From NCBI RefSeq assembly GCF_020745735.1, contig NW_026867470.1, forward strand, positions 1 through 64,000: a stretch of 64,000 nt of DNA, given 5' to 3'. How positions within the stretch are numbered: position 1 is the first letter of the stretch; each line of letters starts with the position of its first letter. Made by a program: the position numbers and the translations under genes. Positions 1-64,000 of this stretch are shown here, piece by piece. The notes below the pieces were generated by a model that did no database searches, had not been told where the DNA came from, and was given only the letters and a program-made list of their open reading frames with translations. Source of the stretch: Hemiscyllium ocellatum. Lineage: Eukaryota.

Positions 1-12539: not shown

Positions 12540-13610
12540 TACTGCTTGGTGTGTTTGGTTTCCCTTTAATGGTTGTGTATGTGGTTGAGTGCCTCTTACT
12601 TCACTCTTGCCCATGTTGGAGTCTGTGCATGAATAAACATATTCCTGTTCCTTTACTGCTAGTGTTCTCATGTGTTTGTGCACCGAAATTTTGGTCTTTT
12701 CACATTGTGTAAGCATCATTATGCGAATATGCCACTTCATTGTTGCCTATGCTTATCTTGAAATGTCTTTGTGAGTGTTCACTTTTCATTAGTGCTATCT
12801 AAAATGTGTGCTTATGTGTCTGTTTCAGGTCCTACCTAAACTAGGTTATTTTCATGTTATGCTTAATAAATGTTAGCATGCAACGTCATGTTTTGATGGA
12901 TGTTTATATTTATATGATGATGTCTGCTTGTGTGGCAATCTTTCCCAAACCATCTCCTGAGAAGCTTGTTTGTGTTAGTGTTTGTGGATGCTTGCTGATG
13001 CTTGTGCTCATTATCCTTATTTAATAAACGCCCCTCTATTTATTGATCTATGCACTTGTGTGTCTGCATGTGAGACTCGGAATTTGTGTGTACGTGTGAC
13101 ATTGTATACATGCTGATCAATGTGGTTTAAAAATAACTAATTAAGCTGCCTCTGTCATCGTATGTTTGTGATTCTGAAAATGGGAAAATAATTATATTAA
13201 TGTTTATCTCTGTGCACTTACGTGCCTGTATGAGTTGACATGTGGGAGGACATTTTTTGGAATTTGTATCTGTGTGTTCATGCGTGTATGTCTGTACGCA
13301 TTGTGCTGTATGAATGTATATGTATTCATGCCCATTTGTGTGTTACCGTGTGTCTATATTTCTCATGGTTATGTGTGAGTACCCTGATCATTTGTTCAAA
13401 TAATTTTCTTTTGGTGTATGTGAGTTTTTGTATGAGCTTAGGTGAGTGTTAAAGTACCACTTGCATGTGTGGCTCTGTGCGAGTATGCATGTGTGACATC
13501 TTATCTGTATGCACATTTGAGTGTGCACATCAATATGTGTCTTTAGGTGAGAGCCCATATATGTGTCATTCCGTGTGTATTTGCGATCATCTCTCTGTAT
13601 CTGTTCTTAT
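12540..13610. repeat. Degenerate TG-rich (CA-rich on coding strand) low-complexity tract
   Basis: Dense short TGTG/GTGT runs over about 1 kb. Confidence 0.7.
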
Positions 13611-14730
13611 ACCAGACTGCAATTTTTATTATTCTAATTTATTGTTCTAATTTTAATGGATTGCCTATAATTAGATTTGACCTTGGTGTTGTAGGAAACA
13701 TTTCCCATCGTCGTGAAGAGATAAGCGTTTTATGAGCAACTCTTCTGTTGCAGTGATAGAATTTCTGTCTCTGAGAGAAAAGGCGTGAGTTCAAATCCCC
13801 ACTGCCCCAGAGATAACATTTCTGAATATGTTTATTAGAAAATGTCTACTTGTGTTCTGTATGTGAAACAAAATGATATCAGGTATTCGAATACCAGAAT
13901 TGATCCCATGTGCTCCAGAAAACTGAGACAAAACTACAGAATTCAAACCGGGACAATGCAAACACCAGTTTTGGATTAGGGGAATCAATGTTAATCATTT
14001 GTTAACAGAGCCCAAGCATGTCCAACATGTTTCAAAGGTATTATTTTGCATGGAAATGTTAAATCTTTGGACAGTAAGCAAGAAGCTGACTGTTCCTGTT
14101 AGTAACGGGGTTACATTACAGAGGACATCTACCATGAAAACTCTGCACAGGGAGCAAGAGGACAGACCATTCATCGTTCCCCTCCCCTCTGCTCCACGAC
14201 AACTTATCTGTCGATTCTCTTTGGTGTGAAAGTGAAGCTACATTCTGTCAACTCATGCACTGGTGCAAGATCCCTGGCAGTTCCCCAGAAACAACGGTTA
14301 CATTCAAACTGTTCTGCACTCTTTACGATTGGTATGTTCCAATCAAATTTAATTTTAAAGTGTCTTAAATTTACATTTCCAATTGGTGCAATGTGGCAGT
14401 TTAAAACTGACATGAATTTTATAAGAATGTCCAATCAGGGGAATCAAGAACACCAAGTTCAAAACTCATGCTCTACCCTGGACATAAAATGGACATTGTC
14501 AGATTTTGTCACAGAGGGATTTAGGATGGATAAGGTACTTGGCGGAATCCTGCAATGAGTGAGCTTTACTCTGTCTCTGACCCAGGGTGTATCTGAGCAG
14601 AGAACATTAACTGCACAAGACACTTATCCTAGACCTGTTAATAACCCACTTTAACTACACAGATGGAATGTAAGTCAGAGTGAGAAACAACTCATTCAGT
14701 ATTTAACTCACAACTGGAGGAAAAAGAAAC

Positions 14731-14777
14731 TTTATTACTTCTGTTGAATTATTAAATGCAACTTTGAGATTTTTATT
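14731..14777 (-). terminator. Secretory poly(A) signals
   Basis: AATAAA at 14772-14777 overlaps the stop (CAA TAA AAA). A second AATAAA lies at 14731-14736. Confidence 0.65.
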
Positions 14778-15164
14778 GACATGAATTAACAGTGTCCATC
14801 AGTGCAAGTGAAATGTTTACGAAACTCGGTTTACCGCTGGATTTATCGACTGTTCTGTTGATGATCTTCAATGGAATCGCTTCATGTCCCACCACACAGG
14901 AGTAAGAAGCACCGCTGGCCCACTCCTCCGCTGTAATGGATAACAGGCTGTACATGAAGAAGGAAGTGTTGTCACTCTCTGCCATCACCTCGGTGTTCTT
15001 GTAGTTACTGGGATTCACCGGCTTGTCATTGTTTGTCCACTTGACGAAGATCTCTCGGGGGGAGAAACCTCTCACTAAACAGGTGAGGGAGAGAAACCTC
15101 TGAGCGGAGATTTCTTCTGTTGGTGGCAGGAGGACCGACACTGATGGCTCCAGCGGATTAATCA
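14773..15164 (-). CDS. IGHM: IgM Cmu4 exon plus secretory tailpiece
   Basis: ctgcag|TG ATT AAT. Encodes [15 protein letters not shown]...[17 protein letters not shown]...YSCVVGHEA...[24 protein letters not shown], with tailpiece NIS sequon and penultimate Cys. Internal membrane-form donor G|GTAAA at 14835/14834. Confidence 0.97.
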
Positions 15165-15611
15165 CTGCAGAATATTTGAGACAAATATAAATCAATCAAA
15201 AACATCCTGAACCAATATCACAATTTGACTCAATATTAAAATATGCCATTTTTAATTTGGGATTTATTCACTTTTGTTTTCTAAAAGAGTACACATTCTG
15301 TTCAGTAAAAAAAGTAAAGTTTAATGTGAAAGTTGCCTCCATGTTTCCAGCCCACAACAAGGGCATTCTGTCCAATTGTCATTGCTGATGGTGACATCAC
15401 AACCCAGGCTTCTTCCCACCTTATCTGATTTAATCAGAATACAATATCCTTTGGTCCATCTTTTTCTTAATCAGCTACTTAGTTATCCTGCCTTCAGATG
15501 CATCATAAATGCTCCCAACGGTGTTTGTTCATTACCAATCAAAGCCTGCCATTGATGTAACTGGATCTGGATTACACATGGGATGCTTTGTGTTTTAATC
15601 TCACCGCTCAC

Positions 15612-15920
15612 CTTTCTCCTTGTGGATGGAGTCTCTCAGCGGAGTCGGTAGATTTTGATGGTTCACCACACATTCAAAAGTAACACCACTCAGCCAGGCT
15701 TCAGTAGAAATGTCTAATTTGCTGATCACGCTGTCGGGATTCTGTCCAGGCTGGTCAGCAATCTCTGAGCTCAGAGGCTTCTTATCTTGTTTCCAGGTCA
15801 CGCTGACTCCAGGAAGAAAATTGGACACAACGCAGGTTAACGTCACCGTCGCTTCCAGTAAGACTTGTTCGATTGGCGGTGGGAGGATTTTAACGGTGTG
15901 AGGGTGGCACTCGGTATCTT
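15612..15920 (-). CDS. IGHM: IgM Cmu3 exon
   Basis: ttcatag|AA GAT...AAA G|gtgag, 309 nt, phase 1-1. C1-set domain [32 protein letters not shown]...W...FECVVNH. Confidence 0.96.
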
Positions 15921-17189
15921 CTATGAAACAAAAATCAAAGTCAATGAAAAATGCCCCTTTATGATACAAACACCTAATCTTCAGATTACTTCTTCACAGG
16001 GTGAAGACACCACCTTCAAAATGGCAACTCCAACCATTGCTGAAACAATGCTTACTCTTGTTGATGTATTTTGATTTGTGAAAGCATTTGTGATTACCTG
16101 TGACATACCCTGTGTAATTATTCCAAAAGAACACTGGCTTTGTAACAAGTGAAAGCTGTGAAAAAAGTAAAATCATCGAAGATACCATTATGTAACCCAT
16201 GGAATTACCTTTCTTTCAGAGTTTGTCTCTCACTTAAGACCATCTATAGATACTTGTGACAAGAGTAATCTGAATATAATGAGTTCATTTCCATGTTCAT
16301 AACCCTTAGGTGCAAGTGCTGCTGGTCACGCTGACTGCCAAATCACATCCCAAATTTTGGACAAATTATAAGAAATAATAATTATTCTCTTTGCAGAGTT
16401 CTAAAGTGCTACAGGAGCAGTGAATATCCATGGAAATTCTGTTCATTGTATTTAACGTGATCAAAAATACTTTGCGTTATTGGTGTGATGTCATTCTCTA
16501 ATTTATGTCATTGTTCCTCGTGGGCTGAGTTTGGAGTAGATCTGAAAACAAGGCACTGAGTACAGCATTGGATATCGAGAAGGACACCCATCTCCTTAAG
16601 TCTTTCCCTCCATTCAGTTAGTTCATGACTGGTCTGTACTTTCACTTTATTTACCAAGCTGCATTTTTTAATTTCTTCATAGAGCAGGGGAGAAAAAAAA
16701 CCAAACAAAAGTCTTAAATTAATCTACAAACGTGTTGGAAATGTGCACTAATTTTATAGACATCCACTACCCACTGTGTAAACATCGCCACCCCAAACCA
16801 GGCTAAATCAGCCTGTCTCGAGTTCCTCGTTCATTCATCCCTATTGTAGCATTCTTACCAGAATTTATTCTCCTGCCTCATCCACTAATTACAGAGAGCA
16901 TCTTAAAGAGGCTCAGTGGGATCACGTTTATCCCAGTTCATCAAATGTGATACCCACTTGGTCTGTGGTCTGATCCCATAAATGAAATTAAAGAGCTCAG
17001 TACCAGATAAAAATCGATGTCGTACAATGTCCAAGGCCAACAGGTCATTCCTGAGCAGGGAGTGAAGCATTGAACGCATTTTGATTTATTTTCAAGTTAG
17101 GGTCACTGCATATTTTAACCACGTCATTTTGAGAGCACAACATCATAAGATAGAGGATCAGAATAAGGCTGTTCGGCCAATCCAGAGTT

Positions 17190-17270
17190 TAGATCAGAAT
17201 GATGCTGGAAAAGCACAGCAGGTCAGGCAGCATCCGACGAGCAGGAAAATCGACATTTGGGCTCAAGCCA
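17190..17270 (-). mobile_element. Short PLE terminal remnant
   Basis: GCTGGAAAAGCACAGCAGGTCAGGCAGCATCC block shared with the other PLE termini. Confidence 0.7.
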
Positions 17271-17880
17271 TTCTATGGTCTTCTCCCCACAATAAACAAG
17301 AACCGATCCATCTCTGGCTTGAATATACACAGCCCTCTGCAGCAACAAGTTCCACAGATTCATCACCCTCTGGCTGAAGAAATTCCTCCCCATCTCAGTT
17401 CTAAACAGTGCCCCTTTGACCCTGAGACTGTGCCCTTGGATCCTAGTCTCGCCTACCAGTCAAAACATCTATTTACATTCACTCGACCTCAGTCTCTCAG
17501 TATTTTCTATGTTTCAATTAGATATCTCTCCAATATCCCCCTCCACCCCCAAACTTATCCTTGAAGCCACTACCAGGCAAGGATTCAGCACTCTGAATGC
17601 CTCTCCCAGCATGGTCAGGCAACAAACTATTTAACAAACTATTTAACAAAGCTCACTGTCTATATATCTACCTTCAACAGAGAGGAAACATGCTTTTCTG
17701 ACTTGCCAAAATGTTGAATTATGAGCAATGCTAATGTAACATTCAAACTGAAATGAGATACGTGACATGCTGGGAAATGAGAAGCTGTACCGTGCTGTTT
17801 ACTACGCCTGATAAATTAGTGTGTTTGATTCACATCAGAGTTCAGAGTGATTTGTAGCTCTCCCAGTATGTGTCTCTTAC

Positions 17881-18192
17881 CCTGGAGTGCGGTGATGTTT
17901 TTACTTTGAATGTTCTCTTCGTGAGTGACCTGGCAGGTATAGACTGCGCTGTTGTACCATTCACCATAAGGGACCATCAGCCGACTCGTCACCGAGAAGT
18001 TCCCGTTCGCCTCACACACGGGAGACGTGATGAAGCCGGAATCCAAGCGTCGGCCATTTTTCAACCAAGTCACGTTGATTGCCTTCGGATGGAAATCGAT
18101 GATTGAACAAACGACAGTTGCAAACTTGCTGCTTGCGATTTCTTCACTGGAGCTCACAGTTAGGAGAAGAGTTGGTGGGAGAGGACCTGTAC
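17881..18192 (-). CDS. IGHM: IgM Cmu2 exon
   Basis: cctaaag|GT ACA...CAG G|gtaag, 312 nt. Encodes [15 protein letters not shown]...[19 protein letters not shown]...YTCQVTH. Confidence 0.96.
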
Positions 18193-18269
18193 CTTTAGGA
18201 AACACATCGCATAAATTATCTGATGAATTTCATAACAAATACAATCAGTTCTCATATATCAAGGTTTCT

Positions 18270-21200
18270 TGTGATTAATGGATACAAGAATCATAATTGT
18301 GCAGAGTGCTGGAGAAGCTGGGATCCACACAGAAAGATCATCAGGACAATGTGAAAGGCTAAAATTATAGGACACAGCAAGGGAGTCAAGGAGGCATAGA
18401 AACTATAGGCCAGTAACATCAGAAGGGAGATAGCAACATTGGATGGTATTCGTTTTAATGACAGAGTCTGATGATCAAGGCAGATGAATTACCGGCATAA
18501 ATGAGGAAATGATGCTGTTGCTATCACGGAGACATATTGAGAGCGGGGCAGGAGTGGCTATTCAATTTTCCAGGATTTAGTGCCTTCAGGCGAGACAGGG
18601 AAAGATGGAAAAGGATGGGGGCAGGGTTTGCGGCACGGAATGTTGCTTCTGTCACAATTCTGACAAGAGTATTTTAGGCTGTAAAGAGAAATGAAATCAT
18701 AGATACCTCCTCGAACAAAGGCAAATGGACAGTACTTCAAAACCAAAATACAGCAAACATAACTACTGGGAGAGCACGATAGGCCTTACTATAGATCCAA
18801 AAGACCAAGTGCAAATACATGGATAAATTTCAGAGATATGTAAATTAAATAGGGGAATGAGAAAAGAGGTTTTTAACTTCCTCAGCATAGGCTTGGATAT
18901 TCATTTTGTCTAACGTTTAGAGGGAGCACAATTCTGAAAATGCCCCCAGGAGAATATTTAAACAAAGTATGTGTTAATACAGAGAATTTTAATCCAGACC
19001 TTGCAAGAGAGGGGTGAACCTGAACTTAACTTTTGGGAATGAAGTCGACCCAGTGGGTAAAACATCAATGGTGGTGCACTTTGCAGACAGTGATCGTAAA
19101 TCAGTTGGATTTCAGATTGTACTGCAAAGGAATAGAAATTGGCCCAAAGTTCTGAAAAGGGGAAGGACAATTTTAGTAAGATCAGGTAATGACTTAACCA
19201 GAGTGGACTGGAAGCTGACACTTATTGGTAAATCTGAGTCAGAGCAGTGTGAAACATTTAAGAAAGAGACAGGAAAATCATAGGGAGGACATTTCCCAGG
19301 AAGCCACTGAATGGGACCAAGAATGTAACGTGCTCTGGATACCAAAGGGCATGGAGGGTGAGATAAGGAGAAACAAGGGAGGCTTCCTGTCTATACTGGA
19401 ATCTCAAAACAATAGAAATTAGTATGGAGTACAGAACGCGCAAGGGGGAGTTTGAAAGACAAAGGAATTAGAAGAGCAAAAGGGACCATGAGAAAATAAT
19501 AGGAGTCAAAATAAAGGAAAATATTTTTAAAAGTTACAGGCTCATTCATAATAAAAGAATTATTCGGGAAACAGTAATGCCCATTAAGTGTTATTATTGG
19601 AGTGGAGCCGGAGGATTAGGTTGTGGTCAAAACGAATGTGTTGTGTCAGTGTTCACTAGTAAGAGGGACAATGTGGGGACAGAAATCATGGAGCGGGGTT
19701 GTGATGTACTTTCAGAAATTAGGGCACATGACGTAATGTTCTGTGTTGTCTTGCTAAATGAAAAGTGGTTATATTTCCAGGGCAGATGAAAAGTATACCA
19801 AGCGGTTGAGCGATGCAAAGGACGAAATAGTTGGGTCGCTAACAATAATTTAGAATTACTGTCTGGCCACAGCAGTTGTGCCAAGTGAGTGTAGATCAGC
19901 CAACGTTGCACTGTTACGCAGGACAAAGGAAGGGATAAATAATGAAAACACAGATCTGTCAAGCTAGTCTCAGTGGTAGGGAAACTATTGAAAAGTGAAA
20001 TTAGTCTTCATTTGGAAGATAAATCAACAATTTTCAGCATAGTTTTATTGAGAGAAAGTCATGTGTAACAATTTGATAGTAGTTTTCAGAGAGATAACTC
20101 GATGTCCAGATGATAGCAATAATCAGAGCCAATGGGATCCGAGTTAATTTGACAGATTGGATCGAGAACTGGCTGAGTGATGGGAGCAGGGGATAATAGT
20201 CATCGGGTGTCTGGGTGACTGGGAATCTATGTCTCCTGGTGTTCTGTAGGGATTGGGGTTGATTTCCACGTTATTTCTCTTACATACCAATGATTGAGAC
20301 TCAAATTTAGGAGAATTAACCAGTGAATTCACAGATGAAATGAAAACTGTCATGTTGGTAAGTCATGAGCATTATGGCTTTAGATTGCAGGAGGATAGAA
20401 AAGGGTTGGTTGTATGTGAAGAGAAGTTGCAAATGGAAATTATTCTGGATAAATGTAAGGTAATGTAATTCGGCAGAAGAATCTGTGAGGTATGACATTT
20501 TGAATGGTGGAACCCTGGAAAGGCCTGAGGATCTTTGGTGCATGTACCCACCGATCCCCTATAGTACTGTGTCGTCTGGATAAAGAGACTAAGGAGGTGG
20601 GAGGATATTTGCTTTTATTAGCCTAGACATTGACAATGAAGAATCGGGAGATGATACTGGAACTGGATAGAACACTGGTTAGGCCATACTGAAGCGTTGT
20701 GTGCATGTTATCGAAGGAATGTGATTACACTGAAGGCAGTATTGATGAGATTTGCCAGGATCTTGCCTGGGTTGGAGGGTTTTAGTTATGAAACTAGATG
20801 AGATAGACAGGAGTTTTCCTTGGAGCAGAGGAGAATGAGGGAGAAGATTATCATGATGTCTAGAATTATTTTAGGCATAGACTGGGTAAACTGGATGAAA
20901 CCTTTCCCCTTGATGGAGAGATCAATGCCTCAGGGGCACAGGGTGAAGGTAAGGCCAGGAGGTTCCAAGTGGATCTCAGGGGAAAACAAAATCAAACAGA
21001 GGGTGGTGTTAGCCTGGAGCTCAGCACCTATAAGTCATGTAGAGACTGAGCCCCTCATAATAAGTATGAAGTATTGAGATGCATCCTTGCAAGGGCAAGT
21101 CACACAAGGCAATGGATCATGTGCTGGCACATGAGACTGGAATAGTTAGGTGGCTGTTATTGATAGGCGTAAACTGGATGGATCAAAGGGCCTTTTTCCT
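18270..21200 (+). mobile_element. Decayed CR1-type LINE filling most of the Cmu1-Cmu2 intron
   Basis: Endonuclease-like, RT-like and 3'-like CR1 sequence with many stops. Confidence 0.7.
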
Positions 21201-21297
21201 GTACTGTATAAGGTGATTCTGTGAAAATGGTTATAAATAATGCCTTATTCATATTAATGCCAGATGCTCTGTTTATCTCAGTTCCCACAATACGTAC

Positions 21298-21606
21298 CTG
21301 GACATGGCATTTCTTTGCTCTTGTGTGACCCGCTGTGTTGAACCTCACAGTAGATTTTGCTGGGGCAATCTACCGCTGACCCGGGCAGGGTTAACTGGCT
21401 GCTCAGGGTGTAGGTTCCCTTCTTGTTTCTCACTGATGGGTAAGTCTTCAATCCACCATTCGTGATTAGCACCCCACCTTTCTTCCAGGTTACCTTGGTG
21501 ACGTCAGGGGAATAGTCCATCACCAAACAACCAAAGATTGTCGAACCGGTGCTGTGCTCCTCACAGGAGGAGACCAGGCCATAAAGCGTAGGGGGAGATG
21601 GTGTCT
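21298..21606 (-). CDS. IGHM: IgM Cmu1 exon
   Basis: ttgtag|AG ACA CCA...CCA G|gtacg, 309 nt. Encodes [41 protein letters not shown]...[20 protein letters not shown]. Confidence 0.96.
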
Positions 21607-21929
21607 CTACAATAGAATGACCAATTGAGCATGTTAGTTTCTGTTAATTTGACCTTATCAGTTACTCAAATGTATCCTCAGCTGTAACCGTTTGCCAGTA
21701 TGCTCCCGCTGAAGTCTACAGCATAACTGGAGTTTATTTTTGTTTCCTACCAGTTGCTGATCATGATCATTGGTTCCATCTTGAGAAACATGCCCTCGAC
21801 CTTGACCATTGCCATATAATTTAGGAAGAAGAACATCCTGATCCCACCCCAGTAACTGTTTGAAGATCTCACCAATTGACACTTTCATTGGATTGCTGTG
21901 AAGAGCAGAGAAGTTTCACAAAATACAAA

Positions 21930-22270
21930 CCAAGGAAATGCAGGTTCATTGAAATTCTCCAGTGTGTGCAAACAGGCCATTTGGCCCAACAAGTCCACAC
22001 CCACCCTCTGAAAAGAAACGCATCCAGACCCATTCCTCTACCCTATTATGCTACGGTTAACCCTGACTAATGCATCTAACCTCCCAATCACTGAACACAA
22101 CATTCGCAATTTCCCCAGCTTGTACAGATTTGGACTGTGGGAGGAAATGCACACAGATATGGGGAGAAAGTGCCAACTCCACACAGACAGTTACCCGAGG
22201 CTGGAATGGAACCAGAGTCCCTAGCACTGTGAGGCAGCAGCGCTAACCATGGAACCAGCGTGCCGCCCCA
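21930..22270 (-). mobile_element. tRNA-derived V/HE1-type SINE
   Basis: Reverse complement of the GGCGGCACG...TGGTTAGCGCTGCTGCCTCACAG head also seen at 47851. Confidence 0.8.
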
Positions 22271-23119
22271 CTAGGTACCGTGCTGCTGGAAATACCCAAC
22301 AGCTGGCAGTACCCCTGGAGAGAAATCAGAGTGAATCATAGAACATAGAACATCACAGTGCAGTGCAGGCCCTTCGGCCCTCGATGTTGCGCTGCCCTGA
22401 CATACTAATATGAAGCCCATCCCACCTACACTATTCCATGTACATGCATAGGCCTGTCCAATGACAACTTAAATGTACTTAAACTTGGCGAATCTACCAC
22501 CATTGCAGGCAAAGCACTCCATACCCTTACTACTCAATGAGCAAAGAAACTACCTCTGCTATCTGTCTTATACCTATCTCTCCTCACTTTAAAGTTGTGT
22601 CCCCTCGTGTTTGCCATCCCCATACTTGGAAATCAGGTCCAGTGAGCCTTCCTCACTTCTCAATGCAAGACAAAATGTTCTCTCTGGGAGGAAGGTCACT
22701 GCAGCAGCAGCAGCAGCAGCACAGGCAGGAGCTGAGCACTGGGACGGGGAGGATGGCTGTCACGGCTGAACTCAGGCCAATTGTCTGGTAGTTGAAACAT
22801 CTAATTTACAATGATCTGAATTCTGGAGGCCTCTGAAAAATGGAGGACCATTAAAGTTCAGAGACTTTGGAGTGTTACAGCTAAGTATTTATGTAAATAT
22901 GATTTGAGAAATGAACAAGTAATCTTTAACTTTAATAACTATCAAACTGATACGCAGTTCACCACCAAACCTCATCTCTCAGACTAACCACTGCACTTAC
23001 TCTGCCTAGACCTAAATTTCCACTCACATTGACAAACCCCACCCTGCTATACACCCATTCATGCCCGGAACACACAACCCCCTATCACACAAAACACATC
23101 CAAGGCAATCCATATTGAC

Positions 23120-23780
23120 AGTGTAGCTGAGCAGAGAGATCTCGGTGCCCATGTACACAGATCCCTAAAAGTTGCCAGCCAGTTTGATAGAGTTGTTAAG
23201 AAGGCATACTTTGTGCTGGCTTTCATCGATAGAGGGACTGGGTTTCAGAACCACGAGGTTAGGTTGCAGCTGTACAAAACTCTGGTGTGGCTGCACTTGG
23301 AGTATTGTGTACTGTTCTGGTCGCCACATTATAGAGAGAATGTGGAAGCTTTGGAAGAGTTCAGAGGAGGTTTACCAGGATGCTGTTTGGTATGGCGGGA
23401 AGGTTTAATGAGGAAAGGATGAGGGTCTTGAGGCTGTTTTTGTTTGAGAGAAGAAGGTTGACTTAATTGAGACATAAAAGATAAACAGAGGGTGGACAGT
23501 GAAAGTCTTTTTCCTTGAATAGTGATGGCTAGCAGGAGAGGACATAGATGACAGATGTCAGAGGTTGTTTCTTAACTCAGAGAGTAGTAGGGGCATGGAA
23601 CGCACTGCCTGCAACAATAGTACACTCGCCCACTTTAAGGGCATTTAAAAGGTCATTGGATAAACATATGGATGAAAATGGAATAGTGTAGGATAGATAG
23701 GCTTCAGATTTTTACACTGACCTGTGGAACCATCGAGGGCTGAAGGGCCTGTACTGCACAGTAATGTTCTATATTCTATA
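23120..23780 (+). mobile_element. CR1 3' fragment
   Basis: ORF 23213 QLYKTLVWLHLEYCVLFWSPHYR and TTCTAT tail. Confidence 0.85.
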
Positions 23781-25275
23781 TTCCAGATGGACATATGATC
23801 TCAATTCCTTTCAGTCATTTACACTCCTGCCACCCTGTACCTGGTCCATGGTGAACCTGGCCCTGACTGGACCTGACACCATCATTTCCACAACCTCTGA
23901 CAAAAGCCCACTACCCAAGACATGACCTCAGCCCTTGATCACTGACCTCTCATCTTACCCAAGACAACCTGTGCACATTGCATCCTAGCTCCTTTGGCAT
24001 CTGTGCTTTACAACCTACCATTTTGCCAGACTCTGAGCTTTGCATTTTGACAACACGTCCACCTGTCACTTCATTACAGTGACCTTCCACCCCCTGAAAC
24101 ATCCTGGCACCCTGCCCATCTCTACACTAACCAGCCTGGCATCCTGCCCACCTCTCCATAAACCAGCCTGGCAAAGACAGACCTCCTGCATTTCAGCTCA
24201 AACTACCCCTCACCTACCAAGCACAATTCGACCAAATTATCCTGTGACCATTACCATTTCCCTTGATGCCACCTTGCCAGACAGAGTGCACGCAAGCTTA
24301 CCCAGCAGCCAGCCTACCAGCCCAAACTCTCCCACATGCCCAATCTAGCCCCTCACTTGCTCACCACCTTCCAACTTTGAGCCTATCCACCATAAAGTCA
24401 GTGAGACATAAAGTCGTAGAGCACCGAAACAGTTCCCTTGGTCCAGCCCATCCATGCTGACCAGAGTTCCCAAATTAAACTCATTCCACTTGCCTGCCTT
24501 TGGCCCATATCCATCCAGACCTATCCAGTTCCTGTAGCTGTTCAAATGGCTTCTCAATGTGGGACCTAGCTCTGCATTTACCACTTCCTCTGGCAGCTCA
24601 TTCCAATGTTTTGGACAATTACAACATGAAGCCCTAACTCCTGCACTCAGTGCTCTGACCAATGAAGGTATGTGCGCCAAACACCTTCAACACACGAGGT
24701 ACTTGAGACAACGCTTTCAAGAATCTATGAGTCTTGAATCTATGAATTTCTGTGGTGGAGAATTCCAAACGAATTCACCATTCTTGTGTTGAACAGTAAA
24801 CAATCAGGTTCAATGTTATCAGTGTGTTGGGAAGATTGATGAGCAGCAAGATTAATGATGATCCCATGAATGGAATAGCCTTCTAGAGAGGCCGAGATGC
24901 CTTCTTCAGCTTCCATTTTGCATGCTGACATGTCCCTTCGGCAGCATATTCCAAAATTGTGATCCTTGAGGATAAGGGCACACATGCATGTGAAGCTTTC
25001 CTCCATATCAGACTTCAACTTAACTCTCAACTATTTCCCTGCCCGTTTCCTCTTCCTCAATCACAGCCATGGGACTCACTTCCTAACAGCGCTGTGAATA
25101 TGCTAATACCATACAAACTTCAGCAATTCAAATAGACTGATGACAACTGGTTTCTCAAGGCGATATAAAAAGTCTGACACTTCCACACCTGTCTCGAGAT
25201 TCAAACAACCACTAGAAGAATTGAAAATTATTTGAGGCACTTGTGTGTCTACACAAGATGACATGATTTCCTTTT

Positions 25276-25479
25276 TTTAAAAATCACACAACACCAAGTT
25301 ATAGTCCAACAGGTTTAATTGGAAGAAAACTAGCTTTCGGAGTGACGCTCCACTATCACCTGATAAAGGAGCGTCACTCCAAAAGCTAGTGTGCTTCCAA
25401 TTAAACCTGTTGGACTATAACCTGGGGTTGTGTGATTTTTAACTTTGTACACCCCAGTCCAACACCAGCATCTCCAAAT
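25276..25479. mobile_element. Fold-back PLE mini-insertion, family B
   Basis: Roughly 73-bp inverted arms spanning 25279-25440 around a decayed hammerhead core. TSD CATG(A/G)TTTCCTTTT at 25262-25275 and 25480-25493. Confidence 0.8.
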
Positions 25480-25578
25480 CATGGTTTCCTTTTGAGTGAT
25501 TTGACTGTGTTTTCACTGAATGAACAGAGCTATTTCTTAATCATATAATAGGAATGAAGCTTCCCTCATTTTTAGCAA

Positions 25579-25780
25579 CTGCTGAAAATGTATTGCTGGA
25601 AAAGCGCAGCAGGTCAGGCAGCATCCAAGGAGCAGGCAGCATCCAAGGAGCCCTTCCTGAAGAAGGGCTCATGCCCGACACGTCGATTCTCCTGCTCCTT
25701 GGATGCTGCCTGACCTGCTGTGCTTTTCCAGCAACACATTTTCAGCTCTGATCTCCAGCATCTGCAGTCCTCACTTTCTC
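25579..25780 (+). mobile_element. Fold-back PLE mini-insertion, family A
   Basis: Inverted arms around CTGAAGAAGGGCTCATGCCCGACACGTC. Exact TSD CCTCATTTTTAGCAA at 25564-25578 and 25780-25794. Confidence 0.85.
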
Positions 25781-28489
25781 CTCATTTTTAGCAAGGCAAT
25801 CACACATTATATTTCTTGATTCCAGGGAAGTATAGTGTTAAATTAATGAAATATGATGATTGGGATGTTTCAATTGGAAATTGTCAGATATTTAAAGTTT
25901 ACTTTCATGAGCAATTAATCCCAGCCTCATTGTGTCACAGTACTCACAGGAATGTCTTTCAGAAATGGTGTCTCCCTTTGTTATGGGCAGTCGAATCAGT
26001 AAATCTGGGATAGTTTTTGCTTGTTAAACAAAGGTGTTAAAGAGCTTTAGCCAAAGGGAGACCTGTGGATTGAGCTCACAGATGCACCATGATCTAAGTA
26101 AGTGGGGGAACAACTAGAGGGGCTGAGTGCCCTCCTCTTGTTCCTACCTTCCTATCATTGTGTCATTCATTAAGCTAGCACTGGCCGTGAATACTTTTGA
26201 TTAAAATATTTCGATAAATTAATTGTTTCACACATGCTTTAAAAAAAACTTCTGTTGATTATTTTGAACGGGATCACTGACATTCTCTATTTGAGTGATC
26301 AAAATAACTTCCACCCAATTACAGCAGCCACTGCACTCTGCAGTGTGTTGTTACTTCATAATAGTTTCTTGTGAAACTACAGCTCGAGATCAGGGCACTC
26401 AAATTCAATAACATCTCTGAACATTTGCAATTTGTTCAAATGCATCCTTTCTCTGAAGAACGTGTTTAATCGAACAGAACGTTTTTCAATGAAACAACAA
26501 ACTTTAAATGCTAGAAAACCAAAATAAAGACAGAAACTTCTGAAGAAACTCAGCAGGTCTAGCAGCTCCTGTGGAGAGAAGGCAAGATTAACCTTTCCCA
26601 TCCAGAGACCCCCTCTTCACCAAATTGTTTTCATGTTTTTGGCACAAGAGCTCACACCCGTTGAGATAAACAGTGATTCCGTTGGCTTGACTCCTGTTGG
26701 AAAAAGGATTCTTAGCAGAGGTACTGGATGGTCTGAGATAGCAATGGAAGACCAACTGAAAAGCTATCACCATCTGCTGCAAGTGTTGGATTCAACGGAA
26801 ACCCCCACAGTACTGAACAATCAAATTCAGCTACAGCACTGGTTTAATATAAAGTAAAACAGCCTAAGCAAAATCTCATCAAATATACTTTGAAAATGTT
26901 TCATTCGGGATTATTTATAAATGATATTGTTAGAACAGCAAGTCAAAAGCTGGGATTTCTTTGAGCACTTACTCCATTAACCCCATCTAGCGATGCCCAA
27001 AAGCTTGTGAACAAATATTGATCTGGAAAAAGCTGCTAACCACCAAAATTCTGTTTAATGTCTAAGAGACACAAGTCAGGACAGCGATTGAATAGATTTC
27101 ACTGGCCTCTGTGAGTGGAATTCCAACAAACACCCAAACATCTCAATCTGCTTTCTTGTACTGAAGTAACCTGATAAGAGATGGTGTTACATACCTCTCT
27201 AACAGGTTGTAAGTGAACACAGGCCACCTGGCACAGAATCAGGGACCCTACCACAACATCACAACAGACCTGAACACAATGAGCTCGACACTATCACGGA
27301 GAACACAGCTCACCTGTTTTGACAGTTTATAAACCATGTTAGTTATTAACACCTTCCAACAACCAGGGATTGTTCCAGAATGTTTGTACAATGAAAGTAA
27401 CATTTCAACATTTATCCAAGAATACTTTGACAGCTGGTCCAAATTGTTCAAACTCGATGGGAACTACAGAGCAATAAAACTAGGAATTGCATTGCCATCA
27501 ATTCACTGTCACTAGATTCCAACCTCGAACTCCCTTCCTCTTTCCCCTGTGAATGTTGCTGCACCAGACGGTCTACTTAGTTTGAAAAAGATTATAATGT
27601 TTTGAAGTGTAATAAGACCATTGCCAGTAACATTAAAAGCTGATAATTAGTTTTCAAATAATAAGATGCAAAAAAAATTCTGATTTTACATTGTGCCACG
27701 AAACATCTCCTGCATAACTGAGGCACAAAGAAAATATGCAGCATATTTCCCTCTGCCTCGCTCAATCAAATATCTCTTGTTGTCAACAACCAATTTCAAA
27801 ACTCTTGCTATCTGCCTTTTGTTCCTGAAACGTTCGTTCTGATTGGAACAACTTAGTCAGGGCTCTCAATTCTGAGGCACCTAATCAAATATTGTATTTC
27901 TGGCAGATAAAAGTGGTTTTGAAGCGCGAGATAAAATTGAACTGTCAGAGACTCAGGTATCCGAACTGGACAATTTATAAATGGTCAGGACCGTGGACAA
28001 GTTAGTCAGAGATAGCACTGAAACAAACTATACAACAGACTTAATCCCAGAGGATACATTGCTCAACTCCTCACGTCAAATATATTCACTGTAATTGAAT
28101 ATTCATCAGAGGAACTAACCAGTGGATTAATGTGAACGAGAATGTATTCACAATAAATATAAATAACCACTGAGTTCATAAACTTAATAAGTCATTGTAT
28201 TTAACAAAATTATTGAGGTGGGAAATATCGCCAATTAAAGCACAGATCTGGAGGAAATGGATTATTCTCTAAATTATTTTTACATATTCTTAAAACGTTC
28301 CTCGAATTGTGGAGACTTTGCATGCACTGCATAAACAATACTGCATTCCAGTGTGGAAAGCATTTCTGTTGAAGGAATTAGGGCAAGGTTATTTTCTTGT
28401 TAACTGCTTGTAATGAACGAAAATGTTGAAAAAGGTATGAATTGAAAACATGCTTCTGTCTGGAGTTGCCCACTTTAACGGATGTCTAA

Positions 28490-28790
28490 GTAAATATGGC
28501 ACTGCTGCCTCACAGATCCAGGTACCCAGGCTCGGTTCCAGCCTCGGGTGACGGCCTATGTGGAGTTTACACAATCTCCCCTGTGTCTGTGTGGATTTCC
28601 TCCCAAAATCCAAAGATGTGCAAGTCAGGTGAACTAGTCATGCTATATTGTCTATAGTGTTAGGTGCATTAGTCAGGGGTAAATATAGGGTAGGGGAATG
28701 GGTCTGGGTGGGTTACTCTTCAGAGGGTCGGTGTGGACTTGTTGGGCCAAATGGCCTGATACATACTGCAGGAAATCTAATCTAAATGAT
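28490..28790 (+). mobile_element. V/HE1-type SINE
   Basis: GCACTGCTGCCTCACAG...GGTTCCAGCCT...GTGTGGAGTTT...GTGGACTTGTTGGGCC body. Confidence 0.8.
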
Positions 28791-29019
28791 TGTCACACTG
28801 GACTAATGTGAGCAGATTCCTTCAGATCGCTACATTGCAATAAATCGATCAAGTATATTAGTTAAAATAAATATGACTCTATTTTCAGTGTTTGAATAAA
28901 CAATGTGCTCTGTTATCCTCTAGTTCATGTCTTCTGCAAATTTGTGAACTCTGCATACGCCTGAACACATCGATGTAAAATGAATTTTCTGCGTTTGCAG
29001 CAAGTACTCCCATGGTTTT

Positions 29020-29370
29020 AAGAGGAGAGTTCCTACAGTATGGAAACAGGCCATTTGGCCCAACAATTCCACACTGACCCTCTGAACAGTAAGTAGCCCA
29101 CCCAGACCCATTCCCCCTAATTTATATTTGTCCTTGACTAATGCACCCTAACCTAGACATCCCTGAACACTAGGGCTGTGCTAAACTGCACAATCACCTG
29201 ACCTGCACATCTTTTGGACTGTGGTAGGAAACCACAGCGCCCGAAGGAAACCCACACAGACACAGGGAGAATGTGCAAACTCCACACAGGCAGTCACCCG
29301 AGGGTGGAATCAAATTTGGGACCCTGGCGCTGTGAGGCAGCAATGCCAATCACTGAGCCACCATGCTGCC
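29020..29370 (-). mobile_element. V/HE1-type SINE, inverted relative to the copy at 28490
   Basis: Reverse complement of the same SINE body. Confidence 0.8.
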
Positions 29371-30978
29371 CTGGAGTTCATGAGTGGATTACTTTAATTA
29401 ATTCGAAATTTGGTTGGTCACATAATTCACTATAGCAGTTGTTTCCCGAAGAATGACTCTTCAGTTGATATTTTGTTGTAAAATGTAACTATTTATTTAA
29501 AATGCACAGATTGGGAACACCTAAAGCACTGTGCAGGTTAAATAATTCAGTTAATGTTTTATTTTTATCCTGCAAATCCAGTTTAATCAGGGACATAACA
29601 ATTAATTAACTCAAGTTATATGTGAAACTGATCAAAGCAGTGAAACTGATCTGTTCTTCATAGAATTGAGCAGAATTTCCAAATGGTCTTTGCCAATGAT
29701 CTTTTCCAGCCAGAAAATATGTATGTAGTGTACAGCGGAATTGAAAGGTGTTTCTTGATCAATTATAGCACAGTCATGGCAGTGCAAGAGCAAGAACAAT
29801 TAGAACATTAGACTTTTGAAATTCTATTTATATTTCTCTATGACTTGTAAACTGCTTAAAGACAGACCTTGTGATTGAACTAGATAGTTGAGTTTCGAAT
29901 TTGGATTGTAAAGCATGGATTAGATTAATCCTTAATTACTTATTTTAAGTGAAAATAGCACCTGAAGGTATCTGTTTTCCCTTCATTTCTAAAACCTTTG
30001 CGATTTGCCTTTCACTTTATAGTAGACTTTATGAAATTTTAACTCGCATGCTGATTGCATTGAATGAGGAAAGAGCAGTTCACTGTCACCAACCGTGTTA
30101 ACATTGCAAAAACAATGTAGAAACCAGAAACGGTTTCCCAAATATAACACATTTAATGTTACCCAAGCACAGTCCCTCCTCAACAGATCAACGATCACCA
30201 GATCACAACACGGTGTGTTTGCAGCAGAACTAGCTCTGCAAACATTTTCAACAGAACCAAGAACATGATGTCACCTCACAAATAAAACCAAATTGAAGTC
30301 TAACAAAGCTGCTCAGAATCAAGCAAACTAATGATTAAACTGAATAGAAATAACAGGTCATAATAGCAACCTTGTTTGTGAGGGGACTTAACACTTAAAG
30401 CTGTAACGTTTCTGGCAATAGTTCAATTTATTTCTAACCTGCACACCCTTCCTGATCATGACAATCTTGTGCAGCGCACAGTAGAGTGGGGTTGAAGGCA
30501 TATATTGATTAATCACCTCATGGTCAAAACAAAATTACTGAATGGACAAATATTACCACATTATAATTTTAAGTTAGTTTCAATTACGTGATCTGATCAA
30601 TTCTGCAGTTTCAGATTTAGGTCCCAAATTTTATTTTGAATGAGGCTACTCAAAACAAAATTCAGTTCGTTTACAATTAGAACGGAGTTTTTTTTAAAAA
30701 GTCAATCCATTAAAAACTCGTTTTTTTTTCATTTCTCACACATCTGGGTTTCTGCCTTAAGTTGTTTTTCAGACCGTTACAAATGGATGTCCTGTTTTCA
30801 ATCAAGCAGAGAAAAACGTGTCATATAAGTTTAACAAATGCAGAAATGATTCATGAAAAACAAAAGAACTTCACAAATATTGATAATGAAAAGTATTCCA
30901 GAGAGTCAATCTCCTCACCAGAAAGAAAACATCGATTCAGAAAGCATGAAAACGCAGATCAATTTCACAAACTGAATA

Positions 30979-31262
30979 AGAATCCAATCAACTCAATTCA
31001 ACAGAATCAAGGAAAATAAAATCAGAATCCAATCAACTCAAAACAACAGATTTGAATGAAACATAATCAGAATCCAACCAATTCAATTCAACAGAATCAA
31101 ATAAAACCATTTCAAAAGTCAATCAACACAATTCAACAAAACCAAGTAAAAACAAAGTCAGAATCCAATCAACACAGTTCAACCCGAATCAACTAAAACA
31201 AAGCCAAAATCCAATCAACTCAATTCAACAGTAAAACAAACTCCGAATCTAATCAACAGAAT
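30979..31262. repeat. 45-46 bp AT-rich tandem repeat, about 6.5 copies, in the J-C intron
   Basis: AGAATCCAATCAACTCAATTCAACAG core starts at 30979, 31024, 31069, 31114, 31160, 31206 and about 31244. Confidence 0.85.
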
Positions 31263-31775
31263 GCAATATAGCACCGCAAGAAACTTTGATGACAGTTTCT
31301 AACCTGCTTGTCATCAACAAAATTAACAAAATAAATGAGAAAATATAATCATGGTAAGAACATATATTCAAGAAATGAATAATGATATTTTAGCATATTT
31401 TAGTCATGTTTGGTAATATCTTGAACATCTTTGAATTCGTAGCATTTGTTGTTGATAATAAAACTCACAGTCAGGGTGTCACTGACATTAAACATTATTT
31501 ATAGCTGACTGATTAAGAGACATTAGGTGTTTCAAGTAACCCAGCCACATAGAATGTCCATCTGATCAAAAAAAAGAGATACACTGAGCAAATGACTCCA
31601 TCATCACCATTTTAACTATTTGCTGAGCCTTAACTGAAGTCTATAATCAGTCTGAACAAAAATCAATCCGAACCAAACCAAACTCAGCACAGAATCTGAG
31701 TTTCATTTAATTCAGAAATTAGTCACATGAATAGAAAGTTTTTAAAAAGTCACTAAGAATGTTCAAAGTTCTTAC

Positions 31776-31814
31776 CTGAAGTCACTGTCACCATGGTCCC
31801 TTGGCCCCAAATAT
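31776..31814 (-). CDS. IGHJ: JH segment with 5-nt D-like 5' remnant (joined DJ)
   Basis: ATATT TGG GGC CAA GGG ACC ATG GTG ACA GTG ACT TCA G|gtaag = WGQGTMVTVTS. Phase-1 donor matches Cmu1. Confidence 0.93.
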
Positions 31815-31842
31815 CACTGTGAGACACGTTGTGTCAAATACT
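31815..31842 (+). other. 12-bp-spacer RSS flanking DJ
   Basis: Heptamer CACTGTG (31815-31821), spacer AGACACGTTGTG, nonamer-like TCAAATACT (31834-31842). Confidence 0.8.
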
Positions 31843-31864
31843 ATGACAGACTGTAAACTGTAAA

Positions 31865-31887
31865 ATGCAAATAATTTCTTCACTTCC
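31865..31887 (-). promoter_or_regulatory. Octamer plus ETS/IRF-like composite site
   Basis: ATGCAAAT at 31865-31872. GGAAGTGAAG on the minus strand at 31878-31887. Confidence 0.4.
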
Positions 31888-32145
31888 TAGAAAGCAGTGA
31901 TTCAGACTCCTCGAAAAATGATTTGGTGCATTATTTCAGCGTTTACTATTCATTGTATTTTGAAAGCTTGGAATACTTTTCCAGGTTTGGTCTGCATTTA
32001 ACTTGACAATCAACACGAAGAAGGTAGAAAACAATTCTACATTTGTACAAACTAGCACGACTGGATTGTGTTTAAATTGCATCTCACATTATTTCTCGCT
32101 CCTGCCACGGTAGAAATCACCAATTTGAGATAAATCCTTGTCAGT

Positions 32146-32183
32146 GGTTATTGTATGAGGATGTCGCTGTGCACAGCACTGTG
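32146..32183 (-). other. 22-bp-spacer RSS 3' of VD
   Basis: CACAGTG (32183-32177), 22-nt spacer, ACAATAACC (32154-32146). Confidence 0.92.
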
Positions 32184-32498
32184 ACCCACTGTAGTATCTT
32201 GCACAGTAATAGATGGCGGTGTCTTCGATCTTCAGGTTAGTCATCTCCAACGCGAAAATGATGTTTGAAGTGTCTTTGGACGCACTAAATCGACCCTTAA
32301 TCGCTGGTGCATAGTTATTGTCGGATGAACTATAGTAGCTAACCAGCCACTCCAGACCCTGGCCGGGAACCTGGCGGACCCAGTGCATGTAGTAGCTGCT
32401 GAGATCGAACCCGCTGGTTTTACAGGTCAGTGTCAGGCTGCCTGAGGGACGGCCAGTCTCTGCCTCTGGCTGGGTCAAAACAACCTCCGACTGGACAC
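32184..32498 (-). CDS. IGHV: VH exon, intact, with D-like 3' extension (joined VD)
   Basis: tttttttaaag|GT GTC CAG TCG GAG. Encodes [47 protein letters not shown]...DTAIYYCAR with conserved Cys, Trp and Cys, followed by TAC TAC AGT GGG T. Confidence 0.96.
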
Positions 32499-32627
32499 CT
32501 TTAAAAAAAGACAAGAAATAAACCATGAGCGTTAATGCTGATGAAAGGATGGCTGTGCCTTTTACATTCCTGAGGTAGACTAACATTGAGACAGCAACAA
32601 AGACAGACTTAAACAAAAAACACTCAC

Positions 32628-32676
32628 ATGATAAGAAAGTCAGTAATAAACTGAGAAAAATTGTCGACACAATCAT
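32628..32676 (-). CDS. IGHV: VH leader exon (signal peptide)
   Basis: ATG ATT GTG...TTA TCA T|gtgagt = [16 protein letters not shown]. Phase 1, 129-nt intron. Confidence 0.93.
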
Positions 32677-32762
32677 TCTGATAACTTCTGGGAAGCGGTT
32701 CTGTCAAGATCTTTCTAAACAAAGCCGACCCAGGCGTGTTGAATTACGGTCCAGTGCCTAGG

Positions 32763-32815
32763 ATTTATATGGCTATCGGAAAGGGCAGGCTCACAGCTTC
32801 CGCCTGTTGGTTTCC
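32763..32815 (-). promoter_or_regulatory. VH promoter: TATA box with upstream ETS-like GGAA cores
   Basis: TATAAAT at 32769-32763, about 90 nt before ATG. GCGGAAG and CAGGAAA lie just upstream. I saw no octamer nearby. Confidence 0.55.
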
Positions 32816-33039
32816 TGCTGGAGACTGAGACTGGATCCTGGTCTCAGCTTGCACAGCCCCAACACATGGGCTCATGTCTTTACGAGGTTATGCTTAAACA
32901 TGGATATATACACATCTTGGGATATTTATTTTGCTGAATAGCTTCTTTGGGAGTTTTTTTTTAATGGTGGAAGTAAAATTGAGTACCTTCAGGTCTATTT
33001 CACATGATAGTTGCAAGTATTTTGTTTTAAAATAAATTC

Positions 33040-33485
33040 ATTCGGAAGTTAGCTCCCTTTATTTCTACATTCACAAACAGATAAAACTAAAATCGAAGTT
33101 CAAACGTATTACTAGCTAGTAAAACAATTGAGTTTTTTCCCAGGACACTGCCAGTCTCTGTCCCACTACAAAATAACATGTAATTCATACTAAACATTTC
33201 AAAATTCAATTTAGGCAACTGAATACAGAGCGTGTCCAAAGTGATTATATTCAGAATATTCAATTAGAAGTTAACTCCCTTTAATTCTACATTCCACCAC
33301 AAGCAGATAAAGCTAAAAAGAACTTCAATCATATTATTAACCAACAAAATGAGTGACTTTATTTTTGCTGTCACTCAACGTCTCTCTCACTTTACAAAAT
33401 AACATCCCATTTCTAATCTGCGTTTCTAAATTCCATTTAGGCAACCTAATATGGAGCAGGACTAAAGTGATTATGTTCAGAATGT
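33040..33485. repeat. Old tandem duplication, two units of about 220 bp
   Basis: GAAGTTA(G/A)CTCCCTTTA...CAAAATAACAT...ATTTAGGCAAC...AAAGTGATTAT(A/G)TTCAGAAT occurs twice in tandem. Confidence 0.75.
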
Positions 33486-34702
33486 GAGTGGATATCACGA
33501 ACCAGTTTGGACCCGGAGATTAGAAGCACCTCCTTACATTGCAGAATGTCTCTCCTTGCATCTTTTTTTTCAAATTTTTTAAAATGCATAGTAAAGGAAA
33601 GCTGTGTGCCTGAGAAACAAAAAGTGAGTTGGCAGTGATACATAACACCTAGGTAAACTTTTGAAAGAGCATCTAATGAACTAAAACAGGACAGTCCATA
33701 CTTTTTTTTAAAAATCCTCAACATCTAAACCATTGCAGGTAACTGTCTGGGTACATCAGGAGTGTTTGGTTAAATTAGAGAGTATTACAATAATCATTAC
33801 CACGAATGTAGGTTATAAACAGTACATTTCTCTGCTCACTGATAGCTCTGACAGGGGCAGTTAACTCATAAAAATAAGCAGAAATTCGCTGTTACACGAC
33901 ACCAGTGTTAACCATGTATAAAGGGCCCACTCAGTTTTAATGAGATAAATGAATCAGAGAATGGTGTACCAAGTGATGTGAGTTTGAACCAATTCAAGTT
34001 TGTTAATTTACTTTGAGATGATAACAAATGTTACTGCAATGTGGGATTTTGGATCCATTAACTTCATATTCAGGAGCTTTAAAGATACTCAATAAACAGG
34101 CTGAACTAACCAGAATGTCACTGCATTCAATGTCCTGTTTCTGATAGTCATACAGTGAATGCTGTATCCAGTGACTCCTTTTTAAAGAAGAAATGCCAAG
34201 TGAAATGTATCCATTGTGAGTAAATGGGAAAATATAGTTTGTTTGGCATGATTTTACTTTAGTTGATTCATTTTCCCTTTAATCGGCCAGATACAATAGT
34301 TGGCAGCAATTAAGCTGACAGCAGAAAAGGTCCTTGAGTTTCCAGGTTCATTGACTGGAAGCAGGTGGAGTTTCTGCAGGGGATCAAAGATATTTTGTCT
34401 CACTGTTGACCAGTTGGTGGAAAACAAACTGCAGACCATAACCACTGCCTCTGCAGAAACAAATCTACTCAGCAACAATACTGGAGAAAAGTTTATTTTT
34501 CAGTTGTGAAACTTGGAGAACTAGTCACTCCTCTCATTGAAGGAAATATTCGCAGAGTCTCAGACACAACCTAAACATCAACAGTTCATTCGAGGATCAC
34601 TACAGCACTGTTTAATGTTGAGAAAAATTGATAAATAGTCATAGAGTCATGGAGTGATACAGCATGGAAACAGACACTTCAGTCCAACCAGTCCATGCCA
34701 GT

Positions 34703-36294
34703 CATAATTGTTTTTGTATTCACTAAAATTGTATGCAAGAATGAAACGTGACTGCAAAACAATGGTAGATATTACAGACGAATAGATAAGATGCTGTGAG
34801 GGGAGGGAGTTAAGCTAGATACGCCTGTCCAAACAATAGGTATAAACATTAGATATTCATTTACTTATCCAAATGTCTTCTATAGGTTGTAAGTATCCAC
34901 CACCAGATCATCCCAGACACAAACCATTCTCTGTGTAAAAAGTTGTCTCTGATATCATTTTAAAAATTTTTCTCCTCTCATTGTAAAACATGTTCCCTAT
35001 TGTTGAAATCCCCCACCATAGGGAAAATACAACAATGTCTGGGTCAAAAATTGAAAACAATCCCAGCTCCAAACATTTACAAAATATTACTATGGATCTT
35101 CCTTGAGTCCAAAAAAGATTGTCCCCTTTGATCAATGATTTGTAAAATTTATTCGCGTATCTAATGTGATGGACGTTTTCAATTAACTTCTGAAATGCAA
35201 GTGGTTCACATCAATCGTATTAAAGTGACATTTCGTGTGTGACCCCACACACAAAAAAAACAAGTTTGTTGACATGAGTTGCTCTGAGGAAGTCTACGAT
35301 GAATTCTTTTATCAAACAAAATCATTTCCAGTGTTGTGAGGGCTTGTCTATCTTCTGTGCAATGGTCTGAATTTTGAAGTTGTGTCTGACTGCAGATGAA
35401 ACTGGCTGCTCTGGGTAAAAGTACAGTTTGCGCCTTTCACATTGTTAATGTATATTGCTGACTTTAGTTGAATAAAGGGATGTTGCCCCAGGCATCGTCT
35501 GGCACCATTAATTAGACCATTAATTTCCACATCACTCGCCAGAGGATCAGGTGGAGTTTATTGATATGTGATATTTTTGAAACGAAAGTTTCGCACATTT
35601 CCAGGATGAATCATGTAAATTAGAGCCATTCACCTTTCCGCTCATGGCTTTATAAACTTATATGAGGTCACCCCCCGAACTCTCACCCTCCAGTGAAACA
35701 AGTTCCAGTCTATCTGGATTTCCAACGGTAACTTTGTTCCCTCACATTCTGCTGTTAAAGATCCTCCTGCCACCCCAGGTCCACAGAGAGTGTCCCTTGA
35801 TACTAGTTCAAAGAAATGAAAGGAACTTGTCCCAGCATATTGTTCAATTTTATTTGGCTTCAAACACCATAAAAAATAAATGTTCATGTCATTGCTGATT
35901 TATGGGAGAATTCCGTTTACACAGTATCTGCTGAAATACCTGCGGTACCATCCTGAATCTGGTTCGCAGGTTCACCTGTTGCTCACAAATGCAACCAGAC
36001 ATCAGGGAACAGTGTGTGGGATATAGGTAAAGTAGTGTTACTTCTGCATTTTTAATTACTTATACAAAGTAAATGAACTCACACCAGTGTGTAATTGTTT
36101 CAGCCAAGAGCTGAGTCAACAAGAATGGAAATGATGTGGAGGAAATACATAATTGTTTTTGTATTCACTAAAATTGTATGCAAGAATGAAACGTGACTGC
36201 AAAACAATGGTAGATATTACAGACGAATAGATAAGATGCTGTGAGGGGAGGGAGTTAAGCTAGATACGCCTGTACAAACAATAGGTATAAACAT
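34703..36294. repeat. Near-identical 147-bp direct duplication (34703-34849 and 36148-36294)
   Basis: CATAATTGTTTTTGTATTCAC...GGTATAAACAT. I saw one mismatch. Confidence 0.88.
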
Positions 36295-37854
36295 CTGTTT
36301 CCCACTTTTACTGAAACACAGGAACAAACCCCAATTAAAAGGGTCATAAGGGTCAGTATGGTAGGGGAAGGCACAGATGGAGGGAATAGATAATAGTGAA
36401 GAAAGGATATGCCTAACAATGACCCACAGCGGGATGAGGTCAAACAGCCTTGTGAGGCCAGAAATAAGCATTTTGTCACAGACAAGGCTGGATAAGGCAA
36501 GAGATAAACAGGAGTAATGGGTACCGGTCTTAGGGAAGTGGAAGATGTAAACAGGGGAGGAGCAATGAAATAAAAAAATAGAAACCAAATTACATAAATA
36601 TTGTGTATTAGTTGAATTCAGTGTGTGTGTCCCTGCCTTGTGGACATGGACATCACACCATCTTGCAAGAGTAAAGTAAAGGGCACCACTGATTCAGATT
36701 TTGTCTCGGACTGAAATTATTGAAGTGTGTGAGCTTTGTTTCTCACAAGTGAACATCGTCCACATCCACCCCTCCACCCTTCCCTTCTGTACTTTTCACT
36801 TTGTGAAATCCGTGTTGCCAATAATCAGTTAAAAGAAAGATTTTTAAAAACTTTCTTAATTCATCTTGCTGATCTTGACTCAGTAAAGGTATGTTGCTGT
36901 CAGCATTTCTGGGGAACACGTCTGCATTTTTTTCATGTCAGTTAACAATGATATTAAGTCAAGAATTGTCAAAACGTCCTGAGAAACAACGTTTAGAAAT
37001 GGGCGTTCTGCCCCTACTTTTTTCCCCATAAGCCAGGATTTACAGCATTGGAGATCATATCTATGTTGATAATGGATTAGACCCTACACAATGTTCCTGA
37101 ATGTTTACTTCAAGTGCTATCACCTGCAGGGTTATGGACAACATGCTATAAAGTGGGTGTTGGCTGGAAGGTTCTGTTTTCACATGATACAGGTGTGATG
37201 GGCGAAGTGATCTCTCTCTGTCGTGAAAACTTCATCTTTCCTCAATTCATCTTTCCTACTTTGTCTCATTCAGAGGCTCTAATTCACATGATTCATACCG
37301 GAAATATTCCAAGCCTTCGGTTCAATGATATTAATAAACTCCACCTGACTCTCCAGCTAGCAATGTGGAAATTAATGGTCTAATTAATGGTGCCAGGCGA
37401 TGCCTGGGACAACATCACTTTATTCAACTAAAGTCAGCAATATACATTAACAATGTGAAAGGCACAAACTGTACTTTTACCCAGAGCAGCCAGTTACATC
37501 TGCATTCAGATACAAAATTCAGACCATTGCACAGAAGATAGACGAGCCCTCACAACGTTGGAAATGATTTTGTTTGATAAAACAGTCCATCCTAGACTTG
37601 CTTAGAACAACTCGTGATAACAAAATTGCTTGATTTTTTTTTGTGTGGGGTAACACATGAAATGTTACTGTATTCCGACTGATGTGAACCATTTGCACTT
37701 CAAGTTATTTGAAAACGTCCTTCAAAAAAAGATATGGGAACAAATTTTAGAAATCATTGATCAAAGGGATTTTTTTTGGACTCAAGGAAGATCCATAGTG
37801 ATATTTTGTAAATGTTTGGAGCTGTGATTGCTTCAAATTTTTAACTAAGACATT
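35034..37854. repeat. About 590-bp inverted duplication (35034-35627 vs 37274-37854)
   Basis: TATGGATCTTCCTTGAGTCC is matched by GGACTCAAGGAAGATCCATA, and CACCATTAATTAGACCATTAATTTCCACAT by ATGTGGAAATTAATGGTCTAATTAATGGTG. The arms are collinear throughout. Confidence 0.88.
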
Positions 37855-38379
37855 GGCATACAGTGGACGACATCACAATTTGCTGTAACATGAAACTCGC
37901 AACCACTGTGAACCATCGCCTGATGGTTCAGAATTTAACAAGGACCTAGCAAGGTTCGTGGAATGGACCGACGAGTGATACATGAAAATTAACAAAGGCA
38001 TTTCTGAAATGATTAATTTAGCTAGGAAGAATGTAGAGACTTCACATCTCTGTTTGCATTTCAATATACTATAAATTACTTTTCTATTATATCCTAAAAT
38101 ACTCGAGTCTTTGTTCATATTTAATACACTCTATCTTGTTCCGGGGTTAAGATAGTTTCTTTATTTATTTCACTCAAGACTGGATGCTGTACTTTTGCCT
38201 CAGTATTGACCAAACTCGGTTTGGTGCCAGCTTATATCACTTGAGCTGCTTTTTCAGGAAGTGAATCTCTCCACCTGTTAAGTCAAAATAATCTGTTCAT
38301 GCTTAGATTGAAATAAATCCTATTAATATCATCCCAAATTCAGACTCGGTTATTTTGTATTTATTCATTGGAATTGAAC

Positions 38380-39430
38380 AGGAATATGACCGGCTGTTCT
38401 TGGTGGAGTGGGAGGGGGAGTTAAAGTGTTCAGCCACGGGGCCGTGAGGTTGGTTGGCACGGGTGTCCCAGAGATTTTCTCTGAAATGATCCGCATGAGT
38501 GTCCTGTCTCCCTGATGCAGAGGAGACCACATCAGGTGGAACAGACACAGTGGATGACATTTGTGGAAGTATAGATAAGTTTCTGTGGGATGTGGAAGGA
38601 TCATTTGGGGCCTTGTTGGAGGTGAGGGGGAGGTGTGGGCGCAGGTTTTGCACTTCCTGTGGTGACAGGGGAAGGTGACAGGGGTGGGGAGTGGGCTGGT
38701 GGGGGGCATGGACCTGACGAGGGAGTCGTGGAGGGAATGGTGTCTCCGGAATGCAGATAGGTGTAGGGAGGGAAATATACCCTGAGTGATGGGGTCTGTT
38801 TACAGTGGTGGAAGCAGCAGAGGATGATATGATGTATGCAAGGTTGGTGCGGTGGAAGATGAGGACCAGGAGGGGTCCCTGTTGCGATTGGAGGGATGGG
38901 GTTCAAGGGCATCATCGACCACGTGGGAGGGGAAATTGCATTCTTTGATAAAGGATCTGGGATGTTTTATGGTGGAACTGGACCTCCTGGGAGCAGATGC
39001 GGTGGAGGCAGAGGAATTGAGAATAAAGGATGGCATTTTTACCTGAGGTCGGGTGGGAGGAGGTGTAGTCCAGGTAGCTGTGGGAGTCAGTGGGCTTGTA
39101 GTAAATGTTTAGTTGGTCACTGGAGATAGAGATGGAGAGGTCTAGGAAAGGGAGGGAGGTGTCCGAGATGGTCCCTGTAAGGTTTAGGTCAGGGTGGAAG
39201 GTTTTCATAAAGTTGATGAACTGTTCAACCTCCTAGTGGTTGCATGAGGTGGCATTGATACAGTCATCAATGTAGCGGTGGTAAAGGTGGGCAATGATAC
39301 CGGTGTAGCTGTGGAAGATTGACTGTTCCACATATCTGACGAAGAGGCAGGCATAGCTGGGGTCCATGGCTACCCCTTTGGTTTGGAGGAAGTGGGAGGA
39401 CTGAAAGGAAATGTAGTTGAGGTTGAGCAT
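38380..39430 (-). mobile_element. Decayed Penelope-like element (RT C-terminus plus GIY-YIG)
   Basis: ORFs give FLQTKGVAMDPSYACLF...YIDDCI, YKPTDSHSYLDYTSSHP and PVAEHFNSPSHS. Confidence 0.88.
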
Positions 39431-40539
39431 GTACTGCTTGGGTTGGCGTGACAGGAAGAAACTGAGGGCTTCGAGGCCTCCATCATGGCGTTTGGATGTG
39501 TACAGGGCCTGGACATTCTGTTCATTCTGGGGCTTATCAATAGCTTGCAGTTATTATGGAACTGCAAGGGCAGTGGCTGGGAACTCGGAGAAACCAATGG
39601 TTCAGTCTTCTGCTTGAAGCAAATTTTGACCAGAACATTTAAACACCACAAAGCTCACTGTAGGAAATGCCAGTGCTGCAACTTTTAATAATATTTGAAA
39701 CTTGGTTAAAAATAGGGATTTTTAGTTATAGTTTCTGAAATAATCAAGACAAGAATTAACTGTTAGAACAAGCTCTATCAAAGAGAGAAGATTTGCAAAG
39801 TTTGAAACCACACAGTGCTGTGGTTTATTTGAATTCAATGTTGGTCAGATTTAGATACAGCCAAGGTGATCTCTCCATATATTGATTCTGTTAATCGGAC
39901 ACACCAACATACCTGTCTGTACTAAACTGTATTATTTGTTTAGTTGATCAAAATTTAGGAAATAGATCAAACAGAATGTATTCGGCTGGGAAGGTGATGG
40001 ATACAGAAGACAGAATCAAAAGCTGGGAACATTAAATCTGAAGAGAGAGTAACAAGTAGTACACGATCAAAGACATGAAAAGGTGCATGTCAATGTGTTC
40101 CAGACATTAGTGAATCGAATGAGCTTGTTAGGTAGTCGAGAGACTCGTCCAACGACATCCTGGAATCAGACCGTGAAATAGAGATCGAAAGGTCGATTTG
40201 CAAATGTCACTTCAATGTGATCACTTCACACTCTGTGTCCTGATCTAGGCCACATTGGCAGGTGTTTCTGCCAGATTGTATCCCCTGGGTTTATTTTCTG
40301 ATCAGAAGTGAGATGTGTGGCTTGCTGCTGGCACATAGAAACAGGAAGTTGCGCGCCAGCTGAGAATGATACACCAGGCGCTACTTTCCGTATTATCAGC
40401 ACAGACAGTCTTCCTACCTCTGAGGGTGAACACACTGACAGTGTCAAGAACAAACAGACAGTTTGCTGTTGGTCTCAACATTGTATTCAATTCCATTCCC
40501 ATTTTCCAGAATGAAGCAGAAGAGATTATTTCAGCTAGA

Positions 40540-41340
40540 GTAAATTATCTGTCAGAGAGATAAGAAGAGATATCATCGGGTGAAAGGAGCGAAATGACAA
40601 TATGTAGTTTCGCTCATAAACCTATGTTTAAGAGTAGAAAGCTTGAGGGAAGGTAATAAATAAATCTAAGAGACAGCATTCATTAAAAGTTGGAATTGTA
40701 AGGTTTAAGCAATAAAATTCAGCAGGGCTTTGGTGGAAGTGAGACCATCTGGGAAGTGGTTGATTCTGTTTTCCGCAGAGGCAATGAGATGTGCCATCGG
40801 GTGTAAAAAGTGGATGTGATGCTTCTTGACTTCAATCAGGTTTTTGACCAGATCTTGCATCTTCAATATACTAAGGGTTCATGGGATCTGGTGCAGTTTG
40901 GCAAATGCATCGAAGGTTTATTTGTTGGCAGAAGGTAATGGTCGAAGGTAGTCATTGTGAAGACATCTTGTGTCCAGTGGCTTACTATACGACTTGGTGA
41001 TGGATCCTTTGCTGTTTGCAGCGTATATAAACGATCTAGTCAAGAATGTAGCAATTTTGATCAGTAAGTTCAAAGATGAGGTGAAAAACGTTTGGTTTTG
41101 CAATTAATGAGGAGGAAAGCCAGTGTGACATCGATGACCTTGCCTGTTGGAGAGAAGAATTGAAAACAGAACATTATATCCTAAAGTCTGTGAAGTAAAG
41201 CATTTTCAAGACTAACAAATGAAGTGAATATACGATGCATTGTTGGAATCTACAAATACAATGGATAAGCGATCTTCTGTTGTGCATATCCACATCATGG
41301 AGTGTGGGTTGGAGTTATAGTCTGGAGATATTGTGGCTAG
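40540..41340 (+). mobile_element. Highly decayed CR1-type RT fragment
   Basis: Residual VDVMLLDFNQVFDQI and sequence resembling the CR1 RT core. Confidence 0.55.
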
Positions 41341-41979
41341 ACCATTACTTTAGGAAACTGGGGTCTGAGCCTGCAGTGCTGCCACATCAAGTCATGAACT
41401 AAAGTTGATAATTAAACAACTCATTGAAAGAATAAGCTCCACAGATATCCCCTTGCTCTGCTTTGGAGAGCACAACACATCAGCGCAAAAGTTAAGGTTG
41501 AAGCATTCACAGCAATCGTCAGCCAGAAGTGCCAATTGTCTGATCCATCTCGGCATCTTCTATAGATCACCAATATTACAGATACCTGTCTTCAGGGAAT
41601 TCGCTTCTCTCCATGTGAAATCAAGGCACTGTTGGGCGGGGGGCACTGGTTACTGCAAATGCTATGGAGCCTGACAAAATTCTGGCAATAATACTGCTGA
41701 CTTGTGCTAGCCAAGCACTCCGAGTACAGCTACAATACTGGCATGGACAATGTGGAAAATAGGCCAGGCATGTCCTGTGCACAGAAAATAGGTCAAACCA
41801 CCGTGGCGAATTACTGCTCCATCAGTCCATGCTCAATCATGAGTTAGGTGTAGGAAGGTGCTTTCAACAGTGCTATCAAGCAGCACTAGCTCAGTAATAA
41901 CCTGCTCAGTGACATAAAATGTGGGTTACGCAAGGCCTACTCAGCTCATGACTGAATTACAGACTTGATTTAAACATGG

Positions 41980-42206
41980 CTTAAAAATGTGTTGCTGGAA
42001 AAGCGCAGCAGGTCAGGCAGCATCAAAGGAGCAGGAGAATCGACGTTTTGTGCATAAGCTCTTCTGAAGCCTGATTCCTGAAGAAGGGCTTATGCCCGAA
42101 ACTTTGATTCTCCTGCTCCTTTGATGCTGCCTGACCTGCTGCGCTTTTCCAGCAACACATTTTTAAGCTCTGATCTCCAGCATCTGCGGTCCTCACTTTC
42201 TCCGAG
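41980..42206 (+). mobile_element. Fold-back PLE mini-insertion, family A
   Basis: Inverted arms around CTGAAGAAGGGCTTATGCCCGAAAC (42078-42102). Exact TSD TTGATTTAAACATGG at 41965-41979 and 42207-42221. Confidence 0.88.
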
Positions 42207-43040
42207 TTGATTTAAACATGGACAAAGAACTGAATTCCAGAAATGAGGGAAGAGTGACAGCCCTTCACATTAAGGTCACATTTGACAGAGTGTGATATTA
42301 TGGAGTCCTAGCAAAACTGGATTCAAATGGTATCAGGTGACAACCTCCCTGCTGCCTGCAGTCAGACCTCACACATTGGAAGGTGGCTCTGCTTGTTAGA
42401 GGGCAGTCGTCTCAGCCAAAGCAAATCTCTGTTGGAGTTCCTAAAGAAAGTGTCCTTGGCCCAATCATGTTCAGCTGCTTCAGCAATGACTTTCCCTCCC
42501 TCAGAAGGTCAGAAGTGAAATCTGCATTGATCTCGCATTTTTTTTGTGACTGCTCAGTCCACATTCAAACGCAACAAAATCTGGACAATTTCCAGACTTG
42601 AGCTGACAAGTGGCAAATAGCATTCACACCACAAACCTGCGAGACAATGACCATTGACAATAAGAGACAATCTAACCAAAACCCCTTGACATTCAATAGT
42701 GTTACCATCACGGAATCCCTCACCATCGACATCCTGGGTTTTATTGTTCATTAGAAATTGAGCTGGACACTCCATATAAATACAGTGGTTGTAAGAGCAG
42801 GCCAGAGGCTAGGAATACTGCAGCGAGTAACTCACCCTCCTGACTTGCAAAGCCAACTGACTGTCTAAGAGACAGAAGTCAGGAGGGTAATAGCACAGCT
42901 CGCCCTTTGACTGGACAGGAGCACCTTCAACTGCACTCAAGAAGCTAGGCATTGTCCAGGACAAAGCATCCCACTTGATCAGCAGCACATCCACAAGCGT
43001 CCATTGCCTCCAAATCTGATGCTTAGTACCTGCCATTTGC

Positions 43041-43132
43041 TGAAAAATGTGTTGCTAGAAAAGCGCAGCAGGTCAGGCAGCATCCAAGGAGCAGGAGAAT
43101 CGATGTTTCGGGCATAAGCCCTTCTTCAGGCA
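43041..43132 (-). mobile_element. Single-arm PLE mini-insertion with hammerhead motif
   Basis: Minus strand CTGAAGAAGGGCTTATGCCCGAAACATC. Degenerate TSD TACCTGCC(A/G)T(T/A)TGC at 43027-43040 and 43133-43146. Confidence 0.75.
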
Positions 43133-43777
43133 TACCTGCCGTATGCACTATCTAAAATACTGCACTGCAGTAACTTAGCCACTTCCTTACACAGTACCTT
43201 CCCACTACCACTTGCATCTCGATGGATAAGAACAGCAGATACATGGGAACAGCACCATTGTAAACTCCTCTCTAAACTACTCAGCATCCTGACATGGAAA
43301 TATATCATCGATCTTTTACTGTAACTGGGTCAAAATCTGGAATTCCCTTCCTCAGGTCATTTTGGAACATGTTATTTCAGAAAGGCAGCTTTCTGCCATC
43401 TTCTGAAGGACACCTACCAACAACTAAAAGCAACCACCGTGTTCCATGAGTCAATAAAAAAATCATTGAGGCTAACATGACAGTTTGAGAAAGTGGTTAA
43501 GGAGGCATTATGAGCATGTAATAAGCAATCAAAAGGTTTGGAGTAAAGTTCCAGAATCAAACTATACCATAGTAGCTTCAATTAATGAAAGAGTATGAAA
43601 TGAAACTGCTGAAGTAACGAATGATAATCACAGACCTACCAAAGTTTTGAAGCATGTTACATGGTTCAGTATTATCCTTCAGAGGAGGATGTGCGACCTT
43701 CCTACCTGGCCTTCCCTACCTGTTCAACAAAAAGGCGATGGTTCCTTTCCTGTGCCGAACCTGACTAAGAAACCCAT

Positions 43778-43997
43778 CAGGAGAAAGTGAGGACTGCAGG
43801 TGCTGGAGATCTGAGTTGAGAGTGTAGTGCTGGAAAAGCACAGCAGGTCAGGCAGCATCCAAGGGGCAGGAGAATCAATGTTCCAGGCATAACAACTACA
43901 TCAGGTATCTTAATAAAGGCTTTATGCCCAAAACGTCGATTCTCCTGCTCCTCGGACGCTGCCTGACCTGCTGTACTTTTCCAGCAACACAGTCTCA
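43778..43997 (-). mobile_element. Fold-back PLE mini-insertion, family A, older
   Basis: Inverted arms, degenerate core, degenerate TSD ACTAAGAAACCCAT / ACTGAGAAGCCAT. Confidence 0.75.
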
Positions 43998-46479
43998 ACT
44001 GAGAAGCCATTTGGTTGTAATAAAGCTTCTTAAGAAAGATCAACCATAATTAGCCGAGCAAGATGGCAGGCCTCAAAAAGGGAGCTGATGACCATCTTCT
44101 TGGGATATGTGACTAACGCTTTCATAATTCAGTGAAGAAGTCAACAAATGCAAATGACGGTGAGTCAGGCTCTTCAGACAGATTTTAGATTGGTGATTGG
44201 ATGCAATGTGATGTTGCTGTGAACAGCAAGAGAGTTCTTGCCAGTATTCCGCTCCAATATTTGTTCATGATGTAAAGTGTCAGATTTCTTGCATTTCTGT
44301 GCTTTCTGCGCATTTCCAACATTAGGATCACAGTGATGATATCATGAGACCAGTATTCTCGAACTCCAGTTTGATGTTGAATGGCCAGGGTTTGGAATAT
44401 CATCGTTTTGCATTTGAGTGAAATTTGAATTTAAAGAAATCCTGGAATCAGAAAGGAAGGCAAATGATGACCATGTAACCCGAGTCAATGGAAAAATACA
44501 AAAACAGCTGGTTCACGAATGACAAGGCATCTGTCACATCTACATGGTCTGGCCGACATGAGATTCCAGACCCACTGGGAAGTAATTGACTGTGTTCTGA
44601 AGTGGCTTTAGCAAGCTATTCAATGGGCAGTTGGGGATAGGGACTCATTGCTGACCCTTACCATTAAGTAATACGTGTAACGAAACCTCGTAACAACTAT
44701 ATCAATTAAATGTAATTGTTGCGGCAGTTCCTGTATTTCACGTGAATATTCTAAATTTGCAGAATTTTCAGCACTGAATTGTTAACCTAAATAAAAGTTT
44801 TAAATTATTTATCTTTCAGAAATAAATAATATCTGTTGCAATTCGGCTTCATAAATTTTTATTCACTTCTGCAAATGGTCAACATTCTTAAAATAAACTT
44901 GTTTCGATTTGAAACTTACCAACAAATCACTTCATTCACCTGGCTTTGCTGCCATCATCACTTCCTTGAAGCCAATTAAGCATTTATGTAAATAAACACA
45001 GAAATAGAATTCTCAGAATAGATTACAGAACCACAAAACCCTCATTTATATTTCCCTACAAGCACAGCACACGAATTGTGGAAAAAATGCAAATAACTCA
45101 ATGGATTCCAATACTAATTGATGTTAGGACTTTTTAATACATAAGTTGTATGATTGTTGAATGACAGAGGTATCAATTGTCATGTTTAGTCAAAAAACTA
45201 TAATTAAGAGATACATTGGCACAGCTAATATTTCTGTGTCTCTTTTTCTCTCTTCCCCTCCTGCCTTCCCCCTTTTTTCTTTATCTCTGATGCCTTGTTT
45301 TGCCTCTCCACAATCGGACAATGTTTTCCCCAATAACATGAAGCCAACACCTCACCAACATTGCCTCTCAGCCAAATTCATCCATTTCTTTCGAGAGATT
45401 TGAGTTAGGACAGCAAGATTTTCTCATAAATCTGTCTGAGCATTGAGTGATCTGGAAACGCTTGATAGGAATGAGGCTGCAAGACTTTACTGTGTTAGTG
45501 TTTTCATTGTATCTCTGCACTATTATTCTTGTCTGAGGAATGTTTAATGGTTCAATGTAATGCATATTTATAATTAACCTTACGCTGCACATCTCATGGA
45601 AGGTTTAATATTATAGAGGTCAATTTATTCTGTATCACTCTGGGAGGATGTCTTTTAGGGAATCCTGGATGCAGCTCTACTCTGTGTCTAAACGAAAATA
45701 TATTTGACATGATTGCATTGGACAACACAATATAGAGGGAGATTTACCCAGCACATTACATGAGCTGTACAATCACAGAAAACATTTGATGTAGCCGTGT
45801 AAAGGGGTTTGAAGTCCTACCCACTGTCTTTCTGATTTTGAAATGCTTGACACCAGAATAAATGGGAACAACACTATGCATCGAAACTTTGTTATACAAG
45901 TAGACTATCATTTACAGGCACAGACATACGCACACACATAAGCAAATCATCTCTGAACAACCCTTGCAGTGTTTAATGGATGAGTACTGAGAGAGCTTTA
46001 ATATGCAATGTGTGTGTATTCCATGCAACACATGCTGACAGTGTGCTTGATATGGTAGTTTAAATGTAGTTTTGATCTGTCTTTAACCTTTTCTGTGACA
46101 GATGTGGTTGTGTTTGACAAATATTTAACAGAACTGAAGGACTATAAATGTAGTCACTGCATTAGAGGCAGAATGCAATGCCACCAAACAGTGAGAAAGA
46201 TGACCCCTGTCTTTTTTCATGATGAGGGGGGATTGAAGCAGCTGGGCTTCAAACATGGAGGTTAATTTAGATGAGACCTATATAATTCTGAAAAGACTAA
46301 CTTAGAGCAAAGGTCAATGAGAGGGAACCAGAAGCGGTCTGTTCAGCCAATGGGGTTTGGGCTTCCAAACAATGACATCACAGCTGAGCTGATAATCCTC
46401 ACCTCCATTTTTTCAGCGTTTAACTGTAAGCATTGGTTCAATTCCCAAATCAAAACCTGCCCATTTCAGCCTTCAAAAT

Positions 46480-47700
46480 ACTGAATGACCCAGCCTCGAC
46501 AGTGTTCTATGGAAACAAATTCCACAGATTCACTACATTCTGGGAGACAAAATTCTGTTCTGCCTGACATTTGTGACCTCTAATTCAGAGAGTTTACTCA
46601 CTGGCCCGAACCTCTCCCACAAGGGGAAACTACATTTCTGCATTTACACCATCAAGTTTCCTGAAAATAATAGATGTTTCAGAATGTCACCACTGAATCT
46701 TCTATGTTCTAATGAGTATAGGCCCAAACGACTCAGTCTCTACTCTCAAGACAGTCCCTCCATCCTCAGGATCAGTCGACTAAACCTCGTGTGGATTGTC
46801 TCACAGTCCAGTGTACCTTTTCTTTGTGAGATGAGTCCCAAGAACAGTCCACAGTATTCCAGCTGTGGTAAAAATAGAGCTTCTTTTCAGTTTTAACAAA
46901 CATTATAGTCATACAGATATCAGGCACAGAAACAGACCCTTCGGTCCAACTGCACTGCCCAGATATCCCAACCTGACTGAGTACCATTTGCCAAACATTT
47001 GGCCTATCTTTCTCTAAATGTTCCCTGTTCATACACCCATCCAGGTGCCTTTTAAATGCAGTAATTGAACCCACCTCCACCACTATCACTGGCAACTGTT
47101 TCCAGTCACACACGTGAAAAGGTTACCCCTCAGGTTCTTTTCAAACGTTTCTCCTCTCACCTTAATCTGCTGTCCTCTAGTTTTGGACTCTCCCACTCGA
47201 GGAAAAAGGCCTTGGCTATTCACCATATCAATGCCCTGCATGATTTTATAGGGTCTTGTTCAGGCCACTCCTCAGCCTCCTTTCCTCTCACTGTAGGGAA
47301 AAGAAAAGCCCCAGCCTATTCAGCTTCACCTGAAACCTTAAGCACTCCAGTTCCAGCATCATTCTTGGAAATCTTTTCTACATCCCCTCAAGTTTCACAA
47401 AATCCTTCATAGAAATGGTCAGCCAGATTTGTCTGTAATAATTCTAAACGTGGCCTCACAAATGTTCTGTACAGCTGAGAGATGACATCTCGACTCCTAC
47501 ACTTAATGTTATGACCAATGAAGGAAAGCATGCCAAACACCTTCTTCCCCACCCTGTCTACCTGCAACTCCACTTTCAAAGAATGATGCATCTGCTCCCT
47601 TTGGTTTCTTTGCTCAGCAACACTCCCCAAGGCCCAGCCATTAATTGTATAAGTCTTGCCCTGGTTTGCCTTACAAAAATGCAGCACCTCACATTTATTT
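46480..47700 (-). mobile_element. Several CR1 3' fragments
   Basis: ORF 47388 QLYRTFVRPRLEL and ORF 46772 3'-UTR-like text. Confidence 0.7.
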
Positions 47701-49230
47701 AATAAAGTTTGGGTTCATGAAAGGCAGGTCATGTTTAACTGATTAATTGGAATTCTTTGAGGTCATAATGAGTGTGGTAGACAATGGGGAACTGGTGAAC
47801 GTGGTGGATCTGGATTTCCAAATGGCATTCAGCAAGGTGCTGCACAAAAGAGGCGGCACGGTGGCACAGTGGTTAGCACTGCTGCCTCACAGCGACAGGG
47901 ACCTGGGTTCGATTCCCGCCTCAGGCGACTGACTGTGTGGAGTTTGCACGTTCTCCCCGTGTCTGCGTGGGTTTCCTGGGTGCTCCGGTTTCCTCCCACA
48001 GTCCAAAGATGTCAGGTGAATTGGCCATGCTAAATTGCATAGTGTTAGGTAAGGGGTATATGTTGGGGTATGGGTGGGTTTCGCTTCGGCGGGTCAGTGT
48101 GGACTTGTTGGGCCGAAGGGCCTGTTTCCACACTGTAAGTAATCTAAAAAAAAAGGCTGCTGCATAAGATAAAGATGCACAGTGTTACAGGCAATGCATT
48201 AGCATGGACAGAAAACTGGCTAACTAACAGAATGCAAAACATGGGGATAAATGGGTGTTTTTCTGGTTGGCAATCAGTGGCGAGTGGTGTGTTTCAGGGA
48301 TGAGTGTTGGGACTGCAATTGTTTACAATTCAGGTCGATTGCTTCGAGTTAGAGATCCAAGTGTAGTGTGTTGTAGTTCGCAGAAGGCACTTAAATGAGT
48401 GATAGAGCAAAGTGTGCAGGAGGATATAGACAGGTTAAGTGAGTGGGCAAGAGTCTGGCAGATGGAGTACAATGTTAGTAAACGTGAGGTCATCCATTTT
48501 GGGAGGAATAATAACAAACAGAATGCTGCTGTGCAGGGGGACTTGGCTGTTCTTGTGCATGAAACACAAAAGTATGGTTTGCAAGTACAGTAGCTAATTA
48601 GGAAGACAAATGGAATAGTGTCCTTCATTGGCAGTGGATAGAGTTTAAAATTAGGACTTTCTGCTGCAGCTGTATAGGGCGCTGGTGTGACCATGCCTGG
48701 AGTACTCTGTACACTTTTCATCACCTTACATGAGATGGCATTGGGGTGGGGTTTGCTGAGGAGGTTGATTATGTTGATTGTGGAAATGAGGGGGTTGGCT
48801 TGTGAGGAGAGATTGAGCAGACTGGGATTATACTCATTGGAATTCAGAACAATGTGGGAGGGGGGTTGTAAAATTATAAATGGGATAGATAAGACAGAAG
48901 CAGGGAGGCTATTTCCACTGGTGGGTGAAATTAGAATGACGGGGCATAACCTCAAAATAAGGACAACAGATTTAGGACTGAGTTGAGGATCAACATCTTC
49001 ACCCAAAGGGTTGTGAAGCTGTGGAATCCCCTGCCTAGTGAAGCAGCTGAGGCCAACCTGTTGAATGGTTTAAAGGTAAAATAGATTTTTTAACAGTAAA
49101 GGAATGGAGGGTTATAGTGAGCGGGTGCGTAAGTGGAATCTTAGTCCATTGAAAGATGATCCATGATGATATTGAAAGGCAGAGCAGACTCGTGGGGTCA
49201 GATGGCCTACTCCTGATCGTATTTCTAATG
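47700..49230 (+). mobile_element. CR1 RT/3' fragment split by a SINE
   Basis: FQMAFSKVLHK before the SINE resumes as RLLHKIKMH after it. Confidence 0.85.
47851..48150 (+). mobile_element. Young full-length V/HE1-type tRNA-derived SINE
   Basis: A box TGGCACAGTGG, B box GGTTCGATTCC, A-rich tail and AAAAG duplication (47846-47850 and 48151-48155). Confidence 0.9.
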
Positions 49231-49439
49231 TTTGGATGTTGTTATGTTCTAACAGGCCTCCAATCCAAAACGTAATGCTCTCTGACTACTATGTAAAAAC
49301 TGAAAGAGCAGTGGATGCTGTGTATCAGAAACAAAAACGGAAACTGCTGGAAATGTTCAGAAGGTCTGGCAGCATCTCTGGCGTGAAAGGCTCACCAGTT
49401 TATGGTTCCCTGGCTTTTCCACACAACTTTCTTCAATAA

Positions 49440-51060
49440 TGCTGCCACATTAGTCACTCTCCAGTCTTCTGGCATCTCATCTATGATTATCGATGATACA
49501 AATATCTCAGCAAGGGGTCCACGAATCTCTTCCCTAGCTTCCCACAAAGTTCTGAGAAATACCTAATCAGCTCTCCAGGATTTATTTCCATTTTTTACTT
49601 TAAGACCCCCAACACCTCCTCTTCTGTAAGATGAACTCATTTGATCTTTAAGGGCTGTATTCTCTTCTTAGTTATTCTTTTAACCTTAAAATAATTTTAG
49701 AATCTTTTCGGATTCTCCTTAATTCTATTTGCCATGCAATTTCATGCCCCCTTTTTTCCCTCATGATTTCCTGGTGAAGTATACTCCGACTGCCCTTACA
49801 CCCTTCTCAGGATTCACTCAATCCCAGCTGTCTATATCTGATGAATGCCCCCTTCGTTTTCTGGACAGGAGTTGCAATTTCCCTCATCATTGAGCTTTTC
49901 CCATGCCTTGCCCTTCACACAAACAGAAACATACCATCACTGAACTCTCATTGTCTCATTCTTAAAGGCCTCCCACTTGTCAGTCGTCCCTTTACCTGTG
50001 AATAACCTCCCCCAACCAACTTCTCAAAGTCTTATACCATCAAAACTGGCCACACTCCAATTTGAAACTTTCATTTTTAAATCAATTCTATCCTTTCTCA
50101 TCATTATTATCAAACCAATAGAATTATGATCACTTTCCCTGAAGCATGCCCCTACAGACACCTCAGTCACTTGTCCTGCCTTGATTCCCAACAGAAGGTC
50201 AAGTATTGCGAACTGTCCAGTAGGTCCATCCACATATTGAATAACAATATTTTCTTGTACAGACTTAACCAATTTCTCCACATTCCAAGATCTTAACACT
50301 ACCCCAAACTCTGGTTGGAAAGTTAAAATTCCCTACCATTATCCTCTTTCCTTACAGATAGCAGAATCGCTTGTAATTTTCCCACTGACTATTAGGAGGC
50401 CCATTTTACAATCCCAGCAAGGTCATCACCTCTTTCTTATTTTTAAGTTTCATCCATATAACTTCACTGGGCAGTCTCCAAGAAATATCCTCTCTACATC
50501 CAGCTGTAATGTTCTTTCTAACCAAGAACACTCCTCCATCTCCTCTCTTGCTCCTCTGTCTATCCATTCTATAACATCTGTATCCTGGAACATTAAGTTG
50601 TCAGTCCTGTTCATCCCTGAGCCACATTTCTGTAATGGTAATGTTATCCTTGTCCCACATTCCCATCTATGCCCTATGTTCATCTGTCTCACATGTCAGG
50701 CCTCTTCCATCGAAGTAAATGCAGTTTAACGTTCTTACTTTGCTCTTGCCAAACTGTTGTCTGCCTTGACCCCGAGAATTGCTCACAGCATCTCACCTCA
50801 AACACTTCTCTTTTCTCACTATCTTGTTAGTTCCCACCATCCACCTTACTAATTTAAAACCTTCAGCATACTGCTAGCAAATTTCCCCACAAGAATATCG
50901 GTCCCCTTCCAAGTCAGGTCCCTCTTATATAGGTCATTTCTATCCCTGAAGAGATCCCAGTGATTGAAAAATGGGAATCCTAACCCCTGCAGCAGTTCCT
51001 CAGCTACACATTCGCTGCTCTATCTGACTGTTCCTAATCTCAATATTCCATTAGTTTTTA
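49440..51060 (-). mobile_element. Decayed CR1 (ORF1 end, endonuclease, tether)
   Basis: ORF 50024 QYVDGPTGQFAILDLLLG...SDHNSI is an APE motif. Confidence 0.8.
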
Positions 51061-52069
51061 AACAAACCCCAACATGACATTTGCCATCTTTATTGACAGT
51101 TGAAATTAAAAGCTAACTTTTTGTGGTTCGGAGATGCAGACTCCCTGTAGATTTCTGAATTCAATCTCTACCTTGCCTGTTAAAATGCACAAGTCCACTG
51201 TTTATGTCTGTTCTCATTTATTTAATCCACATTACATTAATGTGCAAAACTCCTTGTTCACTCCCATCCTATCTGTATCGCTCCGCAAACTTCTTTTTGT
51301 GTCATACTCACCACTTGTCTCCGCTCCAATTTTTGTGTCATTCGCAAACTTGCCTACAATATACTCACTTTCCTCATCTAAGTCATCAAAATACTTTGTA
51401 AATTTTTTTTGTCCTCCAGAACAGATTTATGTGGTCCTCCATACTTTGACATCCTGTAAAATAAAACACTTAATCAAACTCTTCGGATTGGGATTTCAAA
51501 AATCCTCTCTCCACGTTAATACAGTCCCTCCAAAGCCAAGGCTCCTTTCTTATTCAGTAATCTTATGCATGGGTGCTATCAAACACCTTCAGAAAATCAA
51601 AACATATTACAATCACCGTTTCCTCCATTTTCTCCAAGAATTCCAATATATTTATCAGGCAAGATTTCCATTTTGTAAAGCCATTCCCAGTTTTCTGCTG
51701 GAACATCCTTTTTTAAAGACTCCACCATTTTTTTCAATAAATGATGTTAAACTAAGTAGCCTCAGTCAATCTTTTGTGTGCCTTAACTTTTTATGAGTGA
51801 AGGTGTTGGTTGAAGGATCTACTATCAGCCGTCACTTCCACCTGCTGGAGAAGCACTGTCATCTACTGTGAAAAACTCAACAAATTGTGTCTATGTTCAT
51901 TTACTGAGAAAGCAATTCCACAAATGTTCTAGCTCATCACCTTCTGCTGGTGGTCCCAGATTTTACGAAGCTATTCATTGAAAGTCGACAAGGCTAATTA
52001 ACATCAAATCAAGATCAATAATTGAGCAGAAATATCTCAATTCCTGGTCACGTATATTTGTTCATCTCT

Positions 52070-53260
52070 TTTTAGGACATTAGCTTTGACAATGTGGAGA
52101 CTGTATGGGTGGAGCTGTGAAATACCAAGGGACAAAAAACATTAGTGGGTGTCATAGACAGACCCCTAGACTGCAGTGGTCGTATCGGAATAGTATTAAA
52201 CAGGAAATTAGCCAAGCATGTGATATGGAGACATCTGTGACCATGGGTGATTTTAATCTGCATCTAGATTGGACAAATCAAATTAGCCACAATGTCTTAG
52301 AGTAAAAATTCTTGGAGTACATACAGGATGGTTTTCTTAACCAATATGTGGATGAACCAACTAGAGAGCAGGCCATCTTAGACTGGGTACTGTGTAATGA
52401 GAAGGGAATCATTGCCAATCTAGCTGCGTGAGACTCCTTGGGGATGAGTGACCATGACATGATACAACTTTTTTTATCAAGATGGAGAGTGAGCCAGCTG
52501 ATTTGGAGATGAGGGTGCTGAATTTTAATAAAGGAAACTATGAAGATATATAAGGCATGAGTTGGCGTTGATAGATCAGTGAAAGTTGCTTAAAGGAGTG
52601 ACAGTAGATAGGCATTGGCAAATATTCAAGGAAATCATGGGGGAACTGCAACAGCTATTTATTCCTGTCTGGTACAAAAGCAAAATGGGTGACAGGGCCA
52701 ATCCGTGGCTTATAAAGGAAATTAGATAGCATCCAATTGAAGGAAATGGGCCAAAAAAAATAACAGGTCTGATATTTGAGAGCAGTTTCGAATTCAGCAA
52801 AGAAGGACCAAGGGATTGATTAAGATGGGGAAAACACAGTACAAAAGAAAGTAAGCTTGCAGGGAACATGAAGACTGATGCTACAAGGTTCTACAGTACA
52901 TGAAGAGAAAGAGATTGATGAAGACAAATGTTAGGTCCCTATAGATGGAAATTGGGGAAATGTACAACAAAGGACAACGAACAGCTGAGCAATTGTATAC
53001 ATCCTTTAGTTCTGTCTTCACAAAAACCGACAGGTATACAGGAGGTGGGTGAGGCTGCAGTTGGAACATGTGTTCTGTTTTGGTCACCTTGCTCAGGGAA
53101 GGATGTTATTAAACTGGAAAGAGTGCAGAAGAAATTTATAAGGATGTTGCTCGCACTCAGTGTTATAAGGAGAGGCTGAACAAGCTTTTTCTTTTCTTGG
53201 CAGTCTAGGAGACTGAGAGGGGATCTTATAGAACTGTACAAAATTATGAGAGGCAGACAC
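52070..53260 (+). mobile_element. CR1 endonuclease/tether fragments plus 3' piece
   Basis: MGDFNLHLDW and FWSPCSGKDVIKLERVQKKF. Confidence 0.8.
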
Positions 53261-53324
53261 TCAGTCTTTTTTGTCTTGAAGAAGTTTTCCTCCTCTGTCT
53301 TTCCAATCTGCAGGCTCCCTGCCT

Positions 53325-53450
53325 CTATTCCTGATGAAGGGTTTTTGCCCGACACGTCGATTTTCCTGCTCCTCGGATGCTGCCTGACCTGCTGTGCTTT
53401 TCCAGCACCACTCTCATCTAGACTCTGGTTTCCAGCATCTGCAGTCCTTT
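53325..53450 (+). mobile_element. PLE terminal fragment with mutated hammerhead motif
   Basis: ATTCCTGATGAAGGGTTTTTGCCCGACACGTC (GAAA changed to GACA). Confidence 0.75.
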
Positions 53451-53454
53451 TAAC

Positions 53455-53750
53455 GAGTTGGTTTATATCAGACAGGCAGAGATTGGCGTCAGTGACTGTG
53501 GGGCTGGTTTATATCAGACAGGCAGAGATTGGCGTCAGTGACTGTGGGGCTGGTTTATATCAGACGCGGGAGATTGGTGTTAGTGACTGTGGGGCTGGTT
53601 TATATCAGACTGGAGGAAACTGTTGTCACTGTCTGTGGGACAGGGTGAAATCAGACATGGGGAGACTTGTGTCTGTGGGGTGGTTTATATTCGACAGGGG
53701 GTGATTGGTGTCAGTGAGCGAGGGGCTGGTTTATATCTGACAGGAGGAGT
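53455..53750. repeat. 46-bp minisatellite, about 6 copies
   Basis: GTTTATATCAGAC at 53461, 53507, 53553 and 53598, then degenerate copies. Confidence 0.88.
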
Positions 53751-55099
53751 TTGGTGAGGATGTTATAAAGCCAGAAAAGGATCACTTCATGTTTTAATTC
53801 TCTTTCAAGGCATACTGGGCACTCAAGGGTTAAACACTACACTGTGAACAGACTCACTCCAGGATCAATTACAGAATAGACAGAACATCTCAGTAGGATA
53901 ACTGAATCTTCGAGAAGGAATCCATTGCAGCCACACATGTGGATTCCTCTGCAGCCTCAAGCAACGGTATTTGTCCTCCCCAGCCAAGACTGATAGCCTT
54001 GGCCGCAACCCTGTTCAACTGCCTCCTGCTCCTATTATCTTGCTTCTCTCCGTATTAGCATTGGGATGTGAATTCCCCATTGAAAACAGGCAAAACCCTT
54101 CAGTTTTAATCTCTTCCCATTGACACATGATCATGAAGAATACGATAATCAGTTGTTATCGCAGGACATCAACATTCACCGGACCTTGTAAAATTATAAT
54201 TGCCCATCTTAAACAATGTAACGACAGTCAACCATGTGGATTATAGACCTTTTGTATCACCACAAGTAGATACACAACTACTTTCAGGGACATGGAGAAT
54301 CTCACGCTGCACTCCGATAATAAAGCATCTGCTGTTGTACTCAAACTTGTGTCGTCTGGATTTGTGGAACAAAATATAGATTAACAGCCTCACAATTCTA
54401 TGTTTGATTTTTCATTTTCAATCAGGAAGTGTCTGCTTCACCTTCCCATATCTAACAAACCATCAGATTTCATCTCTGCAGCCTCAGCTCCTCTCTGTAA
54501 CCACAAATAAACACTGAGTGCCGAAGATATTTAGCAGGTGCAGAAGCATCTGCAGACAGCGAGAACAGAGTTCAAACCCAGGTCTGACAGTGTGTCAGAA
54601 TAAAGCTCAATCTTGTGGTACTGCCACATTGACAATTGTTAGGGCCAACACCTCAGTCAAAGTCTCTTCATTGTCCTGTTTTTTATCGAATGGCAGTGGT
54701 CTACAGTGCAGAACGAGTCCCTTCAGCCCATTGATTCTGTGCCAGTCAAAAACAACCATCAAACTATGGTAACTTCATTTCTCAGCCCTCGGCCCATCAC
54801 CTTGTATCAGGTAAAAACAATGACTGCAGATGCTGGAAACCAGAGTCTAGATTAGAGTGGTGCTGGAAAAGCCCAGCAAGTCAGGCAGCATCCAAGGAGC
54901 AGGAAAATTGACGTTTCGGGCAAACAGTACAGACTACAGATTCAAAAACACCAGCAACGGTTCTCCTTCAAGACCCATCACCTTGTATGTCTTGGCATTG
55001 CAAGTGCACATCTGAATACTTCTTCAATGATTTGAGAGCTTCTGTCTGTAATGCCCTTCCGGCAGTGAATTCAGTTTCTCACCACCCTCTGGGTGAAAG

Positions 55100-57300
55100 C
55101 CTTTTTCCTTCATTACACAGACCATGAGTATAGGAGTTAGGACATCATGTTGAGGTTGTACAGGCCTCTTTTAGAATACTGTGTCCAATTCTGGTCTCCC
55201 TGTTATAGGAGGGGTATTGTTAAACTGTTCAGAAAATATTTACAAGGATGTTGCCAGCACTGGAGGGTTTGAGTTCGATGGAAAGGAGCTTGAAGGTTGA
55301 GGGGTGACCTTACAGAGGTGTATAATATAATAAGGAGCATATATAAGGTGAATGTCAGATGTCTTTTCCCTCGGGTGATAGACTTCAGGGTTTGTATATG
55401 AAGAGGAAGTGATTAGCGAGATATGGAACAAGTACAGGTAAATGGGACTAGGGTAAATTAGGATATCTGGTCAGCATGGATAAGTTGGGCCGAAGGATCC
55501 GTTTCTGTGCTGAAAGTCTCTATTACTCAATGACATGGTTGAGATGGATAAAATAATGAGGGGTGTTCATAAGGGAGACAGTGAGGAAATTTTCCCCTTG
55601 GACTAGGGAGCTTATTCCCCCCTAGACTTCAGCACTAGGGGACATACTTTTAAAGTGAGAGGAGAAAGATTTAAAAGGGAAATGAGGGTCAGCTTTTCCT
55701 ACACAGAGAGTGGTTCGTGAGGAATTAATGGATGCGGGTACAGTTCCAATGTTTAAAAGGTATTTGGACAAACAGGAAAGTATTGAAGGGATATGGGCCA
55801 GGAGCAGGTGGTGGGACTAGTTTTGTTTGGGATTATGGGTAGCATGGACTTTGGGGGGAACCAAAAGGTCTGTTTCCATGCTGTATGACTTTATCACTGA
55901 CATTCCCCTTAAGTCTCCTGCCCCTTACCTTAAATATCTGCACTGCCTTCCAGTCTTCACAACATTTGTCTTAATTGGTTCCTCCATCAAGGGGAATATT
56001 TCCTTACTGTCTACCCAATCAACACCGCTCATTATTTTGTACATCTCAGTGATGCCATAGAGTCAAACAGATGTACAACACAGAAACAGATCCTTCAACC
56101 CAACTCGTCCATGCCAACCTGATATCCAAAATTAACCTCGAGCCATTTACCAGCACTTGGCCCTCTAATCCCTTCCAGTTCAAATTAACAATCACCCAAC
56201 ACCAGGTTATAATCCAACAGGTTTATTTGGAACGACTAGCTTTCCGAACACTGCTCCTTCATCAGGTGGTTGTGGAGTTTTCTTCTACCCCTCCCGATGT
56301 CTTTTATATGTTACTAGCCTTGTACTGGCCTGCACTTCCTCTTGCATACATGCACTGCCTGTTGCATGAAAACGTTGCCCCTTAGGACCCTTGTAAGTCT
56401 TTCCCCTCTCACCCTAAACCTATGCCCTCTAGTTCTGGACTCCCCCACCCCAGGGAAAAGACCTTGTCTATTTACCCTATCCATGCATCCATGACTTTAT
56501 AAACCTCTAGAAGGTCACTCCTCAACCTTCGACACTCCAGGGAAACCAGTTCCAGCCTATTCAGCCTTTCCTGTAGTTCAAACCCTCCAACCCTGGCAAC
56601 ATCCTTGTAAATCTTTTCTGAACCCTTTCAAATTTCACAACATCCTTTCTATAGGAATCAGAGCAGAATTGCACACAATACTCCAAAGGTGGCCTAACCA
56701 ATGTTCTCATACCGCCACAACATGACCTCCAAACTTCTTTACTCAATGCTCTGACTAATAAGGGAAAGTATATCAAATGCCTTCTTCACTATCCTATCTA
56801 CCTGTGACTCCCCTCTCAATCTCTCTGGTCTCAGGAAAACGAACCAATCTTTCCAGTCGCTCTTCATAACTGAAACTCTCCAGCTCAGACAATATCTTTC
56901 CAAGTCTTGAGTGCTAACACATCCCTCCTTAAATGGGGATTCCAGAAATGCAGACAACAAGCTAGCTGTCCCCTAGCCAATGTTTTCGATAGTTCTAACA
57001 GAACTTCCCAGCTCAAACTCGGTGCTCAACAAGGAAAGGCGAGTTTATCACCTGAGCTGGTGTTTAAGTGACTGGGGGACATGCACAACAAGGTCCCTCT
57101 GATCTTCAGTGCTTCCCAGGGCCCTATAATGCATCACGTATTCCCTTACCATGATTGCCCTCCTATGATCTAAGCCCATCTTCCTCACTGTTTGCCATCA
57201 CACTGGTTTTCATATCATCCGTGAACTCACTGATCAATCCTCCAACTTTCAAGTGAAGGTTATTTCAATAAACCTAGAAACTGCGAGGTCCCAATATTGG
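55100..57300. mobile_element. Cluster of CR1 3' fragments in both orientations, with a family-B PLE remnant at about 56200-56280
   Basis: ORF 56561 LVRPPLEYCVQFCS. Minus-strand CTGATGAAGGAGCAGTGTTCGGAAAGCTA near 56237-56265. Confidence 0.75.
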
Positions 57301-57319
57301 CCTCTGCAAGATCCCACTG

Positions 57320-59720
57320 GGAGAAAGTGAGGACTGCAGGTGCTGGAGATCAGAGCTGAAAATCTGTTGCTGGAAAAGCGCAGTAGGTCAGGCAGTATCC
57401 AAGGAGCAGGAGAGTCGACGTTTCGGGCATGAGCCCTTCTTCAGGAATGAGGAAAGTGTGTCCATCAGGCTAAGATAAAAGATAGGGAGGAGGGACTTGG
57501 GGGAGGTGCGTTGGAAATGCGATAGATGGAAGGAGGTCAAGGTGAGGGTGTTAGGCCAGAGTGGGGTGGGGGCGGAGAGGTCAGGAAGAAGATTGCAGAT
57601 TAGGAGGCGGTGCTGAGTTCAAGGGATTTGACTGAGACAAGGTGGGGGGAGGGGAAATGAGGAAACTGGAGAAATCTAAGTTCATCCCTTGTGGTTGGAG
57701 TGTTCCTAGGAGGAAGATTAGGCGCTCTTCCTCCAGCCGTCATGTTGCTATGGTCTGGCGACAGAGGAGTCCAAGGACCTGCATGTCCTTGGTGGAGTGG
57801 GAGGGGGAGTTGAAGCGTTGAGCCACGGGGTGGTTGGGTTGTTTGGTCCGGGTGTTCCAGAGGTGTTCTCTGAAACATTCCGCAAGTAGGCAGCCTGTCT
57901 TCCTAATATAGAGGAGGCCCCATCAGGTGCAGCGGATGCAATAAATGATGTGTGTGGAGGTGCAGGTGAATTTGTGGTGGATATGGAAGGCTCCCTTGGG
58001 CCTTGGAAGGAAGTAAGGGGGGAGGCAATTTTGCATCTCTTGCAGTTGCAGGGGAAGGTGCCGGGAGTGGAGGTTGGGTTGGTGGGGGGTGTGGACCTGA
58101 CGAGGGAGTCACGGAGGGAATGGTCTTTTTAGAATGCTGATAGGGGAGGGGAGGGAAATATATCTCTGGTGGTGGGGTCTGTTTGGAGGTGGTGGAAATG
58201 ACGACGGATGATACGATGTATATGGAGGTTAGTGGGGTGGTAGGTGAGGACCAGTGGGGTTCTGTCCTGGTGGCGATTGGAGGGGCGGGGCTCAAGGGCA
58301 GAGGAGCGGGAAGTGGAGGAGTTGGGGTGGAGGTCATATTCGATCACGTCTGGGGAGATATTGCAGTCTTTGAAGAAGGAGGCCATCTGGGCTGTACGGT
58401 ATTGGAACTGGTCCTCCTGGGAGCAGATGCGGCGGAGACGAAGGAATTGGGAATATGGGATGGCGTTTTTACAGGGGGCAGGGTGGGAGGAGGCGTAGTC
58501 TAGGTAGTTGTGGGAGTCAGTCGGTTTATAGTAAATGTCCGCATTGATTCGGTTGCCTGAGATAGAAAGGGAAAGGTCTAGGAAGGGGAGGGAGGTGTCT
58601 GAGATGGTCCAGGTAAATTTGAGGTCGGTTGGTAAAGTGGATGAACTGTTCAACCTGCCTCCACGAGGCAGCGCCGATACAGTAATCAATGTAGCGGAGG
58701 AAAAGGTGGGAGGTGGTGCCAGTGTAGTTGTGGAAGATGGACTGTTCCACATATCCTACGAAGAGGCAGGCTTGGCTGGGGCCCATGCGGGTGCCCATGG
58801 CAACTCCTTTGGTTTGGAGAAAGTGGGAGTGTTGGAAAGAGAAGTTGTTCAGGGTGAGGACCAGTTCAGTCAGTCGAAGGAGGGTGTCAGTGGAAGGGTA
58901 CTGGTTGGTACGGCGGGAAAGGAAGAAGCGGAGGGCTTTGAGGCCTTCATGATGGAAGATGGAGGTGTACAGGGACTGGATGTCCATGGTGAAGATAAGG
59001 CGTTGGGGACCGGGGAAGCGAAAATCATAGAGGAGGTGGAGGGCGTGGGTGGTGTCCCAAACGTAGGTACGGAGTTCTTGGACTAAGGGGGACAGGACCA
59101 TGTCGAGGTATGCAGAGATGAGTTCTCTGGGGCAGGAGCAGGCTGAGACAATGGGTCGGCCGGGGCAGTCAGGTTTGTGGATTTTGGGCAGGAGGTAGAA
59201 ACGGGCGGTGCGGGGTTGTGGGACTCTGAGTTTGGAGACGGTGGATGGGAGATCCCCTGAGGTGATGAGGTTATGGATGGTCTGGGAGATGATGGTTTGG
59301 TGGTTGGAGATGGGGTCATGGTCAAGGGGGCAGTAGGAGGAGGTGTCCACAAGCTGGTGTTTAACCTCAGCGGTGTAAAGGTCGGTGCGCCAAACTACTA
59401 CCGCGCCTCCCTTGTCTGCCGGTTTGATGGTGAGGTTGGGGTTGGAGTGGAGGGAGTGGAGGGCTGCACATTCTGAGGGTGAGAGGTTGGAGTGGGTAAG
59501 AGGGATGGAGAGGTTGAGGTGGTTAATGTCACGGCGGCAGTTGGCTATGAAGTGATTGAGGGCAGGTAAGAGGCCAGCACAGGGTGTCCAGGTGGATGGG
59601 GTGTGTTGGAGGCGGGAGAAGGGGTTGTCAGAGGGTGGGCGAGAATCCTGGTTGAAGAAGTAGGCACGGAGGTGAAGTGGCAGAAGAATTGTTCGATGTC
59701 TCTCCGCGTGTTGAACTCGT
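57320..59720 (-). mobile_element. Penelope-like retroelement, 5'-truncated (RT plus GIY-YIG, frameshifted; hammerhead motif at 57413-57448)
   Basis: ORF 58526-59350 FYLLPKIHK...GRPIVS...MDIQSLYTSI...KGVAMGTRMGP...FLRYIDY, where the catalytic YIDD is changed to YIDY. ORF 58129 KPTDSHNYLDY. GIY-YIG region near 57700-57960. Confidence 0.92.
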
Positions 59721-60116
59721 TAATCCGAAAACGTAGGGGAATGAAGGTGAGGCCTTGTACAGCTTGGGGAAGGTAGAAAGGGACAGTGGTAGCGTCTTTA
59801 CCTCTGAGCTAGGAGATTCAGTTTCAAGTCCCACCTGGTCTAGAGGAATACCGTACCATCACTGAACAGGTTGGTTGAGAAACTATCTCCAAGGTGTTTT
59901 CTCCTCTCCTGAAATCCTGAATAGACATTCCAACAACACCTCTGCACCTGAATGGCACTGTCTCTTCTCAATCTAATCTTTCTTCCTTCCATCCGAACCT
60001 CTTTTAGGAGATTTACAGCATTCACTTTACCCCAGGGAAGTGAGTTTTGCAGCTTTTAAAAACTTTTACGTTTGTGTCTTCGCTGAAACAGCAGCAGGAA
60101 TTTATCTTCTTGGATA

Positions 60117-60118
<2 letters not shown>

Positions 60119-60150
<32 letters not shown>
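60119..60150. repeat. (CA)n microsatellite, about 16 units
   Basis: Direct read. Confidence 0.95.
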
Positions 60151-60151
<1 letters not shown>

Positions 60152-60689
60152 AGGACTGAACCCTGATCTCGGATGATGACCTCTGCAGGGAGACAGACAT
60201 CAACTGTAAATAACCTCTTGGATCTTCCTGTACATCGACAGCATTGGTCTGTTTGGGTGCCTGCTTTTCTAAACCGTGTCTAAGCAACAAATGATGATAG
60301 ATTCATAACAGTTTTCCTCCAATCCATGTTTAAGGCATGTGTTTGTGTTATTTTTCACTGAGTGTTGATATAATCTTCTAAAATGGGGAGTGGCCTCCAT
60401 CTCAGATGACCACACCAGCGTGCCTTGGGGACACTGAGGAAATGATTAGGGAAGTGTATCTGTACCATTCCACCTTCTGCACCCTGTACTGCCAGATAGT
60501 GCTCCCTCAGTATCTCAGAAAGCACCTCCTCTGTATGTTTATCCCCAAAGCACCTTGACAGAACATTCATGCCCTCAACACCTCAGAAAACAAACCTGTT
60601 ACCCCCTTGGACCGTGTTCATCCCCAAACCTGTTCTCACTGTGGTGACCCACAGCCACCCCCAAGATTGGAGCCCTTATTTGGGTCCCG

Positions 60690-60960
60690 GGATTGATTAT
60701 AGAATGTGGAAGCAGGCCATTCGGCCTATCAGGTTCACACTGACCCTCGGCAGAGCATCCCATCCCCCCCACTCTATCCCTGGATCCCTTCATTTCCACT
60801 GGCTAATCCACCGAGCCTGCACAGCCTTGGACAGTGGGAGGGAACTGAAGCACCCAGAGGCTGACACGGGGAGAATGTGCAAACTCCACACAGACAGTCG
60901 CTCGAGGCTGGAATTGAACCTGGGTGGGGTGAGGCAACAGAGCTAACCACAGAGCCCCTG
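60690..60960 (-). mobile_element. V/HE1-type SINE
   Basis: Same body as the other copies. Confidence 0.75.
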
Positions 60961-61386
60961 TGACAATCCCACTATCTCCTCCCTGTTGATGACCGTTTGA
61001 TGTGTATACCCGGGGAGTATCTAACTTGTCTAGCGTTTATTTAAGAAAGATTAGGGAAAAGGACAATGCCTCCACAAGCTCAAGATGCTTGGTCCCCCTC
61101 TAAAAAATATTTGCATTAGTTTCAAACAGAGACTTTATTCACAAAAAAATGATGTACAAACGTGGTAACTAAAGTTAGGTTCTGTACAGTCTTTACAACA
61201 AGTCTTTATGATGACATAAATACTTCTCTTGGCTGATTAACTGAAATGTTAGATCTGAGCTGTTCCTTCTTAATTAACATCATAAAGTTACATTGATAAG
61301 GATTTTTGTGAAGTGCCGTAAATCTTTATCTGTTCCCCCATGCACCCCGCCCTCCAAATACAATGCCTTACAAAGGCTTAAACCTG

Positions 61387-61559
61387 AGCAGAAAATGTGT
61401 TGCTGGAAAAGTGCAGCAGGTCAGGCAGCATCCAAGGAGCAGGAGAATTGACGGAAACATCGATTCTCAAGCTCCTTGGATGCTGCCTGACCTGCTGCGC
61501 TTTTCCAGCAACACATTTTCAGCTTGATCTCCAACATCTGCAGTCCTCATTTTCTCCTA
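61387..61559 (+). mobile_element. Fold-back PLE mini-insertion, family A, hammerhead core deleted
   Basis: Inverted arms meet at GACGGAAACATCGATTC. TSD AAAG(G/C)CTTAAACCTG at 61372-61386 and 61560-61574. Confidence 0.82.
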
Positions 61560-62844
61560 AAAGCCTTAAACCTGTTTGTCAACTTTCAACAGAAGCAACC
61601 TCAGGGCATGAACACAGACTGAGTTGCTCGGTCACACATGATTGATTGGGACAGATCAAATTCTCAAGCAAACACCCGCACAGATTGCTGGGGAAATTCA
61701 GCAGATCAGACAGCAACGGTGAAGAGAGAGAGGAACAATTCACATTTCAAGTGATCCTTCCTCAAAACGGTCTGTTCTGAAGGAACTTTTCCGCAGAAAT
61801 GACTAGATTGAAAGGTGAACTCTCTCTCTCTCTCCCTTCACAGATGCTGCCGGACATGCTTAGCTTCTTCAGCAATCTCTGCATTGATGGTTCAGGTTTC
61901 CAGCGCGTCTGTACAAGTTGATTTTAGTGTCGAATTCCCAAGCTTGCTCTATTATAGGGATTGGATTCCTCTGCTACAAAGGGGGGTCTCAGGTACCTCA
62001 GCTAACTGGTTCGTGATGCCAACATTGTTGGCTCAATTTCTATCATGTCTGAAATTACCATCAAGGTCCCAACTTCTCCACCTCGCCCCTCCCCTGAGGT
62101 GTGTAACCCACCAGTCCTCTCTCTCTGACAAGAAAGCAGCTCTCGGGTCCTCCTGGTCTACAATAACTTCCCAACTTTAAAAAGGCACTCCAGTAAGAGA
62201 GCTCTTTACATGATTCAGATCAAAATCCTGGAGTTCACTCCCTAACATCAACGTGGGACACCAAGGGCTATAGCAGGAGAATACAGCTCACCCCCACCCT
62301 CCAGGCAACTGGATGGTGTGGTAATCTCATGCAAGTGAAATTTGCAAGTAACCTTTATCACAAGGTCACGGTGGATGGTCACTAAGACTGTTTCTTTACC
62401 TCTGTTCAAATCAGCGGAACGGAGAACCAAAGGATGGGGTGAAAATGACAGTGATAGCATTTCGTAGGTTGGTGTCTGTTTGAGGTTGCATCATCTCTAT
62501 GAATGTTTGAACACTTATTCAAGGGCATGCAGTTAGCTGCCAGGGGATATGGTGGGGGCTGGTACAATTGCAACATTTAAAAGGCATCAGGATGAGTATG
62601 TGAATAGGAAGGGTTTAGAGGGATATCAGCCAAGTGCTAGCAAATGGAACTAAATTAAGTTGGATATCTGGTTGGCATGAATAAGTTGGGCCGAAGGGCC
62701 TGTTTCCATGCTGTGCATCTCTCTGAATAGACTGTTGCAGAGTTTCAGACAGGGCTTGGATTGTGTGTCTCTCTCATACTTTCTCAGAATCTGCAAACGC
62801 AATGTCTCCATATTTCCACAAAACATTAAGAAAGAGAAAAAAAA

Positions 62845-64000
62845 GGTCAGTACTGAGGGAGTGCCACACTGTTGGAGGGTCAGTGATACGTTAGTGTTGC
62901 ACTGTCAGAGGATCTGTACTGAAGAAAAGCTGCACTGTCAGATTGTCAATACTGAAGGATTGCTGGACTGTCAGAGGGTCAGTACTGAGGGAGTGCTGCA
63001 CTGTCAGAGGGTCAGTATTGAGGGAGCACTATTGAGGGAATGCCACCCTGTCAGAGGTTCTGTAGTGAGGGAGTGTGACACTGTCAAAGGGTCAGTACAG
63101 AGGGAGTGCAATACTGTCAAGGGTCAGTGCTGAGGAGGCGCTGCACTGTTAGAGGGTCAGTACTGTGGGTCCATTGGAATGTCAGAGGGTGAGAATGGAT
63201 GGAATACCGCACTGTCAGAGTTTCATTACAGTGCAGTGCCACACTGTCAGAGAGTCACTACTGGGGGAGTGCTTCTCTGTCAGAGGGGCAGTACCGAGAG
63301 AGTGTCACACTGTTAGAGGGTCAGTACTGAGGGAATGCTGCACTGAAATGGTGCAGGACAGAGGGATTGCCGCACTGTCAGAGTGGCAGCACAGAGGGAG
63401 TGCTAAACTGTCAGAGGGTCAGTACTGAGGGAGTGCCGCACTGTTGGAAGGTCAGTCCTGAGGAAGTGCTGCGCTGTGGGAGGACCAGTACAGAGGGAGT
63501 GCAGCACTATGGAACGTCAGTACTGAGTTAATATTGAACAGAGGGTCAGTACCGAGGGAGTGCTGCACTGTCAAAGGGTCAGTACTGAGGGAGTGGCACA
63601 CTGTCAGGGAGTGAGTAATGAGGGAGTGCCACACTGTTGGTTGGTCAGTACTGTGGGTGTATCGGAATGTCGGAGGGTCAGAAGGGAGGGAATACCGCAC
63701 TGTCAGAGTTTCATTACAGTGCAGTGCCAAACTGTCAGAGTGTCACTACTGGGGGAGTGCTTCTCTGACAGAGGGGCAGTACTGAGGGAGTGTCACACTG
63801 TCAGAGGGTCAGTACTGAGAGAGTGTCACACTGTCAGAGGGTCAGTACGAATGGAGTGCTGCACTGTCGGAGGGTCAGAAGTGAGGAAACTCCACACTGT
63901 CAGAGTGTCAGCATAGACAGAGTGCTGCACTGTCAGAGGATCAGTATTGAGTGTGTGCTGCACTGTTAAAGGGTCAGTACTGGAGGAGTGCAGCACTGTC
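62845..64000. repeat. About 33-bp satellite array, runs off the right edge
   Basis: Monomer ACTGAGGGAGTGCTGCACTGTCAGAGGGTCAGT repeated with variants. Confidence 0.92.

Follow-up and report, generated by a model that had tools for sequence, protein, structure and literature searches.

The window, a 64-kb stretch of DNA from Hemiscyllium ocellatum, carries an IgM heavy-chain cluster on its minus strand, which runs from 32676 down to 11879 and consists of a leader-V unit, a J, four constant exons (Cmu1-4) and the membrane exon TM1, with all exons open and splice sites present. Leader-V, J, Cmu1-4 and TM exons on one strand within ~20 kb are the layout of a cartilaginous-fish IgM cluster. The leader exon (32628-32676, minus strand like every cluster feature given below) starts with an ATG at 32676, encodes 16 residues and a split Cys codon, and is followed by a gtgagt donor at 32627. 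It is nearly identical to the leader of Chiloscyllium punctatum P0001, and the TATA/promoter block upstream of it is intact and conserved with the C. punctatum clusters. The V exon (32197-32498) encodes the end of the leader, VQS, and then EVVLTQ...YYCAR in an open frame with the conserved Cys/Trp/Cys residues; the top matches of this domain, a Pfam V-set, are shark IgM VH sequences, with C. punctatum at 85% and other sharks next.

The constant region follows with Cmu1 (21298-21606), Cmu2 (17881-18192), Cmu3 (15612-15920) and Cmu4 (14773-15164), the last of which includes the secretory tail, a stop codon and an overlapping AATAAA, and ends with TM1 (11879-12006; …WTTASTFITLFFLSIFYSAAVTLVK). 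An earlier note on this DNA, made from the sequence alone, had called the gene otherwise intact, and promoter, leader, V, Cmu1-4 and TM1 indeed are. A processed or retro-copied origin was ruled out, as the cluster still has its leader intron and its J-C intron. The J-Cmu intron contains an A-rich 45-bp tandem repeat (30975-31231; 5.7 copies, 75% matches) ~550 bp downstream of J, and the intron surrounding this repeat aligns at ~90% with the C. punctatum clusters. No second Ig cluster was found in the 64-kb window, the remainder of which contains LINE-like fragments. A weak reverse-transcriptase match, below the Pfam cut-off, lies at 58526-59350 (minus strand) and a GDSL-esterase ORF fragment at 1018-1452 (minus strand); both are probably LINE remnants flanking the IgM cluster.

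Recombination signals between V and J

The V exon ends in TGT GCA AGA (32205-32197) and runs without a break into the 13 nt TACTACAGTGGGT (32184-32196), a D1 remnant fused to V, in which D1 is without its first A and V without its usual terminal GAC. Directly behind it stands a recombination signal (RSS) with a 22-nt spacer (32146-32183), composed of the heptamer CACAGTG (32183-32177), the spacer (32176-32155) and the nonamer ACAATAACC (32154-32146; 8/9). This signal is identical at 35 of 38 positions to the D1 3' RSS of the C. punctatum cluster L001, and its nonamer is the same as that of a second C. punctatum cluster, L005. The next 303 bp (31843-32145) are ~93% identical to, and colinear with, the D1-D2 intergenic DNA of L001 and L005. 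They lead to an RSS with a 12-nt spacer (31815-31842), with the nonamer AGTATTTGA at 31842-31834, the spacer at 31833-31822 and the heptamer CACAGTG at 31821-31815, and all of its 28 positions are identical to the D2 5' RSS of both C. punctatum clusters. The heptamer of this second signal abuts ATATT-TGGGGCCAAGGG. Here ATATT (31810-31814) is a D2 remnant with the joint, ATAT being the first 4 nt of D2 and T the base that follows, and beyond it lies a truncated J (31776-31809), TGG GGC CAA GGG ACC ATG GTG ACA GTG ACT TCA G (WGQGTMVTVTS), with a gtaag donor next.

The earlier note had described a V ending in TGT GCA AGA, followed by 13 nt and a 22-spacer signal, and a 12-spacer signal ~355 bp away and directly before ATATT; each of these was located, on the minus strand, and the distance from heptamer to heptamer is 355 bp. 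The pair is not a chance occurrence, given that a signal combining an exact heptamer with an 8/9 nonamer was found once in the 64-kb window and in 0 of 200 block shuffles, and given the near base-for-base homology of the two signals to the bamboo-shark D1 3' and D2 5' signals. They are also the only two credible RSSs beside Ig coding sequence within the 64 kb. The other RSS-like matches in the window (e.g. at 47865 and 48178) have no Ig exon adjoining them, and their flanks resemble a shark SINE.

A lax scan of the 355 bp for further RSSs gave only noise with 5/9 nonamers. Together with the colinearity of this stretch with the D1-D2 intergenic region, this rules out a hidden D between the signals and upholds the note's statement that no other RSS or D lies there. 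An ordinary J with a 12-RSS of its own was rejected as well, since the RSS and the 300 bp upstream of it are homologues of the D2 flank. What is retained is a D1 3' 22/23-RSS and a D2 5' 12-RSS, convergent around D1-D2 intergenic DNA, as in a VD-DJ cluster; with spacers of 22 and 12 nt, consensus heptamers and convergent orientation, the leftover pair obeys the 12/23 rule, as the note had maintained.

A perfect Ig octamer occurs at 31865-31872 (gene strand ATTTGCAT), 22 bp upstream of the nonamer of the D2 12-RSS and inside the DNA to be deleted by the last join. The corresponding bases are ATCTGCAT in the two C. punctatum clusters, so the octamer is probably a chance match and not a conserved DJ promoter.

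Unjoined relatives and the two joints

Four C. punctatum loci (L001, L002, L003 and L005) and the whale shark locus L004 served for comparison, and pairwise and three-way alignments gave the correspondences with D1, D2 and their flanks. L001 is an unjoined IgM cluster of the plan V-23 / 12-D1-22 / 12-D2 / 23-J: its V ends in ...TGTGCAAGAGAC followed by a 23-RSS, its D1 (ATACTACAGTGGGT) has a 12-RSS on one side and a 22-RSS on the other, its D2 (ATATAGCTGATG...) stands behind a 12-RSS with the same nonamer as in the window, and its J (ACTATCTTGACTAC-TGGGGCC...) behind a 23-RSS. L005 (BEZZ01002017.1) has an L001-like plan with ATATAACTGGGGTGA as D2. The D2 of both clusters begins with ATATA..., and the C. 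punctatum J takes the form ACTATCTTGA(C/T)TAC + TGGGGCC..., again behind a 23-RSS. Neither of these unjoined reference clusters is free of damage: in L005 the V exon is frameshifted and its heptamer has mutated to CGCAGCG (4188-4490), and L001 has no recognisable D2 3' RSS (5296-5345).

Relative to L001, a V-D1 stretch of ~440 bp is cleanly absent from the H. ocellatum cluster, and with it the V 23-RSS, the intergenic DNA and the D1 12-RSS; the 13 nt after the V end align to L001 as D1 minus its first base, so that V and D1 are fused. A D2-J stretch of ~210 bp is absent just as cleanly, together with the D2 3' RSS, the intergenic DNA and the J 23-RSS, and D2 and J are likewise fused. The alignment to unjoined C. 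punctatum clusters thus bears out the central proposal of the earlier note, namely that V-D1 and D2-J were already joined and that one 22/12 pair is left. The note had pointed out that the proposal would fall if unjoined V genes natively ended in the 13 nt. They do not: the V of C. punctatum and of the nurse shark ends in the same motif as in L001, closing with AGAGAC and followed by a heptamer, and in both species D1 is a separate RSS-flanked segment, the nurse shark Group 2 germline references matching C. punctatum in the V end and in D1 alike (PMC2435157, Fig. S1). Assembly collapse was also discarded as a source of the pattern, as it would not yield RSS-bounded deletions.

The close relative allows each joint to be read base by base. 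At the V-D1 joint, V is without GAC and D1 without its first A, though the loss from one or the other may be a base smaller; in all, 3-4 nt were trimmed and none added. On sequence grounds, RAG is a well-supported candidate for the agent of this join, because what was removed is precisely a 23-RSS/12-RSS pair with the intervening DNA, at a coding loss of 3-4 nt, which is the RAG signature. At the D2-J joint, ATAT is the start of D2, TGGGGCC... is J from the Trp codon on, and at most one base (T) was added. The 5' part of J is missing ~14 nt (LDY-type residues) relative to the C. punctatum J, which agrees with the observation in the note that J lacks FDY-type 5' residues, and the share of D2 that was retained is either 4 or ~10 nt, where D2 may have read ATAT... 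or ATATTTGGGG.... RSS remnants were found at neither joint.

The D2-J fusion can also be read as a microhomology deletion that would not need RAG. The motif TGGGG is common to D2 (ATATAACTGGGGTGA in L005) and to J (...TACTGGGGCC), and the window reads ATATTTGGGGCC. Extending this reading, an inherited cluster could owe its D2-J fusion, or both fusions, to replication slippage or microhomology deletion, or else its joined halves could have met when a VD-D-J cluster crossed over unequally with a V-D-DJ one; the loss of ~14 nt of J, greater than the 4-6 nt lost in RAG-made somatic joints, is consistent with such a history, and the 303-bp intergenic homology between clusters (~90-93%) would permit the crossing-over. 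We nevertheless regard an origin that was not wholly RAG-made as unlikely, considering the precise removal of a single signal pair at the V-D1 joint, the lack of RSS remnants at both joints, and the fact that slippage with a D2 of the L005 type should give ATATAAC-TGGGG, which differs from the ATATT-TGGGG present here unless extra changes are assumed. Since the predicted product does not match exactly, we prefer trimming with at most one extra base as the putative origin of the D2-J joint over a TGGGG-mediated join, a D2 variant being also conceivable.

Additions at these joints bear on whether the joining took place in the germline or in lymphocytes. In nurse shark spleen DNA, additions amount to 2-14 nt at 11 of 11 V-D1 joints from VD-D-J and VD-DJ clones and to 3-9 nt at 4 of 4 D2-J joints, where only 4-6 nt of J were lost (PMC2435157). 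The N/P additions typical of TdT-positive precursors are lacking in the H. ocellatum cluster, where 0 and at most 1 nt were added, compared across species with 2-14 in all 15 nurse shark joints. Germline-joined shark L-chain genes, for their part, have lost nucleotides at their joints and display 'little evidence of TdT activity' (PMC2193156). Other shark assemblies also contain joined clusters, of several types: two C. punctatum loci are VDD-J clusters in which a 12-RSS is left facing the J 23-RSS (L002 5670-5740, L003 4445-4510), and the whale shark locus (L004, NC_063338.1, 4465-4540) is a fully joined VDJ.

Could the assembly instead have captured, from lymphocyte-rich tissue, one allele of an ordinary V-D1-D2-J cluster that was partway through rearrangement (2R, VD-DJ)? 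B cells and thymocytes of the nurse shark do contain VD-DJ as a somatic intermediate, since their segments are joined in no fixed order (PMC2435157; JS8 and JS51 are examples). A consensus assembly would, however, have to come from a clonally dominant cell population to represent such an allele, the near absence of added bases is at odds with the somatic joints just described, and the range of joined clusters in other assemblies speaks against it too; we therefore consider a somatic intermediate highly improbable. We infer a germline rather than a somatic origin from the N-poor joints, which resemble those of germline-joined L-chain genes, from the frequency of joined clusters in related assemblies, and from the expectation that consensus assemblies normally leave out rare alleles from lymphocytes. 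Our best explanation, to which we assign a probability of roughly 0.85, is a complete orectolobiform (bamboo-shark-like) IgM cluster that is partly joined as VD1-D2J in the inherited genome.

The last join and its relation to known joined genes

Under the inherited VD1-D2J explanation, an ancestral cluster of the form V-23 / 12-D1-22 / 12-D2-12 / 23-J would have lost two RSS-bounded intervals. A RAG-type deletion would have fused V and D1, trimming 3-4 nt and adding none, and D2 and J would have been fused with heavier loss, D2 being reduced to as little as ATAT and J by ~14 nt. The 22-RSS/12-RSS pair that remains would then flank the 303 bp of D1-D2 intergenic DNA. Because its signals converge and have spacers of 12 and 22 nt, a single deletional join by RAG is predicted to suffice in B-cell precursors: it would excise these 303 bp together with both signals and complete the V exon. 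Diversity would be confined to a single junction, through trimming and P/N addition. Translation of the joined sequence gives CAR-YYSGYI-WGQG for an untrimmed, N-less join, which is in frame because the 13 + 5 coding bases make up six codons. The suggestion in the note that this gene would need a single rearrangement and have one diversified junction fits the sequence, with only one 22/12 pair remaining and the coding potential intact, and the gene may be used in the antibody repertoire.

A less favourable reading is that the cluster, although inherited and able on paper to recombine, is seldom if ever rearranged or expressed, and so contributes nothing to the repertoire. This is a real possibility, because germline-joined H-chain genes of the horned shark were reported without detectable expression (PMC2193156), even if we think it the less probable outcome. 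The J part of CDR3 has been lost, the dN/dS of the V exon against C. punctatum V genes is 0.5-0.75 and is a weak sign of constraint, and pseudogenes are present among the bamboo-shark clusters, as in L005 with its V frameshift and mutated V heptamer and L001 with no D2 3' RSS. Against silence stand the integrity of all exons and splice sites, of the TATA block and of the two RSSs, the fact that a direct join is in frame, and the conservation of the D2 5' RSS, unchanged from C. punctatum at 28 of 28 positions while the flanking intergenic DNA is ~7% different.

The putatively inherited VD1-D2J locus is not a new kind of gene, since germline VD-DJ clusters are already listed in a review (PMC5192425). 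By all sequence-level criteria it would belong to this known VD-DJ germline-joined class. Partly germline-joined IgM clusters (VD-J, VD-DJ) were, by the citation given in PMC2193156, first described in Heterodontus francisci by Kokubu et al. (1988). Partially rearranged H-chain clusters are mentioned in PMC2193156 itself, and joined classes are described more generally in PMC4279169. Our literature search for germline descriptions of hemiscylliid IgH found nothing specific, and none of the 20 database matches listed is a VD1-joined V protein. What distinguishes the present cluster is its heavily truncated J, an in-frame direct join, and the existence of a close unjoined relative against which each joint can be resolved.

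Several known systems share part of this organization. Like the partly joined IgM clusters of the horned shark, the H. ocellatum locus is a cluster-type gene with segments fused at RSS borders, a 12/23-compliant pair left and an otherwise intact structure, but it belongs to a different species and its unusually truncated J results in a CDR3 of six residues on direct joining. Its topology is identical to that of the somatic 2R VD-DJ of nurse shark Group 2 (Malecek et al., 2008; PMC2435157), with which it also shares D1 and the V end; the latter, however, carries 2-14 N/P nt and a J trimmed by 4-6 nt, compared with 0 and at most 1 added nt and a J trimmed by ~14 nt here, and it is a minority species in lymphoid DNA, whereas the present one is an assembled locus. 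The nurse shark IgM1gj and other fully joined VDJ genes (e.g. whale shark L004) presumably arose by the same germ-cell joining process. IgM1gj-type VDJ genes have no RSS left and an invariant CDR3, whereas the cluster described here would need one RAG step and has one diversifiable junction; IgM1gj also lacks Cmu2, in contrast to the four Cmu exons retained here.

A further parallel at the joints is with the germline-joined nurse shark NS4 (kappa) L-chain genes (Lee et al., 2000; PMC2193156), which show nucleotide loss, little sign of TdT and wholly excised RSSs, and which sit among closely related split genes (PMC2193156). NS4 genes are light-chain genes that are fully joined by a single V-J join, whereas here a heavy-chain gene has been made light-chain-like and one-step. 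In the VD1-D2J cluster, RAG-type joining that was probably fixed in the genome of a shark can be followed cleanly and at base resolution, and each junction can be dissected because an unjoined relative is at hand, something that was hard to do in the older horned-shark comparisons (PMC2193156). The established picture of shark Ig genes is unchanged by it; it shows a route by which a heavy-chain gene of four segments can be reduced to a light-chain-like one that needs a single step, diversifies at one junction and has a short CDR3. It is tempting, but at present rather doubtful, to see in this cluster a member of an expanded and maintained family of 'one-step' heavy-chain genes in Hemiscyllium ocellatum that rearrange in the manner of light chains and favour a short, semi-invariant CDR3 (YYSGYI). 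Were there such a family, it could furnish an early-life or innate-like IgM repertoire quickly and without TdT, and would stand between IgM1gj-type and conventional clusters.
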